NCBI GenBank assembly: GCA_020832375.1
Contig: JAFIEW010000001.1
Location: 55,267-119,266 of the forward strand
Source: Cyclobacteriaceae bacterium
Lineage (GTDB): Bacteria > Bacteroidota > Bacteroidia > Cytophagales > Cyclobacteriaceae
Reading direction: 5' to 3'
Length of the DNA: 64,000 nucleotides
Shown: one piece after another, positions 1 through 64,000 of the stretch
Position numbering within the stretch: the first letter of the stretch is position 1
How the letters are laid out: each line of letters begins with the position of its first letter
Program-made: the position numbers and the translations under genes
Notes under the pieces: generated by a model
Seen by the model: the letters and a program-made list of their open reading frames with translations, nothing else
Database searches by the model: none
What the model was told of the DNA's origin: nothing

Positions 1-222
1 ATCTTCAACCTTCTCCTTGTACTGGCTTCTAGTAGCATCATTCGACCCATAGCCTACGAAGAAAACTTCTTACCCGATTTATTGGTCTTGTTAGGAGGTT
101 CTATTTTCCTTTTACTAGCCATGTGGACAGGCAAGCACAAAACCCTAGACCGATGGGAAGCAGGCCTCCTTTTCCTTTTTTACATCGCATTTATGGTCTA
201 TAGCGCTTCTTCGAGCATGTAA
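1..222 (+). CDS. 3' end of a CaCA-family (YrbG-like) sodium/calcium exchanger; partial, 5' end lies outside the window
   Basis: Frame 1 is open from nt 1 to TAA at 220-222. The translation IFNLLLVLASSSIIRPIAYEENFLPDLLVLLGGSIFLLLAMWTGKHKTLDRWEAGLLFLFYIAFMVY resembles the last TM helices of Na+/Ca2+ exchanger-like proteins (NIFNILLVLG...R.EG.L..Y). Recognised from memory only. Confidence 0.55.
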   Translation: MFNLLLVLASSSIIRPIAYEENFLPDLLVLLGGSIFLLLAMWTGKHKTLDRWEAGLLFLFYIAFMVYSASSSM

Positions 223-428
223 AGCCATCATCATGCTCAGGCTTTAGAATTTCACTGAGCAGTATGTTTCTACCGCTAAAAGGGAAAACAGCAAAAATTA
301 GATTGCTTAGCGATCATTGTCCCTTAATAACAATTCAAAAAAATAAAGAAACGATTATTTCACCTATCTAATCGGAATATCCCTTCAAAACCACTAAATT
401 GACCTTTCAAAAGAAGGAAATACCCAAA

Positions 429-3400
429 ATGAAGATGAAGCGAATAAAGCTGAAGGCTGCACTAAACAGTGCATTTTTAAAGGTGAAGCCCAATCGAGTG
501 GCAATTGAGCAATTCAAAACTAACCTCATCCAGCTCTTAGATCGAAGCAATGAGCATGAGTCGGAAGAGTTTCATAAAAACTTAGTAAGCGACTTTCTTA
601 AAAAAACCTATTACGACCCCCAGCACTTTATCAACACAAAGGGACGCAATGATCTAGTCATTCACAATGGTAAGGAAGCGAAAAGCAGCGTAGGCGTAAT
701 TATTGAAGCTAAAAAGCCCACCAATAAGAGTGAAATGGTGAGCACGAACAAGCTGAACACCAAGGCTTTTCAAGAATTGATGCTATACTACCTACGAGAG
801 CGAATCTCACTTAAAAACCTTGAGGTAAAGCATTTGGTGATTACCAATATCTACGAATGGTATATTTTTGATGTGACTACCTTTGATCGGCTATTTGCTC
901 AAAACAAAACTTTGGTCAAGCAATTCGAAGATTTTGAAGCGGGACGACTAGCCGATACTAAAACCGACTTTTTTTATAAACAAATTGCCGAACCTTTCCT
1001 ATCAGCAATCACGCAAGAGGTGGATTTCGTCTATTTCAACTTGCTAGATTATGAAAAAGTCTTACGCAATGAAAACAAATCCGATGACAATCAACTGATC
1101 GCACTCTTCAAATTGCTCTCACCAGAGCATCTGCTCAAGCTTCCTTTTGCCAATGACAGTAATAGCCTCGACAAGCGATTTTATAATGAGTTGCTTCATA
1201 TTATCGGACTAGCGGAGACGAAGGAGGGTAGCAAAAAGCTCATTGGCCGAAAGAAAGCCGGAGAGCGCAATAGCGGAAGCATACTGGAAGATGCGATCAT
1301 ACAGCTCGACAGCATGGACAAGCTCAGCCGTCTTGACCGACCTGAGCAATATGGCAACTCGAGGGAAGAACGGCTTTTTCAGGTAGCACTAGAGCTGAGC
1401 ATTACCTGGATCAACCGTATCTTATTTTTGAAGCTCCTAGAGGCGCAACTCATCACCTACCACGGCGGGAGCAAGGAATATGCCTTTTTGAATCTCGACA
1501 CCCTCAAAAACTATGACGACCTCAACAGTCTGTTTTTTCAGGTGTTGGCACGAAAATACGAAGACCGCAATGAGGATGTGAAGCAACTATTCGAAAAAGT
1601 ACCTTATTTAAACTCTTCTCTTTTTGAACCTACTGACCTGGAGCATACCACGCTCTCCATTAGTAACCTGAAAGACGATAAGGAAATACCACTTCTAGCG
1701 AGTACGGTACTGAAAGATGAGCAAGGTAAAAAACGGACAGGATCACTACCCACCTTGGCTTATCTTTTTGCTTTTTTGAATGCCTACGACTTTAGTAGCG
1801 AGGGATCGGAAGCCATACAAGAGGAAAACAAAACCCTGATCAATGCCTCAGTTTTAGGCTTGATTTTCGAAAAGATCAATGGCTATAAAGACGGCTCTTT
1901 TTTCACGCCCGGCTTCATTACCATGTATATGTGTCGGGAGACCATTCGCAAAGCCGTGGTGCAGAAGTTCAACGAAAGCAAAGGCTGGGAATGTAAGGAA
2001 TTTGATGAGCTTTACGACAAGATTGAAGACCGCAATGAGGCCAATGCTATCGTCAATAGCCTCAAAATCTGTGACCCTGCCGTAGGCTCGGGACACTTTT
2101 TGGTGTCGGCACTCAATGAGATGATCGCTATCAAGCACGAATTGAGAATTTTGCAAGATCGCCAAGGCAAGCGTCTAAAAGAGTATGCCGTAGAAGTGGT
2201 CAATGATGAATTGATCGTGACAGATGAGGAAGGTGAGCTTTTTGAATACCACCCCAACAGCAAAGAGAGCCAACGGGTACAGGAGGCTTTTTTTCATGAG
2301 AAGCAAAGCATTATTGAAAACTGCCTCTTTGGTGTGGACATCAATCCCAATTCGGTGAAGATCTGCCGATTGCGATTGTGGATTGAGCTCTTGAAAAATG
2401 CCTACTATAAAAATGCTACCGAGCTAGAAACCCTCCCCAATATCGACATCAACATCAAGTGTGGCAATTCATTGGTTAGCAGGTTTGGCATTGATGCAGA
2501 CTTGAAGAAAGCACTAAAAAGCAACAAACATCATTGGACTATTGACAGCTACCGACAGGCGGTATCCACCTATCGTAATGCTCAAAGCAAGGAGGAGAAA
2601 CGCGAAATGCAGCGGTGGATCGAAAACATCAAATCAGACTTTCGCTCAGAAATCGCAAAAAACGACCCTAAGATCAAGCGAAAAGCACTATTGGGTGGTG
2701 AGTTGTATAACCTGACCATGCAGCAGGGTCTATTTGAAGAAAGTGCAAAGCAAAAAAAGCAAAGAGAGGCTAAAATCGCGAAGATTGAAGCATCATTGGA
2801 AAAGCTCGATCATGAGATCGAAGACATTAAGTCTAACAAAATTTTTGAAAATGCCTTTGAATGGAGATTTGAATTCCCCGAAGTACTCAATGACGAGGGT
2901 GATTTTGTGGGATTTGATGTAGTGATTGGTAACCCGCCTTATATCAGGCAGGAGGAGTTTTCTGATTTGAAACCATATTTAAAATCACGATTTAAAGTCT
3001 ATAATTCCATTTCTGACTTGCTCACTTATTTTGTGGAATTAAGTTTCGATATTTTATCTTCCTATGGAACATTTCAATATATAATATCTAATAAATTTAC
3101 ACGCACAAATTATGGGAAAGTGTTGCGAAAGTTTCTATTAGAAAACACGAATCTTACTCATTTTTTAGACTTTAGTGGTATTCCTGTTTTTGATGAGGCA
3201 ACTGTTGATGCCGCAATTATAGGATTTCAAAAGGCAAAAACAGTAAAATCCAATCTTTTATACGCTAACATTATTAAAGAAAATTTATCTATTCAGAATT
3301 TTAACGAATTTTTAGAAGCCAACGCTATTAACATAAAACAGACAGTTTTATCTGAAAATATATGGCAAATAAATAATCAGCAAAGTGAAGAAATAAAATT

Positions 3401-4256
3401 AAAAGTAGAATCCCAAGGAAAGAAACTTAAAAATTGTCATATATCTATTAATTATGGAATAAAAACAGGTCTTAACGAGGCTTTTGTAGTGAAAGGGGAA
3501 TTAAAGAGTAGAGTTTTTAGTGAGGAAAAAAACAGCATCCCTTTTTTAAAGCCTATTTTAAGAGGAAGAGATATACAAAAATGGTTACCGGATTACAATA
3601 ATCTATGGTTAATTAACATCCCAAAAGGTTACACAATAAAAACAAAGTTAAATATTATGGAGGTTAATGATTCTCCTCCGCGGTATGGTAATGTGGAATA
3701 TGATGAAGCCTATGAATGGTTTAAGAATAATCATCCAATTATAGCAAAGCACTTAGAGGGCTTCAAAGATAAAGCTGCAAAAAGAAAAGACAAGGGTGAT
3801 TTTTGGTGGGAGCAAAGAGCTTGTTCTTATTTAAATGATTTTGATACACCTAAAATAATTTATCCAAATATGACAAAATTCTTACCTTTTGTAATCGATC
3901 TAGATTCTCATTATTTCCACAATGATAAGTCATTCCATTTAATAACAAATAGAATTTTTTGGCATGGCTCATTCTTTAATTCAAAGCTTTTTAAATTTTG
4001 TTTTCAAAATAGCTTCCCAGAACTTCTTGGTGGAACAAAAGAATTGAGAAAAATATTTTTCGAACAAATTCCAGTTAAAGAAATATCAGAAGAGCAGGAA
4101 ATACCTTTCAAAAGATTAGTCAAACAAATCTTATCAATTAAAAAACAAAACCCTCAAGCGGACACCACAGACTTAGAAAACCAAATAGACCAGCTAGTAT
4201 ATGCGCTTTATGGCTTGACGGAGGAAGAGATTCGGATTGTGGAGGGGAGTGTTTAA
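429..4256 (+). CDS. Type IIG (Eco57I/PglX-like) single-chain restriction endonuclease + N6-adenine DNA methyltransferase
   Basis: ORF 399..4256 (TTG at 399, first ATG at 429). Motifs: PD-(D/E)xK-like signature D85...E103-A-K105 (NDLVIHNG...VIIEAKKP, nt 651-713); SAM motif I DPAVGSGHFL (from nt 2073); family-typical NIKCGNSL; catalytic motif IV VVIGNPPY (NPPY nt 2931-2942). It also has a long C-terminal putative target-recognition region and a conserved tail LVYALYGLTEEEI. Confidence 0.85.
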   Translation: MKMKRIKLKAALNSAFLKVKPNRVAIEQFKTNLIQLLDRSNEHESEEFHKNLVSDFLKKTYYDPQHFINTKGRNDLVIHNGKEAKSSVGVIIEAKKPTNKSEMVSTNKLNTKAFQELMLYYLRERISLKNLEVKHLVITNIYEWYIFDVTTFDRLFAQNKTLVKQFEDFEAGRLADTKTDFFYKQIAEPFLSAITQEVDFVYFNLLDYEKVLRNENKSDDNQLIALFKLLSPEHLLKLPFANDSNSLDKRFYNELLHIIGLAETKEGSKKLIGRKKAGERNSGSILEDAIIQLDSMDKLSRLDRPEQYGNSREERLFQVALELSITWINRILFLKLLEAQLITYHGGSKEYAFLNLDTLKNYDDLNSLFFQVLARKYEDRNEDVKQLFEKVPYLNSSLFEPTDLEHTTLSISNLKDDKEIPLLASTVLKDEQGKKRTGSLPTLAYLFAFLNAYDFSSEGSEAIQEENKTLINASVLGLIFEKINGYKDGSFFTPGFITMYMCRETIRKAVVQKFNESKGWECKEFDELYDKIEDRNEANAIVNSLKICDPAVGSGHFLVSALNEMIAIKHELRILQDRQGKRLKEYAVEVVNDELIVTDEEGELFEYHPNSKESQRVQEAFFHEKQSIIENCLFGVDINPNSVKICRLRLWIELLKNAYYKNATELETLPNIDINIKCGNSLVSRFGIDADLKKALKSNKHHWTIDSYRQAVSTYRNAQSKEEKREMQRWIENIKSDFRSEIAKNDPKIKRKALLGGELYNLTMQQGLFEESAKQKKQREAKIAKIEASLEKLDHEIEDIKSNKIFENAFEWRFEFPEVLNDEGDFVGFDVVIGNPPYIRQEEFSDLKPYLKSRFKVYNSISDLLTYFVELSFDILSSYGTFQYIISNKFTRTNYGKVLRKFLLENTNLTHFLDFSGIPVFDEATVDAAIIGFQKAKTVKSNLLYANIIKENLSIQNFNEFLEANAINIKQTVLSENIWQINNQQSEEIKLKVESQGKKLKNCHISINYGIKTGLNEAFVVKGELKSRVFSEEKNSIPFLKPILRGRDIQKWLPDYNNLWLINIPKGYTIKTKLNIMEVNDSPPRYGNVEYDEAYEWFKNNHPIIAKHLEGFKDKAAKRKDKGDFWWEQRACSYLNDFDTPKIIYPNMTKFLPFVIDLDSHYFHNDKSFHLITNRIFWHGSFFNSKLFKFCFQNSFPELLGGTKELRKIFFEQIPVKEISEEQEIPFKRLVKQILSIKKQNPQADTTDLENQIDQLVYALYGLTEEEIRIVEGSV

Positions 4257-4404
4257 GGTGGCTTTTAAAATGTATTTAGTTATGAAGATGGCATCATAAA
4301 AAAAATTGATTTGTTGTTTTTTTAGCGTTAAAACACTGTTTAAATCTTATGTAAAATTAAAGGCCAATTATTTTAAGGTATTCAACTTATATTCTTTTGA
4401 CATT

Positions 4405-4412
4405 TAGCTTTG
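4405..4412 (+). promoter_or_regulatory. Candidate Bacteroidota -7 promoter box (TAgcTTTG) for the DUF262-HEPN operon
   Basis: TAGCTTTG matches the TAnnTTTG -7 consensus and lies 38 nt upstream of the ATG at 4450. No clean -33 TTTG at the expected spacing. Confidence 0.3.
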
Positions 4413-4449
4413 ATATATGTAGATTAGGTAATTATAAATTAGATTCTCT

Positions 4450-5613
4450 ATGGAACAGCTAGAAGAGGTTAAGATCTCAGAACTTGAAAAAGAAATTACT
4501 CATGAAAGAGAAAGGCTATCGAGTGATAGAATGGATATATCATTTGGAGAGCTTATTAATCTATACAAGAGTAAAGAGCTTATCATCAGACCTGAATATC
4601 AGAGACTATATAGATGGAATGATAAACAAAAAACAGCTTTAATAGAGTCTATTCTATTAAATATCCCTATACCACCAATATTTGTAGCAGAAGATGAAGA
4701 TGGTATTTGGGAATTGGTTGATGGTTTACAGAGGGTAACAACCTTTATCAGCTTTTTTGGGGAGCTGTCGGAAGACTTAACGATTAGCTACGAAGAAAAT
4801 GAGGATGATAATGAATTAGATGCATCTTCAGATTTAAATGAAAAATATAAAAAGGAAGACGGTCTAGAACTATTGAATAAATGGACTTTAGAAGCGGGGA
4901 GTTTAATCAAAAGCCTTGAAGGACTCAATTTTGATACTTTGCCTAAAAAATACATTATAAATCTCAAAAGAGCTGTATGCAGAGTTGAAATCCTAAGAGG
5001 AGAAAGTAATACTGCCATGAAGTATGAACTTTTCAAAAGATTAAACTCAGGTGGTTCCAAACTTACCCCTCAAGAAATTAGAAACGCTATTTACAGAGGA
5101 ATAAACCCTGTTATAAATGAATTAATACTAGATCTTTCAAGAAATAAAACTTTTGTGAAGCTTACGACATTAAGTAAGCAAAAAAAACAAGAACTCTACG
5201 ATCAAGAGCTAATTTTACGCTTTGTGGCATTATTAAATAATGTAGATAATGTCAATAATAATCTTGAAAACTATCTTGATCATTTCATGGAGACTAAAGT
5301 ATCCTCGGAGGATTTTAATGAAAGTTTCTATAAATCATTGTTTAATGATGTTTATGAATTGCTGGAAGAGGTTGGTGACGATAAAATCTTCAGAAATGAC
5401 GGAAATTTATTTGTCCCAGCTTTATATGAGGGGATAACCATTGGTATCGCCCAAAATATTGAAAAATATCGTTCAAACCCGCATCTTATTTCATCTAAAA
5501 TAGCAGAGTTAAAACTAGATGAAGATTTCAAGCGATTTTCAGGATCAGCATCCAATAGTAGATCAAGAATAAAAAAACGATTGCAGCGAGCCAATGAAAT
5601 TTTTGCTTCATAA
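4450..5613 (+). CDS. DUF262 (ParB/Srx-fold, GmrS-like) domain protein without a DUF1524/His-Me nuclease domain
   Basis: 387-aa ORF. Shows the DUF262 signatures PEYQRLYRW (aa 48-56), VDGLQRVTT (DGLQR aa 91-95, nt 4720-4734) and LFKRLNSGGSKLTPQEIRNA. The C-terminal ~190 aa has no HNH/DUF1524-like histidine motif. Very AT-rich. Confidence 0.85.
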   Translation: MEQLEEVKISELEKEITHERERLSSDRMDISFGELINLYKSKELIIRPEYQRLYRWNDKQKTALIESILLNIPIPPIFVAEDEDGIWELVDGLQRVTTFISFFGELSEDLTISYEENEDDNELDASSDLNEKYKKEDGLELLNKWTLEAGSLIKSLEGLNFDTLPKKYIINLKRAVCRVEILRGESNTAMKYELFKRLNSGGSKLTPQEIRNAIYRGINPVINELILDLSRNKTFVKLTTLSKQKKQELYDQELILRFVALLNNVDNVNNNLENYLDHFMETKVSSEDFNESFYKSLFNDVYELLEEVGDDKIFRNDGNLFVPALYEGITIGIAQNIEKYRSNPHLISSKIAELKLDEDFKRFSGSASNSRSRIKKRLQRANEIFAS

Positions 5614-5630
5614 ATGTTGACTAGTTTGTT

Positions 5631-6299
5631 ATGGCTTTCATAGACGATATTGATTCCGATATAGAAGAAAGAACAACAGCTATTTTTGAGATTGAAAGAG
5701 TCCTTTTTTCAAACAGATTCAAATTTACATCTCTACAATTGGATATCTTTTCAGTTCAATCTGTAGCTATGATCTATTCTATTTGGGAAGGTTTCATACA
5801 AAAGGCATTTGTAAGATATGCTGAAGAACTAAATAAAAGGAAAATAAAGATAACCACAGCAAGTGACAACTTATTAATCTTTTATATGGAAACTAACTTT
5901 GCGCAACTTAAAAATTATCCAAATAAGCTAAATAAAAAAACAGCCTTCTTTAGTGACCTTCAATCATTTTATGTAAACAATGAATTAAATTTTAATTCAA
6001 GTATCAACACACAAAGCAATGTAAACTTTGAGGTGATGAACGGACTACTTCAATCATTTTGTCTAGAAAAATTTCCCGAAAATTGGAAAAATTATCGACG
6101 TCCAGACCCAAACTTGAAGGATTCATTAAAAACTTTTTTAAATTATAGGAATGCAGTAGCTCATGGCGGTGATATTAGCTCTGAGGAAAAAGTTACACAA
6201 GAGGTATTTGATAAATACAAAAAACTAGTTGATAGTTTGATGTATGAAATCATGTTTAAAATGGTAGAAGGTCTAAATAATCAGACTTACCTTAAGTGA
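5631..6299 (+). CDS. HEPN-superfamily protein (MAE_28990/RiboL-PSP-like), predicted RNase
   Basis: 222-aa ORF starting 17 nt after the DUF262 stop. Rx4H motif in LNYRNAVAHGGD (R173...H178, nt 6147-6164) near the C-terminus, as in HEPN ribonucleases. Composition looks helix-prone. Subfamily assignment is from memory. Confidence 0.7.
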   Translation: MAFIDDIDSDIEERTTAIFEIERVLFSNRFKFTSLQLDIFSVQSVAMIYSIWEGFIQKAFVRYAEELNKRKIKITTASDNLLIFYMETNFAQLKNYPNKLNKKTAFFSDLQSFYVNNELNFNSSINTQSNVNFEVMNGLLQSFCLEKFPENWKNYRRPDPNLKDSLKTFLNYRNAVAHGGDISSEEKVTQEVFDKYKKLVDSLMYEIMFKMVEGLNNQTYLK

Positions 6300-6321
6300 A
6301 TACTTGCTTAGATGTTAATAA

Positions 6322-6618
6322 TTTCCAAAAGTTACCACCAAAACCAAAGCCATTTGTAAAAAAATAAAGGACATAGGTAATGATATTCCTTGGAGATTAT
6401 TTTGTTATCGAGTAAATGAAACCATTGTCGTTCTTTTCAATGGTGGTATTAAGCAAACGCAGGCTACACAAGACAGCGAAAGTCAAAGCCTAAAGTTTCA
6501 CGAAGCGCCAACATTTGCCAAAAAGATGGAAGAAGCTTTACAATCCGAAATGATTGAAATATCTGATGATCAGAGGTATTTAAAAAGCTTTGACGGATCA
6601 ACAAACCTAATATTTTAG
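6322..6618 (+). pseudogene. 5'-truncated HigB/Gp49-like (RelE superfamily) toxin remnant
   Basis: Frame 1 is open from 6322 to TAG at 6616-6618, with no ATG/GTG/TTG near its 5' end (first ATG gives only ~26 aa). The translation ...DIPWRLFCYRVNETIVVLFNGGIKQTQATQD... resembles the C-terminal core of phage Gp49/HigB-type toxins (YRI.Y....VVLL.GF.KKTQKTP). The stop lies 4 nt before the HTH gene. Confidence 0.5.
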
Positions 6619-6622
6619 ACCC

Positions 6623-6892
6623 ATGCGAAGTAAAACCGTAGATCGATTACTTAAAAGTACTCCTCATGACGTAAAAATTTTTGTGGATTGGTATGCAGGC
6701 CTAGTGGTTCGCATCAATGAGCTTTTGCGAGAACACGAGATGAACAAAAAGAAACTAGACAAAAAACCATCTGAAATTTTCAAATGGTTTAATGGTGAGC
6801 ATAATTTCACCTTGCAGTCTTTGGCAAAATTATCAGCTGAATTAGGAGAGCCGTTACTAGAAGTCCCGAAAAAAAGTGAAAGATTATATTGA
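6623..6892 (+). CDS. XRE-family helix-turn-helix protein, HigA-like antitoxin
   Basis: 89 aa. KKPSEIFKWFNGEHNFTLQSLAKLSAELGEPL matches the recognition helix and C-terminal part of Bacteroidota HTH antitoxins (PSEISKWLSG.HNFTL.TLAKLE..LG). Its position directly after the toxin remnant fits a toxin-antitoxin operon. Confidence 0.6.
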   Translation: MRSKTVDRLLKSTPHDVKIFVDWYAGLVVRINELLREHEMNKKKLDKKPSEIFKWFNGEHNFTLQSLAKLSAELGEPLLEVPKKSERLY

Positions 6893-7084
6893 TACAGTAG
6901 GTGATTTTAAAATGTCATCCTTTCAAAATAAATCTTTGAGATTCCCACCAAGAAAGCTAAGTAGTGCTAGCTATTTCCTTGAAAGCTTTTAAAGTGGTGT
7001 CGAAATCACAAGCCTTATCAATCGAGAAAATAAATAATAAGAGCATGAGGTATTTTTCATGTTGTTACATAAAAGCCTTGTTTA

Positions 7085-7803
7085 ATGGATTTGACGCAGG
7101 AAAATGAACCCCTTAGAAAATTGTTTTTAGCAGTCTATTTCAATGATGTAAATCAGGTGATGGATTTTAAGCGGCAATACCCTCATTTATATGCTAAAAA
7201 ACATCAGGTTCAAGTAGACCCTGCCTGTCCACCCTTTCATATTAGTGCCATCACTTATTTTCATAAAGTGATTCTATTCAATGGCACATAGGAGGAGAAA
7301 CGAATGCCATTGATTAACCGCAATAAAGGTAGAACAATGCAAATGGAGGATTTCTGGAAAACAGCATTAGGGGTAGACGAAATCAAACCTGACCTACGCT
7401 ACAATCGTATTTTTCTTGTGATGATCCCAATGATCCAGAGATAGCTGATATGGTTATTTGTAATACTTTCAGTTACTTTTTAGAAAAGGGATTTCGTGAA
7501 GTTGACCTGCGCCTTTACAAGCGTGTGGATTGCTTCGATTTTGAAGCGGTTGAGCAACTGCTTCAGCAAGGTGGACAGTCAGCTGTTGATTTTTATGGAG
7601 ACAACGACAGCAATGTAATAGCGCGCAATTATACCGCATTATCATATTATCTTTCTACTCGTTACATTCCTGATTTAGAAATTTTTGAAAGAAAAGGCTA
7701 CGATCGAAAGTTTAATATCCGCTTTATGTTTGAAGGTATTCTTGGCTTAGCTGCCAATGTGGAGATGTATTTTTTACTTAAGAAATATGGTCAAGCATGG
7801 TGA
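7085..7803 (+). pseudogene. Unknown gene fragmented over three reading frames
   Basis: Three same-strand pieces: ORF 7085..7291, a frame open ~7292-7443 (EEKRMPLINRNKGRTMQMEDFWK...), and ORF 7450..7803. The third frame is already open from 7393 (..YFSCDDPNDPEIADMVICNTF..). The consecutive and overlapping layout suggests two frameshifts. No family recognised. Confidence 0.35.
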
Positions 7804-8210
7804 GTGATACATGGCTATTATTGGCCACAATTCATCCATTGACTTCATCAACTAAGCCCATGCCTTATTTTCAATCACCAACCTTAAAAAACTGTCCCCT
7901 TTTAAAACAAAGCCCTCACAAACAAAAGATTAAAATTCATTAAATAACTCCCAAGAACCATGCTGATCTTACTAATATCACATGACTTCAAGAAAACCGA
8001 CTAAAAATAAATAAAACAAACGAAACGGATTTTCATCTTAAAAACAAAAGCTTTAGCAAGCATCTTTCACCTAACATCTTGAGGTAGCCTGACAAATATC
8101 ACCTTTTATTCTCGCCAAAAATGTTGTACATTACAAAAAGGCAAGGTTTTATCACAGATAAATGACAGAGCCTTAAAATCCTTTGACCATCCTTAATATC
8201 AAAAACGATC

Positions 8211-9314
8211 ATGATGAAGTGGTTATATCAACAAGTTCTGAAACGCTTTTTATTTCTTCTCAATCCTGAGTTGGTCCATAGCCTATTCGTTGGAATAGGT
8301 TCATTTTTTGGCAAAACAAAGGTTGGTAGAGGCTTGGTGAGTCAATTTTACCGGTACAAGGGCAAGCCGATACAACTCAAAGTAGATGGTATCACCTATA
8401 CTTCACCAGTGATGCTTGCTGCAGGCTTCGATTACAATGGTAAATTAGCTGGTGTACTCGATACGGTTAGTTTTGGTGGGGATGAAATTGGATCGGTAAC
8501 AGCAAGGCCAACCAAGGGGAATCCAAAGCCTCGATTGAGAAGAATGATAAAGTCCCAGTCACTGATTGTCTACAAAGGACTGAAAAACGATGGCGTGGAG
8601 GTAATCATCGAACGCCTAAAAAAGACCAAAAAACCCAAAAACTTTATCTGGGGTATTAGTATTGCTAAAACCAATGACGATAAAACAGTGACTACAGAAG
8701 CGGGAATTGAAGATTATTGTTATTCCTTCCGTAGGTTAAATGAAGAAGGGATGGGTAATTTTTACACCATCAATATCAGTTGTCCTAACGTGCACGGAGG
8801 GGAGAGTTTTACCACACCGGCATTATTGAAACCACTACTAGTAGCGCTCGATAAAATACCTTGTGAAAAACCTGTTTATCTTAAAATGCCGATCAACTTA
8901 GTATGGGAAGACTTTCAAGAACTGCTAGTAATAGCCGATCAACATCGAGTGAGTGGTGTGGTAATTGGCAATCTCAATAAAAATTATGATGAGGCTACCT
9001 ATATAGATGAGGCTCCAAAAAACTACAGGGGGGGACTCAGTGGATTGACCTGCCAAAAACGATCAACGGACATCATTAGAAAAACCAAAGCGGCATGGGG
9101 CAATCGATTTACCATCATCGGATGCGGTGGTATCTTATCAGTAGAAGATGCGATGGACAAGCTAGATGCTGGTGCCGATATCTTGCAATTGATTACGGGT
9201 ATGATCTTCGAAGGCCCTCATCTAATGAAATCAATCTGTGAAGCTTATGCTCAGAGAATGGAAGATAGAGAAAATAACACTCAACAAGCACTACCAGAAG
9301 CTCAATTAAGCTAG
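8211..9314 (+). CDS. pyrD: Dihydroorotate dehydrogenase (quinone), class 2
   Basis: 367 aa. N-terminal membrane-association helix region (LKRFLFLLNPELVHSL), NISCPN active-site motif, and C-terminal GCGGI...GA..LQL flavin-binding signature. Confidence 0.9.
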   Translation: MMKWLYQQVLKRFLFLLNPELVHSLFVGIGSFFGKTKVGRGLVSQFYRYKGKPIQLKVDGITYTSPVMLAAGFDYNGKLAGVLDTVSFGGDEIGSVTARPTKGNPKPRLRRMIKSQSLIVYKGLKNDGVEVIIERLKKTKKPKNFIWGISIAKTNDDKTVTTEAGIEDYCYSFRRLNEEGMGNFYTINISCPNVHGGESFTTPALLKPLLVALDKIPCEKPVYLKMPINLVWEDFQELLVIADQHRVSGVVIGNLNKNYDEATYIDEAPKNYRGGLSGLTCQKRSTDIIRKTKAAWGNRFTIIGCGGILSVEDAMDKLDAGADILQLITGMIFEGPHLMKSICEAYAQRMEDRENNTQQALPEAQLS

Positions 9315-9527
9315 GCCAATAAATTGTTGATTTACTTTTTCCTCGATTTAGATGTTCTCATTGCGGTAATATGAATGGAGCTTCAAGATAGATAAGCCAT
9401 TCAAAAATCCTGCAAAGACCGAGTAAGTTGGAGCGTATACCCCAATGCTATAAGTGCTATTTTCCGATGATATCAAATAACAGAAATATACCAGTTCAAG
9501 AATGATTAAATCCTCATTACCGCTTAA

Positions 9528-9986
9528 CTACCGCTTAGCGACGTCCTTTACTTTAAAGTACTTTTTGTAAATAGGAACGCGGTACAAAAATTGACTCCAG
9601 AGTGCAGGGTAAAATAAAAAAGATAGACCATACGGCGCTTTGAAAGTGATTTCATCACGAATAATGGCCCCTCCCCCTTCTGCACGGTAGATATGATGCT
9701 TATGATGCCATTTTTCCAGAAAAAAGGGGAGCTCCTTGCCCTCATCAATAAAATAGAAGTATTCATCGCCTCCATCTTCGTCCGCGGTAATATCAGAAAT
9801 CCATCGCTGCTTGAAGAGCAGAAAATTAAGCTCTAAGCCTACCTCATCTCCTTTTTTTGAGCCATCAAAGCGCAAGAGCTTTACGGGAGGAAAGGGCGGA
9901 CTTAAGGCCAAAAATAAATCCTTATCAAACTTCTGCTTCACATCAGCGACAGACTGCTCAACTTTTGTTTCTATGACAATTTTCAT
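9528..9986 (-). CDS. SRPBCC/START-like ligand-binding domain protein
   Basis: 152-aa ORF. Size and pattern (MKIVIETKVEQS...V...F.....F..L.PP) are typical of small SRPBCC proteins in Bacteroidota. Function unknown. Confidence 0.55.
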   Translation of the reverse strand: MKIVIETKVEQSVADVKQKFDKDLFLALSPPFPPVKLLRFDGSKKGDEVGLELNFLLFKQRWISDITADEDGGDEYFYFIDEGKELPFFLEKWHHKHHIYRAEGGGAIIRDEITFKAPYGLSFLFYPALWSQFLYRVPIYKKYFKVKDVAKR

Positions 9987-10233
9987 GGGTTAATTTTATT
10001 TTATTCTTTATTTTTATTGAGATGAGCCTTCAGCTCGACCTTATCATTTCCAAAAGCCAGCCCTTTTCAAGTCTAAGCTATATTCCATAATTACATAGCC
10101 TATTATACGACAGGTGTACCAGAATGATAGATTTATAACTCCTTTATCAAGTAGGCTTTATCTAAAAGCGATGAAAGAAACGCATTGTTTGTAAAATTGA
10201 TAAGGTGGATCCTAAAACTAATCTCATTCCTCG

Positions 10234-10258
10234 AAAAAAAAGCGACTCGAAAGCCGCT
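10234..10258 (-). terminator. Rho-independent terminator of the TonB-dependent receptor gene
   Basis: On the minus strand, the hairpin GCGGCTTTCGAGTCGC (plus 10242-10257, one mismatch) is followed by T8 (plus-strand A-run 10234-10241). It sits ~30 nt after the stop at 10287. Confidence 0.7.
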
Positions 10259-10286
10259 TTTTATAGAACGTAATGTAGTCGCGTAA

Positions 10287-13016
10287 TTATCGCTTCGCGA
10301 ACCTTCCAGTCACTTGAAAACCAAAGAACCTAGGAGGGCCTGCAATGAAAGTTGGCGTAAGGAAGTTTTGACCGGTATTACCTGCATCAATCAAAAACTG
10401 CTCGTCAAGTAAGTTGGAACCATAGATCGCTAACTCCACTCTATTTTCTAGCAATGATACACCCATTCTTAAATTGAGCAAACCAAAAGCTGCCTGCTCG
10501 ATACCAGCCTGATTTTCTTCTTCAAAGAACACATCTGACTTCCATGTGTAAGTCGGTCGGAAGAAATAGCTCGTAGTGTTGTTGATCTTCCCTCTTACGT
10601 CCAGCCCTACTGAAAAAGAATGATCGGGAGTTAAACGGAATCGATTACCTGCAAAGTCTTGCGGGTTACCATCTGCATCAGTATCATCGAATCGGGCGCG
10701 GATATAGGCATAGTTACCGAAGAAAGATAAGTTTTTGTTGAGCGCGTATCTGAAAGAGGTCTCAGCACCAAGTGCTGTAGCTTCTCCTGCATCTACGATG
10801 ATCGGGATGGCGCCATCATCTCTTACTGTTACTTGAAAGTTGCTGTAGTCATAATAGTAAGCACTCACATCGAACTGCAAGCGGTTATTGAATGTCAAAG
10901 CTTTTGCTCCAACTTCATAGCTCCATACAATCTCATCATTTAATATGTTTTCAGTGTTGGCGTCAAGGAAGATGACGTTAGGCCTTCTGCCGCGAGAAAT
11001 TGAAGCATAAGTATTGAGCTGTTCGCTCACTTTATAATCTCCGATGAATCTACCTACCCAAGAGAAAAATTCGCCTGAAGCCTCTCTTCTGTTGTTATCT
11101 TCAGTAAGTAACACATTGCCATCAGCACCAAAAACTGGAGAGCCATCAGCATTTCTTTGAATATTGGTAGGAGGAAAGGCTACATTTGGGAAAGCTCCTG
11201 TGATCCCTCCAAAGAGCTGTCCCGCGGGATTGGTAGTGCCAGTATAAATGGCTTCAAACCCATTGTTTACTTGCTCATAAGTACCTCTCAGACCAGCGGT
11301 AAGCGAGAAGTCAGGTGTTACTTTATAAGACCCATCAGCAAATATTTCATAGGCTGATACATTACCAAAGTTTTGAAATTGCTCCTCGTGAAACTCACCA
11401 AAACGGCCAATGCCTTGAGTTAAACGGACAAGGTTCCAGCCTTGAGCATCATTGATGCCAAGAAATGCTGATCCATCAGCATTTAGTGCACTTTGAGTTA
11501 AAAAACCTAAACCAGCAAAATCAGCTACTAGAGGACTCAGTTGCGCCGCCAAAGCACGCTGATCGGTCATGAAAGGAACTCTTTGGCTACCTTTTTCCCA
11601 AAAGTAATTAGCACCAAAAAAGCCCGCAAACCGACTGTTGTCATTGTAGTTGAAGCGAAACTCTTGAGTAAATTGGTCACCTACAGATTCTTCGGCAAAC
11701 CATAAAATTGGAGCAGCAGAACCATCAGCATCGAAAGACTCATAAGAATCAAACCTCCTAAAAGCGGAAGTAGAAGTCAATGACCACTGGTCATTAAACT
11801 CATGATCTACGATCAAGGTCTGCCCCCAAACGATACGATTGATGCCCAAAGCTCTGTCGCGATCATTTTCATTGATAATGCCATTAGGGTTATATGGCGA
11901 GCTGTACCCACTTGGAATGGCTGGCTGACCATCTAAAGCGACTGTACCAAAAGCGGCCTCTCTTCCTGGCTGTCCCTCCTGACCGCGAGGTACGATGGTG
12001 CCACTGGCAAAGGCTGTACCTGGGTAGTCATCAACCTGATAGTTAGTGATGAAGTCGACTACTGTTTTATTGCCTGGAGTCCAGCGTAGTGATGGCCTGA
12101 TGGCGATAGTTCCTTTGCCATTGAGGTCGTCTTGACCTGGCACCGGGTTGTCGATAAAACCATCGCGCCTATTGTATTGACCCGCTAATCGAAAAGCCAA
12201 CTTATCTTTTACGATAGGCGTATTGACATGACCACTTACCAACTGCTGACCGAAATTTCCTACGCCCATTGTAAGTTCGGAGGAGAAGTGATTTTTGGCT
12301 TTATTCTGAATGAAATGAACCGCTCCAATCTGCGCACCACGACCAAAGAGTGTACCTTGAGGCCCTTTCAGTACCTCAACACGCTCCATGTCAAACATCT
12401 CGACTACAGAACCTCTCGACTTAGAAATTGGCACTCCATCTTGAAAAACCGATACACGAGGCTCGACCCTAGAGTCACCATCATCGCTAGTAATCCCTCT
12501 TACTACAAAGCCAGGGTTATTCGGACTCTGAAGCTGAATCTGTAAGCCTGGAACAAACTCTGCCATCTGGTCTACTTCGCGGATGTTAAGATTCTCGAAG
12601 AAATCACCTGAAAGGCTAGTGATTGCTACAGGCACTTCTTTAATGACTTGCTCTCGTTTTTGCGAAGTAACTACCAAGCCTTCTAGATACACTTGAGCTT
12701 CCTTCAGTTCAATAGATAAATTTACTTGTCTATCGCCGGCTAAAATATTAACGTCTTGAAGATAATTGGACATACCCACTGCCGTAACGGACAGTTTGTA
12801 ATTACCTGGTTGAATATTGCGGATTTGAAATTGACCGTTGAGGTCTGTGGCGGCTCCCTTTTCAGTACCCATGAGTCGTACTGAGGCGCCAATAATGGCA
12901 TCACCTTTCTCATCGACCACCTTTCCAAAGATAGATCCAGGATGGGTATCTTGAGCGCTGGCAATTCCTATAAGAAATACTGCATGCAGCATAAATAGTG
13001 TAAAGATTCTTTTCAT
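10287..13016 (-). CDS. TonB-dependent outer-membrane receptor with N-terminal CarboxypepD_reg domain
   Basis: 909 aa. Signal peptide (..GIASAQ), carboxypeptidase-regulatory-like fold (GKVVDEKGDAIIGASVRL...TDLNGQFQI), plug domain (VEVLKGPQGTLFGRGA), and a long beta-barrel ending in an aromatic-rich C-terminus (..FFGFQVTGRF). Confidence 0.9.
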   Translation of the reverse strand: MKRIFTLFMLHAVFLIGIASAQDTHPGSIFGKVVDEKGDAIIGASVRLMGTEKGAATDLNGQFQIRNIQPGNYKLSVTAVGMSNYLQDVNILAGDRQVNLSIELKEAQVYLEGLVVTSQKREQVIKEVPVAITSLSGDFFENLNIREVDQMAEFVPGLQIQLQSPNNPGFVVRGITSDDGDSRVEPRVSVFQDGVPISKSRGSVVEMFDMERVEVLKGPQGTLFGRGAQIGAVHFIQNKAKNHFSSELTMGVGNFGQQLVSGHVNTPIVKDKLAFRLAGQYNRRDGFIDNPVPGQDDLNGKGTIAIRPSLRWTPGNKTVVDFITNYQVDDYPGTAFASGTIVPRGQEGQPGREAAFGTVALDGQPAIPSGYSSPYNPNGIINENDRDRALGINRIVWGQTLIVDHEFNDQWSLTSTSAFRRFDSYESFDADGSAAPILWFAEESVGDQFTQEFRFNYNDNSRFAGFFGANYFWEKGSQRVPFMTDQRALAAQLSPLVADFAGLGFLTQSALNADGSAFLGINDAQGWNLVRLTQGIGRFGEFHEEQFQNFGNVSAYEIFADGSYKVTPDFSLTAGLRGTYEQVNNGFEAIYTGTTNPAGQLFGGITGAFPNVAFPPTNIQRNADGSPVFGADGNVLLTEDNNRREASGEFFSWVGRFIGDYKVSEQLNTYASISRGRRPNVIFLDANTENILNDEIVWSYEVGAKALTFNNRLQFDVSAYYYDYSNFQVTVRDDGAIPIIVDAGEATALGAETSFRYALNKNLSFFGNYAYIRARFDDTDADGNPQDFAGNRFRLTPDHSFSVGLDVRGKINNTTSYFFRPTYTWKSDVFFEEENQAGIEQAAFGLLNLRMGVSLLENRVELAIYGSNLLDEQFLIDAGNTGQNFLTPTFIAGPPRFFGFQVTGRFAKR

Positions 13017-13439
13017 AGTTGTTGTTTGATTAATTAGTTCAAAAGTAAGAGCAATTTTTTCAAAAGATATTAAGAAATTATGAGGCTTTAATTAACAAAT
13101 CGATAAAAATTAAGGATTTGCCCGATTTGTTTTTAGGCTTATGCATCCAAAGCACTAAAGTGAGCGTTCTCATTCCAACAAAAAAAGAATATATACTCTG
13201 ATAACTAGAGCCTTTATGCACTTATCGAAATTTTCTTTAATTTTGTATTCAATTTATCGTTGAAATAATTTGCAGACTTGCAAAATAGAGGGTGCAAGCT
13301 TAGCTCGAATAAAATTGAAATGCTTCCTTATTGCAGGATGGGGCAAAGTATACTCACAAAATGCTTAAAGTTGCTACCTCCTGTATTCAGCTTACAAAAC
13401 AAGACGCAAATATTGACAGATTAAAACAACCTACAAATA

Positions 13440-13970
13440 ATGAATAAAACCACTCTTTTTGCAGTTCTGATTGCCTTAGTGGCGATATTAGCCTTGTTTT
13501 TTTACCATCGGCTTGGCGGTTTCAACGCTATTGAAGTAAGCCAATCAAACAAAAATCAGCCTATACTTTTAGGTCAATACTATAAAGGTGAGTATGGAGA
13601 TGAGAATCTAAAAAAGATATTTTTTGACACTAAAGAATGGATAGAGCAGCATGAACGCAAAGCGCTGCTTACTGTGGTTTACTTTAATAAGCCAGAAGAA
13701 GAAGACGGGAAAGTAGACAATTTTATTGGAGTTTGGGCGGAGGAATTGCCCGCGGATTACCCCAAAAATTGGGAACGCTACGAGCTCCAGTCCAACGATT
13801 TTGTGAAAGCAGAATTTCTGGGACATCCGGTGGTTTATCCATCTCCTACGACCATAGAAGAAAAGATGAATCAATTTGCTAAAGAAAAACAATTGGTCTT
13901 AGACAGTATATCGATTGAAGTATATCCTGGCTCCAACCACCTGAAAGTCTATCGACCTATCCTAAAGTAA
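13440..13970 (+). CDS. Hypothetical membrane-anchored protein
   Basis: 176-aa ORF with an N-terminal TM helix (TLFAVLIALVAILALFFY). No family recognised with confidence; possibly a GyrI-like effector-binding fold. Confidence 0.5.
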   Translation: MNKTTLFAVLIALVAILALFFYHRLGGFNAIEVSQSNKNQPILLGQYYKGEYGDENLKKIFFDTKEWIEQHERKALLTVVYFNKPEEEDGKVDNFIGVWAEELPADYPKNWERYELQSNDFVKAEFLGHPVVYPSPTTIEEKMNQFAKEKQLVLDSISIEVYPGSNHLKVYRPILK

Positions 13971-14066
13971 AATTAATTACACGGCTGATCAGTGAAGCCT
14001 GAAAAAACGGCATAGATCACCAACACGGTATAAATTAAATAGATTGTTAAAATTATAGAAAAAACT

Positions 14067-15737
14067 ATGATCGCAAATAAAGAAAGAACCCGCGAGTCAA
14101 GAGGAGCCATTGAGCGTCTTTACATTACTATGCGCCACCTACTGATGCGAGGCACTTACAAACCAATGGGTGTATCAGGTCAGAGTCTGGTAGAAAGTCT
14201 GCTAACCTTACGGCCTGAAATATACGGTACAGTTGCTGACACTAAGCGGGTGGAACTTGATGGACTACTTTATGTCATCGAGCGTCTACCACGAGGTATT
14301 GAAGAATGTCAATTTATCAACCTTACTGCTAGAGAAGGCTTTGAGGAAGCTGGCCATGAACCCTTCATTCCTAGTAAAAGAAGAAGAAATTGCTATCGCG
14401 TTGATGCGGAGCGATACTATATCGAAATGACACGTGGTAGAAGTGATATCTATGATATCTTAACTCACCTTACCTTCATCTACATTGAAGCTGAAAAAAT
14501 CAAAAACCAAGCACTAGACCATAAAAATAAAATTTCTCAAGACTGGTATCAACTAGAGGAAATCGTAAGGCAAGAGGAAGCCGGGGAGGATGTAGATGAG
14601 AAGAAAGGGGTAGTTTACCTGAGCCACTTTTTAGGAAGAACAGTAAAGGAAACCAGCGAGGGGATCAAAAAATTTAAAGACGCGGGTGGTGGCTACAGCC
14701 TTTATCGAATTGTATATTACTTAGGAAAAAGGGCCATTCTTGAGGAAACTGAAAAAGAAGATAGAGAAATTAGTTTCTCAGGTAAACTTCGAGAAATCAT
14801 CGGTTTGCACGTATACGGCGACGAATGGGCGAGCCATATCAAAGGGCACATCGTTGCTTCGGGCATGGAAAAGAGAAAAATCCATATTATAAGTGCCAAC
14901 TTACATAGCTTCCTCAACGCTATCTATGGTTTCAAAGCATTGAAGGATCACTCTTTTGACTCTATTGAAGATTTAGCCAACTTCACCAGCAAAGCAGAAA
15001 ACCAACACTATCAAAATGCGATTAAAGAATACGCTAAGTCGCATGGATTCGTGGAAATTGAAGACCGATCAGGTACCAATCTGTCTGTGCAGATCATTGA
15101 CATGAGCAAAGTAGAAGGGAAAGGATTGCCTTACGAATTTGAGTTTGATGCTGGTAAGGACAATTCGCCCGTACTTATAGTAATGGATTATGCTTTTGGT
15201 GAGCAAGCCTATGAATGTATGGATGAGCTATTGAAGCCATACGAAAATGCTGATCGTATAATTACACTAAATATATCTTCCGTTTCAATTATGGGCAAGG
15301 CAGGAATATTAGAAGGTAAGAAAGGAGATATTATGCTCCCTACAGCCCATGTTTTTGAAGGAACGGCCGATAATTATCCAATAGAAAACGACTTTGACTT
15401 AGAGCCATTCGAAAAAGTGCTTCCATCATTTGTAGGCCCTATGATTACGGTGATGGGGACCTCACTACAAAATCGCGATGTTTTAAGCCACTTTATCACT
15501 TCTACATGGAATGCGGTAGGCCTTGAAATGGAGGGCGCTCACTACCAAAAGGCCATACAATCTGCGGCTAAAATCCGAAAAAGCATAGACGAAAACGTGA
15601 AAGTTCGTTATGCCTACTATGCATCAGATAACCCATTGGTAACTGGGGCTACGCTTGCGTCGGGAAGTTTGGGAGCTGAAGGGGTCGTACCTACCTATTT
15701 AATCACGAAAGAGATACTCAGAAAAATATTTAATTAA
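14067..15737 (+). CDS. Conserved hypothetical protein with a C-terminal nucleoside-phosphorylase-like (PNP_UDP_1-like) region
   Basis: 556-aa ORF. The C-terminal third contains IMGKAGILEGKKGDIMLPT and GLEMEGAHY, reminiscent of the G-rich loop and EMEsaa motif of the PNP/MTAP phosphorylase fold. The N-terminal ~350 aa is unassigned. Followed by a strong terminator. Confidence 0.6.
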   Translation: MIANKERTRESRGAIERLYITMRHLLMRGTYKPMGVSGQSLVESLLTLRPEIYGTVADTKRVELDGLLYVIERLPRGIEECQFINLTAREGFEEAGHEPFIPSKRRRNCYRVDAERYYIEMTRGRSDIYDILTHLTFIYIEAEKIKNQALDHKNKISQDWYQLEEIVRQEEAGEDVDEKKGVVYLSHFLGRTVKETSEGIKKFKDAGGGYSLYRIVYYLGKRAILEETEKEDREISFSGKLREIIGLHVYGDEWASHIKGHIVASGMEKRKIHIISANLHSFLNAIYGFKALKDHSFDSIEDLANFTSKAENQHYQNAIKEYAKSHGFVEIEDRSGTNLSVQIIDMSKVEGKGLPYEFEFDAGKDNSPVLIVMDYAFGEQAYECMDELLKPYENADRIITLNISSVSIMGKAGILEGKKGDIMLPTAHVFEGTADNYPIENDFDLEPFEKVLPSFVGPMITVMGTSLQNRDVLSHFITSTWNAVGLEMEGAHYQKAIQSAAKIRKSIDENVKVRYAYYASDNPLVTGATLASGSLGAEGVVPTYLITKEILRKIFN

Positions 15738-15750
15738 TTCTTATTTACAT

Positions 15751-15778
15751 GAGGGGCTTAAATAGCCCCTCTTTTTTT
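15751..15778 (+). terminator. Rho-independent terminator
   Basis: Hairpin GAGGGGCT-TAAAT-AGCCCCTC (8-bp stem, 15751-15771) followed by T7 (15772-15778), 14 nt after the stop at 15737. Confidence 0.85.
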
Positions 15779-16076
15779 GTAATAATAGATTTGACTGTTT
15801 TGAATCACAGGACTATCAACCTTACAAACATCGTTCTATCAATGCAAGCGAAAATAAAGCTGAAGATTGCACCTTATGATATTTAAACATCTTCGGAATT
15901 AGGAACGAAAAGGCACTCCTGAATATGATATCTAAAATAACTTGTTGTGATGCGGATAGGCATGAATCAAAAATAGTCCTCGCTACTATCTTCTATAAAT
16001 ACACAATCGAATTTGGGCTAACCTTTAATAAAAAGGCCTAACCTTGAAAAAATGCACGTATATTTTCAAAAATATT

Positions 16077-16107
16077 TTTGGGATAAAAAATAAAGCTTCT
16101 ATATTTG
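16077..16107 (+). promoter_or_regulatory. Canonical Bacteroidota sigma-A promoter for the tRNA-Asn pair
   Basis: TTTG (16077-16080), 19-nt spacer, TAtaTTTG (16100-16107). The first tRNA starts 40 nt downstream of the -7 box. Confidence 0.65.
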
Positions 16108-16146
16108 CAGAACGAAATGAGAGGGTATTCTTGTGCACCTTCAAAT

Positions 16147-16220
16147 TCCTCCTTAGCTCAGTTGGTTAGAGCATCTGACTGTTAATCAGAGGGTCCCTGG
16201 TTCGAGCCCAGGAGGAGGAG
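16147..16220 (+). tRNA. tRNA-Asn (anticodon GTT), copy 1
   Basis: Cloverleaf read by eye: acceptor TCCTCCT/AGGAGGA, D-arm GCTC-AGTTGGTTAG-AGC, anticodon loop CT-GTT-AA, T-arm CCTGG-TTCGAGC-CCAGG, discriminator G. CCA is not encoded. Confidence 0.95.
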
Positions 16221-16253
16221 CAAAAGTCATAAAGACCTCTCATTTTATTAAAT

Positions 16254-16327
16254 TCCTCCTTAGCTCAGTTGGTTAGAGCATCTGACTGTTAATCAGAGGG
16301 TCCCTGGTTCGAGCCCAGGAGGAGGAG
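16254..16327 (+). tRNA. tRNA-Asn (anticodon GTT), copy 2, identical to copy 1
   Basis: Same 74-nt sequence repeated after a 33-nt spacer. Confidence 0.95.
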
Positions 16328-16330
16328 CGA

Positions 16331-16357
16331 AAAGCAGCTATAATAGCTGCTTTTTTT
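16331..16357 (+). terminator. Rho-independent terminator after the tRNA pair
   Basis: AAAGCAGCT-ATAAT-AGCTGCTTT hairpin followed by a T-run (16351-16357). Confidence 0.8.
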
Positions 16358-16465
16358 GTTTCTGGCCACATCATCAGCTAAGGAGTTAAATTTCAACTTT
16401 GTCACCAATGGCCAGATCTGCTCACAGGTAAGAATACAATTGACAGATGCCTAATAAAAAGCTTA

Positions 16466-17560
16466 CTACTCTTGGTCAAATACAATTCTCAGCTGCCGGC
16501 CATACCACTCATCATCTAGCTCAAGATTTGAAATCCCTAAGCCTAAAAGCCGAATAGGCTGTCGGAGGGGCTCTTGTTCCAGCAATTGGTAAGCCATATT
16601 AGTAATATTTGCTATAGGAATTGGCCATTCACTGCTTTTGCTCCTGGTCTGTACTTGAAAATCACTATACTTCAGCTTCAATGTAATTGTTCGTCCACTC
16701 AGTTGAAGTCGCTCAACTCTTCCTTTTAATTCTTCGATCACTTTATCTAGCTCCATCGCCACTTCGTGAGGCTCAAAAACGTCTTCACGAAAAGTACTTT
16801 CGGCGCTGATACTTTTTCTTAACCTATTAGGTTCGACCTCACTATTATGTATACCTCTCACAATCTTATAGAAATGCAAACCAGACTTGCCAAAATGCTC
16901 ACTTAGGTGCTCTAAACTGAGTGCTTTGAGCTCTTTGCCGCTTATTACACCCATCTCCTTAAATTTTGCTGCGGTAACCTTACCGATGCCATAAAACTTT
17001 TGAATAGGTAGCTGCTCAAGAAATTCCAGTGCCTGCTCTGGCCGTATGGTGGCTTGACCATTGGGCTTATGAAGATCAGAAGCTATCTTTGCTAAAAATT
17101 TATTGTAAGATATTCCCGCAGAGGCATTGAGTCCTGTAACTGATTTTATTTTTGCTCTAATTTCTTTAGCTAAAATTGTGGCAGAAGGATTTTCCTTTTT
17201 ATTGGTAGTTACATCTAAAAAAGCTTCATCCAGAGAGAGAGGTTCTACCTTGTCGGTATAATCGAAAAAAATAGTACGTATCTGTGAGCTCACCTCCTTA
17301 TATCTGTAAAACCTAGGTTTTACGAATACCAAATTGGGGCACTTTCTAGCGGCAATCTTAGAAGGCATCGCTGATTTCACTCCATACTGCCGTGCCTCAT
17401 AGCTAGCTGCCGCCACCACTCCACGCTCTTTACTACCACCAACGGCAATGGGCTTGTTGCGAAGCTCAGGTTTATCGAGCTGCTCAACAGAAGCGTAGAA
17501 GGCATCCATATCCACATGGATTATTTTTCGGAAAGCTTGAAGATCGAAGGCATCCTCCAT
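16466..17560 (-). CDS. dinB: DNA polymerase IV (Y-family translesion polymerase)
   Basis: 364 aa. IIHVDMDAFYASVEQ, SLDEAFLDVT, and the full palm/finger/little-finger layout typical of DinB. Confidence 0.9.
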   Translation of the reverse strand: MEDAFDLQAFRKIIHVDMDAFYASVEQLDKPELRNKPIAVGGSKERGVVAAASYEARQYGVKSAMPSKIAARKCPNLVFVKPRFYRYKEVSSQIRTIFFDYTDKVEPLSLDEAFLDVTTNKKENPSATILAKEIRAKIKSVTGLNASAGISYNKFLAKIASDLHKPNGQATIRPEQALEFLEQLPIQKFYGIGKVTAAKFKEMGVISGKELKALSLEHLSEHFGKSGLHFYKIVRGIHNSEVEPNRLRKSISAESTFREDVFEPHEVAMELDKVIEELKGRVERLQLSGRTITLKLKYSDFQVQTRSKSSEWPIPIANITNMAYQLLEQEPLRQPIRLLGLGISNLELDDEWYGRQLRIVFDQE

Positions 17561-17801
17561 AATTACAAAGCCTTTACATCGGTTGAGCTATTGCAGACTC
17601 GATCTTTGAAAACAATTAGTAAAGAGCTTGCAATATGAGCAAAACATTATCTTTCAGGGTTGCTAACATCCAAAGACCTCAAAGTCTGCCAATTTCACGC
17701 ATAAGCGAAATCTAATGATTATGGTCGGAAAACTGTATCCATCTAAGCCGTATTAAATGGTTATTCATTTAGGAGTTCTCAGACCCTGATTCCACACTAG
17801 G

Positions 17802-18551
17802 CTATTTAACAAGCCCCTTAGCCTGTAGGTTTTCTTTTTCTTTCCATAGCATCCACCAAGGCGTACCAGGTGAGTAGTGATGCTCATAGTGATAGCCAAA
17901 GAAGTAACAGCTGAAGAAAGCCCAAATATGATTTTTGGGTTGGGTACGTGAGCGATGTTCGTTTCCTGGTAAAGGTTTACCTCTGTGAGGAAGATAAGTG
18001 CCGAAATAAAAGAGTTGCAAAGTGGCCAAAATTGACGGGATCATCCAAAACAGGATAACATTTGGCTTATCAAAAAACACGAGTAATCCATGATAGGTAA
18101 AGGCCATTAACACTACCTGATACCAAGTTATATACTCGGTAGCAAACTTAAAGTACCAACGAAAAAAACTGCCATGGTGAAAATCTGGATCTTCAACGGT
18201 AGCCACCATACCATGATGTTGGTGATGCTTAGGGAGTAGCTTTTTATAATTATTATAGGCATATAATGCTGCCGCCACTCCACCAATAGCGTGATTGAGC
18301 TTCTTTCTACCAGGCGCCACCACTCCGTGCATGGCGTCGTGTGCTGTGATAAAAAGTCCAGTATATAGGTGGGTTTGCAAAAGCATTGCTGGTATAATCC
18401 ACCAATGAAAGGCCGAAAGCTCCTTTGGAAGAAAATAGGCAAGACTTAAAAACCAACTTACAATGATAATAAGGGCAATAACTACGCCCAAAAAAGGTCT
18501 GTTTGTACTCAAAAGGTCAATAGTTTTTCTTTTGCCTCTTCCATCAGCCAC
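17802..18551 (-). CDS. crtW: Beta-carotene ketolase (CrtW-type membrane di-iron desaturase-family enzyme)
   Basis: Three histidine boxes: HDAMHG, HHQHHG and HYEHH. Four hydrophobic segments. GTG start at 18551 overlaps the ispH 3' end by 43 nt. An in-frame TTG at 18512 overlaps the ispH stop (TTGA) and is an alternative start. Confidence 0.8.
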   Translation of the reverse strand: MADGRGKRKTIDLLSTNRPFLGVVIALIIIVSWFLSLAYFLPKELSAFHWWIIPAMLLQTHLYTGLFITAHDAMHGVVAPGRKKLNHAIGGVAAALYAYNNYKKLLPKHHQHHGMVATVEDPDFHHGSFFRWYFKFATEYITWYQVVLMAFTYHGLLVFFDKPNVILFWMIPSILATLQLFYFGTYLPHRGKPLPGNEHRSRTQPKNHIWAFFSCYFFGYHYEHHYSPGTPWWMLWKEKENLQAKGLVK

Positions 18552-19372
18552 ATCGGTGTGGAGGTAGCCCCGCAGATACCTATCCGGTCTCCAGGCTTAA
18601 ACCACTCTTGATCTATTTCTTCGGTTGAAGAAACAAAATGTGTCCTAGGATTGGCTTGTTTACATACATTATACAAAACCTTTCCATTGGAGGATTTAGT
18701 TCCTGAAACAAAAACTACCGCATCAAATTGTTCAGCAAATGATCCTAGTTCTTTATCTCGGTTAGAGACCTGCCTGCAAATGGTATCATTGGCATTAACT
18801 GCGATCCCCGCTTCCTCCAAGGTTTTTTTAATTTTATAAAAACTATCAGTGCTCTTAGTTGTTTGGCTATATAGCGTAATACTTTTAGGCATATTGGCTA
18901 TATCTAGCTCATCAAGGCTCTGGAAAACAACTGCCTCTTGATTGGTCTGTCCTAAAAGCCCCTCTACTTCAGCATGACCATGCTTACCGTAAATGTAGAT
19001 TATCTCGCTTTTATCAAAAGAGTTTTTAATGCGGTTTTGAAGCTTTAACACAACCGGGCAACTTGCATCTACCAACTCAAGATTGTTTTTTAAAGCTGTC
19101 TGATAAGTATGGGGAGGTTCTCCATGAGCTCTTATCAAGACCTTTTCATTTTCTAAGGTAGACAGTTTCTCATGATCAATGATTCTAAGTCCCATTTTCT
19201 CAAGCCGCTGCACCTCTGCATCATTGTGTACGATATCACCTAGGCAGTATAGATGCCCTTGCTCTTTCAAGAACTCCTCAGCCATCTCAATGGCATATAC
19301 TACACCAAAGCAAAAGCCAGAGTTTTGATCGATGCTTACTTCCAAGTCTAAGGATGTATTTAGTGCTTCCAT
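18509..19372 (-). CDS. ispH: 4-hydroxy-3-methylbut-2-enyl diphosphate reductase
   Basis: 287 aa. GFCFGV (first Fe-S cysteine), DASCP, TICRQV and GATSTP motifs of IspH/LytB. Confidence 0.9.
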   Translation of the reverse strand: MEALNTSLDLEVSIDQNSGFCFGVVYAIEMAEEFLKEQGHLYCLGDIVHNDAEVQRLEKMGLRIIDHEKLSTLENEKVLIRAHGEPPHTYQTALKNNLELVDASCPVVLKLQNRIKNSFDKSEIIYIYGKHGHAEVEGLLGQTNQEAVVFQSLDELDIANMPKSITLYSQTTKSTDSFYKIKKTLEEAGIAVNANDTICRQVSNRDKELGSFAEQFDAVVFVSGTKSSNGKVLYNVCKQANPRTHFVSSTEEIDQEWFKPGDRIGICGATSTPMWLMEEAKEKLLTF

Positions 19373-19439
19373 AATAAATGTTTGCTAAATAATTTTCAAA
19401 AGGCTATTGACGAATGATGATTTTTCTACTGATTCTATT

Positions 19440-20294
19440 TTAAATCGCTTTAAGCTGCCTTCTAAATAAAGTGCCAGCCAGCAAAAGTAATTTCCGCGCA
19501 TCAGGTATTCTCACGCGCTCTCGCTGTATTAGCTCTGCAGGTGAGTTTTTAATCTTTTTAAATAAATTCAAGTAGTAAACATAGGCGAGATACACACCGC
19601 TTTTTGCATTGGCAGGTAACTGTTTGATTCCTTCCAAAGCATGATCAAAGTCGTTTTGAATATCAGCCTCGATGGCAATCTTAGCCTGAGTGTCAAATTG
19701 ATTGTAGTCTACACCAGGAAAGTACACTCTCCCTCTATCTTCGTAATCACTTTTAATATCTCTTAGAAAGTTTACCTTTTGAAAGGCACTTCCCAAGGCA
19801 CAAGCTGGGTCTTTCAGTTGTTGATATTGCGTTTCATCACCTGCACAAAACACCCTCAAGCACATTAATCCTACTACTTCAGCCGATCCGTAAATGTAGC
19901 GTTTATAATTTTCTTCGGTATAATCCACCGGATGGAGGTCCATTTCCATGCTGTAAAGAAAAGCCTCAATCAGCTCTTTTTCTATCTTGTACTCATTGAC
20001 TACGTCTTGAAAAGAATGTAGCACTGGATTCAAACTGATTTTTTCTTCTATCGCTTGATAGGTGTCTTTTTTAAAACGATCAAGAAGCATCTTCTTGTCG
20101 TGATCATGAAAAGTATCTACTATCTCGTCAGCGTATCTTACAAAGCCATAGATTGCATAGATCGGCATATGCAAAGAGCTATCAAGGGTTTTGATTCCCA
20201 AAGAAAATGAGGTACTATATCTTTGTGTAATCAGCTTGCTACACTCCATCGCCGTATCTGTGAAAAGCGATTTCATCGCCGCTATCGTATCCAT
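19440..20294 (-). CDS. crtB: Phytoene synthase
   Basis: 284 aa. Squalene/phytoene synthase signatures YAIYGFVRYADEIVD and YIYGSAEVVGLM, FQKVNFLRDIKSD. Confidence 0.9.
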   Translation of the reverse strand: MDTIAAMKSLFTDTAMECSKLITQRYSTSFSLGIKTLDSSLHMPIYAIYGFVRYADEIVDTFHDHDKKMLLDRFKKDTYQAIEEKISLNPVLHSFQDVVNEYKIEKELIEAFLYSMEMDLHPVDYTEENYKRYIYGSAEVVGLMCLRVFCAGDETQYQQLKDPACALGSAFQKVNFLRDIKSDYEDRGRVYFPGVDYNQFDTQAKIAIEADIQNDFDHALEGIKQLPANAKSGVYLAYVYYLNLFKKIKNSPAELIQRERVRIPDARKLLLLAGTLFRRQLKAI

Positions 20295-20782
20295 AGATTT
20301 TATTCAATTAGTCGTTATACCGAAATTCCATGACGAAGATCAGTAATAAATTAAAATTTATACCGCATCTTAGCATCTTTGTTTTCAAAAGATACGGAAA
20401 AATTACCAAGATCTTTATATTTATACAATCAAGTGAAGCCACCAGTGCTAAAATTGACACAATTAAGTAATACTACTTAAGGCAAGGAATGGTATATTTT
20501 ACTAATCGCCAAAAACAGCAAAGGAATTTTAATAGCCCAATAGCCTTCATTCAACAATTAGCTCAAGTAAGCTCTTCATCCCACGAAAACAAAAAGATTT
20601 TTTAAGCAAAGCGCTTCTTTCACTATCGATTATTTTTAAATTTGTCTTGTATTGATTATCATACACTCATTGGTTCTCAGTAGCGGATTCAATTAATCCC
20701 AATGTACCGCTTGGCTTAGTATTTAAAAGGTTTTGCTTGGGATGAGAACGCAGTCGATACTTCCTGACTAATTAAAAAACAC

Positions 20783-22639
20783 ATGAAAGAAAAAATACAA
20801 CGACTCCTTGATTTAAGTAGTTTAAAAATCCGCTTAGGCTGGGTGTTTTCCTTTTATGTAATTGCTATCGTGGTGATAGCTGGAGGTGTTCTTTATCTAC
20901 TTCATCCTGCGAAAAATATAAGCGAAGCAATCAGTATTGAACAACTAGCCATCGAAGAGTATACCAAGTTGACCAACCACCTTCATGAAAGCCAGCGGCA
21001 TCTTTACCATTTTGCTATGAGCGAAAGGAGCTTTTTTCAACGTCAGAGAGAAAAGGTATGGGTAGAAAAAATTCATCCTTATTCGGAGTCAATACGCAGA
21101 AAAGTGGCTAATCCTAACTTAACAGGTATAAAAAGGAAGCAATACGAATTTCTGATTAAAGAACTATACCTTTACGACAGCCTCCAACTGGTATGGGAAG
21201 ACGAAATTTATAGAAAAATTAAGATCAGCACTGAAGTTAATGAAGAAGGGGCATCACTTGAAGTCTACTCTGAAGAGGACGACCTAGAAAATGAAGATTT
21301 AGAAAATGAAGAGAATACCGATTTTTTCGAGCTCAACGAGAGTGATGAGAACATTGAGTTTTTTGATCTGAACGAAGGTGACACTCAATCTGATGAAGAG
21401 GGAGAAGAGGATGACGATTTTTTCTTTGAAGCGGTATTTCCACCATTATATCCGCCATCTGGTGCTATGGACAGAATACGGCAGGCTGAATTAGATCAGT
21501 TTAATTTGATTCAAAAAGAACTGCTTTATGCCAACTATGAGACCTTAGAAAAACTCCGATATCTTGCTAAAACCCAAGAAGACGCACAAAGAAAGGCTTA
21601 TGGCTTTGCTTGGATCAGCTTTTTAATCTTTTTTATACCAGGGGTTTATTTTGTATCTCGCGTTCCGATGCAGCTGATCATACCTTTCCGACAGCTGAAG
21701 GCATTTTACGATGAGTTGGTATTGGGCAAGTTTCCAGAAAAGCTCCCCAACCGCAACGATGAGTTTGGGGAGCTCAATCTACAGTCCAATAAGCTGGTAG
21801 ACCAATTGCGCAATATATCAGAATTTGCATTGGCTGTAGGAAGAGGTGAAAAGAATAAAAGCCTACAATTGAGTAGTGAGAATGATATATTGGGTAGGTC
21901 ACTTCTAGATATGGAGCAGGAGTTGGCTAAAACACGAGAGCAAGAAAGCCGAAGAAACTGGGCGACTAAAGGTCAGGCTGATCTCGCAGATGTACTGCGC
22001 AATGATGATGACATAGAAAGCTTGAGTGATGATCTGATCCGTCATTTAGTTGAGTACCTGAACGCCAATATTGGGGCGCTTTACATTTTAGAGCGTGATG
22101 AAAACGGAAATGAACTGTTGAAACTACAAGCTGCCTATGGCTGGGGAAGAAAAAAGCTCTATAGCACGACCATTGACATTGGTGAAGGAATTGTGGGACA
22201 GGTATATTTAGAAAAAAAGTCGCAAGTACTCAAAAACCTTCCTGAAGGATACCTTAAAATCAATACTGGCTTAGGTGAGCTTATTCCTACTGAAGTTATT
22301 GTAGTGCCAGCTCTCACTGAAGGCCAAGTCCCTGCAGTTCTGGAGCTTGGTAGTAGACAGTCATTTGAAAAGCACCAAATCGACTTCCTTGAGTCAGCAG
22401 GTGAGAATATTGCCGCAGCTATTATAGACGCTAAAAAAGCCTCAGAGCAACAGCGACTACTAGAGACCTCAAAACAAATGCAAGAGCAACTAAGAGCTCA
22501 AGAAGAGGAAATGCGCCAAAACCTTGAGGAAATGGAAGCTACCCAAGAGGAAAACAACCGAAACATCCGATTACTAGAACAGCGAATCAAACAGCTGGAG
22601 CGAGAAAATAATGAGTTGAAAAATAGATCCTCTACCTAA
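20783..22639 (+). CDS. Membrane-bound HAMP + GAF domain protein with an acidic repeat insert and a C-terminal coiled coil
   Basis: 618 aa. Two TM segments. Acidic low-complexity block (EDDLENEDLENEENTDFFELNESDENIEFFDLNEGD..). HAMP-like segment (RNDEFGELNLQSNKLVDQL). GAF-like region (..NANIGALYILE...GEGIVGQVYLEKK). Q/E-rich coiled-coil tail. No recognisable output domain. Confidence 0.7.
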   Translation: MKEKIQRLLDLSSLKIRLGWVFSFYVIAIVVIAGGVLYLLHPAKNISEAISIEQLAIEEYTKLTNHLHESQRHLYHFAMSERSFFQRQREKVWVEKIHPYSESIRRKVANPNLTGIKRKQYEFLIKELYLYDSLQLVWEDEIYRKIKISTEVNEEGASLEVYSEEDDLENEDLENEENTDFFELNESDENIEFFDLNEGDTQSDEEGEEDDDFFFEAVFPPLYPPSGAMDRIRQAELDQFNLIQKELLYANYETLEKLRYLAKTQEDAQRKAYGFAWISFLIFFIPGVYFVSRVPMQLIIPFRQLKAFYDELVLGKFPEKLPNRNDEFGELNLQSNKLVDQLRNISEFALAVGRGEKNKSLQLSSENDILGRSLLDMEQELAKTREQESRRNWATKGQADLADVLRNDDDIESLSDDLIRHLVEYLNANIGALYILERDENGNELLKLQAAYGWGRKKLYSTTIDIGEGIVGQVYLEKKSQVLKNLPEGYLKINTGLGELIPTEVIVVPALTEGQVPAVLELGSRQSFEKHQIDFLESAGENIAAAIIDAKKASEQQRLLETSKQMQEQLRAQEEEMRQNLEEMEATQEENNRNIRLLEQRIKQLERENNELKNRSST

Positions 22640-22734
22640 AGCCTATCAATGAACACCTAAATCCAAATGCTCAATTGTTGACTTTCAATAAAGATAATAC
22701 ACACTCAATATATGAACCTTTCATACGCTTTTTA

Positions 22735-23259
22735 CTAAAAATCAGTATCTAAGCCAAAGCGCTCCTGTAGCTCTTGAAGCTTAGGGTACTTTTTCATTAG
22801 ATATTTTAGCTTCTCTTTCGGCGTATAGCGCATTTCTACCTGACTCTGTTCCTTTATTTCATAGTCGATCTGTAAATCCTCTAAAGCAAAATAACTCTTC
22901 AAAAATCCTAGTAATGGGTTTTTCAAAGCTTCGAAATAAGGTTCATGCGTTTTGCCATTTAAGCTAAACCGGATGAGGCGATCGGAGGCAAATTCAAAAG
23001 ACTGTCCCAATACCACCTTTGCACCAGCGGCCAGTTGAGTGCCTTGCTTTTCTTTAAATTGCTCGATGGCATCTTTAAGTGTAGTAGGTGAAATAGTAAG
23101 CCCCGAAGCGGCCGCTTGAGGAGTCGCGGTATTTTCATTTTCACTAGGTGCTTGAGCTTCCGCTTGCTCTTGTCGCTTGCGCTCTTCTATGTTAGCGCGA
23201 ATCTGTTCTTCGGTGGTGGGAATCTTTGGACTGCGCTGTATTGCCCTGCGAGACTGCAA
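22735..23259 (-). CDS. dnaX: C-terminal (tau-specific) part of DNA polymerase III gamma/tau, in the -1 frame relative to the upstream dnaX ORF
   Basis: The tracked ORF starts at a TTG, but this frame is open upstream through the A10 run at 23319-23328 (..KKKSKVEQRPDSSGDANANKSAGLQSRR..). The charged/PAQ-rich linker followed by ..YTPKEKLKYLMKKYPKLQELQERFGLDTDF resembles the C-terminal end of Bacteroidota DnaX. Confidence 0.65.
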   Translation of the reverse strand: MQSRRAIQRSPKIPTTEEQIRANIEERKRQEQAEAQAPSENENTATPQAAASGLTISPTTLKDAIEQFKEKQGTQLAAGAKVVLGQSFEFASDRLIRFSLNGKTHEPYFEALKNPLLGFLKSYFALEDLQIDYEIKEQSQVEMRYTPKEKLKYLMKKYPKLQELQERFGLDTDF

Positions 23260-23309
23260 GCCTGCACTTTTATTGGCATTAGCATCACCTGAAGAATCAG
23301 GACGCTGCT

Positions 23310-24449
23310 CTACTTTACTTTTTTTTTTGACTCTACATTGGCCAGCAAGAGAGCTGCATTGAGGTTGGCCAGCTTACTAAGACAAATTTCTACATGCACC
23401 CGCTGATTTTTTCGCCCCTTATACTCCACCTCACACTTACTAACAATGGTGAGTGCAGATAGTAAAAAGGAAAGATCTACCTCTTGTGCTTGTTGCTTAT
23501 ACTTGGCAGCTACCTCCTCCGATACTTCCAACAGACTAATCGTTTGAGCATCTTTGCATACCATCAAATCTCTAAGGTGATCCATCAGGCCTACCAAAAA
23601 ATTATGCGCGTCAAATCCTTTTTTCAATATCTCGTCAAAAAGCAATAAGAGGGAGGCGGTATCTTCGGCCATCATCATATCAACCGCTCTAAAATAGTAG
23701 TCGTAGTCGAGTACATGCAGATTGTCGATGGTGGTCTGATAGGAAATATGATTATCAGAAGAGAAGGTATGGATCAGATCAAAAAGTGAAAGAGCGTCTC
23801 TTAAGGCACCATCCGCCTTTTGAGCAATAAGCCTTAGCGCTTCTTCCTCATACTGAATGTTTTCTTCCTTCGCGATATGAGCCAAGTGGTTGGCAATGTC
23901 TTTTACTACAATCCTATTGAAGTCAAAAATCTGACAACGACTCAAAATAGTAGGAATAATTTTATGCTTTTCGGTAGTAGCTAAAATAAATATGGCATAG
24001 GATGGTGGCTCTTCTAAAGTCTTCAAAAAAGCATTGAAGGCTTGGTTGGAAAGCATGTGAACCTCATCAATAATATAGATTTTGTACTTACCTGCCTGCG
24101 GTGCATATCGAACTTGCTCTACCAAGTTACGGATATCATCTACCGAGTTGTTGGAAGCGGCATCAAGCTCGCTGATGTTCATTGAGTTGCCATCTTTGAA
24201 ACTTAGGCAGCTATTGCATTTGCCACAAGCCTCCATATCCGCACCAATATTTTCACAATTGATCGTCTTAGCAAGAATACGAGCGCAAGTTGTTTTTCCA
24301 ACTCCCCTAGGACCACAAAACAAGAAAGCTTGCGCAAGGTGATTGTTTTTGATAGCATTTTTCAGGGTTGTAGTAATATGCCCTTGGCCAACTACACTAT
24401 TAAACTTATCTGGTCTGTATTTCCTTGCTGATACTACAAAATTATCCAT
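23310..24449 (-). CDS. dnaX: DNA polymerase III subunit gamma/tau, N-terminal clamp-loader domains I-III; zero-frame product ends 2 codons after an A10 run
   Basis: MDNFVVSARKYRPDKF..., Walker A GPRGVGKTT, zinc module CGKCNSC, DEVHML, SRC motif (LSRCQ). ATG at 24449 (the tracked ORF extends to 24473). Stop TAG at 23310-23312. Confidence 0.9.
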   Translation of the reverse strand: MDNFVVSARKYRPDKFNSVVGQGHITTTLKNAIKNNHLAQAFLFCGPRGVGKTTCARILAKTINCENIGADMEACGKCNSCLSFKDGNSMNISELDAASNNSVDDIRNLVEQVRYAPQAGKYKIYIIDEVHMLSNQAFNAFLKTLEEPPSYAIFILATTEKHKIIPTILSRCQIFDFNRIVVKDIANHLAHIAKEENIQYEEEALRLIAQKADGALRDALSLFDLIHTFSSDNHISYQTTIDNLHVLDYDYYFRAVDMMMAEDTASLLLLFDEILKKGFDAHNFLVGLMDHLRDLMVCKDAQTISLLEVSEEVAAKYKQQAQEVDLSFLLSALTIVSKCEVEYKGRKNQRVHVEICLSKLANLNAALLLANVESKKKVK

Positions 24450-24548
24450 ACTTGCCTTGCTTTTCCTTTGCACTCCAAATGTAAAGATAATCCACTAAAG
24501 AGCGGAATATTTTCTATGATCTTTTTTGATTTATGATAAGTCCATCCG

Positions 24549-25352
24549 TCATAACCTAAATTGCAAACCATTGGTGAAAGAAAACAAATAGGGTGTGATC
24601 GGTACGATAGGCCGATCCTCATAGTCAGCGGTGAAACGGTTAATTAACGACAAGCGCTCTGTAATCGAGATGATGACGTTGATTTCAGCGCTAACCCGAT
24701 TTCTCAATCGGCTGATGCTTCGATCATAGCCAGTCTGATAGAATACAATACCATTTAAATTAAGTAACTGATTGGGTTCCCAGCGGAAGTTGGCATAGGT
24801 TGAGCTTTTGATGAACTCTACCCGTGTCACGCTATCTTCTATAGTAGGATGAAGCCAGCGCTCATTTTCATAAAAGCCACCCGAGCCAATCGTTAAGTCA
24901 AACTTAGTAGACCTGATCGCCCGAAATCGAAAACTACCCCCAGCAATGATTCTAGGGTCCAAACCCCTAAAGTTATCATATTGAAATTGAGTGAAAACCT
25001 CATAGTGAAAGCGCTCTCTATGGTTAAAGCTCGTGCGTAAATGACTATAGCCATTACTCAAAAAAACATTATTATTAATCCGCAAGTAGTCATACTTATT
25101 GATAAAAATATAGGCATTCTTTTGATCAAAATACCCTAGATCTCCTGATGCATTAAAACCAAATAAGTTCACTGGGTTGTCTACACCAGCACTGCGATTA
25201 AACTGTCTTAATGAGACAGATACTGTAGAAACAAAGAAATTGGTAGTGTCTCGATTGGCGAGTTTTGACTTTTCGACATTTAATATTTGTGCGTGGGATG
25301 AGGAAATAAAAAGAAAGCTTAAAAAAATAGTTGCTGTAATTACTCTAGTCAT
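24549..25352 (-). CDS. Predicted outer-membrane beta-barrel protein (possibly DUF481-like)
   Basis: 267 aa. Signal peptide ending SSSHAQ. Alternating hydrophobic/aromatic pattern throughout. Family call uncertain. Confidence 0.55.
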   Translation of the reverse strand: MTRVITATIFLSFLFISSSHAQILNVEKSKLANRDTTNFFVSTVSVSLRQFNRSAGVDNPVNLFGFNASGDLGYFDQKNAYIFINKYDYLRINNNVFLSNGYSHLRTSFNHRERFHYEVFTQFQYDNFRGLDPRIIAGGSFRFRAIRSTKFDLTIGSGGFYENERWLHPTIEDSVTRVEFIKSSTYANFRWEPNQLLNLNGIVFYQTGYDRSISRLRNRVSAEINVIISITERLSLINRFTADYEDRPIVPITPYLFSFTNGLQFRL

Positions 25353-25353
25353 A

Positions 25354-25845
25354 TTAGAGGGTTTTTTCCATTACAAAATCATTCATATAGTATCCTCCAC
25401 CAATTGGATTGTCTTCTGTTCGAATCACCTCAAAGCCGAGTTTTTGATAAATATCTATCGCTTTATTTTCACGGTTGACGTTTAAAAAGACGGTTTCTTG
25501 ATTATTCTGTTTTGCCTTTATAAGCACATGCTCGATCAAGGCTTTACCTATTCCCTTGTTCTGATAGTTGGGGTCTAAGTAGATCTTATGCAGTTTAGTT
25601 TGCTGAGGCAGAAGGTCTACTTCGTAAGCGGCAAAGCCTACTGCGTTCTCATTCCAACACCCCCAAATAAAAGAAACGCCTCGAGCGTATTGACTGCGTA
25701 ATTCATCCAAATTGTACATCCAATCGAGCATATAGCTGATTTGATCTTTGCTCAAGATAGATGCAAAAGCGGGTGGCCATATACGGTAAGCCATGGCTCG
25801 CAGTGCAGCAAGTTCGGAAGCTTGTAGGGGTCGGATGGATATCAT
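25354..25845 (-). CDS. GNAT-family N-acetyltransferase
   Basis: 163 aa. Acetyl-CoA binding motif A (YQNKGIGKALIEHV) and typical GNAT size. Confidence 0.85.
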   Translation of the reverse strand: MISIRPLQASELAALRAMAYRIWPPAFASILSKDQISYMLDWMYNLDELRSQYARGVSFIWGCWNENAVGFAAYEVDLLPQQTKLHKIYLDPNYQNKGIGKALIEHVLIKAKQNNQETVFLNVNRENKAIDIYQKLGFEVIRTEDNPIGGGYYMNDFVMEKTL

Positions 25846-25928
25846 GCCTCAAAATTACAAGCTTTCGGGTTGATCTGAAAGTTGGGATGAGTAAATGCAA
25901 AAAATAATGATTTATACCTAGCCTATGC

Positions 25929-26645
25929 TTAGTGGCAAAGAGGAATATCGCTCAAGTCAGGGTCTGCACCAAGGCTGAGATCAGGCATCATAAGAAACGG
26001 ACTCAGATATGGAATATTCAAATTAAGCCCTCGAATGATAAAGAGCACTCCAATAAATGCAGCTGCCAAAGGCATCAACCGAAAGAGCTTCTGCCTGATA
26101 TTTGGACTTACTAGCCGTCCGCTGATCATGGCAGCAAAGAGTGCAGGGGTGGTGCCAAGACCAAAAATAAACATGAATAAAGCCGCATAGTAAGGATTAG
26201 GCAAGGCTAGCGCAGCAATCACGGCGACATAGACCATGCCGCAGGGAAGTAATCCGTTGAGCATACCTGTCATCCAGTAGGAGAAGCTACCCCCTCTTTT
26301 GATGTATCGCCCCAAGGCTCGCTTAAGGTGATTAACCTGAGACTGTAAGCCGAGAATGCTTGCCATTTTTTCGCTTTTTTTATAGATGACGGCCATCAGT
26401 AAGATAGAAATACCTGCGGCAATGGATAGTGCTTGCTGCACACCAGCGAGCTGTAAGCCGTAGCCTACCCACCCGAAAAGAAAGCCAATGCCCGCATAGG
26501 TAAAACTCCTGCCCAGATTGTAAAGCAAGCGATTAGCATAGTAGGCTTTTTCCTTTCCGGCTGATAGCGCAAGCGCTATAGGTCCACACATGCCAATGCA
26601 GTGGAATGAACCTAAAAAACCAAGTAAAAAGCCTGATATCAACAT
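25929..26645 (-). CDS. TauE/SafE-like (DsbD_2-like) integral membrane protein associated with cbb3 oxidase loci
   Basis: 238 aa, polytopic. N-terminal GSFHCIGMCGP motif. Sits at the distal end of the cco cluster, as in many Bacteroidota. Confidence 0.7.
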   Translation of the reverse strand: MLISGFLLGFLGSFHCIGMCGPIALALSAGKEKAYYANRLLYNLGRSFTYAGIGFLFGWVGYGLQLAGVQQALSIAAGISILLMAVIYKKSEKMASILGLQSQVNHLKRALGRYIKRGGSFSYWMTGMLNGLLPCGMVYVAVIAALALPNPYYAALFMFIFGLGTTPALFAAMISGRLVSPNIRQKLFRLMPLAAAFIGVLFIIRGLNLNIPYLSPFLMMPDLSLGADPDLSDIPLCH

Positions 26646-26750
26646 CGAATTAAATAAAATCTATTTTGAAAATGAGCCTATAATTTCTCTTTCAGCTTAG
26701 GCAAGTCAATCAGTTGTGTATTTGAAACACGGACTCCGTATAGCGTCGAT

Positions 26751-27173
26751 TTATTGAAGGGTCATTTTAAGCTCTTGGTAAAAACCTTTATCACCATCAA
26801 ACCAAGTGAGCTTGGCTCTCCAATATCCATTTTTTAAATCCTCAAGATTCACTGCGAGTGGCTCTCCGTCCGTATCGGTGAATTCAATCATTTGATCCAA
26901 GCCGGCATCATCGGGTCTAAAAAGCTGAAGTTTGCCTTTAGATGCTACTGGAAGATCAAGAATAAGCTCCCTACTGCCAGCATTGTAGCGAAGTGCCTCC
27001 ATGCCTTTAGCGTTTTGCATTTTGTCAATTTGCTGCTGGTAGACCAATTCTTGTGCGTAATAATCTTGTGTTACCAAGTCGATATTCTCTTGCTTGACGC
27101 AAACTACCACCAAGCTGATCATGAAAACAGCAAAGACAGTAAAAGTGATAAATATTCCAGTTCCCCAGTTCAT
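26751..27173 (-). CDS. FixH/CcoH-family cbb3 oxidase assembly protein
   Basis: 140 aa. MNWGTGIFITF.. N-terminal TM, then ..QDYYAQEL.YQQQIDKMQNA, typical of Bacteroidota FixH. Directly downstream of ccoG. Confidence 0.8.
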   Translation of the reverse strand: MNWGTGIFITFTVFAVFMISLVVVCVKQENIDLVTQDYYAQELVYQQQIDKMQNAKGMEALRYNAGSRELILDLPVASKGKLQLFRPDDAGLDQMIEFTDTDGEPLAVNLEDLKNGYWRAKLTWFDGDKGFYQELKMTLQ

Positions 27174-27225
27174 AATGCTATGATTTTAAAATTTTGTTAC
27201 ACCAGCTATTAGTACATCTCGTGGA

Positions 27226-28626
27226 TTATATCGGCCCGGTAAAATTAGTTTTTACTCGTTCCAATACTTCACCATCTTGCATAATGAGAATCCTTACTGG
27301 CTCAGTACGAGCTTGTATTGCTTCTCTATCTTTCAACAAGAAGAATCGCTTTTTAATTCTTTCCTGACCCTCTAGCTCCCAAACATCCTCTCCCAGCATA
27401 TCTAGCGTAAAATTCTCGTCCTCTATTTTAAGAACAATCCCCTTATCGTCGAAGGTTTTATTGATGATGCTCACCTCATAAAGGTTACTTACTTGATTAT
27501 CATCTCTAAGCTGGTAGGTCATACCCGGAAATCGGGTAATAGTAGCCGCTACATCTGTCCTAGTAGCTATTAAACCTATAAAAAGGCTCGTCAGTAAAAG
27601 TAATACAAGTGAATAAGCCTTCACTCTAGTTGTCCATACTTTTTGCTTGCCTTCCTTGATGCCTTCCTCACTTGCATAACGAATCAACTCTTTCGGCCGA
27701 CCGATTTTTTCCATCACCTCATCGCAGGCATCGATACAAGCGGTGCAATTGATACATTCCATTTGAGTGCCATTTTTAATATCGATACCCGTTGGACATA
27801 CTTGCACACACAGACCACAAGCAATACAATCACCAAGTTCTTCGTTCTTTTCTGGCTCTTTTTTATTGATTTTTCCTCTTGGTTCGCCTCTGACATCATC
27901 GTAAGCGACAACGATACTTTTTTCATCAAGTAGTACCCCCTGAAGCCTCCCATAAGGACAAACCACCGTACAAGCTTGCTCCCTAAACCACCAAAACACA
28001 AAGAAAAAAATACCTGTAAATGCCGATAGTGCGATAAAGCCTGTCATGTGCTCCGCAGGTCCGGCTTTTACTACTTCTACCGTCTGCTCCCAACTGATCA
28101 AATATGCCATCACAAGGTGAGCAATGAAGGTTGATAAGGATAGAAAAATGAAAAACTTTAAACTACGTTTTTTAATTTTTTCAGCATTCCAAGGCATCTC
28201 AGCCAACTTTCTTTGCTGACCCGCATCCCCATCTATCATATACTCGATCTTACGAAATACCATTTCCATAAAGAGCGTTTGCGGACAAGCCCACCCGCAG
28301 AAGAGCCTACCAAAAGCTACCGTAAACACAATTACAAATACAAAGAAGATCAGCAATAGAAAGATCAATAGATAAGTATCTTGAGGCCAAAATACTTTAC
28401 CAAAGATGATGAACTTCCTCTCAAAAAAATTCAACATGAGCAGAGGCTGACCACCAATCTTGATGAAAGGTCCAAGGAAAAGCATCGCCAAAAACACCCA
28501 CGACACATAGGTACGTAGGCTATAAAATTTACCAAGTTGCTTTTTGGGGAAGATCCAATTTCTACCTCCATCCTCTCGGATCGTTGCCATAGAATCTCTG
28601 AATGCTTCCTGATTTTCCTCTTTCAT
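27226..28626 (-). CDS. ccoG: Cytochrome c oxidase accessory protein CcoG (polyferredoxin-like)
   Basis: 466 aa. TM segments with CGWACPQ and CPYGRLQ. Two 4Fe-4S ferredoxin motifs, CIACGLCVQVCP and CINCTACIDACD. Confidence 0.9.
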   Translation of the reverse strand: MKEENQEAFRDSMATIREDGGRNWIFPKKQLGKFYSLRTYVSWVFLAMLFLGPFIKIGGQPLLMLNFFERKFIIFGKVFWPQDTYLLIFLLLIFFVFVIVFTVAFGRLFCGWACPQTLFMEMVFRKIEYMIDGDAGQQRKLAEMPWNAEKIKKRSLKFFIFLSLSTFIAHLVMAYLISWEQTVEVVKAGPAEHMTGFIALSAFTGIFFFVFWWFREQACTVVCPYGRLQGVLLDEKSIVVAYDDVRGEPRGKINKKEPEKNEELGDCIACGLCVQVCPTGIDIKNGTQMECINCTACIDACDEVMEKIGRPKELIRYASEEGIKEGKQKVWTTRVKAYSLVLLLLTSLFIGLIATRTDVAATITRFPGMTYQLRDDNQVSNLYEVSIINKTFDDKGIVLKIEDENFTLDMLGEDVWELEGQERIKKRFFLLKDREAIQARTEPVRILIMQDGEVLERVKTNFTGPI

Positions 28627-28824
28627 GGTTTTGTTATTTTGCTGTACTTACTCCAAATTTCTAGGGTATGCGACTCCCTATTAGTATTAGTAAAAGTACC
28701 TCTTCTAAATTGAAATAAGCGAGACTTAAATCTCAGTTAAGCCTCGCATATCCTTTAATTGATAAACCTAAAAACTACTCGTATAACCTTCTTATACAAG
28801 CTTTTACAACAATCCTAATTCAAC

Positions 28825-29760
28825 TTAAAGAGATGCAGTAGCATCTATTGCTTCAAGCGGTGTTTCGCTATCCATCTCCATTTTTTCTCCTTCCGGATCT
28901 TTTGGGTTTGCTGGCTCAGTACCCACCAATGTCAACACATAGCTCGATACATTTTGCATTTCCTCAGGACTCAACTGATCCTCCCAAGGAATCATCCCTT
29001 TAGACCTCACACCATATTTCACTACCTTGAAAACATCCGAAATAGAGTTACCATGTATAAAATATTCGTCGGCTAGGTTAGGACCTACACCTCCGCCCCC
29101 ATCTTTAGCATGGCAGGCAGCACAGTTCGCTTCAAATATTCTTTGACCATCCGTAAGAGCGGGGGTCTCGGTAGTAAACTGGACTGTATTCTCGTCGATA
29201 GTAGCCAATGCATTTTGCTTAGCCTTCTCAATTTTAATTGCCGCAATTCGCTGCTCTTCTTGATACTCCTCGGTTTGGGTAGCTCCAATACCTAAAACAG
29301 TATAATAGGAAAAATAAACCACACCAAATACGATAGTGAAGTAGAAGGTATACTTCAACCAAGGTGGCATATGATTGTCTAACTCCACAATTCCGTCGAA
29401 GCTATGATCCAGCATTTTATCCTTCTCTTCTTTGATTGGGGTCATTTTACCCGTCACATACTTCTCGTCAAACTTCTCCCACCATGCAGCAAAAGCACTT
29501 TGCTTCTCGACGGCATCTGTTGCAGGACTCATCTGTGCATACATAAATGAAATTAAGTACACGATGACTCCTAAGAGCAAAATAACCATCACAATTACAG
29601 TGACTAAAAGTCCTAAGAGCACTTGCTGCTCCATTTCTAGCTGCCCAAATGTTTCCCAAAAGCTCTTACTCTCCTGAGCAGAAACTCCATGGGGTGCAGC
29701 GAACATGGCAAGTCCAAAGAGGATCATGCCAAGTTTACCTATTTTATTGATGAATTTCAT
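28825..29760 (-). CDS. ccoP: cbb3-type cytochrome c oxidase subunit III-like (CcoP), mono-haem form
   Basis: Probable ATG at 29760 (MKFINKIG..; the tracked ORF extends to 29796). FixO/P N-terminal domain motif (HSFDGIVELDNHMPPWL). Single CAACH haem c site followed by ..MIPW. Confidence 0.85.
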   Translation of the reverse strand: MKFINKIGKLGMILFGLAMFAAPHGVSAQESKSFWETFGQLEMEQQVLLGLLVTVIVMVILLLGVIVYLISFMYAQMSPATDAVEKQSAFAAWWEKFDEKYVTGKMTPIKEEKDKMLDHSFDGIVELDNHMPPWLKYTFYFTIVFGVVYFSYYTVLGIGATQTEEYQEEQRIAAIKIEKAKQNALATIDENTVQFTTETPALTDGQRIFEANCAACHAKDGGGGVGPNLADEYFIHGNSISDVFKVVKYGVRSKGMIPWEDQLSPEEMQNVSSYVLTLVGTEPANPKDPEGEKMEMDSETPLEAIDATASL

Positions 29761-29830
29761 GTCTTTATATTTTTGTTGATTGATTCCCCACACCAAATAG
29801 CAGGGAAATCGCAGTTAAAAGGTTACTTTC

Positions 29831-30049
29831 TTAGTGTTTATCCTTACAACTCGGGCAAGCCTTGCAGCCTGAACCACAACTTGATACGGTGTCATCTTCC
29901 AAAGGCATCGCCTTCATGGCATCTATATGACTGCGCTTCATGGTGAAGACGAATACCGCCATCCCAACAAAGAAAAGCACAAAAATCAGCAAGGAAATCA
30001 CAGGGTATATATCTACCCCCTCCAGTGATGTTAAAATATCCTTTTTCAT
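29831..30049 (-). CDS. CcoQ/FixQ-like small membrane protein with a Cys-rich C-terminal tail
   Basis: 72 aa. One TM helix (IYPVISLLIFVLFFVGMAVFVF). Lies between ccoNO and ccoP. C-terminus is SSCGSGCKACPSCKDKH. Confidence 0.6.
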   Translation of the reverse strand: MKKDILTSLEGVDIYPVISLLIFVLFFVGMAVFVFTMKRSHIDAMKAMPLEDDTVSSCGSGCKACPSCKDKH

Positions 30050-30222
30050 AACTCTACAATTTATATGTTCAGATGAGTGTGAGTAGCCAAAATCGGCTAC
30101 CCATCACCTCTCTATTTTTATTTTTTGCGTGGGATGAGGAAACAAGTCCGTCTCTACACATCCATTTTACAGCCCTACTTTATCAGCTTTTATGCCTTGA
30201 GGTGTAATCAAGCGCTCCGTTC

Positions 30223-32406
30223 TTATCGAGAAGCTACTTCTTCACCGTCTTCTTCACTTGGCTTACTGATGTCTGTACCCAGTCGCTGCAAGTAAGCAAT
30301 CAATGCCACTATCTCTGTATCAGGTTTTACTTCAATGCCACTTGCTTTGAGTCCTTCGACAATGCCGTTGGCCTGTTCCATCAAGTCTTCGATAGCTTGT
30401 GCATCATATCCCTCCTCATAAGGTACACCTAGCTTTTGAAGTGTTCTGATCTTAGCTGGTGTACTGGCCACGTCAAGCTTTTTGTCCACCATAAATGGGT
30501 ACGGAGGCATCAAAGAACCTGGTGACATTGAGCGAGGGTCTACCATGTGGTTGTAATGCCAGCTGTCAGGATATTTGCCACCTACACGGTGAAGATCTGG
30601 ACCGGTACGCTTACTACCCCACAAGAATGGTCTGTCGTAAACGAATTCTCCTGCCTTAGAATATTCACCGTAGCGTTCAGTTTCATGTCTGAAAGGACGG
30701 ATCATTTGCGAGTGACATCCCACGCAACCATGAGAGATGTAAACATCCCTACCTTGAAGCTCAAGTGGTGTATAAGGTTGTACGCTTGCAATAGTTGGCA
30801 CATTAGACTTCACCAGTATCGTTGGAATGATCTCTACAGCACCACCTATTAAGATAGCTACCGTAGCTAAAGTAGTAAACAATACAGGCTTACGCTCCCA
30901 CACTTTGTGCCAGAACTCATTGCCGCTGTTCTCATATTTTTTAGCCAAGGCTGGCGCTTGGTCTTCTTCTTCTTTAATGAAAGAACCAATCTTTGCCGTT
31001 TTCCAAAGGTTAAACACCATTACAACAGCACCCGCTAGGTACAATGCACCACCAAACGCTCTTAATATATACATCGGCACAATTTGAAGCACCGTTTCCA
31101 AGAAGTTTGGATAAGCTAATCGGCCCATCTCAGTAGCCTCTTTCCACATTAAGCTTTGTGTCAAAGCAGCGACATAAAGTGGAAGTGCGTAGAAAATGAT
31201 CCCTAAAGTACCTAACCAGAAGTGGGTATTAGCCAATTTCGTTGACGCCAACTGGGTATTCCACATACGCGGCCATAACCAGTATAAAATACCGAAAGTC
31301 AAGAATCCATTCCAGCCTAAAGCTCCAATATGTACGTGAGCTACGATCCAGTCAGTATAGTGAGCAATAGCATTTACATTTTTCAAGGATAGCATAGGCC
31401 CCTCAAAGGTAGCCATACCATAAGCGGTCACCGCTACCACCATAAATTTAAGAACAGGATCTTTTCTCACTTTGTCCCATGCACCACGAAGCGTCAAGAG
31501 ACCATTGATCATACCACCCCAAGAAGGTGCAATCAACATGATTGAGAAGGCTGTACCCAATACTTGCGCCCACTCAGGAAGAGCGGTGTACAATAAGTGG
31601 TGAGGACCTGCCCAAATGTATAGGAAAATCAATGACCAGAAGTGAACAATCGATAGTTTGTAAGAGTAAACCGGACGGTTGGCAGCCTTAGGCAAGAAAT
31701 AATACATCAACCCTAGGTAAGGCGTAGTCAAAAAGAAGGCTACCGCATTATGACCATACCACCACTGAACCAACGCATCTTGAACCCCAGCATAAGCTGA
31801 GTAACTCTTCATGAAAGATACAGGAAGTGCAAATGAATTGAAAATATGTAGTACCGCTACCGTAAGGAATGAAGCCAAGTAAAACCAAATGGCTACATAC
31901 ATATGGCGCTCTCTTCTCTTGAAGATAGTACCCAACATATTAATACCAAAGGCTACCCATACCAAAGCAATGGCAATATCAATTGGCCACTCTAACTCCG
32001 CATACTCCTTAGAGCTAGTAAAGCCAAGCGGAAGAGTGATGACGGCGGATACAATAATTAATTGCCACCCCCAAAAGTGGATCCATCCCAATGTATCGCT
32101 ATACATTCTTGCCTTCAGCAAACGAGGCATGGAATAATACACTCCGGCAAAAATTGCGTTTCCTACGAAGGCAAAAATTACCGCATTGGTATGAAGTGGA
32201 CGAATACGACCAAAGGTCGTGTACTCATTGCCGAGGTTGGCTTCGGGTATGAAAATCTGTAGTGCTACTAAGAGTCCTACCAACATACCTGTCAAACCCC
32301 AAACAATCGTAGCGATACCAAAGTACTTCACAATGGTATTGTCGTAGGCAAACTTCTCGAGTACGCCTGTGCTACTTGCTGTTTTGGTTGCAGTCTGTAC
32401 TGACAT
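30223..32406 (-). CDS. ccoN: Fused cbb3-type cytochrome c oxidase subunits I and II (CcoN-CcoO)
   Basis: 727 aa. 12+ TM haem-copper oxidase core with conserved histidines (..HFWGWQ.., ..WAGPHHLLYT.., ..VAHVHIGALGW..). C-terminal CcoO module with CVGCHSQMIRP haem c site. Confidence 0.95.
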   Translation of the reverse strand: MSVQTATKTASSTGVLEKFAYDNTIVKYFGIATIVWGLTGMLVGLLVALQIFIPEANLGNEYTTFGRIRPLHTNAVIFAFVGNAIFAGVYYSMPRLLKARMYSDTLGWIHFWGWQLIIVSAVITLPLGFTSSKEYAELEWPIDIAIALVWVAFGINMLGTIFKRRERHMYVAIWFYLASFLTVAVLHIFNSFALPVSFMKSYSAYAGVQDALVQWWYGHNAVAFFLTTPYLGLMYYFLPKAANRPVYSYKLSIVHFWSLIFLYIWAGPHHLLYTALPEWAQVLGTAFSIMLIAPSWGGMINGLLTLRGAWDKVRKDPVLKFMVVAVTAYGMATFEGPMLSLKNVNAIAHYTDWIVAHVHIGALGWNGFLTFGILYWLWPRMWNTQLASTKLANTHFWLGTLGIIFYALPLYVAALTQSLMWKEATEMGRLAYPNFLETVLQIVPMYILRAFGGALYLAGAVVMVFNLWKTAKIGSFIKEEEDQAPALAKKYENSGNEFWHKVWERKPVLFTTLATVAILIGGAVEIIPTILVKSNVPTIASVQPYTPLELQGRDVYISHGCVGCHSQMIRPFRHETERYGEYSKAGEFVYDRPFLWGSKRTGPDLHRVGGKYPDSWHYNHMVDPRSMSPGSLMPPYPFMVDKKLDVASTPAKIRTLQKLGVPYEEGYDAQAIEDLMEQANGIVEGLKASGIEVKPDTEIVALIAYLQRLGTDISKPSEEDGEEVASR

Positions 32407-32410
32407 CTTG

Positions 32411-32623
32411 CTATTGATTTTTATTGGTTGATGATGATTTATTTTGGTTATTTAGTTTTTCCTTATTCTTCCCCTCCGGTGGTTTTGCCGAATCAAACAA
32501 GATTCGCATCGCTGGGGTGTGTGTATCCTCGTACTGACCGTCTTTCATCGCGCCAAAAAACAACCACAAGGCAAAGCCTGCGAGTATCAAACTGACCACG
32601 ATGAGTATAAAGAGTACTTCCAT
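32411..32623 (-). CDS. ccoS: cbb3 oxidase maturation protein CcoS/FixS
   Basis: 70 aa. A single TM followed by ..KDGQYED.. is diagnostic of CcoS. Starts 2 nt after the ccoI stop. Confidence 0.85.
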   Translation of the reverse strand: MEVLFILIVVSLILAGFALWLFFGAMKDGQYEDTHTPAMRILFDSAKPPEGKNKEKLNNQNKSSSTNKNQ

Positions 32624-32624
32624 A

Positions 32625-35081
32625 TCATGTATATTTTAAGTCACCTGTTTGAGGGTGGTTTCCAACTTTCATTAATCCTTTTCTTTGTGCCACTGCATAA
32701 GCACTTACCGTAGTAAATGCGATGATCGTAATGCTGCTCAAAGGCATCAAAATAGCGGACACCACCGGACTCAAAAGACCCTGAACCGCAAAGCTCAATC
32801 CTACCACATTGTAAGTGAAGCTAAGCGCAAAGGCGCCTATGATTATTTTTCGTCCCGCTCTAGAGAGTTTGATAAATTGATTTAAAGCCTGCAGTTTCGA
32901 GGCGTCTAGGATGGCGTCGCCAGCTGGAGTAAATTGAGTCGCCTTTTCTGAAAGAGCAATCCCCACATCAGCAACTTGAAGTGCACCAGCGTCATTGAGT
33001 CCGTCGCCTATCATAATTACCCGCTTACTTTCTGCCTTCAGCGACTCAATATATTTTAACTTATCCATCGGACTTTGCTCAAAGTTGAGGCTTACTGCCT
33101 CTCCTAAGCGATCTCTAAGCACATCACGCTGATGATTTTGATCGCCAGAAAGCACATGAATATCAGCACCTTCTGCTTGCAGTTCGTGGATCAGCTTTTC
33201 TATACCTTCTCTAAAGCCACTATCTATTCTAAAGGCTCCCATATACTCGCCATTCAAAGCGATGTGTACCGTATTAGCAAAAGCCTTGCTTTCTGCAACT
33301 GTGGCCTGTAGCCAACTCGCTGAACCTAATTGAATATCAATACCTCCTTTAAATGAAGCTGTAATGCCCTTTCCTTTCACCTCATCCCAACTAAGAGGTT
33401 GTTGAGCAGAGATCCCATCCAAATGTTCATTGACCCTAAGGCTCAGTGGGTGAGATGAGCTTTTTACCATACCCTTGACTTTCTCTAAAATGTCGGCATG
33501 TAGCTCCTTACCTTCGTAGGAGACTTTAGCATTTTCGGTTGAAGTCAGCGTTCCTGTTTTATCAAAGACATAGGTGTCTACCTTAGCCAGCTTTTCTACT
33601 ATCCCTGAATTTTTTAAGTAAAATCGGTGCATCCCTAAAATCCGAAGTACATTACCCGTAGCAAAAGGTGTACTCATGGCTAAGGCACAAGGACAGGCAA
33701 TTATCAGCACCGATGTAAAAGCTTTCACACCAATCGAAAAATCCGTCAATGACCAAACAGCGAGTGTAACAAAAGCAATTGTCAGTACCACAGGGGTAAA
33801 ATATTGACTCACCTTATGCGATAAACTTTCTAAATCTACCTCCTCATTTTGGAAGCTGTGATGATTCCAAAGTTCAGTCAAATAGCCTTGAGAAGCTTCC
33901 TTAAGCACCTCAAGTTGAGCGTACTGATCTTTCAATCGAGCACCTGCATAAATGAGGTCGCCTTTCTTTTTGGGTACAGGTACCTCTTCGCCAGTTACAA
34001 AGCTGTAGTCTATCCTCGCACCATCCGTCCTCAAAATACTGTCACAAGGTATCAAGTCATCATGTTTTACCACGATCTGATCACCTACCTGAAGCTTATT
34101 GATAGCTACAGAGCTTTCTCTACCTTCATGAAGCTTCACCGCAGAAAGCGGAAAATAAGATTTATAATCTCTGTCGAAAGACAGTCCGTTGTAAGTTTTC
34201 TCTTGAAAAATCTTACCTATCAACAAGAAGAATAGCAATCCACCTAATGAATCCATATAGCCGGCACCATCAAGAATGACGATGTCTACCACACTGTAAA
34301 AGAAAAGCGCCAAAATACCTAGTACGATAGGCACGTCCATATTGAGTCGCTTATTCGAAAGTGCTGCCCATGCTGAGGTATAGTAATCTTTTGAAGAATA
34401 CAATAAGATGGGTAAGGCCAATAGAATATTCAAATAGCCAAAGAAGCCTTTGAAGTCGGCACTAACAAAAGACAGATCATCGAAATACTCAGGTAAACTG
34501 AATAGCATAATATTACCAAAGCAGAAGCCGGCCACAGCAAAGCGTCGAATGATGTCTTTATTGACTTTCTGCGGTTGATCATCGGCTACATCTTGCAAAT
34601 GAAGCGTTGGCTCATAGCCAATCTTAGAAAGAAGCTTCACTAGGTTTTTTAAGCTTAGCTGATCATGAGAAAAACGAATGCTCGCCTTCTTTTTCAAGAA
34701 GTCCACCCTACTTTCTATTACACCAGCATCAAGTCGGCTTAAGTTTTCAAGCAGCCATACACAAGAAGCGCAATGAATCTGAGGTAAGTTAAAATGTACA
34801 AGACTCATTTGTCCATCGGAAAACTTAAGCAACTTTGCTTGAATATCGGCATCGTCTAAGTAATCAAAACGGTTAGCGTCAGCCTTACTTCTCTTTTGAG
34901 TAGTACCTGGACTTTGCTCCATTTGATAGTAAGAGCCGAGATCATTTTCTTGAAGTACATCATAGACCAAAGTGCAGCCCGTGCAGCAAAAGTGCTTCTC
35001 GTCATGAAGGATTTTCTCCTCCACACAATCATCACCGCAGTGGTAGCATTTTGTAAGAACTGTATGATCTAGTGTATTCAT
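32625..35081 (-). CDS. ccoI: Copper-translocating P1B-type ATPase of the cbb3 assembly pathway (CcoI/FixI)
   Basis: N-terminal Cys-rich metal-binding module (CYHCGDDC...HFCCTGC), HMA-like domain (..PQIHCASCVW), CPC TM motif (IACPCALAMS), DKTGTLT, GDGLNDAG. ATG at 35081; upstream TTG at 35105. Confidence 0.9.
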   Translation of the reverse strand: MNTLDHTVLTKCYHCGDDCVEEKILHDEKHFCCTGCTLVYDVLQENDLGSYYQMEQSPGTTQKRSKADANRFDYLDDADIQAKLLKFSDGQMSLVHFNLPQIHCASCVWLLENLSRLDAGVIESRVDFLKKKASIRFSHDQLSLKNLVKLLSKIGYEPTLHLQDVADDQPQKVNKDIIRRFAVAGFCFGNIMLFSLPEYFDDLSFVSADFKGFFGYLNILLALPILLYSSKDYYTSAWAALSNKRLNMDVPIVLGILALFFYSVVDIVILDGAGYMDSLGGLLFFLLIGKIFQEKTYNGLSFDRDYKSYFPLSAVKLHEGRESSVAINKLQVGDQIVVKHDDLIPCDSILRTDGARIDYSFVTGEEVPVPKKKGDLIYAGARLKDQYAQLEVLKEASQGYLTELWNHHSFQNEEVDLESLSHKVSQYFTPVVLTIAFVTLAVWSLTDFSIGVKAFTSVLIIACPCALAMSTPFATGNVLRILGMHRFYLKNSGIVEKLAKVDTYVFDKTGTLTSTENAKVSYEGKELHADILEKVKGMVKSSSHPLSLRVNEHLDGISAQQPLSWDEVKGKGITASFKGGIDIQLGSASWLQATVAESKAFANTVHIALNGEYMGAFRIDSGFREGIEKLIHELQAEGADIHVLSGDQNHQRDVLRDRLGEAVSLNFEQSPMDKLKYIESLKAESKRVIMIGDGLNDAGALQVADVGIALSEKATQFTPAGDAILDASKLQALNQFIKLSRAGRKIIIGAFALSFTYNVVGLSFAVQGLLSPVVSAILMPLSSITIIAFTTVSAYAVAQRKGLMKVGNHPQTGDLKYT

Positions 35082-35182
35082 TTTAATGTCCGTTTTCAAG
35101 CTCAACCCAAAATCTATGAGTAAATATACTTACGAGTTAGGTAAGTAATCACTAATTTAGCAATCTTATTTTACAAAAAACA

Positions 35183-35194
35183 TGACCAACGTCA
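35183..35194. promoter_or_regulatory. Candidate Crp/Fnr-type operator (TGAC-N4-GTCA) upstream of ccoI
   Basis: aCATGACcaacGTCAc shares the TGA-N6-TCA core of FNR/FixK boxes. Nearly identical to the site at 35900-35915. Centre is 83 nt from the TTG at 35105. Confidence 0.45.
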
Positions 35195-35230
35195 CTTTTT
35201 TTCATACTAAAAACTGTCATTACCAAATAA

Positions 35231-35827
35231 TTATAAAATCACTGATAAATCAGCTTTTAGCTCGCCACAGTCTCCTTTTTTCTTGATGGCTTTCATAATT
35301 GATAGCCTCTTTTTCTTCGGTGCAAGCCAAAAAGCACAAGAATGAACATCGCAGTAATCCAAAAATTCTTCCGGTAAACTAAAATTGAATTTGGCAAACT
35401 GCACTTTCTGAAAAACTTCATTCATTTTTTTAATCAGCTGTTGCTCTCTTGCCATCATGCTTTTAGACAATCGATTAGGACTGATGATGGTGCAGGTCTT
35501 GCTTTTAAAATCTATCCCTATTTTATCAAAAAGGCCGATCGTCCGATTATAATTATGTAAAGAGCCATCAAAATGAATCAGAAAATGATCCATCTTAAGG
35601 CATTCTGCCATTAGCATGAGGTAGGGTAAGTGTACACTCTCCTCAGAAAGTTGCTGTATTCCCTCATTGTCAAGATCTAAAAATTGTCCCATCGACATAC
35701 CCGCCAAAGGCAATGATGCATCAGATGGATTTAAATGTAGGTCAAACTCTTTTAAATCTGATGTATACACAGAAAGGCTGAGGGCATCTGCAGGTAATCG
35801 AAAATCTTTTTGTTGCAATGGAGCCAT
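35231..35827 (-). CDS. Hypothetical protein
   Basis: 198-aa ORF with ATG at 35827. No motif recognised. Preceded by a perfect 16-nt palindrome and a TAccTTTG -7-like box (minus strand, plus coordinates 35849-35856). Confidence 0.5.
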   Translation of the reverse strand: MAPLQQKDFRLPADALSLSVYTSDLKEFDLHLNPSDASLPLAGMSMGQFLDLDNEGIQQLSEESVHLPYLMLMAECLKMDHFLIHFDGSLHNYNRTIGLFDKIGIDFKSKTCTIISPNRLSKSMMAREQQLIKKMNEVFQKVQFAKFNFSLPEEFLDYCDVHSCAFWLAPKKKRLSIMKAIKKKGDCGELKADLSVIL

Positions 35828-35899
35828 GATCCTATGTTTTATTTATGTCAAAGGTAAGTGATGACATATGGAAGATGACTGATAGGCAAAAGGAGGAAA

Positions 35900-35915
35900 C
35901 ATGACTTAAGTCATG
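35900..35915. promoter_or_regulatory. Candidate Crp/Fnr-type operator, perfect palindrome CATGACTTAAGTCATG
   Basis: 16-nt perfect inverted repeat. Centre is 81 nt upstream of the ATG at 35827. Located ~220 nt downstream of the 3' end of the Crp/Fnr gene (36138..36851). Confidence 0.5.
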
Positions 35916-36137
35916 TAAATAATGATTACACCTATATCTTTAAAAAATTGAATTTGAAAACCGGGAAAATTTAAAATCTTGACTGTTTTGTAATGCAAGA
36001 AAGGGTCATATAAAAATAACTTTTTCACAGAAAAATCTCCTGATAAGCCTGTGAGATGAAAGCAGTATCTACGCTAAAAATAATATGATGATAACTACAA
36101 CATCAAAGGTGCTTTCCAAATGAAAAACTAGTAATGA

Positions 36138-36851
36138 TTAAGCATAAAAATCAGCTGTCTTTGAAAGCCTATGTTTGTCTAAAATAATAATTTTTTTACC
36201 CTGAAGGTCGATCAATTTATCTTTTTTAAACTCAGAAAGTAATCGAATGACAGTCTCCGTGGCGGTACCTACAATACCAGCTATTTCTTCTCTAGTAAGA
36301 GCCACATCAATTTTTCGACTTTCTTCACCATCAATACCATAAGTTTCGGAAAGCATCAGTAAAGTTTGAGCCAAACGCTCTCTAATAGACTTTTGTGCAG
36401 TATCAGTAATTCTTTCTTCCGCTACGCCAAGATCTTTACAAATAGCAGCGGTCAGCCTTCGAGAAAAGTCACTATCAGTATGTAGTAACTTAAAGAAATT
36501 TTCTTTTGGTATGAAACAAATTGAAGCATCCTCCACAATGGATGCAGTATTCAAATAAGCCTCTTCACTGAGTAAGGAAGAATATCCTAAAAAGTCGCCT
36601 GCTTTCGCTAATTTTATAATTTGCTCCTTACCGTTAGAGGCTGTTTTATATACCTTTACCACACCGTGACTGATACAAAATAAGCCTAAAGGACGGGTAC
36701 CCTCATAAAATAGTATTTGCCCCTTTTTATGTGAGATCATCGATTTGTGATCAGATATAGAACACATATGCTCAGAAGAAACATCTGAAAAGAGCGATTT
36801 CTTACGACTTGCGCAAAGCTCACATGGTGTTACTTTATGCTTAACTGACAT
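36138..36851 (-). CDS. Crp/Fnr-family transcriptional regulator with N-terminal cysteines
   Basis: 237 aa. cNMP-binding-like beta-roll (..GQILFYEGTRPLGLFCISHGVVKVYK..) and C-terminal HTH (LTREEIAGIVGTATETVIRLLSEF). N-terminal C10-x2-C13...C30 is reminiscent of FNR Fe-S ligands. Confidence 0.85.
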   Translation of the reverse strand: MSVKHKVTPCELCASRKKSLFSDVSSEHMCSISDHKSMISHKKGQILFYEGTRPLGLFCISHGVVKVYKTASNGKEQIIKLAKAGDFLGYSSLLSEEAYLNTASIVEDASICFIPKENFFKLLHTDSDFSRRLTAAICKDLGVAEERITDTAQKSIRERLAQTLLMLSETYGIDGEESRKIDVALTREEIAGIVGTATETVIRLLSEFKKDKLIDLQGKKIIILDKHRLSKTADFYA

Positions 36852-36910
36852 ATTGGAAGGTTATTTTTTGTATAAATATAAGCAAGAAAATAAATTATTC
36901 AAAAACTAGT

Positions 36911-37480
36911 TCAATAACTCAAGCGATTCCTGATAATTTTCTCTATTTGATCAAACAGCAATCTTGGAGACAAGGTTCGCCAATTTTGAATATCTAAAGT
37001 ACCCCCAAAGTTAATATAATAATCTAAGCCGTAATGTTTCCACTCTTGCTGTACAAAGTCTCTTGAATTAAGCGCTACCACCCAGCCTTCATCGAGCTCT
37101 TCAAACCACTCTTCATAATAGGCATCGTCCGACCCATGAAAATTGAGAATATTTTCAGTGATTAAAATAAACTTTTCAATCCCCTCACTAATAAGATGCT
37201 CTACTATGTTGCGCTTCAAATGCATGATATCATTATGAATGGCGTCATTCCACTCGCCAAATAGCTCTATAATGGTAAACCCTGTATCGTAATCCGTGTA
37301 TAAAATCTTGATGTAGAGGGTCTCTGATCCTATATAGTCCCAGTCAGGATCAATGTAATAGCCATAAATGGTCTCAGAATAAGATTCGAAATTATAGCTT
37401 TTGCCATAAAATGGAGATTGAGGATCATTTTCGCTTCTATAATGCTTGGTCCATCGATGAAAAGGTGCTATCTCATGCAT
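36911..37480 (-). CDS. Hypothetical protein
   Basis: 189-aa ORF rich in aromatic/acidic residues. No family recognised. Confidence 0.5.
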   Translation of the reverse strand: MHEIAPFHRWTKHYRSENDPQSPFYGKSYNFESYSETIYGYYIDPDWDYIGSETLYIKILYTDYDTGFTIIELFGEWNDAIHNDIMHLKRNIVEHLISEGIEKFILITENILNFHGSDDAYYEEWFEELDEGWVVALNSRDFVQQEWKHYGLDYYINFGGTLDIQNWRTLSPRLLFDQIEKIIRNRLSY

Positions 37481-37486
37481 TGATTC

Positions 37487-38320
37487 CTATATTTTTCCTT
37501 GGTGATATAAACTTAAGCCTGCGATTGGTTTTTCCACCACATTGCCCAATGTATAACCCATATCTGCACATACCGTTCGCAACATATCCATAAAATTAAA
37601 AGCAACTCCTCCTGTAAAATGGAGTCGGTATTGCTTCTTTGGATCTAAAGGAACAACATGTTGCTCTATAAAAAACGCAAAGGCATCGTAAACCAAGCGA
37701 GCGATGGAGGGCTCCTGGATATGGTCAAATAAAAATGGTGCATAGGAAGCCAAATAAAATGCTGGCTTCTTTTCTTGATACACCGCCTTAAGAATATCAG
37801 CTTGAGTGACTTGAAACCTACTTTCAAAGGCAGATTTCATTTTATCATTTAGCTCACCATATAAATACCTTCTTAGTATCTGTTTCCCTAAATAGGATCC
37901 GCTACCCTCATCCCCCAAAACAAAACCTAAAGCAGGTCGCTGTTGTACAATTTTCTCACCATCATAAAGACAGGCATTTGCACCCGTACCCAAAATGCAG
38001 CATATACCAGCATTTTTACCAGCAAGTGCTCTTGAAGTACCCACCATATCTGCATAGACCTCTATCAATACATCAGGCAAGACTTGCTGCAATTGCTTTT
38101 GAAATTGATCACGCATCTCTGCTGTACCAAGGCCTGCACCATAGAAATAAAATTTGTCTGGCTTGCCAAATTTCAACTTCAAACCCTCAATTTCATTGGC
38201 CAATTGCGATTCACCCAAATGATAAGGGTTCAAGCCCATCCCTTGATGCTGTTCTACACCGCGCTCACTTATCAATCGATAATCAGTTTTTGTGCCACCA
38301 CTATCCGCTATCCAAATCAT
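37487..38320 (-). CDS. BadF/BadG/BcrA/BcrD-type ATPase (N-acetylglucosamine kinase-like)
   Basis: 277 aa. ASKHA phosphate-1 motif IADSGGTKTD and ILGTGANA phosphate-2-like motif. Confidence 0.75.
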   Translation of the reverse strand: MIWIADSGGTKTDYRLISERGVEQHQGMGLNPYHLGESQLANEIEGLKLKFGKPDKFYFYGAGLGTAEMRDQFQKQLQQVLPDVLIEVYADMVGTSRALAGKNAGICCILGTGANACLYDGEKIVQQRPALGFVLGDEGSGSYLGKQILRRYLYGELNDKMKSAFESRFQVTQADILKAVYQEKKPAFYLASYAPFLFDHIQEPSIARLVYDAFAFFIEQHVVPLDPKKQYRLHFTGGVAFNFMDMLRTVCADMGYTLGNVVEKPIAGLSLYHQGKI

Positions 38321-38571
38321 ATTAATAATCCTATTGGTTCAAATTTATCAAATACAGTATCTAAGTGAGGCGCATCGGCCATTTCGGCAGTGAGATCCTG
38401 ACCTGCAAAGTGCTCGTAGTGCTTACCATTTTTCCACAATCGAGATCTCGACAAATCATAAATTACTCCTTTGTAGGCGCACCAGATTTCTTCCCGATCC
38501 GAGCCATTTCTTAGTGCCAATTGTCGCACGCTAAAGTGAGGCAGGTTTTTTTCTTTGTCCAAAACACTCAT
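38317..38571 (-). CDS. Cytochrome b5-like haem/steroid-binding domain protein
   Basis: 84 aa. Pattern ..F....L...NG.......AYKG.IYD.S.S..W..G.H....AG.DLT. is typical of small b5-like proteins. Its TGA stop overlaps the ATG of the downstream kinase-like gene (ATGA). Confidence 0.6.
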   Translation of the reverse strand: MSVLDKEKNLPHFSVRQLALRNGSDREEIWCAYKGVIYDLSRSRLWKNGKHYEHFAGQDLTAEMADAPHLDTVFDKFEPIGLLI

Positions 38572-38798
38572 AAAATACTATCCATTTTACTTCGCTCTGC
38601 ATTTATAAGTTAAGTACCCTCTAGGCAAAACCTTACTTACAGTTTACAAAACTACCGCTTTCTTATTAACTTGCGAAGTTATTGGTACAATACAATCGCC
38701 GAAAATTTATCATTGCACTCTCTTGGAATCACTCATTCCTCACAAAAAAGTACTGAAAGTTCTAAAGCTAAAATTCATCTTTGCGCCGTTTAAAAATC

Positions 38799-41753
38799 AT
38801 GGATATTACTACTTCTAAGCCCTTTCGAATTATCTATTCACTTTTTGAGCATGAATACCTAGGCTATCTTTTCGAGTCATTTATCGTGCAGCTCGATGAC
38901 AAAAACCGCCTCAGCTTCACCCATCAAAATATATCCGCTCAAAATGCAAGTGATTTTCATATAGAAAAAGGAAGTCTTGACTACCAACTCATCGAGATTA
39001 TCGACTCTATGCAAGCCGAGGCGGTGGTGCGTAAATTTCACCGTAGCTATATGAAACCCGGACTTTATTTTGAAAAAATAGCGAAAGATAAACCAGAAAA
39101 TAAATACATAAGAGAGGAGATCAGTAACTACACCGAGCGCCGAAGAGCTCAGGTACTATCTCTTCTGCAAGAGCATGAGCGAGAGCTTTACATTATGGGC
39201 AGCGACGGCAACCCCGCTTGGAAGAGAGCACAAATACAACAAGAAAAGGCTCGAGTGATTTTTCATTTTAGGAGGAATGAGGACAATACCCACTACTTCC
39301 CTCGAATCAAGTTTGAAGGGGAGCATCTGGACTTTAGATATCAAAATGCTAAGCTTATCTGTAAACAGCCCGCATGGCTCTTAATGAATGGTAAAGTGTA
39401 TGCTTTTAAGGGTGATGTGGACGGTAGAAAACTTGTGCCCTTCCTCAACAAAAAGTTCATCCTCATCAAAAAAGAAATCGAAGAGCGCTACTACAAAGGC
39501 TTCGTCGCATCTCTCATTGCTTCTTTTGATGTGTACGCCAAAGGCTTCGAAATTAAAGTAGTGCGTAAAAAGCCTACAGCAAAACTCAAGATCAGCAAGC
39601 TAGAGTCAGGAAGCGGCCAATCCGATCTTTTTGAAGGTAAAAAAGAAGATGCTAAGCCTGAAGATGACAAAATCCTTTTTGAGCTTCGCTTCAACTACGA
39701 CGATTTCAAAGTTAAACCCGACGCAACCCACGGCAGCTCGGATGTGAAAGTAGTAAAAAATGGTGATGAATACATTTTCCACAAGATCATTCGCGATGTA
39801 GAAGAAGAAAAAAACATTTTAATCGCCTTGCGCGAAGGTGGTTTGCCCATCAAAAACTTCACCTACAGTTGCAAAAAAAGCGATGCCTTTGACTTAATTG
39901 GCAGTCTCAATGAAGTGTTTGATCAATATGCCATAGAAGTAGAACAGGCAGAAACGGAGAAAAACTCTTACTTCTTGGGTCGGTCAAGTATCAACATCCG
40001 CGTAAATGACAAAATTGACTGGTTTGATCTTGAGGCGACCATCAAATTTGGAGAATACGAATACAGCATTGCCGACATTAAGAAGATCATGCACAAGCGC
40101 AACAAGGAGATTGAGCTTCCCAATGGTCAGATTGCGGTGATCCCTTCCTCATGGCTTCGTGACTATGGTACACTCTTTAGTTTTTTGGAAACAGGAGAGC
40201 AAAAGGGAAGCATGCGCTTAAAAAAGCATCACTTCGCCCTACTCGAAGAGTTACAAAACAAAGGGAAGGCAAGCATCAACTCGAAGCTACTCAAGCTACG
40301 GGAGGTATCAGGGATCGGCGAGAGCTCCCTGCCTGACACCTTCAAAGGTGAGCTGAGGAGCTATCAAAAAGCTGGATACAACTGGATGAGCTTCCTCAAT
40401 GAACACCACCTTGGCGGATGCCTTGCCGACGATATGGGTCTAGGAAAGACCGTTCAAACCCTCGCCTTGCTTTCTGATCAAGTTCATAAATCAAATGGTA
40501 GAGCCAGCCTCTTAGTTATGCCCACCTCTTTACTCTACAATTGGCAAGTAGAGGCAAAAAGGTTTACGCCCCACTTACGCATACTCATACATCGCGGTAC
40601 CCAAAGAGCCACTAGTCCCTCAGCCTTCGACAAATACGACTTGGTACTCACCACTTATGGAGTGGCACGTATTGATGCTGACAAATTGAAAGACTACCGA
40701 TTCCACTATATCATACTCGATGAGTCGCAAGCCATAAAAAATCCGGATAGCGCTACTACCCAAGCGCTACTCACTTACGATGCCAATCACAGATTGATCC
40801 TTACAGGTACGCCCGTCGAAAACACTACCTTGGACTTATGGTCACAGATGAGCTTCGCAAACCCTGGCTTGCTCGGTACGAGACAGTTTTTTCAAAAAGA
40901 ATTTCTCAAGCCGATCGAGCAGAAAGGCGATGAAACGAAAATCAAGCGCCTGCACAGCATGATTCAGCCTTTTATACTCAGAAGAGAGAAAAAACAGGTT
41001 GCCACCGACCTTCCTGAAAAAGTAGAAAGTGTAAAGTATTGCGAAATGACGGACTATCAACGTAATCTTTATGATGAGGTGAAAGAAGAATACCGCGACC
41101 TTATTCTGCAAAAAAAGAAAACAGGAGAAGGCAACAAGTCAGGCCTAGTGTTGCTACAGGGACTCATGAAATTGAGGCAAATAGCCAATCACCCTGAACT
41201 TGTAAAAAGCGATGGAAATATCGAAGCAAATGGCTCGGAAAACCTCTCTGGAAAGATCAACGATGTCATGCACATGCTGCACAGCATTGTAAGTAAAGGC
41301 AACAAAGTGCTCATATTTAGCCAGTTTGTAAAACACCTCAACATCGTCAAGCAACAGCTTGATAAAGAGAAGATTGCCTATCGCTACCTTGACGGAAAAA
41401 CTACCAATCGGCAAAAAGAAGTGGATGCTTTTCAAAATGATGATCAATATCAAGTATTTCTGATATCTTTGACGGCAGGTGGTACAGGCCTCAATTTAAC
41501 TAAAGCGGAGTATGTCTTCATTCTCGACCCTTGGTGGAATCCCGCCATCGAGGCGCAAGCTATAGACCGCGCCCATAGGATCGGTCAAACAAATAAAGTT
41601 TTCGCATATAAGTTTATCACCAAGGACACGGTAGAAGAAAAAATCTTAGATTTGCAAGAGCGAAAAAAGGAACTTGCAGGCTCTCTAGTCACGATTGAAG
41701 AGAGCTTTGTTAAGTCACTCAAGCCAGAAGAAATCGAGTTATTATTACGATAA
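38799..41753 (+). CDS. SNF2-family DNA/RNA helicase (RapA/HepA-like)
   Basis: SNF2_N motifs: LADDMGLGKTVQ (motif I), ILDESQAIKN (DExx box), LTGTPVEN. Helicase_C motifs: FLISLTAGGTGLNLT and QAIDRAHRIGQ. ATG at 38799 (tracked TTG at 38781). Confidence 0.9.
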   Translation: MDITTSKPFRIIYSLFEHEYLGYLFESFIVQLDDKNRLSFTHQNISAQNASDFHIEKGSLDYQLIEIIDSMQAEAVVRKFHRSYMKPGLYFEKIAKDKPENKYIREEISNYTERRRAQVLSLLQEHERELYIMGSDGNPAWKRAQIQQEKARVIFHFRRNEDNTHYFPRIKFEGEHLDFRYQNAKLICKQPAWLLMNGKVYAFKGDVDGRKLVPFLNKKFILIKKEIEERYYKGFVASLIASFDVYAKGFEIKVVRKKPTAKLKISKLESGSGQSDLFEGKKEDAKPEDDKILFELRFNYDDFKVKPDATHGSSDVKVVKNGDEYIFHKIIRDVEEEKNILIALREGGLPIKNFTYSCKKSDAFDLIGSLNEVFDQYAIEVEQAETEKNSYFLGRSSINIRVNDKIDWFDLEATIKFGEYEYSIADIKKIMHKRNKEIELPNGQIAVIPSSWLRDYGTLFSFLETGEQKGSMRLKKHHFALLEELQNKGKASINSKLLKLREVSGIGESSLPDTFKGELRSYQKAGYNWMSFLNEHHLGGCLADDMGLGKTVQTLALLSDQVHKSNGRASLLVMPTSLLYNWQVEAKRFTPHLRILIHRGTQRATSPSAFDKYDLVLTTYGVARIDADKLKDYRFHYIILDESQAIKNPDSATTQALLTYDANHRLILTGTPVENTTLDLWSQMSFANPGLLGTRQFFQKEFLKPIEQKGDETKIKRLHSMIQPFILRREKKQVATDLPEKVESVKYCEMTDYQRNLYDEVKEEYRDLILQKKKTGEGNKSGLVLLQGLMKLRQIANHPELVKSDGNIEANGSENLSGKINDVMHMLHSIVSKGNKVLIFSQFVKHLNIVKQQLDKEKIAYRYLDGKTTNRQKEVDAFQNDDQYQVFLISLTAGGTGLNLTKAEYVFILDPWWNPAIEAQAIDRAHRIGQTNKVFAYKFITKDTVEEKILDLQERKKELAGSLVTIEESFVKSLKPEEIELLLR

Positions 41754-41759
41754 TTACAA

Positions 41760-43136
41760 ATGAGTTTAAAAAAGAGAGTTTTCTTAGAAGTAAAGAAGTT
41801 TTTTGGAGAACGCTTCGAGCTTCAATCTGATAGAGGAGATATTGGCGGGATCATAGAGTCAATGTCCAAAGCCACAGAATTTAAAGGCACCAACCTCTGG
41901 ATTTTGATCTTTGCTATTTTCACGGCAAGTATTGGACTAAATGTCAACTCTACGGCAGTCATTATAGGAGCCATGCTTATCAGCCCCCTCATGGGGCCGA
42001 TCATGGGTATCGGACTTGGAGTAGGGATCATGGACTTCGACCTCATCAAAAAATCATACCGTAACTTCTTAGTAGCGGTCGGTATCAGCGTGCTCACTTC
42101 CTTCATTTATTTCAGCATAAGCCCAATCAGAGATGCACAGTCGGAACTTCTTGCGCGTACCACTCCTACTATCTATGATGTGTTCGTTGCCCTATTTGGC
42201 GGCTTGGCAGGTATGGTAGCCGCAACAAGAAAAGACAAAAACTTGACCGTGGTGCCCGGTGTAGCCATTGCAACAGCACTCATGCCGCCACTCTGTACCG
42301 CAGGATACGGATTAGCTACTGGTAACTTCTACTACTTCGGTGGTGCCTTTTACCTATTCCTTATCAACAGTGTGTTCATCTCTTTGGCCACCTACTTCAT
42401 GGTGAAATTTTTGCAATTTCCCCGCAAAACCTTCCTCGACCGTCGCCGTGAGCAGCGCATCAAGCGGTACATCATTGCTCTTGTAATAGTGACCGTGCTT
42501 CCAAGTGTTTACTTCGCCTACCACATCGTGAAGAGAGGCATCTTTGAGCGCAATGCCAAAGAGTATATCAGCGTAGAGCTCAAGTTTGCCAACACCCAAA
42601 TGATCAGTCAAGATATCAATTACAGCCGAAAGGGTAACAAGATTGAAGTCGTGCTTATCGGCGATTTTATTGAAGAGGAGCAGCTCGACATCGTAGAAGA
42701 AAAGCTCGCTCGATATGGTCTCGATGGCGCCGAGCTAGTCGTCAAGCAAGGCTTTAGCAAGAAAGAAAACAACTTCGATGTCAATGTACTCCGTGCAGGG
42801 GTAATTGAGGACTTATACAAAACTGCCGAAACAGAAATTAAAAACAAAGATGAGCGCATCCGCTTCCTCGAGCGCGAACTTTCGAGCTATCAGCAGGCGG
42901 AAGCAGCATCGAGAGAGATTGCGCCGGAGCTCAAAGCCATCAATTCGAGCGTGACAGAATTTGCTGTTAATCGGGTCATATTATCGCAACTTCAAGAAGA
43001 AAACACTTACGATACCCTCTTCATGAGCTATGTGAGGTTCTCACAAAGACCCGATAAAGCAGAAAAAACTCGGCTAGAGAATTGGCTCAAAGCGCGCTTA
43101 AAAACAGACAATCTACAACTCATCGTAAGAGAGTAG
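41760..43136 (+). CDS. DUF389-family integral membrane protein
   Basis: 458 aa. GAMLISPLMGPIMG motif and repeated TM bundles typical of DUF389 (TIGR00341-like). Soluble C-terminal domain. Confidence 0.75.
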   Translation: MSLKKRVFLEVKKFFGERFELQSDRGDIGGIIESMSKATEFKGTNLWILIFAIFTASIGLNVNSTAVIIGAMLISPLMGPIMGIGLGVGIMDFDLIKKSYRNFLVAVGISVLTSFIYFSISPIRDAQSELLARTTPTIYDVFVALFGGLAGMVAATRKDKNLTVVPGVAIATALMPPLCTAGYGLATGNFYYFGGAFYLFLINSVFISLATYFMVKFLQFPRKTFLDRRREQRIKRYIIALVIVTVLPSVYFAYHIVKRGIFERNAKEYISVELKFANTQMISQDINYSRKGNKIEVVLIGDFIEEEQLDIVEEKLARYGLDGAELVVKQGFSKKENNFDVNVLRAGVIEDLYKTAETEIKNKDERIRFLERELSSYQQAEAASREIAPELKAINSSVTEFAVNRVILSQLQEENTYDTLFMSYVRFSQRPDKAEKTRLENWLKARLKTDNLQLIVRE

Positions 43137-43260
43137 TTTTTTTGCGTGGAATGAGAACAGCGGCGAGCTGCACGCCATAAGCAAAGTGCACTTGCAAGCG
43201 GCTAAGCTTAATGATGAAAGTTACTTCAAAATTTTCGCCTTCAAGATAGACTACACATTA

Positions 43261-43288
43261 AAAGCATCCTCTAGAGTATGCTTTTTTT
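43261..43288 (+). terminator. Rho-independent terminator, probably for the DUF389 gene
   Basis: AAAGCAT..CTCTAGAG..ATGCTTT hairpin (43261-43284) followed by T7 (43282-43288), 125 nt after the stop at 43136. Confidence 0.6.
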
Positions 43289-43541
43289 GCGTGAGATGCT
43301 TTGAGTATTTAACCCGGATTCTACGACTTGAAAAATAAGTAACGTAAAATAGCTAACTTTTGATTGTAGCATGAAAAAGCCTATACATCAAATGGTGATT
43401 TTATCCCATCCCGGATTCTGGTAGAAATGTAAAACCCCAACTGCACAAGTTAGGGTTTTTGGAAAAAAAAGATACTTTCAATGAACATGTCAGTTGATGA
43501 ATTAAATGCAACTCTATAAATTAGTTAGATGGAATTAGGTA

Positions 43542-43698
43542 TTAGAATTCGTAATGAGAATAAAAAATACAATAAAATCAAGTATTTAGCAACTGAGGCA
43601 TAGCACCGCTCTGGTGAAGGCTGTAAATACAGCGAAGCGATTGATTTTGAAGTAGTTTGCGCTCGGAATAGAATTTCTAATGCATATTCTAGGTTTAA
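43542..43698 (+). repeat. Copy 1 of a ~155-nt non-coding paralogous element (candidate sRNA or MITE remnant)
   Basis: Aligns end to end with 63686-63838 in the same orientation (TTAGAATTCGTAATGAGA...GCATATTCTAGGTTTA). By hand alignment there are about 16 substitutions plus one 3-nt indel. No ORF. Confidence 0.8.
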
Positions 43699-43961
43699 GT
43701 TCGCTAATCACTAAAACCAGTCTGAGTGTGCGAAGGAGCTTCGGCTAAAATGATTACCTGATGACCAAATGACATCCTCATCCCCCGCAAATCATAAAGG
43801 CAGACAATCGAGATAGTTTCCAAAATTCACTGATTTTTTAGCCAATCTTATTTATGCTATATTTGAAGCCTATTTAAAGTAAGTTAATATCCTTTCAAAA
43901 CAGCCATCTAAGTTAGATCAAATGCGTAGAAACCAATTGACTTGACGAAAAATATATCACC

Positions 43962-46688
43962 TTGAAAAAAAAGCTTCTCATATTTGGGTCTATAGCCATA
44001 TTCCTTATAGCTGTTTGGACAAGCTTGCTATTGCTTGACGGCAATGATAATGTTGTCAATGTAAGAGGCTTACTTGATAAGGAGTATCTTTTAGCACTTG
44101 AATTAGATGACTTAGATGCGCAAATGCGTTCATGGGAAGAGCATGCATGGTATACGGATCTATCTGAAATGGAAGATTTCCAATCTTTTCAGAAGGTAAG
44201 CGATCTGTTCACTGATCTCAAGGCGGCATTGTCAACAGAAAAAATTCGGTTTTATGCCTTTCTTAAAAAGCAAAGCAAAAATAAGCTCGGCTTTGTGCAT
44301 GTGGTACGACTCGACCCAGAAAAAAATCCCCCAAAGTGGTCAACTGTAAAGGCAGCAATTCAAGGAAGCCGCCCCGATCTTGAGATCACAGAAAGAAGCT
44401 TTCAGTCATTGGACTTTGTTGATATTGTAGACAAAAAAAAGTCTCTTCGCTACTCTTTGCTGATGCATGAAAATTTGATCATCGGTTCTGAGCATTCGGT
44501 ATTGATAGAAGACATGATTCGCCTTATCAACCGACAGCAAGCATCGGATCGCAAGCTGGAAACAGCCATCCTCGAAGAACCCTCATCCCAACTGCACCTT
44601 CGATTTGAAAACTTAGCCGAGTTGATTAGGATCATGAGCCGTGACGAAATTGACGTGCTTCCTGTGATTGATTTTATCGGTGATTTTAGTGATGGTCATT
44701 TTGGTGATTTTCAATTTCGTGATGACAGAATTGGTCTCAATGGCAAGCTTGAGCCTGATTCTTTGACGCACTTTAGCGCTACCTTCAAAGGCCTAAGGCC
44801 GGGAAGTCAAGATTTGAAACATCTCATTCCAACGAGAACAACCGCCTGGGCTCATGTAAGCGTGGAAAATGGCAAGGATTGGAGTGAGAAGCTAAGGAAC
44901 CATCGTGATGTGGTTGAAAAAGAGGAGGAACAAAAAAGAGCCAATTTCAAAAGTCAGAGCGGTCGCTATGCCGAGGAGTTTTTTGACTATTTTGGTCAAG
45001 AAATTGCTATTGCCTATTTGGAGCGAATCAACCCGAATATACAGGAAAAAGTCATTGTCATACAACTAAAGGATGAAGAGGGTGCGATTGAGTTTTTTGA
45101 TGAAATTGCCGCCAATGTTCATGAGGCGCAGGGTGACAGTATCTATTCGGAACAGTATTCGGGCTACAGGATTGGTAGGTTAGACTTCCCCGAGTTTCCA
45201 AGTCTTTTGCTAGGTAGGCAGGCAGGTGGATTCCCATCTACCTATTACTTTTTGGTCGGCAGCTCGATTGTATTGAGCAATACCGTGGCAACGGGAAAAA
45301 GCTTGCTTTTAGATTTAGAGACAGAGAATACTTGGGGTAAAACCCTGCGCTTTAGCGAATACCTAGCTTCCAACATCACGGATGCTCATTTTTCTTTTTA
45401 CGTCAACTTTCCGAGATTAAGGTTTGAGCTGCAAGAAAACCTAAGCCGCGAATGGCGACAAGTTTACAATAAAAATGAAACCCTGATTCGGTCAATTGAG
45501 CTGATGGGCTTTCAGCTCAGTCAGATGCAAGAAGGCAGCTATACCCTAAGCCAACTTTTGTATCAACCTAATAGAAAAGGTAGTAGACGAATTAGCTTTG
45601 AACCGAAGGTACGAATGCAGCTCGATGCGCCAGCTACGACTAAAGCTTTTGTAGTTAAAAACCATAACGATAATAGTCGCGAGATCCTCATTCAAGACCA
45701 AGACAATCAACTATATCTCTTTAATAGAAAAGGGGATTTACTTTGGAAGAAGGTAACTGATGAGGCAGTGAATGGAGAGGTCCATCAGGTAGACCTATAT
45801 AAGAATGGTAAACTACAATATTTATTTATTGGCAAGCGTAAGATTCACCTCATTGACCGCAATGGTAACTATGTTGAAGGCTTTCCATTTAGCGTTGCAG
45901 GAAGTGATCCTATCGCTCACCTTTCGTTGGTAGATTATGATTTAAGCAAAAACTATCGCTTACTACTCACAAAAGAGGGTGGTAAAATCTATATGTACGA
46001 TATGTCGGCAAAGGCATTGGAGGGCTGGAATCCTTTCCTCATTGAATCTGATGCTGCAACCGCTGCAGATCATTTTCGAGTGGAAGGCAAAGATTTCATC
46101 TATTCACTGCAAAAAGATGGACGCTTACACCTAATGAACAGAAGAGGAGAAATGCGAGTTGGATTTCCTTTAGCGCTCAAGACAGACATGGGAGACGACC
46201 TCTTTGTAGAAAAAGGAGAGGGTCTTTATAAGAGTTTTTTCCACTTAGTCAATCGAGAAGGAGAATACCTAAGAATTGACATTGATGGAAATTTACAGAA
46301 AAGAGAGCAACTTTATAAAGCTGATAATAGTACAAAGTTTTATTTGGTACCAGAAGAACAAGGTAAGGGGTTTGTGAAAGTACGCCTTGATTTATATAAG
46401 ATTGCCGTTATCAGTAGGTTGGGCGACCTCATATTTGAGCAAAATTATACGCCGTCAGAAAAGATGAGCTTTCAATATTACAACTTTGGTACGGATAGAC
46501 AGTTATATAGCTTGACCGACGAAGTGCAAGGCTTTAGCTACTTGTATGATCAAAAGGGAAAACTACTCAATGATCGTCCGATAGAGAGTAATTTTGAGAT
46601 ATCAGTCCTCTATTATGAGAGTCAAGGAAAGTATGAAGTGTATCATGTTTATAATGATGAACTCATGATTACTGAGTTTGAGTATTAA
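43962..46688 (+). CDS. Large conserved hypothetical protein with N-terminal membrane anchor
   Basis: 908-aa ORF with TTG start and MKKKLLIFGSIAIFLIAVW anchor. The C-terminal third has repeated G-rich beta-strand-like segments (..DRNGNYVEGFPF.., ..NRRGEMRVGFPL..) suggesting a beta-propeller. A TAtaTTTG box lies at 43858-43865. Confidence 0.6.
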   Translation: MKKKLLIFGSIAIFLIAVWTSLLLLDGNDNVVNVRGLLDKEYLLALELDDLDAQMRSWEEHAWYTDLSEMEDFQSFQKVSDLFTDLKAALSTEKIRFYAFLKKQSKNKLGFVHVVRLDPEKNPPKWSTVKAAIQGSRPDLEITERSFQSLDFVDIVDKKKSLRYSLLMHENLIIGSEHSVLIEDMIRLINRQQASDRKLETAILEEPSSQLHLRFENLAELIRIMSRDEIDVLPVIDFIGDFSDGHFGDFQFRDDRIGLNGKLEPDSLTHFSATFKGLRPGSQDLKHLIPTRTTAWAHVSVENGKDWSEKLRNHRDVVEKEEEQKRANFKSQSGRYAEEFFDYFGQEIAIAYLERINPNIQEKVIVIQLKDEEGAIEFFDEIAANVHEAQGDSIYSEQYSGYRIGRLDFPEFPSLLLGRQAGGFPSTYYFLVGSSIVLSNTVATGKSLLLDLETENTWGKTLRFSEYLASNITDAHFSFYVNFPRLRFELQENLSREWRQVYNKNETLIRSIELMGFQLSQMQEGSYTLSQLLYQPNRKGSRRISFEPKVRMQLDAPATTKAFVVKNHNDNSREILIQDQDNQLYLFNRKGDLLWKKVTDEAVNGEVHQVDLYKNGKLQYLFIGKRKIHLIDRNGNYVEGFPFSVAGSDPIAHLSLVDYDLSKNYRLLLTKEGGKIYMYDMSAKALEGWNPFLIESDAATAADHFRVEGKDFIYSLQKDGRLHLMNRRGEMRVGFPLALKTDMGDDLFVEKGEGLYKSFFHLVNREGEYLRIDIDGNLQKREQLYKADNSTKFYLVPEEQGKGFVKVRLDLYKIAVISRLGDLIFEQNYTPSEKMSFQYYNFGTDRQLYSLTDEVQGFSYLYDQKGKLLNDRPIESNFEISVLYYESQGKYEVYHVYNDELMITEFEY

Positions 46689-46739
46689 AACAAAATAGAA
46701 GTAAGTCCTCAGAGAGGCACATAGATTTAGTAAGAACGC

Positions 46740-48764
46740 ATGGCAAAAAAACAGCAATCAGATGCAAATGAGGCTCCTAAGAGCCCAAAAGACAGAACAA
46801 AACAATATTGGATATATTTGGCCATTTTTGGTTTAATTTTCGCTTTTCAGCTTCCAATGTTTTTCAGCAATACAATGGAAATCAACTCTCGGAAGTTTGA
46901 GCGAGAAATGTTGTTGGAGCGAGAAGTAGATAAAATCATTATTGTCAACAATGAGAAAGTAGAAGTCTATATCAAAGAGAGCGCTCTCGATCAAGATAAG
47001 CACAAGAACGTATCGGAAACCTCATTTGGACAGCGTAACCCTGGCCCTCACTATACTTTTACGATCGGTTCTGTAGATTATTTTATGGAACAGCTTGACA
47101 AAGCGCAGGCGGAGCTCATGGAAGAAGACAGGGTTACGGTAAAGTTTGATCGCCGTACCGATTGGTTTAGCAATATTTTAAGTTGGCTTCTTCCACTATT
47201 TATCATCGTAGCAATATGGATTTTCATCATGCGCCGTGCAAGTGGTGGTGGCATGGGTGGCAATAACCCTATGTTTAACGTAGGTAAGTCAAAGGCACTA
47301 CTCTTTGAAAAAGGCAGCAAGAAATCTGTTACTTTCGACGATATCGCAGGTTTAGATGAAGCCAAGCAAGAAATTATGGAGGTGGTTGATTTGCTCAAGA
47401 ATCCTGAGAAATATCAAAAACTTGGTGCCAAGGTACCAAAAGGAGCACTACTTACTGGCCCTCCAGGAACTGGTAAGACCATGATAGCAAAAGCGATGGC
47501 CAATGAAGCTGAGGTGCCATTTTTCAGCATATCAGGATCTGACTTTGTCGAAATGTTCGTGGGAGTGGGTGCTGCACGAGTAAGAGACCTCTTTAAGAAG
47601 GCTAAGGAAAAAGCACCTTGTATCATCTTCATTGATGAAATTGAAGCAATCGGCCGCTCAAGAAGTAAGTCTAACACTCAAACCAATGACGAGAGGGAAA
47701 ACACCCTGAATCAGATGCTTGTAGAAATGGATGGTTTCAATAGTGATGAAGTAGTTATTGTACTTGCAGCAACGAATAGGCCTGACCTTCTTGATAAAGC
47801 ACTGATGAGGCCTGGAAGGTTTGACCGACAGATAGTAGTAGATAAACCAGACCTGAAAGCTAGAGAGGCTATCTTTAAGGTACACATGAAAAACATAAGT
47901 GTTGGCGAAGGAATTGACGCAAAATACTTAGCAGAACAAACACCTGGCTTTGCGGGTGCTGAGATCGCCAATGTTTGTAATGAGGCCGCACTTTTTGCCG
48001 CTAGAGAAGGTAGGGATAACATCAGTATGAAAAACTTCAATGATGCGATCGATAGAGTGATTGGAGGCTTAGAGCGAAAAAATAAACTAATATCAAAAAG
48101 TGAAAAGAAAAGAATTGCTTATCACGAAGCGGGGCACGCAATTGCGGGTTGGTTCTTAGAAAACAGTAACCCATTGGTAAAAGTATCCATCATACCGAGG
48201 GGTGCGGCAGCTCTAGGCTATGCTCAATATCTTCCAAAGGAGCAATATCTTTACACTAAAGAAGAATTGCTAGATAATGTCGTGATGACATTGGCAGGAA
48301 GAGCCGCAGAGGAAGTGAAGTTTGGTAATATCTCTACAGGCGCTCAAAATGACCTAGAGAAAGTAACCAACATGGTCTATAGTATGCTTATTATGTATGG
48401 CATGGATCGGGAAATAGGGCAATTTTCATTCAATAGCAATGCCAATGAATTTAATCTTCAAAAGCCTTATTCAGAAGCTACTAGCTCTAAGATAGATGAA
48501 ACGGCCAAGAATATTATTGAAGAGCAATACAAAAGAGCCATCAGTTTGCTAAAAGAAAGAAATAAAGAGTTTGAGAAAGTGGCCACCAGTCTTTTAGAAA
48601 AAGAAGTGCTTACTAAAGCCGAATTTCAAGAGCTTGTAGGTCAGCGAGCTGTCTCGGAAGTACTCGATGAAGAGGAAAAGTCGAATAAAGAGTCGGAAGA
48701 GAAAAACGCAAAGAATGACGCTAAAAATAAGGAAGATGATGCCAATTTGCCTAGCGAAAGCTAA
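46740..48764 (+). CDS. ftsH: ATP-dependent zinc metalloprotease FtsH
   Basis: 674 aa. Two N-terminal TM helices, AAA+ Walker A GPPGTGKT, Walker [12 protein letters not shown] ([19 protein letters not shown]), zinc site HEAGHA. Confidence 0.95.
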
Positions 48765-48798
48765 TAGGTAGTCACTTGATAATGCCTGAAATTCATGT

Positions 48799-48836
48799 AA
48801 AACCCGTCGCTATTTGTTTAGTGGCGGGTTTTTTAT
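48799..48836 (+). terminator. Rho-independent terminator after ftsH
   Basis: AAACCCG(TC)GC...G(TG)GCGGGTTT imperfect hairpin followed by TTTTTATT. Confidence 0.65.
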
Positions 48837-49016
48837 TGAGTTATTAGCGAAGCCTCTTACCCAACCAACATCTACCGTTGATAACATCCATAAAGCTCTT
48901 TTCGGGCAAATTCTATAATTGAAAATTCATAAAATACAGATTTTCAACTATCTTGCATATCAAATGATCTAAATTAACGTTAATAGTATTGACATAAATC
49001 TACATCTCTTACCTCT

Positions 49017-49691
49017 ATGACGATAAAAAGTCACATTATTTTCTTTGTTTTTATAATATTGACTGTATTCATATGCAGTTCACATTCTCTTTATGCACAA
49101 GAGGAAGAGAAAAAAATCATCCAGGTTTCTGGTGTAGTAGTAGATGAAGAAACGCAATCAGGCCTACCAGGAACACACATCTTCATACCCGCTACACGAC
49201 GAGGCACCACTTCTAATGCCGTAGGCTATTTTTCTTTCCCTGCGGCGGTAGGTGATAGCATTGTCTTTTCATCAGTTGGGTACGAGCGGCTCTATTTGAT
49301 CATTCCCGATACAAAAAAGGGGAAAATCACGGAGCTAATTGAAATGAGGCCTGACACTACTTATCTGAGAGATGTAGAAGTATCACCTTATTTGACAGAG
49401 AGGGAGTTTAAGGAAGCCATCTTGGCCATGAAGATACCTAATCAAGAAGAATATGCTAATATGCGTAGGAACTTGAGTGACGCTCGACTAGCCGCCCTAT
49501 TTGCAGTAACACCTATGGACGGGTCGGAAAATTATAGATTCAGTAACCAGGTGAATTTTAATCGGGTACATACCAATAATTCGGTACAAACCATACCATT
49601 GCTCAATCCCTTTGCTATTTCTAGTTTGTTTGAGTCGATCAGGAGGGGCGACTTTAAAAAGAAAGCCCGCGAAGGTCAAGAGGATCTCTAA
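49017..49691 (+). CDS. Carboxypeptidase-regulatory-like (CarboxypepD_reg) domain protein
   Basis: 224 aa. Signal/anchor sequence, then IQVSGVVVDEETQSGLPGTHIFI..RGTTSNAVGYFSF, typical of the CarboxypepD_reg fold. Confidence 0.6.
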   Translation: MTIKSHIIFFVFIILTVFICSSHSLYAQEEEKKIIQVSGVVVDEETQSGLPGTHIFIPATRRGTTSNAVGYFSFPAAVGDSIVFSSVGYERLYLIIPDTKKGKITELIEMRPDTTYLRDVEVSPYLTEREFKEAILAMKIPNQEEYANMRRNLSDARLAALFAVTPMDGSENYRFSNQVNFNRVHTNNSVQTIPLLNPFAISSLFESIRRGDFKKKAREGQEDL

Positions 49692-49997
49692 TTTATCACC
49701 TGCCAGAAATAAACTTCTAGAAGATAAGATAGCTGAATTTAGTCCTATGACATTAGCTTTGAATAAGATGTATTTACGTTTGGTCAATTTAAAGCATACA
49801 ATGGTTGTCATAATAACACATCGACATTCCCCTACCTTGTGACCATTCATCTTCCTGAAGAATAAAGAGCTTACTTACCCCACCTACCGGAGGAATATAG
49901 GGGCAAGATTCTTTGCGATTGAACCATATAAAGCATAAGAAGAAGTGACTTTTGTCATTAGCAATATCCCTGAAAAAGAGTAATTTTACGACTAGTT

Positions 49998-50678
49998 ATG
50001 ATAGAGAAGATTCAATCAAGCAGTTGGTACATCGCTTTCCTAAAGGAAGTGAAGATAGAGTGGCGACAGAAATTCACTGTTTATGGTATTTTCCTGTACA
50101 TGATCAGTACGGTTTTTATTGTTTACTTGGGCTTTCAGGTACGCCAAGGCGTAGTTGATCCTGTGCTATGGAACACCCTGTTTTGGATCATCTTACTCTT
50201 TTCAGCCGTAAATGCCATTGCAAAAAGCTTTCTTTCTGAAAGTAGAGGACTGATGTTGTATTATTTTACGGTACATTCGCCTACCTCCTTCTTATTTGCT
50301 AAGCTATTTTATCACTTTCTTTTATTTAGCTTTATTTCAATTTTAGGGCTGGGAATCTATAGCGTGATATTAGGCAATCCAGTACAAGACCCTCTGATGT
50401 TCTTCTTAAGTATCATTTTAGGCTCATTAGGCTTTACGGGGGTATTTACTTTTGTCTCTGCGATTGCTTCTAAAGCGGCACAAGGGGCGGTAATGATGGC
50501 CGTACTGGGTTTTCCTATCGTCATCCCAATACTACTCATGGCTATAAAAAGCAGCAAAAATGCTATGGACGGACTCGATCGAGCGGTTACCTCAGGCGAT
50601 ATTTTGACATTGGGAGCGATAGACCTCATCGTATGGTCGGCTGCCTTAATGCTATTTCCTTTTTTATGGAAAAACTAA
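49998..50678 (+). CDS. ccmB: Haem exporter membrane subunit CcmB
   Basis: 226 aa with six hydrophobic segments. Sits directly upstream of ccmC. N-terminal ..FLKEVKIEWRQK.. is typical of Bacteroidota CcmB. Confidence 0.75.
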   Translation: MIEKIQSSSWYIAFLKEVKIEWRQKFTVYGIFLYMISTVFIVYLGFQVRQGVVDPVLWNTLFWIILLFSAVNAIAKSFLSESRGLMLYYFTVHSPTSFLFAKLFYHFLLFSFISILGLGIYSVILGNPVQDPLMFFLSIILGSLGFTGVFTFVSAIASKAAQGAVMMAVLGFPIVIPILLMAIKSSKNAMDGLDRAVTSGDILTLGAIDLIVWSAALMLFPFLWKN

Positions 50679-50796
50679 ATGTATCCAATTGCCGTTATTA
50701 TGCTAATTTGTATTGAAAATTAATAAACATATAGTGAAGAAAGCTTCATTTACAATCTGAGAATAGAAACTTAAATAAGCTTTTTCATATAGTGCG

Positions 50797-51498
50797 ATGA
50801 GTACAAAAAAACAAAAATTTCAGTGGTGGAAGTGGACAACAATCATCTTGTTGGTCTACACAATAATTGGTGGCTTTTTATTTGACGTACCTAGGTTAAT
50901 TATCCTCAATGAAACCGTAAGAGTGCTGCATTTCCATGTACCCATGTGGTTTGGCATGATCATATTGTTGGTATACTCTGTTGTCTATTCATTCAGGTAT
51001 TTGAGATATCAGAGGGAGATTGACGATATTAAATCAGCCGCTTTTGCTAAAATCGGTGTTTGGTTTGGTATTTTAGGTATCCTTACGGGGATGCTATGGG
51101 CCAATTACACTTGGGGTTCTCCATGGAATGGAGATCCAAAGCAAAATGGTGCAGCCATCGCATTGCTCATTTATTTTGCTTACCTCCTCTTGCGCAATGC
51201 ACTAGAAGACCCACAACAGAAAGCACGCATCGCTTCGGTATATAATATTTTCGCTTTTGCAATGCTTATCCCTTTACTGTTTATTTTACCAAGACTCACT
51301 GATTCACTACACCCTGGTAATGGTGGTAACCCAGGCTTCAATGCCTATGACCTTGATAGTAAGTTGAGAGCGGTTTTCTACTTTGCTGTAGCAGGTTGGA
51401 CGATGTTAGGATATTGGGTAGCTCAAACAAACATCAAATTAGAAGTGATCAAACAAAAAATAGAGGACAATTATGAAGAAATTTTAAAACATAATTAA
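50797..51498 (+). CDS. ccmC: Haem exporter/haem-handling protein CcmC
   Basis: 233 aa. Trp-rich WWD-type motif WANYTWGSPWNGDPKQNG and flanking conserved His (HFHVPMW). Confidence 0.85.
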   Translation: MSTKKQKFQWWKWTTIILLVYTIIGGFLFDVPRLIILNETVRVLHFHVPMWFGMIILLVYSVVYSFRYLRYQREIDDIKSAAFAKIGVWFGILGILTGMLWANYTWGSPWNGDPKQNGAAIALLIYFAYLLLRNALEDPQQKARIASVYNIFAFAMLIPLLFILPRLTDSLHPGNGGNPGFNAYDLDSKLRAVFYFAVAGWTMLGYWVAQTNIKLEVIKQKIEDNYEEILKHN

Positions 51499-51610
51499 GC
51501 TATTTTTTCGTAAGGATAAATGTATTTATTCTCATTCCTACAAAGAAATAAAACACTAAACCCTAAAACATAAAAGAGTGGCAGTGAGACTACTGCACTT
51601 TATCAGGAAA

Positions 51611-51892
51611 ATGAAACATACAATTTATAAAGTTTTGATTGCTTCGCTTATGGTATTCATGGTAGCGAGTACGGCGCTAGGTCAGGAAAAATACAGCATT
51701 GACGACTCAGACTATACCAATACCAATGTGGAGATGGCCGATCAGTTTCGCGCTGAAGGTAAAATCTATGTGGTAGTAGCGGTAGTGCTTTTGATTTTGG
51801 CAGGGATGTTTGTATATATTATAAGAACTGATCGAAAGGCAGCATCTCTCGAAAAAAAACTAGCTGAGATTAAAGGTCTTGACAAAGAATAA
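51611..51892 (+). CDS. CcmD-like small membrane protein
   Basis: ATG at 51611 (tracked GTG at 51578). Signal-like N-terminus, then ..AEGKIYVVVAVVLLILAGMFVYIIRTDRKAASLEKKL, as in Bacteroidota CcmD-family proteins. Lies between ccmC and ccmE. Confidence 0.55.
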   Translation: MKHTIYKVLIASLMVFMVASTALGQEKYSIDDSDYTNTNVEMADQFRAEGKIYVVVAVVLLILAGMFVYIIRTDRKAASLEKKLAEIKGLDKE

Positions 51893-51999
51893 GCGCTACA
51901 AAAAACTTTAAGATTAGATACTCAAGTAGTGAATTAAAAAGGCATCTTAGTTGTTAAAAACGAGATGCTTAGGAAAATACAACAATAAAAACAGAACGA

Positions 52000-52404
52000 A
52001 TGAAAAGGAGTTATTTATTTGGGTTAGGTATCATAGCGGTAGCGGTCATAGTGATTGTATCTGCGATTGGTGATGCTAGTTCTTATGTGACTTTCAGTCA
52101 AGCTGAGGCGATGGCAGCGGCAGGCAAAAATAAACAAATCCACGTAGTAGGTGAATTGAAGAAAAATGAACGCGGCGAACCTGTAGGCATAGAAACGTCT
52201 GCGGATAAGTTGAGCTTCCGCTTTATAATGGTAGATGAAGAAGGTAGAGAACAGACAGTATACTATAATGAGCCTATACCTGCGGACTTCAAAAGATCTG
52301 AGCAAGTAGTGATCATTGGAGGGTTTCACGATGAGCTATTTCTAGCTGACAAAATTTTAATGAAATGTCCTTCTAAATATCAGGAAGACGAAATTAAGGT
52401 ATAA
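52000..52404 (+). CDS. ccmE: Cytochrome c maturation haem chaperone CcmE, CxxxY variant
   Basis: 134 aa. N-terminal anchor and OB-fold region (..VVGELK...... F.M.D....... V.Y......F). C-terminal KCPSKY replaces the classical HxxxY haem-binding motif. Confidence 0.8.
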   Translation: MKRSYLFGLGIIAVAVIVIVSAIGDASSYVTFSQAEAMAAAGKNKQIHVVGELKKNERGEPVGIETSADKLSFRFIMVDEEGREQTVYYNEPIPADFKRSEQVVIIGGFHDELFLADKILMKCPSKYQEDEIKV

Positions 52405-52436
52405 GCAATCAACCATCATATTCAAAAACTATACAG

Positions 52437-52466
52437 GAAGGCGTCTACCATGACGCCTTCTTTTTA
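52437..52466 (+). terminator. Terminator-like hairpin between ccmE and ccmF
   Basis: GAAGGCGTC-TACCAT-GACGCCTTC (9-bp stem, 52437-52460) followed by T5 (52461-52465). Confidence 0.7.
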
Positions 52467-52595
52467 ATCACTTGTTCTTGTCTCTTCCAAGTTGGGATGA
52501 TGCCAATAGCAAGCAAGACGGTTTATTAAACATTCAATTCAATCCACTAAAGCTGTGCTATAATGCGCTGCGGGTGGCATCAAATTAAGTATCAG

Positions 52596-55151
52596 ATGAT
52601 CAATACGTTTGTTGGAGACCTAGGACACTTATTTGTAGTGTTATCCTTTGCTTTCTCCCTTATCGCAACCTATGCTTACTATCAGCACACAAGTACTAGC
52701 AATGCTGATGAAAAAAGGCAGTGGCGCATTTTCGCTCGCACCACATTTTACGCTCACTTTGCATCCATCTTGGGGGTAATATTAGCGTTATTCTACATCA
52801 TTTACAACCATATGTTTGAGTATCACTATGCCTATGCTCACTCAGAAATCAACTTACCTACCCACTTCATGATTTCATGCTTCTGGGAGGGACAAGAAGG
52901 TTCTTTTCTACTGTGGATGTTTTGGAACGCTGTTTTAGGGATAGTTATCGTCAACACCAACCGTTTTTGGGAAGGACCGGTAATGACCGTATTCTCGGGA
53001 GTACAAGCATTTCTAACTTCTATGATTTTAGGTGTAGTGTTTTTCAATCTTAAAATAGGAAGTAGTCCATTTATCTTGTTGAGAGATGCTATGGATGCAC
53101 CAATATTCGATATTGACCCAAATTTCGTTCCTGAAGATGGTACAGGACTGAATCCAATCTTGCAAAATATTTGGATGGTCATTCACCCGCCTACCTTATT
53201 CTTAGGTTTTTCAGCGACGATGGTGCCATTTGCCTATGCAATATCAGGCTTGTGGTTTAAGCAATACAAAGAGTGGATTCGTCCTGCATTGCCTTGGACG
53301 CTTTTTGCAGCGGCTATCTTAGGTGCAGGTATCTTGATGGGAGCTATTTGGGCTTACGAAACACTAAGTTTTGGAGGATACTGGAACTGGGATCCTGTAG
53401 AAAATGCAATTTATGTACCTTGGTTGGTATTGGTAGCATCATACCATACTATGATCATTTATAAAAACAGTAAGACGGCCCTCAAGACCTCATTTGTTCT
53501 AGTGATCGCTACTTTTATATTGATCCTTTACAGTACGTTTTTAGTAAGAAGTGGTGTATTGGGTGAGGCCTCAGTTCACTCATTTACTGATCTAGGACTC
53601 AGTGGACAGCTATTGATTTACATGTTTACCTTTTTGATCATATCGGTAGCCTTGTTGATCTATCGCTGGAAAGATATACCAGGTTCAGAAAAAGAGGCAG
53701 ATACTTATTCGAGGGAGTTCTGGATTTTCATCGGTGCGGCTACACTTTGCTTGATGGGTTTTCAAGTGCTCATCCCAACGTCAATACCAGTATATAACGC
53801 TATAATAGAAGCTTTTGGTGGTATATCCAATGTAGCACCACCAGCAAATCAAGAGGAGTTTTATTCCAAGTTTCAATTATGGTTTGCAGTAGGTGTAGCC
53901 TTATTGTCAGGAACAGGACAGTTTTTCTATTGGAAAAAAATGGACAAAGAAAAGCTCAAAAAGGCTATTCTTACGCCAGCACTTGTTTCTTTGCTAGTTA
54001 GCTCTTTGCTTATTGTACTTTTGGGGGTAGACAAGTTGCCATATATCATCTTGTTGACTGCAGCAGTATTTAGCATAGTGGCTAATAGCAAAATCTTATT
54101 TTCTTTTGGTAAGAAAGTTACTCGCCTTTCAGGTGGCTCCATAGCCCATATTGGGTTAGCGATGATGATGATTGGGATATTGATCTCTTCGGCTTACACC
54201 AACGTGATATCTGAAAATGATTCTGGTTTATTACTTTCCCGTGAATTTAACCAGCGACAGAACCAAGAAAACAAATTGCTGTGGCTAAATGAGCCTACCA
54301 AGATGGATCGTTATGAGATGACTTATAAGGGAATGAAGATGGACGTAAGTGGCGTACCAGGCTATGTGGATATTCATATTCTCAAAAACACAGATGACCC
54401 ATACTACAAAATTGCGGGCATCGATATCATCAAAGATGGTAAGGTTTATGTGAAAAAAGGAGAGCGTGTAAGAGTGCAGCCTGAGAACATCTACTATGAG
54501 GTGGCTTATACTACAGATAAAGGAGAGCAGTTCTCTCTTTTCCCAAGAGCACAAGTAAACCCATCGATGGGACTGATAGTATCTCCAGACACGAGAAATT
54601 ACTTGCATAAAGATGTTTACACCCACTTGACAAGTATACCTGACCCTACTGAAGAAGAGGAGTGGAGCGATACTGAGACCTTTGAGGTAGGTATCCAAGA
54701 GCGTTTCTTTATCAATGACTATGTAGCTGTAGTAGAAAAAGTTGAAAGAATAGACAGCTTCGAAGATATTGAGCTTGGCCCCGGAGATATTGCAGTAAGA
54801 GCAGATGTAAAAGTACATGGCAAGCTTAATGAAGAGCTACTTCAGCCTGTATTTATTGTGAAAGACAATATGGTGGGTCGAGTACCGGTAGTATTACCTG
54901 GATACGGTATCAAAATGGTATTTGCAGGCATCAACCCAGAAAAAAACACCTTTACTTTCGACGTTAATACCACTCAAAAAGACTGGATCATTATGAAGGC
55001 AATAGAAAAGCCAATGATCAATCTTCTATGGATCGGTATTGTCTTACTCATGGTTGGTTTTGTAATCGCTACAAGGAGAAGATATATCGAATTCATTAAC
55101 GAGCGAGACAAAGACCTTCAAAGAAAGGAAAAGAAAAGTGAGTTAGCATAA
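52596..55151 (+). CDS. ccmF: Cytochrome c-type biogenesis protein CcmF (haem lyase component)
   Basis: WWD motif GGYWNWDPVENA. Many TM segments, with a large C-terminal periplasmic extension. ATG at 52596 (tracked start 52563). Confidence 0.85.
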   Translation: MINTFVGDLGHLFVVLSFAFSLIATYAYYQHTSTSNADEKRQWRIFARTTFYAHFASILGVILALFYIIYNHMFEYHYAYAHSEINLPTHFMISCFWEGQEGSFLLWMFWNAVLGIVIVNTNRFWEGPVMTVFSGVQAFLTSMILGVVFFNLKIGSSPFILLRDAMDAPIFDIDPNFVPEDGTGLNPILQNIWMVIHPPTLFLGFSATMVPFAYAISGLWFKQYKEWIRPALPWTLFAAAILGAGILMGAIWAYETLSFGGYWNWDPVENAIYVPWLVLVASYHTMIIYKNSKTALKTSFVLVIATFILILYSTFLVRSGVLGEASVHSFTDLGLSGQLLIYMFTFLIISVALLIYRWKDIPGSEKEADTYSREFWIFIGAATLCLMGFQVLIPTSIPVYNAIIEAFGGISNVAPPANQEEFYSKFQLWFAVGVALLSGTGQFFYWKKMDKEKLKKAILTPALVSLLVSSLLIVLLGVDKLPYIILLTAAVFSIVANSKILFSFGKKVTRLSGGSIAHIGLAMMMIGILISSAYTNVISENDSGLLLSREFNQRQNQENKLLWLNEPTKMDRYEMTYKGMKMDVSGVPGYVDIHILKNTDDPYYKIAGIDIIKDGKVYVKKGERVRVQPENIYYEVAYTTDKGEQFSLFPRAQVNPSMGLIVSPDTRNYLHKDVYTHLTSIPDPTEEEEWSDTETFEVGIQERFFINDYVAVVEKVERIDSFEDIELGPGDIAVRADVKVHGKLNEELLQPVFIVKDNMVGRVPVVLPGYGIKMVFAGINPEKNTFTFDVNTTQKDWIIMKAIEKPMINLLWIGIVLLMVGFVIATRRRYIEFINERDKDLQRKEKKSELA

Positions 55152-55153
55152 AT

Positions 55154-55936
55154 ATGAGAAACTATTATCGATGTGGTATTGTGGGCAGCGGTAATGTTGC
55201 TGCTCACTTATCTACCGCTTTAGAAGCGGCGGGGCATCACGTTGATTATATTTATGGCCGTACCCCATCCCATGTAGATAAGATTATCGCGCGACTTTAT
55301 AATACAGAGTCTTGCGATCATGATTTTTCTAATAAAAACATAGATGTATTATTCATTTGTGTCAGTGATGGTGCTGTAAAAGAAGTTAGTGAAAGAGTCC
55401 TTTCCTCTGATGATGTGACCTGGGCACATTGCTCAGGTACATTACCAAAAGGCATACTAGGTTACACAAGAGAGACGCAAGGAGTCTTCTATCCATTGCA
55501 AAGCTTTACGCAGGGAAAAGAAGTAGATTGGGATGAAGTCCCAATTTTCGTTGAAAGTGAGAATAGTCAAAGTCTATCCGTTTTAAAAGATATCGCCAAA
55601 TCACTTTCTTCGCATGTATCGGTGGTAGACAGCGAAACAAGGCGTAAAATTCATCTTTCGGCGGTATTTGCATCCAACTTTAGCAATCAGATGCTTGCCA
55701 TAGCATCTGACTTGATGAAAAAATCGGGCTTAGATTTTAAACTATTACACCCTCTTGTGATAGAAACTCTTAATAAAGCTACCCTGATTGATCCAAAGTT
55801 GGCTCAAACAGGACCAGCAAAAAGGCATGACTTGGAAACGCTTGATAAGCATATGGAGCTATTATCGGCCTATCCTGAGGAGGCCGAAATTTATCGCATC
55901 ATCTCTCAATACATTATCGACAAATACCCGCAATAG
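55154..55936 (+). CDS. Rossmann-fold / DUF2520 domain protein (P5C-reductase-like)
   Basis: 260 aa. N-terminal GIVGSGNVAAHL dinucleotide-binding loop. C-terminal ..GPAKRHD..T...H motif typical of DUF2520. Confidence 0.7.
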   Translation: MRNYYRCGIVGSGNVAAHLSTALEAAGHHVDYIYGRTPSHVDKIIARLYNTESCDHDFSNKNIDVLFICVSDGAVKEVSERVLSSDDVTWAHCSGTLPKGILGYTRETQGVFYPLQSFTQGKEVDWDEVPIFVESENSQSLSVLKDIAKSLSSHVSVVDSETRRKIHLSAVFASNFSNQMLAIASDLMKKSGLDFKLLHPLVIETLNKATLIDPKLAQTGPAKRHDLETLDKHMELLSAYPEEAEIYRIISQYIIDKYPQ

Positions 55937-56028
55937 AATTATCAATCAATAAAAATAACTTCTATCGGAATAGACGTTTAAATAAAAAGTATTAATATTA
56001 CGATCAACTAACGCTATACTTTGAAAAA

Positions 56029-56484
56029 ATGAGTATTGAAGAGCAAATAAAGCAGAAAAAATTCGACAGTGAAGCTCATAAATTGAGTGTTAACATCATG
56101 TTTACTTCTGCGTGGATTGAAAACCACAATAAGGATTTTTTTAAATCTCATGAAATAACCGCTCAGCAATACAATGTACTTCGAATTTTAAGAGGTCAAA
56201 AGTCAAAACCGATTAGCACGAGCGATATTCGTAAGAGAATGATTGATAAAGCGTCGGATGTTTCGCGCATTGTAGCACGACTAAAGGATAAAAATTTAGT
56301 TTCACAATGCACATCATCGAAAGACAAGCGTTTTGTCGAGGTAGCTATTACTAATAAAGGTTTAGACCTGCTAAAAAAGATGGACCCAATCATGAATTCA
56401 TTAGACTCTCTAATGAATAATCTAAATGCTCAAGAGCAAGAAACTCTGAATAATTTACTTGACAAATTGAGAGGCTATCATTGA
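56029..56484 (+). CDS. MarR-family transcriptional regulator
   Basis: 151 aa. Winged HTH (ITAQQYNVLRILRGQ....S.SDIR.RMIDKASDVSRIVARL..K.LV). Confidence 0.85.
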   Translation: MSIEEQIKQKKFDSEAHKLSVNIMFTSAWIENHNKDFFKSHEITAQQYNVLRILRGQKSKPISTSDIRKRMIDKASDVSRIVARLKDKNLVSQCTSSKDKRFVEVAITNKGLDLLKKMDPIMNSLDSLMNNLNAQEQETLNNLLDKLRGYH

Positions 56485-56512
56485 GCTCTGAAAGTAGGAA
56501 TGGAATAATTAT

Positions 56513-57589
56513 TTACTTTCTACCGCTAGCTTTATCTTTTATTTCTGCTTTTTTCTTCATTTTGGGCAGATAAAATGAAAATGTTGATCCTTTTCCGATT
56601 GCGCTAGTTACCGCAATTTTAGATCCATGTTGCCTCACTACCTGAGAAGCTATTGCTAATCCTAGCCCTGTTCCTCCCCTATCTTTAGAACGACTTTTTT
56701 CAACTCTATAAAATCTCTCAAAAATACGATTTAAGTCCTCTGGTGGTATACCCAAGCCTTGATCTGAGATGGCAAACCAAATATCATTCTTTTCTTTCTT
56801 TAATTCAACATTTACCTCCGAGCCATCAGCACTATACTTTATAGCATTTGATACTAAATTGACAATCACTTGTCTTATTCTATAAGGATCGGCATAAACG
56901 AACATCGGTGAAGGGGGTATTTCAGGCATCTTTAGCTTAATGTTTCGCTTCTCGGCTTTATATTCGAATTGCTCAAACACCTCGCTTACTAAATGGTATA
57001 AATCCACTTCCTTGAACTCCATGGTAATGGAGCCACTCTCCATTTTAGAAAGCACCAATATATCCTGAACTAAAGCATCAAGCCCATCTAAGCTTTTGGC
57101 CGCCTTTTTAAGAAACCGATGTCTAATTTCTTCATCGTCTACGGCCCCGTCTAATAGAGTATGCAAATAGCCTTGCGCTGCAAAAATAGGGGTCTTCAGC
57201 TCATGACTCACATCTGCTAAAAATTCTTTTCTGAAAGTTTCTATCTCCTTCAACTCATTGATTTGTTGCTGCTTTTTATGTGCGTAGGAGAAAATCTCTT
57301 TATTGATTTGTCGAAGCGGGTTGAGTGGTTTTCTACCCTCTTGCTTCTTAAACATATTAAGATCACGCTTCTTAATACGCTCTAAAGCTTTATAGATACT
57401 ATTAATTTCGCGAAACACCAAGATGTCAAGTGTAATCTGGATAAGCAGATAAGAGGCGGCAAAACAAAGAATAAAATTAACCGCTAAAGTAAGTGGCTTT
57501 ACATCATCAAAAAGTGAAAGAAAAAGTGTTGTTACAAGGGCAATACAAATACCCAAAAAAAAAGATACTAATCTAGAGCTTAATTTCAT
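56513..57589 (-). CDS. Sensor histidine kinase
   Basis: 358 aa. Two TM segments, H-box FLADVSHELKTP, N box (NLVSNAIKYS), G boxes (DQGLGI, GTGLGLAI). Confidence 0.9.
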   Translation of the reverse strand: MKLSSRLVSFFLGICIALVTTLFLSLFDDVKPLTLAVNFILCFAASYLLIQITLDILVFREINSIYKALERIKKRDLNMFKKQEGRKPLNPLRQINKEIFSYAHKKQQQINELKEIETFRKEFLADVSHELKTPIFAAQGYLHTLLDGAVDDEEIRHRFLKKAAKSLDGLDALVQDILVLSKMESGSITMEFKEVDLYHLVSEVFEQFEYKAEKRNIKLKMPEIPPSPMFVYADPYRIRQVIVNLVSNAIKYSADGSEVNVELKKEKNDIWFAISDQGLGIPPEDLNRIFERFYRVEKSRSKDRGGTGLGLAIASQVVRQHGSKIAVTSAIGKGSTFSFYLPKMKKKAEIKDKASGRK

Positions 57590-57592
57590 ACT

Positions 57593-58279
57593 TTAAGTTT
57601 CAAATTTATAGCCCACCCCTTTTATCGTTCCTATGTAACCCTCTCCGATTTTTTCTCTCACTTTTCTAATATGTACATCTACTGTTCTTGCTAAAACATA
57701 AACATCTGTTCCCCAAATATTTTTCAATAATTCATCTCGATTAAAAACTTTATTCGGATGTCTAGCTAAAAAGTAAAGCAATTCAAACTCTTTCTTGGGC
57801 AACGATATGGTGGTGCCGTTTTTTTCAACAATATAAGAAGTTTTGTCTATATTCAAGTCCCTGATACTGATTGTATTTCTTTCGGACTCTACTCCTGAGC
57901 CCCTTCTTAATACTGCCTCTATCCGCTTCATCAAGGCTCGAGGTTTAATAGGCTTACTTATATAGTCGTCAGCACCTACATCAAAGGCGGCTACCTCAGA
58001 ATATTCCTCAGAGCGAGCTGTAAGAAAAATGACGTAAGTATGCTGTAGCTCTGTATGAGACTTTATCTGGCGACATGCCTCTACACCATCTACATTGGGC
58101 ATCATAATATCAAGTAAAATCAAGTGGGGTTGAAACGCTATAGCCTTTGCCACAGCTTGCTCTCCGTCTTCTGCAGTTTCTACTTTATAGCCCGCCTTGA
58201 CCAAGTTGTACTGGAGAATCTCAACGATATCTGGCTCATCATCTACAACAAGAACTTTATAAGTTATCTTTTCTGACAT
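57593..58279 (-). CDS. OmpR/PhoB-family response regulator
   Basis: 228 aa. Receiver domain (VLVVDDEPDI...LLDIMMP...KP). Winged-helix output (..LPKKEFELLYFLA..PNKVF.R.ELL..IWG.......RTVDVHIRK.R.K). Confidence 0.9.
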   Translation of the reverse strand: MSEKITYKVLVVDDEPDIVEILQYNLVKAGYKVETAEDGEQAVAKAIAFQPHLILLDIMMPNVDGVEACRQIKSHTELQHTYVIFLTARSEEYSEVAAFDVGADDYISKPIKPRALMKRIEAVLRRGSGVESERNTISIRDLNIDKTSYIVEKNGTTISLPKKEFELLYFLARHPNKVFNRDELLKNIWGTDVYVLARTVDVHIRKVREKIGEGYIGTIKGVGYKFET

Positions 58280-58618
58280 TATTTTATTTCGTTATATCGC
58301 TGTATAGAATGAAACTTCAATTTAATGGTAATGCTAGGAATAAGCTCAAATGAACTAAGGTGTATAAAGTCAATCAATATCAATTATTTGAAGCTTTACG
58401 GTAGCATTATCACTATTTAACGTAATTTTAAAACTTGCTTAAAAATAGATGAATTAACGCAATGTACCAAAGCAGAAACGAAAGGGTAATTTTTAATTAA
58501 CGATAAGAAAACACGCAAGTGACTAAGTAGTGAGAAGAAAATGCCAAGACCCTCTAAGTGACTACGGTAACTCTGAGGTAGTTAGGAAGAGTGGGTTGCT
58601 CATTCCAACTAAAAAATG

Positions 58619-59443
58619 CTACTGGTCTAAATTTAATTCAGGATGAAGGTATTTTAATCCTTCGACGTCCTTAATCTCTAGCCCAACGGATCCAACTACC
58701 AAACTTGCTTTACACTTTACAGGCATTCTGCTGGCATCAGTAGTCACCCAAACACGTATTGGTGTTTTACCTCTAAAAATTTTATTCTCAGGCATTATAG
58801 GGGATAAAACATAAGCATTAAAAGTGCCAATTTTAGTTTTAATAGTCTCGATCCCTAAAAATTCAACTTGGAACTCGTAAATCTCCTTATCGAAAAATGA
58901 GGGTATTTTAATGATATCTCCTTCTTTCACTTTAGAGTAGTCAAGCATTCTTAAGTGAACGAATCCACTTACCATATCATAAAGCTTATTTTTAGCATAC
59001 ACCAAGGAGTCAGTGACTATTTCTTTATTTTCCTTATCCATGCGAACCATTCGCACCCTATATTGCTGTTGATCAAAATAATAAGTTTCATAGCGCCTGT
59101 AGCTATTTTCTTTGATATGTCTATAAAAGCGGGTAGGGTAGTAATTTTGATCATTAATATAAGTACCCCATAAGTTTTCTATCTCATAGAGCTTAGAAAT
59201 AAGACCCGTTGACCGACCTCTGATGTTAACTTCATAACATCTTTCTCCTTGGTCAATTTTAATTTTTGGCTCTACAGATATTGTTGCTTCCCCAGCAGTT
59301 GCTACTCCAAAATGTACTCTATAGGTAAATGTTTCACCCGCCTTAAAAGGCACCTCTTTTATTAGTTCATTATATTGAGCCACTCCCACAATTGGCTGAA
59401 TCATAATATATAAAGTAAATAAAAAGCGATATGCTAGTGCCAT
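58619..59443 (-). CDS. DUF3108-like secreted protein
   Basis: 274 aa. Signal sequence, and PFKAGETFTYRVHFGVATAGEATI pattern typical of DUF3108. Confidence 0.55.
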   Translation of the reverse strand: MALAYRFLFTLYIMIQPIVGVAQYNELIKEVPFKAGETFTYRVHFGVATAGEATISVEPKIKIDQGERCYEVNIRGRSTGLISKLYEIENLWGTYINDQNYYPTRFYRHIKENSYRRYETYYFDQQQYRVRMVRMDKENKEIVTDSLVYAKNKLYDMVSGFVHLRMLDYSKVKEGDIIKIPSFFDKEIYEFQVEFLGIETIKTKIGTFNAYVLSPIMPENKIFRGKTPIRVWVTTDASRMPVKCKASLVVGSVGLEIKDVEGLKYLHPELNLDQ

Positions 59444-59678
59444 ATTTTAAAGAAATAAAGAAGAAAAACAACTCTTTTCTAACATGTGAACAACGAAAAA
59501 CATACCATTCTATTAAAAACATCAATGTTTTTATAATAACAAAAGGTGATCAGTAATTTTGAATGTTTTTAAAGGTACTCTAAACAGTCTTGCTTAAAAG
59601 TAAGCCTTTCATCCTATAAAGGTGATCAATAAAATTGTGTTGGCCTCAATAAAGTTGAAAAGGTACCTTTTACTACTA

Positions 59679-60725
59679 CTAAAAATATTGAGCCCCTCTT
59701 GATTCAATAACCAATTGACTACCCCAGATAGAAGCTGGCGTTTGGAAGCCTGGTAATTGTGGCTTTTCTTTAATCATCTTTTGCGCTATGATTAGAGCCA
59801 TCTCCGCGGTAAAAAAGTAGGTTTCACCACATCTGAGCCGCTTTTCAACTACCTCTCCTTTTGCATTGATTACTTTTCCATATACCACACTAAGTCCACT
59901 CTCATTCTGGTCTTCTGTAGGGCCATCAATATTTTTGGACACATATTCAGCCGCTTTCTTTTTCACCCATTTTGAACGAAGTAACGGCCCAAGAACTGTT
60001 TGAAACTTCATAAAATAATAGGTACTCTTTGGCACCGCTGAAAAAACCCGAATATTAGGAATCGAGGTGGTAAAATAAGCTGTTGATACATCTCCCCAAG
60101 GTATACTCATCGCAAAACGTTTGCTAGTGCCAAAATCAAACCATCGCCCATGTGCTCCTATGTTTTCAGAAACTATCTTTCCGTCAATACGGGCCGCTCC
60201 TTTTTTACCTAAATTCTCTACCATGGTCTGCATGGTGCCATGAGAAATAGAACCACCTTTACTCATAAAGGCTAATTCTAAGTGAGTAGCATCTGACAAT
60301 TGATCTGCCAAATAGCGACTCATACAATCTGTAGGTACTACATCAAAACCTACACCAGGCAATACAGTAATACCTGCTCCGGCTGCTCTCTCAGATTGAG
60401 ATTTCAAATATTCAAAAACCTCTATTTCACCTGTTATGTCAAGATAGTTGGTCTGAGAAAGGATGCATGCCTCTAGCATTGGCTTAGCTGTATGTATAAA
60501 AGGACCTGCGCAATGGATAACCAACTCAAATGGTTTAAGCTTCATTTGAAGTTCTTCCGGACGCTCAAGCGAAAAAACCATATGGTCTTGATTGTAACGC
60601 TGCGCAACAGCTTTTACTTTTTCTGCATTGCGGCCTGCTAATGTAACTTTTATACCTCGCTCATTAGCCAATTTAGCTATTAGCCTGCCCGTATAACCGT
60701 AAGCTCCGTAAATTAATAACGACAT
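59679..60725 (-). CDS. Saccharopine dehydrogenase-family NAD(P)-binding oxidoreductase
   Basis: 348 aa. N-terminal LIYGAYGYTGRLIA Rossmann loop. ..GFD.VP.D.. motif of the Sacchrp_dh family. Confidence 0.8.
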   Translation of the reverse strand: MSLLIYGAYGYTGRLIAKLANERGIKVTLAGRNAEKVKAVAQRYNQDHMVFSLERPEELQMKLKPFELVIHCAGPFIHTAKPMLEACILSQTNYLDITGEIEVFEYLKSQSERAAGAGITVLPGVGFDVVPTDCMSRYLADQLSDATHLELAFMSKGGSISHGTMQTMVENLGKKGAARIDGKIVSENIGAHGRWFDFGTSKRFAMSIPWGDVSTAYFTTSIPNIRVFSAVPKSTYYFMKFQTVLGPLLRSKWVKKKAAEYVSKNIDGPTEDQNESGLSVVYGKVINAKGEVVEKRLRCGETYFFTAEMALIIAQKMIKEKPQLPGFQTPASIWGSQLVIESRGAQYF

Positions 60726-60734
60726 ATCAATATT

Positions 60735-61886
60735 TTAATAACTGTTTTGTTCTTGCTTATCATGTAACCTATTTATCACGGGATTGGCATAAATATCAAT
60801 CAAGGAAGACAGTATCGCTTGAGGATCTGAATAAGAGCTTGTCCTTTGTTCTAAATAATGAACAAATTCTTCTTTTGCCCTTTGAGTATATTTATGAGCC
60901 ATTTTAGCCTCTCCCGACTTTAAATCGTAGGCAATATAGTTGTGTTCCCATAGCATAAAGTTTTGATGAATTTCTTCATCTATTTTTTGAGCAAATGCCT
61001 TAAACAAGTTGTTTTTATTGCCTTCTACAGGTAGTTCATCCAAAAAAGAATTCATTGGCTTACCAATACCTACATGAACCTTTGTGTTTTTTTCGAGTAC
61101 GCCACCAATCATATCCTTTAGCTCAGTAGCAGGCTTGTTCTTCGCCTGTTGAGTACGTGCTTCATGAGTCTCAATCGCTTTCATGATGTCACTAGGGTCG
61201 TATTCATAGGAAAAAGCTACAGGCACAATGTTCAGCTCTTTTAGGTTTTCATAGACATCCTCAGCTGAGCTCATAGCAAACATTTTTAAAACAGAAACTT
61301 GAGTCTGGTCATTGCCATCCTTACTACGACCCTCTCGCTGAGCAATCCACACCGATTCATTTTTCCCTGTAATTACAGACCTAATGTAAGACGAAAGCCT
61401 ATTAGAATAGTCATATAATTGACGAGTGGGAACATTCCTATGTACAATAAAGCTTTTGTTAATCCTTACCAAATCACTTACCCAAGGGATGTTAAGTAAA
61501 TTTGATCCCACCGCAATTTGACACAACTTACGGTCATATTTTGCCAATATGTAATTCAATAGGACAGTGTCTAGAAGTATATCCCGATGATTGCTAACGT
61601 ATAAATACGGCTTTCCTTTTTCTAGCTTCTCTAATCCATGCATACTGATGTTGATGCCCTCTCTATTGATAACATTATTAATGCCACCATATACAAACTT
61701 TTTCTTGAAATCATCAGCACTGTGTATGGTTCCAAAACGCTGTTTTAGATCACCCATACTCACCTCCGGGTAAAAGTAATTACAAAGCGCTTGAAATTCT
61801 GGCTTTTTAGATAAATCAGAAAGCACGCTGTTTACGTCATGATCGAAGTGTGGTCGAATATCGTGATATAGATCTTTTTCAGTCAT
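60735..61886 (-). CDS. PlsC-type acyltransferase (1-acyl-sn-glycerol-3-phosphate acyltransferase family)
   Basis: 383 aa. HX4D motif (SNHRDILLD) and downstream ..REGRSKDG.. motif. Confidence 0.75.
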   Translation of the reverse strand: MTEKDLYHDIRPHFDHDVNSVLSDLSKKPEFQALCNYFYPEVSMGDLKQRFGTIHSADDFKKKFVYGGINNVINREGINISMHGLEKLEKGKPYLYVSNHRDILLDTVLLNYILAKYDRKLCQIAVGSNLLNIPWVSDLVRINKSFIVHRNVPTRQLYDYSNRLSSYIRSVITGKNESVWIAQREGRSKDGNDQTQVSVLKMFAMSSAEDVYENLKELNIVPVAFSYEYDPSDIMKAIETHEARTQQAKNKPATELKDMIGGVLEKNTKVHVGIGKPMNSFLDELPVEGNKNNLFKAFAQKIDEEIHQNFMLWEHNYIAYDLKSGEAKMAHKYTQRAKEEFVHYLEQRTSSYSDPQAILSSLIDIYANPVINRLHDKQEQNSY

Positions 61887-62611
61887 AGGCTTTATGGTTA
61901 GTTCTTTATAGGACTCGATTATTCAAGCCAAAATCAAATATACTATTATATGATATAAAAGGGTCCATTTTAAGTAGAAAGCATAAGTAGAAAACTAGCG
62001 AAAAAGTAAAAACAGGCTCTTCATTTCTAAATGCTTTAATCAATGAATAAAAAAAGACTGTTTTTTAAATGTAAATCGATTTGAAAAACAGGATGGTGAA
62101 TATAGCGTCAAAGGAACAAAAATTTTTAAGGTGGAGTGAGGGTATTAAAAAAACACAAACCAATTATCATATCTATAAACTTTAGAGTTAATGAAGGGGC
62201 TTCATACTTGAAATAAACTTATAAATAAATAGAACTTAGACCAAATTGATACACACTTACTCGTCTTGCTGCCTCGGAGTTTTATAATATATATTTCGAA
62301 CCATATCGCACGGAAGATTAATCCAATCCAAAAATTTCAATCTGAGCCCATGAATTGGGACACAATAAAGAGATTTTGTTTAGGCAAACATTAACAAAAT
62401 TTTCTTGAGTCTAAGTAATGATCTCTCCTGAGTACAGTACAAATACTCATTTTGATGAAAAATACAGTGCTTTTCGTTGTATCAATCAAAATATACGTTA
62501 CATTAGTGTGAGAAAATCAAACAAAAGTGTTTGTTTCTTAGATAATTTGAAACTACTTTTGTTTAATAGGAGTTAAACAAAATAGAAAGACACCATAAAA
62601 TATATAAAGCC

Positions 62612-63115
62612 ATGACTGCATTAGAATTTAGTTACAACCTCGACAAAATGACAAAGTCACTAAAACCTTTCGCTCTTAGATTGACAAAGGACATGGAAGA
62701 TGCTAACGACTTACTACAGGAAACGGTAGTGAAGGCGTTTTCTAACAGAGAAAAATTCTCTGAGGGCACCAACCTAAAAGCTTGGCTTTATACAATCATG
62801 AAGAATACCTTTATTACCAACTACCAAAGAATGGTAAGAAGAAATACCTTCATTGATAGCACTGAAAATCTACATTATATAAATTCATCTGATAACACTA
62901 TTCAGAATGGTGCTTACATGGATTTTGCAATGAAAGATATCCATGAAGCTATTGATAAGTTAGATGATATATATAAAGTACCTTTCAATATGCATTTCAC
63001 TGGTTATAAATATCATGAGATTGCTGATCACCTTGAAATCCCGATTGGTACAGTAAAAAATAGAATTCATATTGCTAGAAAAGAGTTAAAGTCTAAACTA
63101 ACGCAGTATGCATAA
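62612..63115 (+). CDS. ECF-type RNA polymerase sigma-70 family factor
   Basis: 167 aa. Region 2 ([14 protein letters not shown]......[19 protein letters not shown]). Region 4 HTH ([26 protein letters not shown]). Confidence 0.9.
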
Positions 63116-63152
63116 AGAATATTTGTTGATTGATGGTTAAATGGTTGTAAAG

Positions 63153-63187
63153 GCGCAAATCATTAGATTTGCGCTTTTATTTTTTTG
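63153..63187 (+). terminator. Rho-independent terminator after the sigma factor gene
   Basis: GCGCAAATC-ATTA-GATTTGCGC (9-bp stem, 63153-63174) followed by TTTTATTTTTTT. Confidence 0.85.
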
Positions 63188-63685
63188 AAGTCTACCAAAT
63201 TTGTTTATTCAATCAATACAGCTCTTTAGGGCATGTTTAAAAACAGATAAATCGTTGATAAACAAATCATAAAGTTTATACTTTATTTATTTGAGTGCAC
63301 GGTTTTTAATCAAAAATCAGTGCAAATGCTTGCGACGAAAATGTCTTAGATCAACATTTTATAGCTTAGTACCAGGCGTTATGGTGAATCGTAAGTTGTA
63401 CTTGAAAAAATTTAAAAGCTTAAGATAAGCTTCTTGAAGTTTATCATTTTTTCCATCAAATAAGACAAGAGAAGCTTGTGCCGCTTCGAATCTGCAGAAC
63501 CTGGGCCTTTTAAGCAAGCCCATTTTAATATTCAAAAAAATCATCAGATAAGGAGATACTTCGACTAGCTGCTTGCATTAAAAGTTTCTACCATTCAGTG
63601 TAAAAATGATGCTATAAGGCTTAACCTTATATGTATTCATCTGTCTTGAAACTAAAAACAAGTGATATTTATCCCGGCTTATGCG

Positions 63686-63838
63686 TTAGGATTCGTAATG
63701 AGAGTACAAAATGCAATAAAATCAAGTATTTAGCTGAGGCATAGCTCCGCTCTGGTGATGGCGATATATACAGCGAAGCGATTGATTTTGAAGCAGTATG
63801 CGCTCGAAATGTAATTGCTAATGCATATTCTGGGTTTA
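63686..63838 (+). repeat. Copy 2 of the ~155-nt non-coding paralogous element
   Basis: Aligns with 43542-43698 (see copy 1). The 67-aa minus-strand ORF 63669..63872 that overlaps it is not conserved in copy 1. Confidence 0.8.
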
Positions 63839-63922
63839 TCAAAGGAAAGCTTTTAAATGTCAAAAAAGACATCTAAAACAACAATATTTTTCGATTTTGT
63901 AGGTGAATGAATAGAGAAACTG

Positions 63923-63950
63923 AAAAAAGGGATCGTTTCCAATCCCTTTT
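63923..63950 (-). terminator. Terminator of a minus-strand gene that enters the window at its right edge
   Basis: AAAAGGGAT-N8-ATCCCTTTT hairpin (63925-63950). On the minus strand it is followed by a T-run (plus-strand A-run 63923-63928). Confidence 0.6.
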
Positions 63951-64000
63951 CATTTTATAGGCTCATACTTTTTCACTAACTCATTAACTATTAGGGCACT
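63950..64000 (-). CDS. 3' end (16 codons + stop) of an unidentified minus-strand gene, partial
   Basis: Minus-strand frame reads SALIVNELVKKYEPIK then TGA (plus 63950-63952), immediately followed by the terminator hairpin. Too short to identify. Confidence 0.3.
   Translation of the reverse strand, partial: SALIVNELVKKYEPIK

Follow-up and report, generated by a model that had tools for sequence, protein, structure and literature searches.

A family-wide composition step delimits a probable exchangeable specificity cassette in a predicted Type IIG restriction-modification gene

The window analysed here, a 64,000-nt stretch of contig JAFIEW010000001.1 from a metagenome-assembled genome of a Cyclobacteriaceae bacterium, carries a predicted single-chain Type IIG restriction-modification gene at 429-4256 on the forward strand. 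Translation from ATG 429 gives 1275 aa, a length also given by the database gene call; the mechanically called open reading frame begins at TTG 399, and residue positions counted from that start are given below as TTG numbering. The neighbouring genes encode a DUF262 protein, a HEPN protein and an HTH protein, together with pyrD. A profile search matched the protein to the PADLOC model REase_MTase_IIG (PDLC03612) at 981 bits, with residues 1-1273 aligned to positions 1-1245 of the 1247 in the profile. Pfam analysis returned DUF7149 (339 bits), DUF7814 (334 bits) and Eco57I (129 bits), the Eco57I model extending to aa 931 in TTG numbering, and a weak TaqI_C match at 1052-1226 in TTG numbering (23.2 bits vs a cut-off of 26.5).

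A putative PD-(D/E)xK nuclease motif, GRNDLVIH ... VGVIIEAKKP (D75 ... E93-A-K95), was read from the sequence at 642-719 on the forward strand. Its D, E and K are invariant in a 33-sequence alignment (D85/E103/K105 in TTG numbering), and the motif pattern suggests a catalytic role. Methyltransferase motif I for SAM binding, DPAVGSGHFL (2073-2102, forward strand, aa 549-558), is likewise invariant in the 33-sequence alignment and is followed by motif IV, NPPY (aa 835-838, nt 2931-2942, encoded by AACCCGCCTTAT), in the order found in gamma-class N6-adenine methyltransferases. A sequence search of solved structures aligned M.BseCI over aa 828-1261 and CamA over aa 829-1062, and the predicted fold matched CamA (E 4.5e-26), M.BseCI and M.TaqI. 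From the N-terminus, the protein has a putative PD-(D/E)xK nuclease, then a helical linker leading to a gamma-class N6-adenine methyltransferase, and after it a TaqI/CamA-like recognition domain. All four sequence-level features tested for a single-chain Type IIG restriction-modification enzyme were found, and the protein is predicted to be one.

A preliminary description of this DNA had likened the proposed swap to exchanges known in MmeI-type Type IIG enzymes. Enzymes of the MmeI family (Type IIL; PMC2582602, PMC2731913, PMC2731914; structure PMC4833311, PDB 5HR4) resemble the present protein in that one polypeptide unites a nuclease with a gamma-class adenine methyltransferase and has a recognition domain at its C-terminal end, where specificity is set. 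Among the MmeI-named Pfam models, only MmeI_Mtase (PF20473) matched the Type IIG protein (37.7 bits, aa 549-696), and a sequence search of solved structures gave no match to MmeI (5HR4). The fold match to 5HR4 (E 4e-12, TM about 0.35) ranked 46th, behind CamA, M.BseCI, PglX and BpuSI; among solved folds, CamA, M.BseCI and PglX come nearest. The protein is not a member of the MmeI family, no similarity to MmeI having been found outside the methyltransferase core.

The base composition of the gene changes abruptly just past NPPY. G+C in single 60-nt lines is 0.433 at 1381-1440 and 0.50 at 2041-2100, falls to 0.217 at both 3241-3300 and 3901-3960, and is 0.482 in the line 4201-4256, reproducing the hand counts made earlier. 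Maximum-likelihood analysis placed the change-point at nt 2958 for both all-position G+C and GC3, 16 nt past the NPPY codons and within the ~30 nt previously proposed; the drop is from 0.428 to 0.301 in G+C and from 0.508 to 0.247 in GC3. The LLR of 41.6 compares with a top value of 9.5 among 300 codon shuffles, and the 2-LLR support interval spans 2724-2979 with GC3 and 2826-2990 with all positions. A scan within 2951-4256 revealed a second change-point at nt 4151, where G+C rises from 0.288 to 0.472, in agreement with the reversal near 4150 described before; this rebound occupies the last ~105 nt, only ~35 codons, and shuffles equal it in 0.7% of trials. An identical scan found no comparable step in any of the window's 11 remaining long ORFs (LLR <=3.6).

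The step sits at synonymous sites. Codon choice differs between the 5' part and the cassette (2958-4150) within every amino acid, and for the same amino acid G/C-ending codons become far rarer past 2958 (for instance Leu 0.61 to 0.14, Thr 0.74 to 0.06, Ile 0.49 to 0.08). The GC3 expected from the amino acids of the cassette is 0.50 with the codon choice of the 5' part and 0.38 with that of the host, compared with an observed value of 0.227. The codon-usage check advised in the preliminary description confirmed the step, both at GC3 and in codon choice within amino acids. The cassette value lies 3.3 SD below the genes of the window (0.388 +/- 0.048). The 5' part is not host-like, its GC3 of 0.508 lying 2.5 SD above the same genes.

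The same profile was observed across the gene family. G+C is lower past NPPY in 67 of 70 homologous genes from other genomes, and GC3 averaged over the family is 0.43-0.48 upstream of NPPY, 0.23-0.30 downstream of it and 0.37-0.39 over the final 30 codons, the averaged profile dropping at NPPY and recovering in the last ~30 codons. The step is also present in genomes of the cultured isolates Arundinibacter roseus, Salinimicrobium catena and Cyclobacterium xiamenense, and is therefore not an assembly artefact. It marks the cassette borders, and the cassettes of the family are AT-rich relative to both scaffold and host. The closest relatives (P0002 and P0003) match the window's gene equally well in both parts, with identities of 0.77-0.79 in the scaffold and 0.67-0.68 in the cassette. 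The GC3 of the closest relatives also drops past NPPY, from 0.489 to 0.261 in L082 and, by less, from 0.336 to 0.239 in L081. Synonymous sites between the window's gene and these relatives are saturated, equally in scaffold and cassette, and the best match to the gene in the sequence collections searched is 75% identical. A cassette-only search returned no near-identical donor, the best new match being 61% identical.

Among 184 full-length homologues, the identity of two scaffolds does not predict that of their cassettes (Spearman -0.13, Mantel r -0.05). The nearest neighbour by scaffold is also the nearest by cassette for only 20 of 170 genes, and clustering at 50% identity yields 26 cassette clusters vs 1 scaffold cluster. 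The nearest scaffold relative is >90% identical in 69 genes, 52 of which have a cassette identity <50%, and pairs with 85-98% identical scaffolds have unrelated cassettes. Exchange is family-wide: it extends over Bacteroidota, Gammaproteobacteria and Cyanobacteria and involves at least 26 cassette clusters. The homologue alignment proposed in the preliminary description gave a divided answer: scaffold and cassette are uncoupled in the family, but the closest relatives are equally similar in both, and the collinear identity across the protein that it had named as contrary evidence is partly present in them.

Natural swaps are visible in the DNA of relatives. Two syntenic Moraxellaceae loci (L007/L038) are ~98-100% identical over the upstream flank and the scaffold to ~10 nt past GNPPY, fall to ~40% over the following ~1175 nt, and regain ~100% identity ~85 nt before the stop codon, on through the downstream flank. 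Among seven such pairs from relatives' loci, the left breakpoint lies at window-equivalent nt 2937-2967 in six, and the right breakpoint at 4094-4214. These ranges bracket the change-points 2958 and 4151, and the breakpoints adjoin nucleotide-conserved stretches at 2829-2948 and 4179-4253. The converse case was also found: in L072/L073 the cassette is 85% identical in DNA and the scaffold 69%, with third-position identity at identical residues of 0.72 (cassette) vs 0.47 (scaffold).

The left candidate recombination anchor, FEWRFEFPEV...GFDVVIGNPPY (2829-2948, forward strand), was recognised by its nucleotide conservation and the breakpoints of relatives. It includes some of the most nucleotide-conserved 30-nt windows of the gene (0.74-0.83 in 72 homologues), and conservation is 0.43 from nt 2949 onward. 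The right candidate anchor (4151-4256, forward strand), delimited by its G+C of 0.47, its conservation and the same breakpoints, is the conserved tail ...TDLENQIDQLVYALYGLTEEEIRIVEGSV with the stop codon, and corresponds to the last two helices (768-781 and 786-792) of the predicted model. Its protein conservation is ~0.67 and its nucleotide conservation 0.65-0.69 vs 0.38-0.45 within the cassette. Exact-match runs in the anchors between the window's gene and the sampled relatives are short (median 10-12 nt, maximum 27), so exchange would require partners closer than these relatives.

Between the anchors, the AT-rich cassette (2958-4150, forward strand, aa 844-1240) was delimited by the two change-points, GC3 and a protein identity to homologues that is bimodal and uncoupled from the scaffold. 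It comprises four sub-blocks on the forward strand. Sub-block A (2949-3248, aa 841-940) is the second half of the methyltransferase Rossmann fold past motif IV, as judged from the Eco57I model and the CamA alignment; it forms strand-helix repeats in the predicted model and has bimodal identity, about 0.75 or 0.4. Sub-block B (3249-3608, aa 941-1060), the hypervariable start of the recognition domain, was defined by identity bins: the best identity among 183 homologues is 0.45-0.65 in most 20-aa bins and 0.85 in bins 1001-1020 and 1041-1060, and the block holds a conserved INYGIKTGLNEAFV island at 3447-3488. Sub-block C (3609-3848, aa 1061-1140) is a mostly helical insert in the predicted model, found in only part of the homologues, the rest lacking it or having a different one. 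It assorts independently of A and D: for instance, P0025 and P0034 have C in common but neither A nor D, and P0005-P0012 have A and D in common and not C. Sub-block D (3849-4148, aa 1141-1240) is the C-terminal part of the TaqI_C-like recognition domain, assigned from the weak Pfam match, with bimodal identity of about 0.7 or 0.2. The left border falls within the methyltransferase fold, just past motif IV, and not at the methyltransferase/recognition boundary.

We consider it highly probable that 2958-4150 is the exchangeable specificity cassette of this family, and that the GC step is a family-wide cassette property and not the scar of a recent event. Across the family, cassettes are reassorted between scaffolds, probably through homologous recombination at the two anchors of conserved nucleotide sequence, 2829-2948 and the pair of C-terminal helices at 4151-4253; the breakpoint positions suggest that the recombination is homologous and anchored. 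The exchanged unit would consist of the recognition domain together with that half of the methyltransferase fold which follows NPPY, and one conserved scaffold could thereby gain many recognition specificities, a change of cassette presumably altering the recognised sequence. The window gene's own cassette probably arrived by such an exchange, though not recently. From the preliminary description, the target-recognition module between conserved flanks is retained as an exchangeable cassette with breakpoints at the anchors in relatives; the use of the step as evidence of insertion here is not.

A non-historical origin of the step, in region-specific fixation bias, is possible and would complement cassette exchange without replacing it; we advance it only tentatively. 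Divergent cassette alleles, without internal recombination, would drift to an AT-rich mutational equilibrium, and GC-biased gene conversion, or else selection that acts more effectively, would keep GC3 higher in the often-recombining scaffold. Expression-linked codon selection cannot act differently on scaffold and cassette, since they share one ORF and one transcript, and within each part GC3 is independent of amino-acid conservation (0.405-0.444 in the scaffold and 0.239-0.271 in the cassette across conservation classes). Of 57 loci, 54 have a cassette GC3 below that of the neighbouring genes (mean difference -0.118), and this holds in the AT-richest hosts too (0.194 vs 0.253). Scaffold GC3 exceeds that of neighbours in 38 of 57 loci (+0.045), but the host baseline consists of ORFs within 6 kb and may include island genes, which would inflate this figure. 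The cassette regression crosses the host value at about 0.21 and the scaffold regression at about 0.50; the former crossing implies a cassette attractor more AT-rich than nearly all sampled hosts, which is not expected of a pool drawn from those hosts. However, GC3 is not maximal beside the breakpoints, the left anchor having 0.34-0.39 vs a scaffold mean of 0.43. Full-text literature searches found no paper on such an effect. That cassette AT-richness is an intrinsic and general signature of deeply divergent non-recombining alleles, and not of foreign origin, seems to us rather doubtful. If true, each such gene would contain its own natural control for studying recombination-linked GC fixation bias in bacteria, and the GC3 step could locate specificity-cassette borders from a single sequence.

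The preliminary description had read the step as the sign of a foreign module put into this gene. A fairly recent recombination of a foreign low-GC recognition module into a resident gene, with the step as its unameliorated scar, would account for a sharp step exactly at the positions of cassette exchange in relatives, and the step is among the larger ones (GC3 change -0.27, in the upper ~15% of the family). We nevertheless judge it unlikely: 67 of 70 homologues have the same step, the nearest relatives are equal in both parts and step down as well, saturation at synonymous sites is the same in the two parts, the scaffold too departs from the GC3 of the host, and the cassette-only search gave no near-identical donor.

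It is very improbable that 2958 to about 7200 is one acquired island that brought in the 3' third of the gene along with DUF262 and HEPN. G+C of about 0.30-0.32 does persist through 4450-6299, with a right-hand change-point within 6409-8360, and the DUF262 and HEPN genes have a cassette-like GC3 of 0.255, but the block is interrupted by the conserved tail. Moreover, none of 82 other Type IIG-homologue loci has DUF262/HEPN neighbours, yet their genes show the step, which matches cassette breakpoints in loci with other downstream genes. The low-GC DUF262/HEPN genes are an unlinked defence module. Finally, amino-acid content or relaxed constraint of a fast-evolving recognition domain is refuted as a sufficient explanation, and scarcely credible: Lys, Asn, Ile and Phe are abundant in the cassette and GC1 falls from 0.49 to 0.36, but the biggest drop is at third positions (0.508 to 0.227) with GC2 unchanged (0.283 vs 0.278), codon choice shifts within every amino acid away from the expected GC3 of 0.38-0.50, and conserved and variable columns are equal in GC3 within each part.

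Cassette exchange, the reading preferred here, is already known in Type IIG genes. [quoted passage not shown] The likeness rests on L007/L038 and six other pairs of the present family, in which, unlike those cases, exchange is family-wide across phyla and has a consistent compositional signature. The recognition regions of AloI, PpiI and TstI are Type I HsdS-like, with two domains. Experimental reassortment of these recognition domains was reportedly achieved by Jurenaite-Urbanaviciene et al. in 2007. The likeness lies in the idea that a recognition module can pass from one single-chain restriction-methylase scaffold to a related one and so create a new specificity; here, however, there is a single TaqI_C/CamA-like domain, and the natural exchange unit adds the post-NPPY half of the methyltransferase fold. 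The engineering of MmeI is said to have substituted individual contact residues, with no exchange of cassettes. New specificities obtained by rational engineering are reported for MmeI (PMC2731914).

Recognition-domain exchange in Type I HsdS and hsdS shufflons (PMC7394358, PMC7672463, PMC5399793) also place variable recognition domains between conserved recombination substrates and diversify specificity by module exchange, but the Type IIG enzyme has no separate S subunit, and exchange here is between genomes and not a within-cell switch. No duplicated or silent cassette, inverted repeats or nearby recombinase was found in the window, where blastn and tblastn of the gene and cassette returned self-matches only, and a phase-variable shufflon of the hsdS inverton type was accordingly rejected. 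CamA, M.BseCI and M.TaqI (PDB 7LNI, 7QW5, 2ADM) match aa 828-1261 best, in sequence as in fold, and share the order of NPPY, the rest of the catalytic fold and a TaqI-type recognition domain; they differ as stand-alone gamma-class adenine methyltransferases without nuclease and linker, at only about 20% identity.

Low G+C returns 3' of the stop codon and extends to about nt 6400-8360. Line 4621-4680 has a G+C of 0.267, and the low values noted earlier for this region and for the DUF262/HEPN genes were borne out.

The Type IIG gene occupies an ORF at nt 399–4256 (+), and the public record starts it at ATG 429, giving 1275 aa. Pfam matches comprise DUF7149 (aa 17–253, numbered from TTG 399), DUF7814, Eco57I methylase and MmeI_Mtase (37.7 bits), with TaqI_C slightly below cut-off, and the PADLOC Type IIG model PDLC03612 matches end to end with 981 bits. 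The D...ExK nuclease motif (D75, E93 and K95) and methyltransferase motifs I (DPAVGSGHFL) and IV (NPPY) are invariant in the aligned homologues. A sequence search against solved structures retrieved CamA (aa 829–1062), M.BseCI (aa 828–1261) and BrxX, and fold comparison using an AlphaFold model of aa 480–1275 (mean pLDDT 78.6) ranked CamA first (E 4.5e-26), followed by M.BseCI, PglX, BpuSI, MmeI (E about 4e-12) and M.TaqI. These matches and motifs identify the gene product as a single-chain enzyme of Type IIG whose methyltransferase and recognition unit is of the TaqI/CamA type. Its way of working is like that of the MmeI family, but it lies outside that family.

The preliminary description had reported an abrupt drop in G+C just after the NPPY codons, and its counts were reproduced throughout: 0.433 at nt 1381–1440, 0.50 at 2041–2100, 0.217 at both 3241–3300 and 3901–3960, 0.482 at 4201–4256 and 0.267 at 4621–4680, with NPPY at 2931–2942. 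In a maximum-likelihood change-point scan, overall G+C and G+C at third codon positions (GC3) both stepped down at nt 2958, the former from 0.428 to 0.301 and the latter from 0.508 to 0.247, with a log-likelihood ratio (LLR) of 41.6 compared with a maximum of 9.5 among 300 codon shuffles. No comparable step was detected when each of the window's 11 other long ORFs was scanned (LLR ≤3.6). A second change-point was located at nt 4151 by a scan inside 2951–4256 (G+C 0.288 to 0.472; reached by shuffles in 0.7% of trials). The step bounded by these change-points is thus real, with the qualifications that the rebound is based on ~35 codons, and that G+C is low again 3' of the stop codon, as far as roughly nt 6400–8360. 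Amino-acid composition was rejected as the cause of the AT-rich block (nt 2958–4150, hereafter the cassette), since its GC3 is 0.227 where 0.38–0.50 is expected from its amino acids, and GC2 is steady between the cassette and the 5' part of the gene up to NPPY, the scaffold (0.278 and 0.283, respectively). Codon choice is shifted for nearly every amino acid in the block, indicating synonymous change. Alignment with CamA assigns ~120 residues past NPPY to the catalytic fold, which puts the left border within the methyltransferase domain rather than at a domain boundary, while the right border falls just ahead of the final two helices (model residues 768–792).

More than 8000 database proteins match the enzyme, the best non-self match being 75% identical, and a single-protein scan of genome contigs found no close relatives; the best 80 of 582 confirmed genome loci were analysed. 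Identity to the query is 0.7–0.85 over aa 1–850 in all homologues and about 0.67 in the tail, whereas segments between aa 851 and 1240 show bimodal identity, varying independently of each other. All-against-all comparison of 184 full-length members revealed that scaffold and cassette identity are uncorrelated (Spearman −0.13, Mantel r −0.05). The nearest neighbour was identical for both parts in just 20 of 170 genes, and among the 69 genes with a nearest scaffold neighbour at >90% identity, 52 had cassette identity below 50%. Clustering at 50% identity yielded 26 clusters for cassettes and 1 for scaffolds.

A clean natural allelic cassette replacement was observed between two syntenic Moraxellaceae metagenome-assembled genomes (loci L007 and L038). 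Their DNA is 98–100% identical from the upstream flank to ~10 nt beyond GNPPY, ~40% identical over the following ~1175 nt, and ~100% identical again from ~85 nt 5' of the stop codon onwards, including the downstream flank; this pair is usable for specificity tests. Among seven DNA pairs, left breakpoints map to window-equivalent nt 2937–2967 in six and right breakpoints to nt 4094–4214, ranges that enclose the GC change-points at 2958 and 4151. Two cultured carriers, Belliella pelovolcani DSM 46698 (locus L041) and Belliella filtrata DSM 111904 (locus L072), combine a scaffold identity of 0.90 with a cassette identity of 0.33. The converse case is given by loci L072 and L073, with cassettes 85% and scaffolds 69% identical in DNA. 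Nucleotide conservation is 0.74–0.83 over window nt 2829–2948, falling to 0.43 at 2949, and is 0.65–0.69 over nt 4179–4253. The breakpoint positions suggest that exchange would proceed by homologous recombination anchored in the conserved stretches flanking the cassette. Sub-blocks A (aa 841–940), C (aa 1061–1140) and D (aa 1141–1240) assort independently among homologues, indicating smaller exchanges within the cassette too. In the recognition region, aa 941–1000 and 1021–1040 reach a best identity of 45–65% among 183 full-length homologues, and the window's enzyme thus probably recognises a sequence unlike that of any sampled relative. Four homologous proteins (P0004, P0023, P0041 and P0079; 1438–1484 aa) carry an extra DUF559 domain (PF04480, very-short-patch-repair endonuclease-like) fused to the Type IIG scaffold, accompanied by PF18741 in three of them.

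The composition step was surveyed in 70 full-length homologues taken from species-representative genomes. G+C is lower past NPPY in 67 of them; the mean change is −0.069 for G+C and −0.163 for GC3, and 17 genes fall by at least 0.10. The step of the window gene (−0.27) lies within the upper ~15% of the family and is no outlier. Aligned on NPPY, mean GC3 runs at 0.43–0.48 along most of the scaffold and is 0.30 in the bin directly past NPPY, 0.23–0.29 in the cassette and 0.37–0.39 in the final 30 codons. The closest relatives are P0002 (locus L081), at 0.79 identity in the scaffold and 0.68 in the cassette, and P0003 (locus L082), at 0.77 and 0.67, respectively; GC3 drops past NPPY in both genes. 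Third-position identity to these two is saturated, equally in scaffold and cassette, so an exchange event in the window gene is undatable. A cassette-only protein search revealed no closer cassette and no donor, the best new match being 61% and the best overall P0002 at ~68%. The proposal that a foreign recognition module was swapped into this gene therefore stands in part: the block is an exchangeable cassette in relatives, but the GC step, shared by 67 of 70 homologues and accompanied by nearest relatives that match both parts equally, is no evidence for such an event here. Nor is the scaffold host-like: compared with the other genes of the window (0.388 ± 0.048), its GC3 of 0.508 is 2.5 SD higher, and that of the cassette 3.3 SD lower. 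No second cassette copy is present within the window, and a shufflon built on silent cassettes was accordingly rejected. The contig is part of a metagenome-assembled genome; an assembly artefact is excluded as the general cause of the step, which genomes of cultured isolates carry too.

Relative to neighbouring ORFs, a baseline that may contain island genes, cassette GC3 is lower in 54 of 57 loci (mean −0.118) and scaffold GC3 slightly higher in 38 of 57 (+0.045). Even in the AT-richest hosts the cassette is at 0.194 compared with 0.253 for its neighbours, and when the GC3 of each part is regressed on host GC3, the line crosses the host value near 0.21 for the cassette and near 0.50 for the scaffold. 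Had cassettes simply been recruited from the sampled hosts, they would not be AT-richer than nearly all of these, which leaves two readings. Cassettes may come from a pool of mobile DNA that is itself AT-biased. Alternatively, a region-specific fixation bias may operate, in which divergent, non-recombining alleles decay to mutational equilibrium and the recombining scaffold is kept GC-richer; against its simple form, GC3 is not at a maximum beside the breakpoints, and the possible island genes in the baseline also weaken it. Per-site conservation was rejected as a cause: GC3 across amino-acid conservation classes is 0.405–0.444 in the scaffold and 0.239–0.271 in the cassette, with no dependence within either part, and the difference therefore belongs to the block and not to single sites. 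Expression-linked codon selection is excluded because both parts lie on one transcript.

In two GC-rich hosts, Vreelandella titanicae BH1 (locus L055) and a Lewinellaceae member (locus L034), the flanks have 0.48–0.62 G+C, and the Type IIG genes are far AT-richer than their surroundings (scaffold 0.36–0.52, cassette 0.31–0.40). Here the whole gene, beyond the cassette alone, behaves as mobile DNA.

Cassette exchange as seen in this family is of a kind already known, given the natural recognition-region substitutions in Type IIG genes of closely related genomes (Furuta et al. 2010, PMC2853133), the experimental reassortment in AloI, PpiI and TstI cited there as ref. 73, and the well-documented exchange and shufflons of Type I HsdS. 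A possibly new element is that the cassette is AT-rich at synonymous sites throughout the family and within sharp borders; full-text searches of a limited literature set turned up no description of lowered GC3 peculiar to recognition domains. This modest, block-confined bias, as yet unexplained, could be relevant to the upkeep of bacterial base composition. In annotation, the enzyme can be entered as a probably active Type IIG protein, and nt 2958–4150 as the cassette that putatively determines its specificity. With one scaffold, many cassettes, sharp natural junctions and >8000 matches, the family lends itself readily to comparing specificities, or to transferring them from one scaffold to another.

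Downstream lie genes for a DUF262/GmrSD_N protein (4450–5613, +; PADLOC NsnA 212 bits, PD-T4-2_A 163 bits) and a HEPN protein of the RiboL-PSP/MAE_28990 kind (5631–6299, +; without PADLOC match), with GC3 of about 0.255 compared with 0.388 for the host. The pair is probably a separate anti-phage module. Ahead of the pyrD-like gene at 8211, a low-GC stretch contains an 89-aa HTH_3 protein gene (6623–6892, +; PADLOC candidate family PDC-M64C, 86 bits) and a 117-aa ORF (7450–7803) without family match. The DUF262, HEPN and HTH neighbours were found in none of the 82 other fetched loci carrying a Type IIG homologue, and linkage of the Type IIG gene to the DUF262–HEPN pair was accordingly rejected. 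Their absence and the intervening GC-rich tail speak against a single block of low G+C and favour a small defence island between a Na/Ca exchanger gene and the pyrD-like gene. A search via the pyrD-like neighbour, whose best relative (81% identity) is in a non-syntenic Crocinitomicaceae metagenome-assembled genome, found no empty site in a related genome. A second low-GC stretch at nt 62001–64000 (0.31–0.33), containing an ECF-type sigma-70 factor gene (62612–63115), looks ordinary.

What the first reader, a model, noticed from the sequence alone, without database searches (positions are those of the whole stretch)
4450..6299. DUF262 (ParB/GmrS-like) protein paired with an Rx4H HEPN protein: candidate uncharacterised two-gene defence module
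Seen in sequence:
- Two co-oriented ORFs separated by 17 nt, both far more AT-rich than the flanking chromosome.
- The first ORF carries the DUF262 signatures (PEYQRLYRW, VDGLQRVTT, FKRLNSGGSKLTPQEIRNA).
- Its C-terminal ~190 aa shows no His-Me/HNH (DUF1524) motif.
- The second ORF is a 222-aa protein with a C-terminal LNYRNAVAHGG (Rx4H), the catalytic signature of HEPN ribonucleases.

Established knowledge: in the characterised DUF262 defence proteins (GmrSD, BrxU, SspE), the DUF262 NTPase/sensor domain is fused to a DUF1524 DNA nuclease.

Inference: here the DNase appears to be replaced by a separately encoded HEPN RNase. That would mean a nucleotide- or modified-DNA-sensing DUF262 component controlling an RNA-targeting, abortive-infection-type effector. 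I recall that comparative surveys of HEPN families noted genomic linkage with ParB/DUF262 genes, but I know of no experimental characterisation. Location next to an RM enzyme and a toxin-antitoxin remnant fits a defence island.
Basis: partly seen in the sequence, partly recalled or inferred. Interest (0 to 1): 0.8.

Follow-up and report, generated by a model that had tools for sequence, protein, structure and literature searches.

The report
DUF262–HEPN (PD-T4-2-type) phage-defence gene pair
The two genes are real and almost certainly a phage-defence pair, a DNA/nucleotide-sensing DUF262 protein plus a HEPN RNase, but this pairing was described in 2013 and a distant E. coli counterpart (PD-T4-2) was shown to block phage T4 in 2022, so it is a new member of a known kind.

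Summary
ORF1 (4450-5613, 387 aa) is a DUF262/GmrSD_N protein with no DUF1524. ORF2 (5631-6299, 222 aa) is a MAE_28990/RiboL-PSP HEPN with an invariant RNxxxH motif. The gap is 17 nt and GC is 0.315 against 0.393 for the window.

The pair is an obligate operon. 35 of 36 usable HEPN-anchored genome loci have the DUF262 gene directly upstream, and 58 of 58 DUF262-anchored metagenome loci have the HEPN gene directly downstream. Spacing is -8 to +19 nt, the flanks vary, and A and B distances correlate (Mantel r = 0.92).

The claim that it is uncharacterised fails. Anantharaman et al. [quoted passage not shown] Vassallo et al. (2022) validated PD-T4-2 ("DUF262, HEPN"; B matches the same two Pfam HEPN families) against T4. 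It is in PADLOC and DefenseFinder.

One nuance remains. This is a divergent clade: PADLOC matches ORF1 (NsnA 3e-63, PD-T4-2_A 2e-48) but not ORF2, so automated catalogues probably miss it.

The mechanism is still unknown. Most likely the ParB-like NTPase/DNA-binding sensor licenses a toxic HEPN RNase. Verdict: new member of a known kind, interest about 0.3.

The parts
4450..5613 (+). Gene A: DUF262-only protein (387 aa). The likely sensor/regulator subunit.
   Evidence: ORF. Pfam GmrSD_N 7e-31 with no DUF1524. PADLOC NsnA 3.4e-63 (aa 15-386) and PD-T4-2_A 2.1e-48 (aa 33-386). 65-76% identity to homologues across phyla.
4549..5094 (+). ParB-like DUF262 NTPase domain (aa 34-215) carrying motif I QRLYRW (aa 51-56), motif II DGLQR (aa 91-95) and motif III FKRLN (aa 195-199). 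It includes a variable acidic low-confidence insert at aa 113-139.
   Evidence: Pfam envelope. All three motifs are invariant in 61 sequences. AF2 gives an alpha/beta fold, with pLDDT below 50 for aa 113-139. Foldseek top hits are CTP-bound ParB 7bnr (prob 0.97) and BrxU 7p9k (prob 0.85).
5068..5610 (+). C-terminal all-helical domain (aa ~207-387), interpreted as a ParBDB-type DNA-binding domain and not a nuclease.
   Evidence: AF2 predicts about 12 helices and no beta-beta-alpha unit. No His is invariant anywhere in the family. The NsnA profile match covers this region. ParBDB is defined in PMC12065111.
5631..6299 (+). Gene B: stand-alone HEPN protein (222 aa) of the MAE_28990/RiboL-PSP type. 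The likely RNase effector/toxin.
   Evidence: Pfam PF18737 8e-22 and PF18735 2e-20. AF2 pLDDT 89.5, seven helices. NCBI names homologues 'MAE_28990/MAE_18760 family HEPN-like nuclease'.
6147..6173 (+). HEPN catalytic motif R173-N174-A-V-A-H178-G-G-D181 (Rx4H).
   Evidence: R173, N174, H178, G179, G180 and D181 are invariant in 59 homologues.
4257..4449 (+). 193-nt AT-rich intergenic region upstream of gene A. It holds a sigma-70-like TTGACA-17-TAGATT at 4397-4425 and is a possible own promoter.
   Evidence: Consensus scan only. The number of sites in the region is not above shuffles. Sequence. Weak evidence, and Bacteroidota promoters differ from sigma-70.

Best explanation
The pair is a self-contained, horizontally mobile two-gene anti-phage module of the DUF262-HEPN (PD-T4-2-type) class.

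Gene A is a ParB-like DUF262 NTPase fused to a helical ParBDB-type DNA-binding domain. It has no nuclease of its own.

Gene B is a small HEPN protein whose invariant RNxxxH motif would form an RNase active site, probably as a dimer.

Proposed mechanism:
1. A and B are co-translated from a tight operon and form a complex in which B is held inactive.
2. A binds NTP and surveys DNA. On meeting a phage-specific DNA feature (for example hypermodified cytosines, as in T-even phages, or another replication-associated structure), NTP binding or hydrolysis switches its conformation.
3. B is released or activated and cleaves cellular and/or phage RNA (tRNA, rRNA or mRNA).
4. Translation stops, and phage production is aborted or arrested.

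Shown here: the domain identities, the intact motifs, the absence of a DNase domain, the obligate A-B linkage, co-divergence of A and B, and mobility.

Inferred by analogy (GmrSD/BrxU/SspE for A; HEPN toxins for B; PD-T4-2 for phenotype): DNA/NTP sensing, A-B complex formation, RNase activity, and the defence phenotype.
For: - Domains and motifs.
- A matches the PADLOC defence profiles NsnA and PD-T4-2_A over its full length.
- The A model has a ParB/BrxU-like fold and a helical C-terminal domain.
- From the HEPN side, 35 of 36 usable genome loci have A directly upstream and co-oriented.
- From the DUF262 side, 58 of 58 metagenome loci have a HEPN directly downstream, including 16 of 16 where A is only 33-49% identical.
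- The A-B gap is -8 to +19 nt in 29 loci.
- A and B pairwise distances correlate: Mantel r 0.92, with 0 of 2000 permutations reaching it.
- The flanks are unrelated between loci (housekeeping genes, occasional RM, integrase, transposase) and there is no third conserved gene.
- The same architecture sits in recognised defence/mobile contexts: a P2-like coliphage end region, a lambdoid prophage, IncF and Col plasmids, and a Leptospira plasmid.
- The HEPN module also occurs as the C-terminal tip of an Rhs/YD-repeat protein (L014), which argues that it is an autonomous toxic effector.
- Literature: PD-T4-2 is 'DUF262, HEPN'. Its B matches PF18735/PF18737 by HHpred. It protects against T4, and its deletion in ECOR65 restores T4 plaquing (PMC9519451).
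- Literature: DUF262 acts as an NTPase sensor in GmrSD, BrxU and SspE (PMC10952713; PMC12065111).
Against: - There is no functional data for this clade.
- ORF2 does not hit PADLOC's PD-T4-2_B model. It is not BLAST-detectably similar to most enterobacterial B proteins.
- I could not obtain the ECOR65 PD-T4-2 sequences, so homology to the validated system rests on shared Pfam families, the A-profile match and the shared architecture.
- Foldseek found no significant match between the ORF2 model and any solved HEPN structure (best E 0.85).
- A is more conserved (about 65% identity) than B (about 50%). That is unusual if A were a fast-evolving sensor of phage proteins, so it points to a conserved ligand instead.
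- The ParB-like domain could itself be a nuclease, as Anantharaman et al. assumed.
- Whether PD-T4-2 acts by abortive infection or direct immunity is not stated in the text I could read.
Confidence: 0.72

Rival explanations
1. The pair is primarily a toxin-antitoxin/addiction module. The HEPN protein is the toxin and the DUF262 protein is its cognate antitoxin, neutralising it by binding or by NTP-dependent modification. It would stabilise mobile elements rather than sense phage. This is not mutually exclusive with abortive-infection defence.
For: The HEPN is autonomous and toxin-like, as shown by the Rhs-HEPN fusion in L014. The bicistronic layout is tight. Related pairs lie on plasmids beside ccdAB and pemIK (L043) and beside RelE/ParE modules (L041, L042). 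Anantharaman et al. proposed an analogous ParA/Soj-HEPN TA for the sister family MAE_18760.
Against: A 387-aa protein with an intact, invariant NTP-binding ParB pocket and a DNA-binding-type domain is far more elaborate than a typical antitoxin. The related PD-T4-2 gives a phage-defence phenotype. Many chromosomal copies sit between housekeeping genes, where addiction gives no obvious benefit.
Confidence: 0.2
2. This is Type IV-restriction-like direct immunity. The ParB-like DUF262 domain is itself the DNA nuclease or nickase acting on (modified) phage DNA. The HEPN protein is an accessory RNA- or nucleotide-binding or regulatory subunit, not the killing effector.
For: Anantharaman et al. called the partner a 'ParB nuclease'. 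Some ParB-fold proteins have nuclease activity (established knowledge). PD-T4-2 protects against T-even phages with hypermodified DNA, like GmrSD. The pair lies beside RM enzymes in the window and in L025.
Against: In the characterised DUF262 proteins (GmrSD, BrxU, SspE), cleavage is done by DUF1524 and DUF262 is an NTPase/sensor. The HEPN RNxxxH catalytic motif is invariant in 59 sequences, as expected for an active enzyme. The same HEPN is used as an Rhs toxin tip.
Confidence: 0.1
3. The locus is a degenerate Menshen (NsnABC) locus: an NsnA gene that has lost NsnB/NsnC and merely sits next to an unrelated HEPN gene.
For: The best PADLOC hit of ORF1 is NsnA (3.4e-63, full length).
Against: No NsnB-type ATPase or NsnC gene is present in the window near the pair. 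No such gene lies adjacent to the pair in the 29 genome loci whose flanks were profiled, and in 58 of 58 metagenome loci the gene directly after A is the HEPN. The HEPN partner is invariably present and co-diverges with A. Every DUF262-HEPN A protein tested scores NsnA above PD-T4-2_A, which shows that the NsnA model is simply broad.
Confidence: 0.02

Closest known systems
PD-T4-2 (E. coli ECOR65; Vassallo et al. 2022, Nat Microbiol, PMC9519451)
   Same: It is a two-gene operon with gene A first, carrying DUF262/PF03235 and no DUF1524. Gene B is a small stand-alone HEPN whose best Pfam matches are PF18735 (RiboL-PSP) and PF18737 (MAE_28990), the same two families as ORF2. ORF1 matches PADLOC PD-T4-2_A at full length, E 2e-48.
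   Different: It is a different sequence clade. ORF2 (222 aa) does not hit the 168-position PD-T4-2_B model. The PD-T4-2 operon is 1540 bp against 1850 bp here. Hosts differ (Bacteroidota MAG against E. coli). No phenotype is known for this clade. I could not do a direct sequence comparison with the ECOR65 proteins.
[quoted passage not shown] 2013, Biol Direct, PMC3710099; Pfam PF18737)
   Same: It is the same gene pair family. Microcystis loci (L004, L006, L007, L010) carry A at about 62% and B at about 49-50% identity to the window pair. The ParB/DUF262 linkage had already been noted.
   Different: The 2013 description is purely computational and calls the partner a nuclease. I found no consistent DNA-methylase linkage: the flanks are variable and only the window and L025 have a Type IIG enzyme upstream.
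Menshen NsnABC (Millman et al. 2022; Li et al. 2025, NAR, PMC12065111)
   Same: ORF1 has the NsnA architecture, ParB-DUF262 plus a helical ParBDB domain, and is best matched by the PADLOC NsnA model. The concept is also shared: a DUF262 sensor with a separately encoded, fast-diverging nuclease effector.
   Different: There is no NsnB ATPase transducer and no inPIN-nuclease NsnC. Here a HEPN gene follows A directly.
GmrSD / BrxU / SspE (Type IV restriction and PT-sensing DUF262-DUF1524 enzymes)
   Same: They share the DUF262 NTPase domain with QRxxxW, DGxQR and FxxxN motifs and a helical middle domain. Foldseek hits BrxU 7p9k.
   Different: The DUF1524 His-Me DNase domain is absent (no invariant His). 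The effector is a separate HEPN, presumably RNA-targeting.
Stand-alone or partnered HEPN defence RNases (DARNA/PD-T7-3, ApeA, AbiV, HepT-MntA, PrrC)
   Same: They share the Rx4-6H HEPN catalytic motif and a likely RNA-cleaving abortive or arrest logic. DARNA shows that a HEPN RNase can be activated by a phage DNA-associated cue (10.64898/2026.02.22.705581).
   Different: The HEPN subfamily differs, and here the sensor is a separately encoded ParB-like NTPase rather than a fused domain, MNT or RM-coupled partner. There is no significant structural match to solved HEPNs.

Membership tests
PD-T4-2-type DUF262-HEPN two-gene defence system | Gene A carries DUF262 (PF03235) and lacks DUF1524/any nuclease domain | tested here: met
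   Pfam finds GmrSD_N only. No His is invariant in the family. The C-terminal half is all-helical.
PD-T4-2-type DUF262-HEPN two-gene defence system | Gene A matches the catalogue profile PD-T4-2_A | tested here: met
   PADLOC PDLC04027: E 2.1e-48, aa 33-386 against profile positions 41-362 of 363. NsnA scores higher, at 3.4e-63.
PD-T4-2-type DUF262-HEPN two-gene defence system | Gene B is a small HEPN of the RiboL-PSP/MAE_28990 type, directly downstream and co-oriented | tested here: met
   PF18737 8e-22 and PF18735 2e-20, with a 17-nt gap. The same families were reported for PD-T4-2B.
PD-T4-2-type DUF262-HEPN two-gene defence system | Gene B matches the catalogue profile PD-T4-2_B (operational criterion of PADLOC) | tested here: not met
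   No hit at E<=1. The model also misses five of the six other DUF262-linked HEPNs tested and hits the sixth only weakly, at 2e-4. I therefore file the pair under the architecture class and not under PD-T4-2 in the strict sense.
PD-T4-2-type DUF262-HEPN two-gene defence system | Confers anti-phage protection | not testable with these tools
   This is shown only for E. coli PD-T4-2 (PMC9519451).
HEPN superfamily | Significant profile match to a HEPN family | tested here: met
   Two Pfam HEPN models are matched well above their gathering scores.
HEPN superfamily | Conserved Rx4-6H motif | tested here: met
   R173, N174 and H178 are invariant in 59 sequences. The motif is also present in distant partners.
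HEPN superfamily | Helical-bundle fold superposable on solved HEPN structures | tested here: inconclusive
   The model is confident (pLDDT 89.5) and all-helical. Foldseek against PDB gives no hit with E<0.8, and HepT, AbiV, Las1 and Cas13b appear only in the noise.
HEPN superfamily | Metal-independent RNase activity | not testable with these tools
   This needs biochemistry.
Menshen (NsnABC) | NsnA-like ParB-DUF262 + ParBDB protein | tested here: met
   PADLOC NsnA 3.4e-63, aa 15-386.
Menshen (NsnABC) | Adjacent NsnB ATPase and NsnC (inPIN + nuclease) genes | tested here: not met
   The neighbours are a HEPN gene, a TA remnant and an RM gene. No ATPase follows A in any of 58 loci.
GmrSD/BrxU/SspE Type IV enzymes | DUF262 NTPase domain with a DGxQR motif | tested here: met
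   DGLQR is invariant. Pfam hit. Foldseek hit to BrxU.
GmrSD/BrxU/SspE Type IV enzymes | Fused (or adjacent) DUF1524 His-Me finger DNase | tested here: not met
   No PF07510 hit at E<=1, no conserved His, and no such gene nearby.
HEPN-MNT type II/VII toxin-antitoxin | Minimal nucleotidyltransferase partner gene | tested here: not met
   The partner is DUF262, not MNT.

The most novel reading that the evidence does not exclude
This highly conserved clade (A about 65% identical from Bacteroidota to Cyanobacteria, Bacillota and Desulfobacterota) could work by a mechanism not yet described for any defence system. A ParB-type nucleotide-switch clamp would load onto a conserved phage DNA feature and allosterically license a separately encoded HEPN RNase, coupling DNA sensing to RNA destruction without any DNase. 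Because current PADLOC models do not recognise its effector, it would also be a widespread system that automated catalogues overlook.
Probability: 0.25. Interest if true: 0.6.

Novelty: new member of a known kind. Interest (0 to 1): 0.3.

Why it matters
The architecture class is known and named, so the locus does not reveal a new kind of system. Three things still make it useful.

1. No mechanism has been published for any DUF262-HEPN system in the library searched. This clade is unusually well conserved: more than 100 invariant positions in A, with absolute A-B linkage. That makes it a good model for asking how a ParB-like NTPase controls an RNase.

2. PADLOC v2 labels A as NsnA or PD-T4-2_A and misses B. 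Such loci are therefore probably under-counted or mis-assigned as orphan Menshen parts, and a broader B profile (for example one built from alignment A2) would fix that.

3. The Rhs-HEPN fusion shows that the same effector is shared between anti-phage and inter-bacterial conflict systems.

Tried and rejected
- **Retrieving the true ECOR65 PD-T4-2 sequences** (QOYX01000002: 338334-339873) for a direct alignment was not possible. tblastn against plasmids and phages, and blastn against E. coli genomes, found five other enterobacterial DUF262-HEPN pairs but none that scores as PD-T4-2 proper. One search was a malformed query.
- **hhalign** of the HEPN family profile against single enterobacterial B sequences gave meaningless probabilities of 1-2%. 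Pfam unifies these proteins instead.
- **Foldseek of the ORF2 model** against PDB gave no significant match. PDB sequence searches with both family profiles found nothing.
- **A conserved third gene, or an obligatory methylase/RM partner** as stated in 2013, was not found. The window RM and the L025 RM are only 25-33% identical.
- **A hidden nuclease in the ORF1 C-terminus** was rejected.
- **The Menshen-remnant reading** was rejected.
- **Promoter and terminator scans** were uninformative: the counts are no higher than in shuffled sequence.
- **tblastn of ORF2 against phage genomes** gave no match.
- **A PDB search with the toxin-like remnant** at 6319-6618 gave no match.
Full report
**1. Observation**

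ORF1 is 4450-5613 (+, 387 aa) and ORF2 is 5631-6299 (+, 222 aa). They are separated by 17 nt.

All the quoted peptide motifs are in the translations. Pfam assigns ORF1 to GmrSD_N/DUF262 (PF03235, E 7e-31, aa 34-215) and nothing else credible. There is no DUF1524 hit even at E<=1.

ORF2 passes two HEPN models far above their thresholds: PF18737 HEPN_MAE_28990 (E 8e-22) and PF18735 HEPN_RiboL-PSP (E 2e-20).

The pair has GC 0.315 against 0.393 for the window. The AT-rich tract actually begins inside the upstream RM gene, at about 2750.

Both proteins are 100% identical to annotated proteins of a Cyclobacteriaceae MAG.

**2. Gene A**

A 61-sequence alignment (A3) shows extraordinary conservation: 65-76% identity between Bacteroidota, Cyanobacteria, Bacillota, Desulfobacterota and others. 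The three DUF262 motifs are all invariant: QRxxxW (Q51, R52, W56), DGxQR (D91-R95) and FxxxN (F195-N199).

No histidine is invariant anywhere in the protein. That excludes a cryptic His-Me/HNH nuclease.

The AF2 model (pLDDT 80) has an N-terminal alpha/beta domain with a disordered, acidic, variable insert at aa 113-139. The C-terminal half (aa ~207-386) is all-helical.

Foldseek's best PDB matches are CTP-bound ParB (7bnr, prob 0.97) and the GmrSD-family enzyme BrxU (7p9k, prob 0.85).

PADLOC matches ORF1 end to end with NsnA (3.4e-63) and PD-T4-2_A (2.1e-48). Li et al. 2025 (PMC12065111) define NsnA as ParB-DUF262 plus an eight-helix 'ParBDB' DNA-binding domain that is also present in GmrSD, SspE and DndB. 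The C-terminal half of ORF1 fits that description.

**3. Gene B**

In 59 homologues (A2), R173, N174, H178, G179, G180 and D181 are invariant. This is the HEPN RNxxxH motif.

The AF2 model is confident (pLDDT 89.5, pTM 0.85) and consists of seven helices. Foldseek finds no significant solved-structure match, and known HEPNs appear only in the noise. PDB sequence searches are empty.

The HEPN assignment thus rests on profiles plus the motif. A fold-level test was inconclusive.

An exhaustive profile search finds 1021 representative clusters at E<=1e-3 (214 at <=1e-10; 36 at <=1e-30). Nearly all the listed hits (the best 150) are stand-alone proteins under about 275 aa, mostly 200-250 aa or shorter fragments.

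**4. Linkage**

From the HEPN side, I fetched 40 loci from species-representative genomes. 36 of them have a usable HEPN with upstream sequence. Of these, 35 have the DUF262 gene immediately upstream on the same strand.

The exceptions are informative:
- L014 is an Rhs/YD-repeat protein with this HEPN fused as its C-terminal tip.
- L023 is cut by a contig end.
- L037, L038 and L040 are HEPN fragments.

From the DUF262 side, I looked at 58 metagenome loci with a near-full A relative and at least 700 nt downstream. All 58 have a HEPN homologue directly downstream (51 near full length, 7 truncated). That includes 16 of 16 loci where A is only 33-49% identical.

The A-B gap is -8 to +19 nt. A and B pairwise distances correlate strongly: Mantel r 0.92, with 0 of 2000 permutations reaching it, and Spearman 0.66. 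Some of that correlation is simply shared history of co-transfer.

The flanking genes are unrelated between loci. They are mostly housekeeping genes, with occasional RM enzymes, integrases and transposases. There is no conserved third gene. The module is a self-contained, mobile two-gene cassette.

**5. Comparison with what is known**

Anantharaman et al. [quoted passage not shown] The Microcystis loci I recovered belong to the same tight clade as the window pair.

Vassallo et al. 2022 (PMC9519451) isolated PD-T4-2 from E. coli ECOR65, annotated 'DUF262, HEPN'. By HHpred, PD-T4-2A is PF03235 and PD-T4-2B is PF18735 (97.8%) and PF18737 (96.9%). It protects against T4 when cloned, and deleting it in ECOR65 restores T4 plaquing.

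Reviews list PD-T4-2, Menshen and Dazbog as DUF262 systems without DUF1524 (PMC10952713; PMC12065111). The architecture is therefore named, catalogued and experimentally validated as a defence system.

I found no paper in the held library that explains its mechanism.

**6. How close the window pair is to the validated system**

I could not obtain the ECOR65 sequences. I did find six other DUF262-HEPN pairs:
- an Enterobacter Col plasmid;
- an E. coli IncF plasmid;
- a Salmonella IncF plasmid;
- a Leptospira plasmid;
- a P2-like coliphage end region;
- a lambdoid prophage in E. coli NRG 857C.

Every B passes a Pfam HEPN threshold.

The five enterobacterial A proteins tested score NsnA above PD-T4-2_A. 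Only the lambdoid-prophage B touches PD-T4-2_B, at 2e-4.

Window A is 26-32% identical to the five enterobacterial A proteins over its full length. Window B is detectably similar only to the Enterobacter B (23%, E 1e-10).

PD-T4-2 in the strict sense is therefore one narrow branch of a broad DUF262-HEPN radiation. In that radiation the sensor is the conserved hub and the HEPN diverges fast. The window pair belongs to the MAE_28990 branch.

A practical consequence follows: PADLOC v2 would not call this locus as a complete system.

**7. Mechanism**

The best-supported model has four steps. A ParB-like NTPase/DNA-binding protein (A) holds or licenses a HEPN RNase (B). Recognition of a phage DNA feature, coupled to NTP binding or hydrolysis, activates B. 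B cleaves RNA and arrests translation.

Shown here are the intact motifs, the absence of a DNase, the obligate linkage and the toxin-like autonomy of B (the Rhs fusion).

Inferred are the sensing, the complex formation, the RNase activity and the phenotype.

A is more conserved than B. That argues for a conserved ligand such as DNA chemistry or a nucleotide, and against a fast-evolving phage protein.

Rival readings are a plain TA/addiction role, a Type IV-like role in which A itself cuts DNA, and a Menshen remnant. They are listed with their tests. The last is effectively excluded.

**8. Verdict**

The novelty class is 'new member of a known kind'. Interest is about 0.3. The residual value lies in the unknown mechanism of the class and in the catalogue blind spot.

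Noticed in passing
L014:5530-6621 (+) (MAG Bacillota, JAJXWH010000076.1): A 363-aa protein with N-terminal RHS/YD repeats (Pfam RHS_repeat, 2.5e-15) is fused directly to a complete MAE_28990-type HEPN module with RNGVAHGGD intact (53% identity to ORF2). There is no DUF262 gene upstream. It looks like the defence effector reused as a polymorphic-toxin tip.
   Followed up: partly
window 399-4256 (+), change point ~2750: The upstream 1285-aa Type IIG RM enzyme (DUF7149 + DUF7814 + Eco57I + TaqI_C; PADLOC REase_MTase_IIG, 2.5e-295) is compositionally mosaic. GC is 0.39-0.46 up to about 2750 and 0.28-0.33 afterwards, the same as the DUF262-HEPN pair. This suggests that its methylase-C-terminal/specificity half arrived by recombination together with, or from the same source as, the neighbouring cassette.
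   Followed up: no
window 6319-6892 (+): A 99-codon open frame at 6319-6618 has no start codon before 6526. Its sequence (…DIPWRLFCYRVNETIVVLFNGGIKQTQ…) resembles, from memory, the C-terminal half of a Gp49/HigB-like toxin. An intact 89-aa HTH_3 protein follows at 6623-6892 (PADLOC PDC-M64C, 4.7e-25).
   Followed up: partly
L046:1895-5800 (E. coli NRG 857C chromosome, NC_017634.1): A DUF262 (387 aa) + HEPN (182 aa) pair lies inside the head-gene block of a lambdoid prophage, next to a major capsid gene annotated as incomplete (missing its N-terminus). So a defence cassette has apparently inserted into, and disabled, a prophage structural gene. About 31 E. coli chromosomes carry this DUF262 gene.
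   Followed up: partly
L042:3992-5739 (Leptospira noguchii plasmid p2, NZ_CP091939.1): The DUF262 gene is annotated as two CDS (94 aa + 267 aa), although tblastn aligns 94% of ORF1 in one piece. It is probably frameshifted or interrupted, while the downstream MAE_28990 HEPN is intact. It could be a decaying system, or a HEPN left without its partner.
   Followed up: no
L036, L037, L038, L040 (genome loci); L056, L074, L075, L084, L085, L106 (metagenome loci): Several loci carry truncated or fragmentary HEPN genes (and in L036 a fragmented DUF262 gene). The cassette is evidently subject to frequent decay, and the effector is the part most often broken.
   Followed up: no
PADLOC-DB v2.0.0 models PDLC03877 (NsnA), PDLC04027 (PD-T4-2_A), PDLC04028 (PD-T4-2_B): All six DUF262-HEPN A proteins tested (window plus five others) score higher on NsnA than on PD-T4-2_A. 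Six of the seven B proteins tested miss PD-T4-2_B altogether. Automated annotation will therefore tend to report such loci as orphan Menshen NsnA or as nothing.
   Followed up: yes
window 4786-4866 (ORF1 aa 113-139): A variable, strongly acidic, low-confidence insert (…EENEDDNELDASSDLNEKYKKED…) lies inside the otherwise near-invariant ParB-like domain (pLDDT below 50). Its role is unknown; it could be autoinhibitory or a DNA mimic.
   Followed up: no
window 16147-16328 (+): Two tandem tRNA-Asn(GTT) genes lie about 10 kb downstream of the pair. No link to the island was established.
   Followed up: no

Follow-up and report, generated by a model that had tools for sequence, protein, structure and literature searches.

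A ten-adenine tract that interrupts dnaX in a Cyclobacteriaceae bacterium as a probable transcriptional slippage site for the tau subunit

In a stretch of DNA of 64,000 nucleotides from a Cyclobacteriaceae bacterium, hereafter the window, the dnaX gene is interrupted at a run of ten adenines, so that the frame in which the gene begins yields a short, gamma-like product, while what appears to be the tau-specific remainder lies in the -1 frame. This raises the question of whether the interruption is an error in the sequence, the mark of a gene that has been divided or is decaying, or a site at which decoding is altered in order to produce tau. From the analysis below we consider it likely that this is a functional and conserved recoding site of dnaX, operating via slippage of RNA polymerase, rather than an error or a pseudogene.

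Organization of the interrupted dnaX gene

The minus strand across the run and its flanks reads GAG TCA AAA AAA AAA GTA AAG TAG, and the features of the locus are collected in Table 1. The run is the longest homopolymer of the window, a single A9 being the runner-up and no other run reaching ten residues; overall, stop-to-stop open reading frames of at least 100 aa account for 84% of the window. In the zero frame and in the -1 frame alike the run encodes KKK, and the stops of the two frames other than that of tau are met very close to it: the zero frame ends two codons beyond the run and the +1 frame none (three and one when counted from inside the run). Three Pfam matches on the zero-frame product, DNA_pol3_delta2 (PF13177, residues 22-179, 2.8e-47), the ATPase lid (PF22608, 185-224, 4.5e-15) and gamma domain III (PF12169, 247-363, 9e-08), indicate that residues 22-363 correspond to clamp-loader domains I-III. 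In agreement, the proteins most similar to it bear the name DNA polymerase III subunit gamma/tau. The organism of the window, an uncultured Cytophagales-like metagenome-assembled genome (GCA_022565445.1), has its closest DnaX at 75% identity. A scan for promoters and terminators between positions 22400 and 24700 returned none above shuffle expectation.

Table 1. Coordinates of the dnaX features within the window
Feature	Position	Strand	Remarks
dnaX zero-frame ORF, gamma-like short product	23310..24449	-	ATG 24449, TAG 23310-23312, 379 aa
A10 run (T10 on the plus strand), putative slippage/shift site	23319..23328	-	phase TC-A AAA AAA AAA
Zero-frame stop TAG	23310..23312	-	two codons (GTA AAG) past the run; ends the gamma-like product
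+1-frame stop TAA	23315..23317	-	directly past the run (AAG TAA)
Tau-specific segment, -1 frame	22735..23319	-	194 codons (SKVEQRPD...GLDTDF) and TAG 22735-22737
Conserved C-terminal domain of Bacteroidota tau (Pfam PF28557, DUF8439)	22738..23142	-	from alignment of C-termini

The -1 frame reads open across the run (..ESKKKSKVEQRPDSSGDANANKSAGLQSRR..) and continues without an ATG for 162 codons past it, gene callers placing there a separate ORF of 174 aa that starts at TTG 23259. When the two parts are fused, the resulting 571-aa protein aligns over its entire length (1-571) with the contiguous DnaX proteins of Dyadobacter, Pontibacter and Pedobacter at 48-53% identity, and blastp with the C-terminal part on its own finds 18 contiguous tau C-termini (best E 4e-12). 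Across loci, the C-terminal ORFs from all registers match contiguous tau C-termini with E values between 1e-6 and 3e-29, and PF28557 occurs both at the C-terminus of contiguous DnaX and, where the gene is split, on the downstream ORF. The domain ends in the motif YTxxEKxxYLxxKxPxLxELxxxFGLDxDF, and a search with a profile built from locus-derived C-termini retrieved 199 homologues; the best 120 of these 199 are all stand-alone ORFs, and those that bear a name are mostly called 'hypothetical protein'. A protein search by word index with the last 194 residues returned only the self-match. The AF2 model of the domain is of moderate confidence (pLDDT 68.7) and has DnaA domain I as its best, weak Foldseek match (E 0.08-0.6), and a profile search of the PDB gave the PolC N-terminal region as its sole result (E 0.008). 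Since tau domain V is absent from the 50 best-ranked Foldseek matches of the domain, its binding partner can only be inferred.

An earlier note on this DNA, made from the letters alone, had described an A10 run at 23319-23328 followed two codons on by TAG, a zero-frame product of about 380 aa comprising domains I-III, and a tau-like -1 frame of about 190 aa. The first description is borne out by the sequence read-out and the second by the 379-aa product with its Pfam matches, and the third agrees with a segment of 194 codons that is homologous to contiguous tau C-termini and carries PF28557.

The tract across Bacteroidota

We have carried out a comparison of 81 loci, comprising 80 Bacteroidota dnaX loci and the window. 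A run of A9 to A13 stands at the boundary between domains III and IV in 66 of the 81, and in 57 of the 81 its length is exactly ten. Within codons 1-330 of the 80 related genes the longest A-run does not exceed 8 and is usually of 5-6 residues, so that the A10 at the boundary occurs more often than chance would give; AAA accounts for only 63% of the Lys codons in the surveyed dnaX genes. The codon phase of the run varies among loci, taking the values 0, 1 and 2, which indicates that what is conserved is the nucleotide run and not the peptide. With respect to the run, tau is found in the zero frame in 47 of the 66 run-bearing loci, in the -1 frame in 16 and in the +1 frame in 3. Besides the window there are thus 15 loci in the -1 register, and in these the position and the direction of the frameshift are conserved. 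In 95% of the loci a stop is reached within 7 codons in each of the two frames that do not encode tau, the background at randomly chosen positions inside the genes being 15.5%; this is the pattern that one would expect were each of the three frames populated. Close relatives may also lie one A apart, as is seen in P0116 (A9) and Xanthovirga (A11), both of which are in frame.

Most of these relatives encode tau in the zero frame and would obtain gamma by slippage, whereas in the window these roles are swapped, and it is for this reason that tau would need recoding here. The earlier note had offered this as one of two readings of the locus, and it gains support from the conservation of the site and from the fact that the -1 ORF is homologous to the C-termini of contiguous tau proteins. 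The most likely route, judged from the sequences, is transcriptional slippage of the Thermus type, in which transcripts with eleven adenines would give tau. RNA polymerase would slip on the T10 template and generate mRNAs that differ in their A counts: the faithful A10 mRNA would be read in the zero frame up to the stop two codons on, giving the 379-aa gamma-like subunit with domains I-III, and the A11 mRNA (also A8 or A14) would bring the -1 frame into line with the upstream one, giving a 571-aa tau with its C-terminal domain. The A9 and A12 mRNAs would reach the TAA right after the run and would yield a second gamma-like form, the predicted variants having 377 and 378 aa and ending in ..ESKKK or ..ESKKKK. 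A number of observations favour slippage at the level of transcription, namely that 57 of the 81 loci maintain exactly 10 A when -1 ribosomal frameshifting needs only 7, that the same A10 occurs with all three registers, that the codon phase of the run varies and AAA is far from being the sole Lys codon, that both non-tau frames are closed soon past the run, that close relatives lie one A apart, and that neither a conserved flanking structure nor an Rfam dnaX element accompanies it. The fact that the -1 register, which needs one additional A, is commoner than the +1 register also fits the predominance of insertions in the Thermus system (PMC6260861). We infer both the level of the slip, transcription and not translation, and the ratio of the two products.

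Alternative explanations

The most trivial explanation, that a homopolymer error in sequencing or assembly hides a true A11 and one continuous ORF, deserves attention because some sequencing platforms make errors at A10 tracts, the source DNA is a metagenome-assembled genome and a draft contig of Xanthovirga has an in-frame A11. The window is identical to JAIUMQ010000003.1 of GCA_022565445.1, and the 379-aa product recurs identically on 6 contigs; moreover, 115 of the best 120 homologues end at the same KKK followed by 1-3 residues, complete isolate genomes such as those of Echinicola being among them. The short product of Echinicola vietnamensis (381 aa, WP_041738234.1) is present on 17 contigs, and its DNA has the A10 and -1 layout in all three contigs read, which stem from three separate sequencing runs, the same layout being seen independently at the DNA level in other species. 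An exact look-up of the predicted A8, A9 and A11 products of the window organism and of Echinicola vietnamensis in a collection of 15 billion proteins, mostly from DNA assemblies, found none of them; the look-up served in addition as a stand-in for heterogeneity among transcripts. Against an error also speak the stops that close both non-tau frames directly past the run and the publication of the same layout for finished genomes, in the passages of PMC3711429 that deal with it. We have therefore rejected this explanation, which the earlier note had held open as a miscounted A11, and give it practically no credence; the note's proposal to compare run length and frame in relatives led to the same A10 and -1 layout. 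The split is real and conserved. A real split could nevertheless consist of two independent genes or of a gene in decay, in which DnaX would exist in its short form only and the downstream DUF8439 ORF would either start at TTG 23259 or by re-initiation, or be a dying remnant. Gene callers and RefSeq do annotate a short 'DNA polymerase III subunit gamma/tau' and a 'hypothetical protein', and the TTG lies only 51 nt past the zero-frame stop. However, the tau frame is open from within the run in all 19 shifted loci, the linker between run and domain is never interrupted even though a separately initiated gene would not require it, the window offers no ATG in the 162 codons that follow, and in 47 relatives the domain is covalently part of DnaX. 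Decay of the downstream domain is contradicted by its good conservation across the 199 homologues. On these grounds an independent gene or pseudogene was rejected as unlikely, and we would call it a hardly probable account of the locus. The run could also be a contingency locus, at which changes of length during replication would switch tau on and off in subpopulations; homopolymers do mutate fast and the register differs among related species (A9, A10, A11). Phase variation at the DNA level appears highly improbable, however, as tau, the organiser of the replisome, is the dnaX product that is essential in E. coli, and the off state would probably be lethal. In addition, independent assemblies of a given species all agree in their A10 product, and the conservation of stops in the two off-frames suggests a constitutive design with two products.

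A more serious contender is the ribosome itself, in that a programmed -1 frameshift on the faithful A10 message, at A_AAA_AAA (TC-A AAA AAA) and perhaps aided by a hairpin, would give tau, the unshifted ribosomes giving gamma. The window does hold this heptamer in the correct X_XXY_YYZ phase, and for this reason -1 frameshifting could contribute; E. coli dnaX undergoes a -1 shift at the equivalent place (PMC3711429), and a 2016 review treats a ribosomal origin of the reversed cases as a possibility and names a candidate from Chlorobium whose stimulators resemble those of E. coli (PMC5009743). A hairpin at 23281-23309 (-15.3 kcal/mol) begins 9 nt past the run, a plausible spacing for a stimulator. 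Its stability is nevertheless not significant in comparison with dinucleotide shuffles (z -1.1), and no downstream structure is conserved, the mean z over the loci in the -1 register being -0.16. Indeed, folding the flanks of the run in the 66 loci, 50-60 nt either way, revealed no conserved RNA structure, and an Rfam search of positions 22400-24700 gave no match at E<=1, including the dnaX frameshift element RF00382. Other properties of the site are also poorly accounted for, since the run is maintained at 10 A and not at 7, three A10 loci require a +1 shift, and -1 frameshifting alone leaves unexplained why both off-frames are stopped in the relatives with tau in the zero register; in E. coli, A_AAA_AAA is a weaker shift site than A_AAA_AAG (PMC5009743). 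Altogether, we regard ribosomal frameshifting as rather unlikely to be the route to tau.

Known systems and significance

Transcriptional slippage, the reading that we prefer, has precedents, and the layout itself has been described. The window gene is a real case of an already known kind: Antonov et al. (2013, NAR 41:6514, PMC3711429) set out, in the part of their paper that concerns dnaX, a two-ORF arrangement in which tau needs recoding (GeneTack cluster COF_239165634), with Cytophaga hutchinsonii, Flavobacterium johnsoniae, F. psychrophilum, Capnocytophaga, Chlorobium species and Coraliomargarita as examples. In that account the A10 motifs are aligned with the Thermus site and the same slippage mechanism is proposed for A10 two-ORF dnaX. 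The window shares with these genes the adjacent ORFs, the -1 shift at the DNA level and, where the two ORFs meet, an A10 followed at once by the zero-frame stop, and in the features given in those passages it differs only in organism; the site of Cytophaga hutchinsonii, TAAAAAAAAAAGTAAATAA, is close to that of the window, TCAAAAAAAAAAGTAAAGTAG (PMC3711429). The layout has been cited later by Sharma et al. 2014 (PMC4066793) and by Atkins et al. 2016 (PMC5009743), the latter review stating that tau 'seems' to be derived by frameshifting, with reference to unpublished work. The earlier note had considered that the inverted layout would be unusual if real: the layout is real, and the short product is the templated one as the note had described, but the layout is not new, having been reported in the cited passages of PMC3711429, and it is common in Bacteroidota. 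The relevant passages of the papers found describe only -1 two-ORF cases, and the phylum-wide pattern, the +1 register and a variant with UAG are not described there. Relative to that account, our comparison of sequences would add that most dnaX genes of Bacteroidota carry this A10, that each of the three registers is represented, +1 among them, and that the off-frames are closed. A literature search for a transcript or protein test of any two-ORF dnaX found none.

Slippage on an A9 tract in T. thermophilus dnaX produces mRNAs in all three frames and about 50% of short product (PMC1088944, summarising Larsen et al. 2000). Both systems have a homopolymeric A tract, A9 there and A10 here, between the gamma part and the tau-specific part, with stops of the alternative frames nearby and two products per gene. 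They differ in that the templated frame is that of tau in Thermus and that of gamma in the window, where tau would need a transcript with one additional A; tau is in the templated frame in 47 relatives, as in Thermus. Slippage in Thermus was demonstrated by experiment, whereas the site of the window is known from its sequence. With E. coli dnaX (RF00382) the window has in common the gene, the position at the domain III/IV boundary, gamma and tau with a common N-terminus and a site rich in Lys codons. In E. coli, however, the shifted product is the short one, and the heptamer A_AAA_AAG is assisted by strong stimulators, an SD-like element and a stem-loop, whereas in the window A_AAA_AAA followed by GTA lies in a run of 10 A with no Rfam match and no significant or conserved stem-loop. 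A full-length product obtained via slippage is also known from Shigella mxiE (T9), Citrobacter rodentium tssM and the poly(A) tracts of Buchnera and Blochmannia (PMC1088944, PMC4256274, PMC5009743). As would be the case in the window, the longer functional protein depends there entirely on transcripts in which a homopolymer has gained a base that the template lacks; these are nonetheless other genes, and the endosymbiont cases are seen as rescue of mutations and not as a conserved two-product design.

These results bear on annotation, as the 'gamma/tau' gene of 379 aa and the 'hypothetical protein' of 174 aa would constitute one recoded gene, which should be labelled accordingly instead of being flagged as a pseudogene or a frameshift error. 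The problem is a wide one: for Echinicola vietnamensis RefSeq has only the short product (WP_041738234.1), and Pfam files the domain as DUF8439. The synthesis of release factor 2 depends on non-standard decoding, and likewise tau of the window would depend on a non-standard decoding event. Culturable relatives exist, namely Echinicola, Cytophaga hutchinsonii and Flavobacterium johnsoniae.

A broader reading, which we put forward tentatively and with somewhat less than even confidence, is that the A10 is an ancient slippage site common to the Bacteroidota that has come to rest in three registers, a change of a single base in the DNA resetting which product is the faithful one and which the slipped one. 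If so, the tract would be an evolvable dial of the tau:gamma ratio, and in lineages like that of the window the essential tau would be wholly dependent on the infidelity of RNA polymerase.

In a few Bacteroidales the tract is seemingly replaced by an in-frame UAG in the conserved context CCA TAG ATT GCA AGG. A scan of metagenomes for the context of this variant, CATAGATTGCAAGG, returned 120 chance matches, none of them in dnaX. Under the same tentative reading the variant would be a readthrough route and, if this is true, an in-frame UAG with stop-codon readthrough would represent a third route to tau.

Reading frames at the A10 run of dnaX

The longest homopolymer of the 64-kb window is the A10 run of dnaX, the runner-up being a single A9.

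Positions of the dnaX reading frames around the A10 run
Feature	Coordinates	Strand	Remark	Basis
dnaX	ATG at 24449	minus	reads ...GTA GAG TCA AAA AAA AAA GTA AAG TAG	
A10 run	23319-23328 (plus coordinates)	minus-strand dnaX		sequence
Zero-frame stop TAG	23310-23312	minus	379-aa product	
-1 frame	stop 22735-22737	minus	open through the run, 194 codons	sequence
Third-frame stop (AAG TAA)	23315-23317	minus	directly past the run	sequence

The zero-frame product comprises the DnaX ATPase module, the lid and domain III (PF13177 22-179, PF22608 185-224, PF12169 247-363), and one extra A in the run is predicted to yield a 571-aa protein. The earlier note had placed the run correctly and described a zero-frame stop two codons on, a product of ~380 aa covering domains I-III and a -1 frame open through the run for ~190 aa onward; sequence, translation and Pfam bear out all its factual statements on the split. 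Its suggestion that the -1 region resembles the Bacteroidota tau C-terminus also holds, on homology to contiguous tau C-termini and on PF28557, a domain found both on stand-alone ORFs behind split genes and on the ends of contiguous DnaX. Indeed, the fused protein aligns end to end, in a single frame, with uninterrupted DnaX from Dyadobacter, Pontibacter, Pedobacter and others (48-53% identity), and the C-terminal 194 aa alone match 18 contiguous tau C-termini (best E 4e-12); the conserved motif at this end is YTxxEKxxYLxxKxPxLxELxxxFGLDxDF. The window tau frame has no ATG in the 162 codons past the run, the gene callers' start being TTG 23259, and in 19 of 19 shifted loci examined the open tau frame already begins within the run, both of which disfavour an independently translated downstream gene.

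A 1-nt homopolymer error concealing a true A11, the trivial alternative of the earlier note, is refuted by the recurrence of the sequence across contigs and by the identical layout in relatives. Window positions 20310-27449 are identical to GCA_022565445.1 contig JAIUMQ010000003.1, the exact 379-aa product occurs on 6 contigs, and a collection of ~15 billion proteins contains none of the A8, A9 and A11 products predicted for either this organism or Echinicola vietnamensis. Of the 120 homologues nearest to the short product (71-76% identity), 115 are of ~381 aa with a C-terminus "...KKK" followed by 1-3 residues; Belliella, Mongoliibacter, Algoriphagus, Cecembia, Nitritalea and several complete Echinicola genomes are among these. 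Comparison of run length and frames in close relatives gives A10 with the -1 layout in both P0002, the closest one (75% identity), and E. vietnamensis. The product of the latter (WP_041738234.1) is found on 17 contigs, and its DNA on three contigs from different sequencing runs has A10 in all, with a zero-frame stop one codon (GAC) past the run and a -1 continuation of 193 codons.

In the window (22735-23259, minus) and in the homologues P0122-P0240, the ORF behind the split dnaX is called as a separate gene; where names are given for these homologues, they are mostly "hypothetical protein", with some entries as "DNA polymerase-3 subunit gamma/tau" and two as "DnaA", and for E. vietnamensis the short product is all that RefSeq lists. 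This amounts to a systematic annotation gap, the downstream tau ORF being called separately and its Pfam domain, PF28557, being filed as DUF8439. The sole other long homopolymer, a plus-strand A9 (minus-strand T9) at 57555-57563, lies inside the first 40 nt of the minus-strand stop-to-stop ORF 56513-57592, probably at or before the start of the latter.

The A-run among Bacteroidota dnaX genes

We have surveyed 80 Bacteroidota dnaX loci from a genome collection, one per species, which with the window make 81 genes. In 66 of them the domain III/IV boundary (residues 355-374 for the 19 loci listed individually) carries 9 or more consecutive A, as A10 in 57, A9 in 5, A11 in 2, and A12 and A13 in one each. 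Exactly one of the three frames per locus is open for ~200 codons past the run, and tau lies in the zero frame at 47 loci, in the -1 frame at 16 (window included) and in the +1 frame at 3. In 95% of loci, both non-tau frames are closed within 7 codons, versus 15.5% at random positions in the same genes, the median distance to a stop being 2 codons versus 10. The codon phase of the run (0, 1 or 2) varies among loci, AAA accounts for only 63% of Lys codons, and A-runs within codons 1-330 never exceed 8 in the surveyed genes. Judged from sequence, it is the nucleotide tract which is conserved, and not a Lys-Lys-Lys peptide.

The few long forms among close relatives of the window differ by one A, being in frame with A9 in the homologue P0116 (TCA AAA AAA AAG GCT) and with A11 in Xanthovirga. 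The registers show a scattered distribution across Cytophagales, Flavobacteriales, Bacteroidales, Sphingobacteriales and Chitinophagales, and so must have switched repeatedly. The +1 loci, all MAGs with the same A10, are L049 (Paludibacter, 4095-4104), L066 (Bacteroidaceae, 4093-4102) and L077 (Flavobacteriales, 4061-4070); in these, tau requires one A fewer or two more, and their +1-frame ORFs match contiguous tau C-termini with E 6e-16 to 3e-29, which at the level of sequence identifies them as genuine tau C-termini.

Proposed recoding routes to tau

Antonov et al. 2013 (PMC3711429) already report exactly this dnaX layout, with 17 genes from 12 genera having two adjacent ORFs and a -1 shift, nine with A10; in Supplementary Figure S3, Cytophaga hutchinsonii (TAAAAAAAAAAGTAAATAA), Flavobacterium johnsoniae, F. 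psychrophilum, Capnocytophaga, several Chlorobi and Coraliomargarita are aligned with the Thermus site. Transcriptional realignment is proposed there as a hypothesis, the point is restated by Sharma et al. 2014 and in the Atkins et al. 2016 review, and our literature search turned up no subsequent paper that demonstrates two-ORF dnaX recoding by experiment. The window dnaX is a further member of this class: the inverted gene layout which the earlier note held unusual if real is indeed real, was published in 2013 and is common in Bacteroidota. Its value lies mainly in a correct annotation and in one more candidate for an experimental test. The consulted literature on two-ORF dnaX mentions the -1 arrangement only; the +1 register, the presence of A10 in each of the three registers throughout the phylum and the closed off-frames are absent from it, and extend the known picture without being a new kind of system.

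The window dnaX almost certainly contains a functional, conserved recoding site. In Thermus thermophilus dnaX, as summarised in PMC1088944, RNA polymerase slips on A9 to give mRNAs in all three frames, one encoding tau and the other two, with nearby stops, gamma, the short form being about half of the product; insertions predominate, according to PMC6260861. The tract conservation, three registers and closed off-frames of Bacteroidota fit this model, and transcriptional slippage is probably the main route to tau: A10 transcripts would give gamma (..ESKKKVK), A11 transcripts tau, and A9 and A12 transcripts ..ESKKK or ..ESKKKK. The in-phase A_AAA_AAA heptamer would also permit -1 ribosomal frameshifting, which may contribute and is otherwise an unlikely explanation, as it leaves the tract length of 10 A unexplained, does not account for +1-register genes and gives no reason for both off-frames being closed in zero-register genes. 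In addition, no conserved RNA structure lies beside the run (mean downstream z-score -0.16 for -1-register loci), the window hairpin 23281-23309, at -15.3 kcal/mol, is not significantly more stable than its dinucleotide shuffles (z -1.1), and the Rfam dnaX frameshift element is undetected at the window dnaX. With transcriptional slippage, the observed excess of the -1 register (16 loci) over the +1 (3 loci) would also be explained, as we infer, if addition of one A is the commonest slip product.

The 47 zero-register loci (e.g. L001 4137-4146, L012 4159-4168) are annotated as ordinary single ORFs; those with A10 and close off-frame stops look like unrecognised Thermus-type slippage sites that would yield a gamma form.

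Boundaries devoid of an A-run and the tau C-terminal fold

In three Bacteroidales MAGs an in-frame TAG replaces the A-run (L052, CAMZFW010000113.1 ~2785-2800; L057, CADAWR010000007.1 ~4099-4115; L059, ONQD01000012.1 ~4096-4112), in the context CCA/ACA TAG ATT GCW AGG (protein ..P*IARSPQ.., domain III/IV boundary), past which the frame runs on unchanged and reaches the tau C-terminus after ~200 codons. TAG is not reassigned in these genomes, since adjacent genes are free of in-frame TAG and some use it as their stop; termination would possibly yield gamma here, and UAG readthrough tau. No paper on a UAG variant of Bacteroidales dnaX was found, and a metagenome scan for the UAG context returned chance matches only. 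In L054 (CAMVOL010000002.1, ~4140-4160) the zero-frame product terminates at residue 383 (..SREC*), and the +1 frame encodes the tau C-terminus (249 codons); its junction without an A-run, GGGAGTGCTAAAAATCC, could stem from an error, from the use of another shift site or from a genuine split. Four Bacteroidaceae and Bacteroides MAGs (L050, L056, L064, L076) have a contiguous dnaX without an A-run; L050, L056 and L076 have in common a G-rich motif near codon 370, GGGGCGTAGC, with a TAG at once in the -1 frame, which might be a further route to a short form, and L064 has GGGCGCAAGCCC at the corresponding place, with no such -1 stop.

Modelled with AlphaFold2 from 91 aligned sequences, the last 135 aa (window 22738-23142, minus) are predicted with moderate confidence (pLDDT 68.7) to have an alpha-alpha-beta-beta-alpha-beta fold followed by two helices. 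We infer from its position that this C-terminal domain may be the part of tau that binds polymerase or helicase. The best Foldseek PDB matches are weak ones to DnaA domain I (4tps, 2e0g; E 0.08-0.6), with 4tps_B at E 0.08 and a match probability of 0.97, and the sole match in a profile search of PDB sequences, also weak (E 0.008), is the PolC N-terminal segment (9qpc_A residues 104-196), all of which is suggestive of a replisome-interaction fold shared by the modelled domain, DnaA domain I and the PolC N-terminal region.
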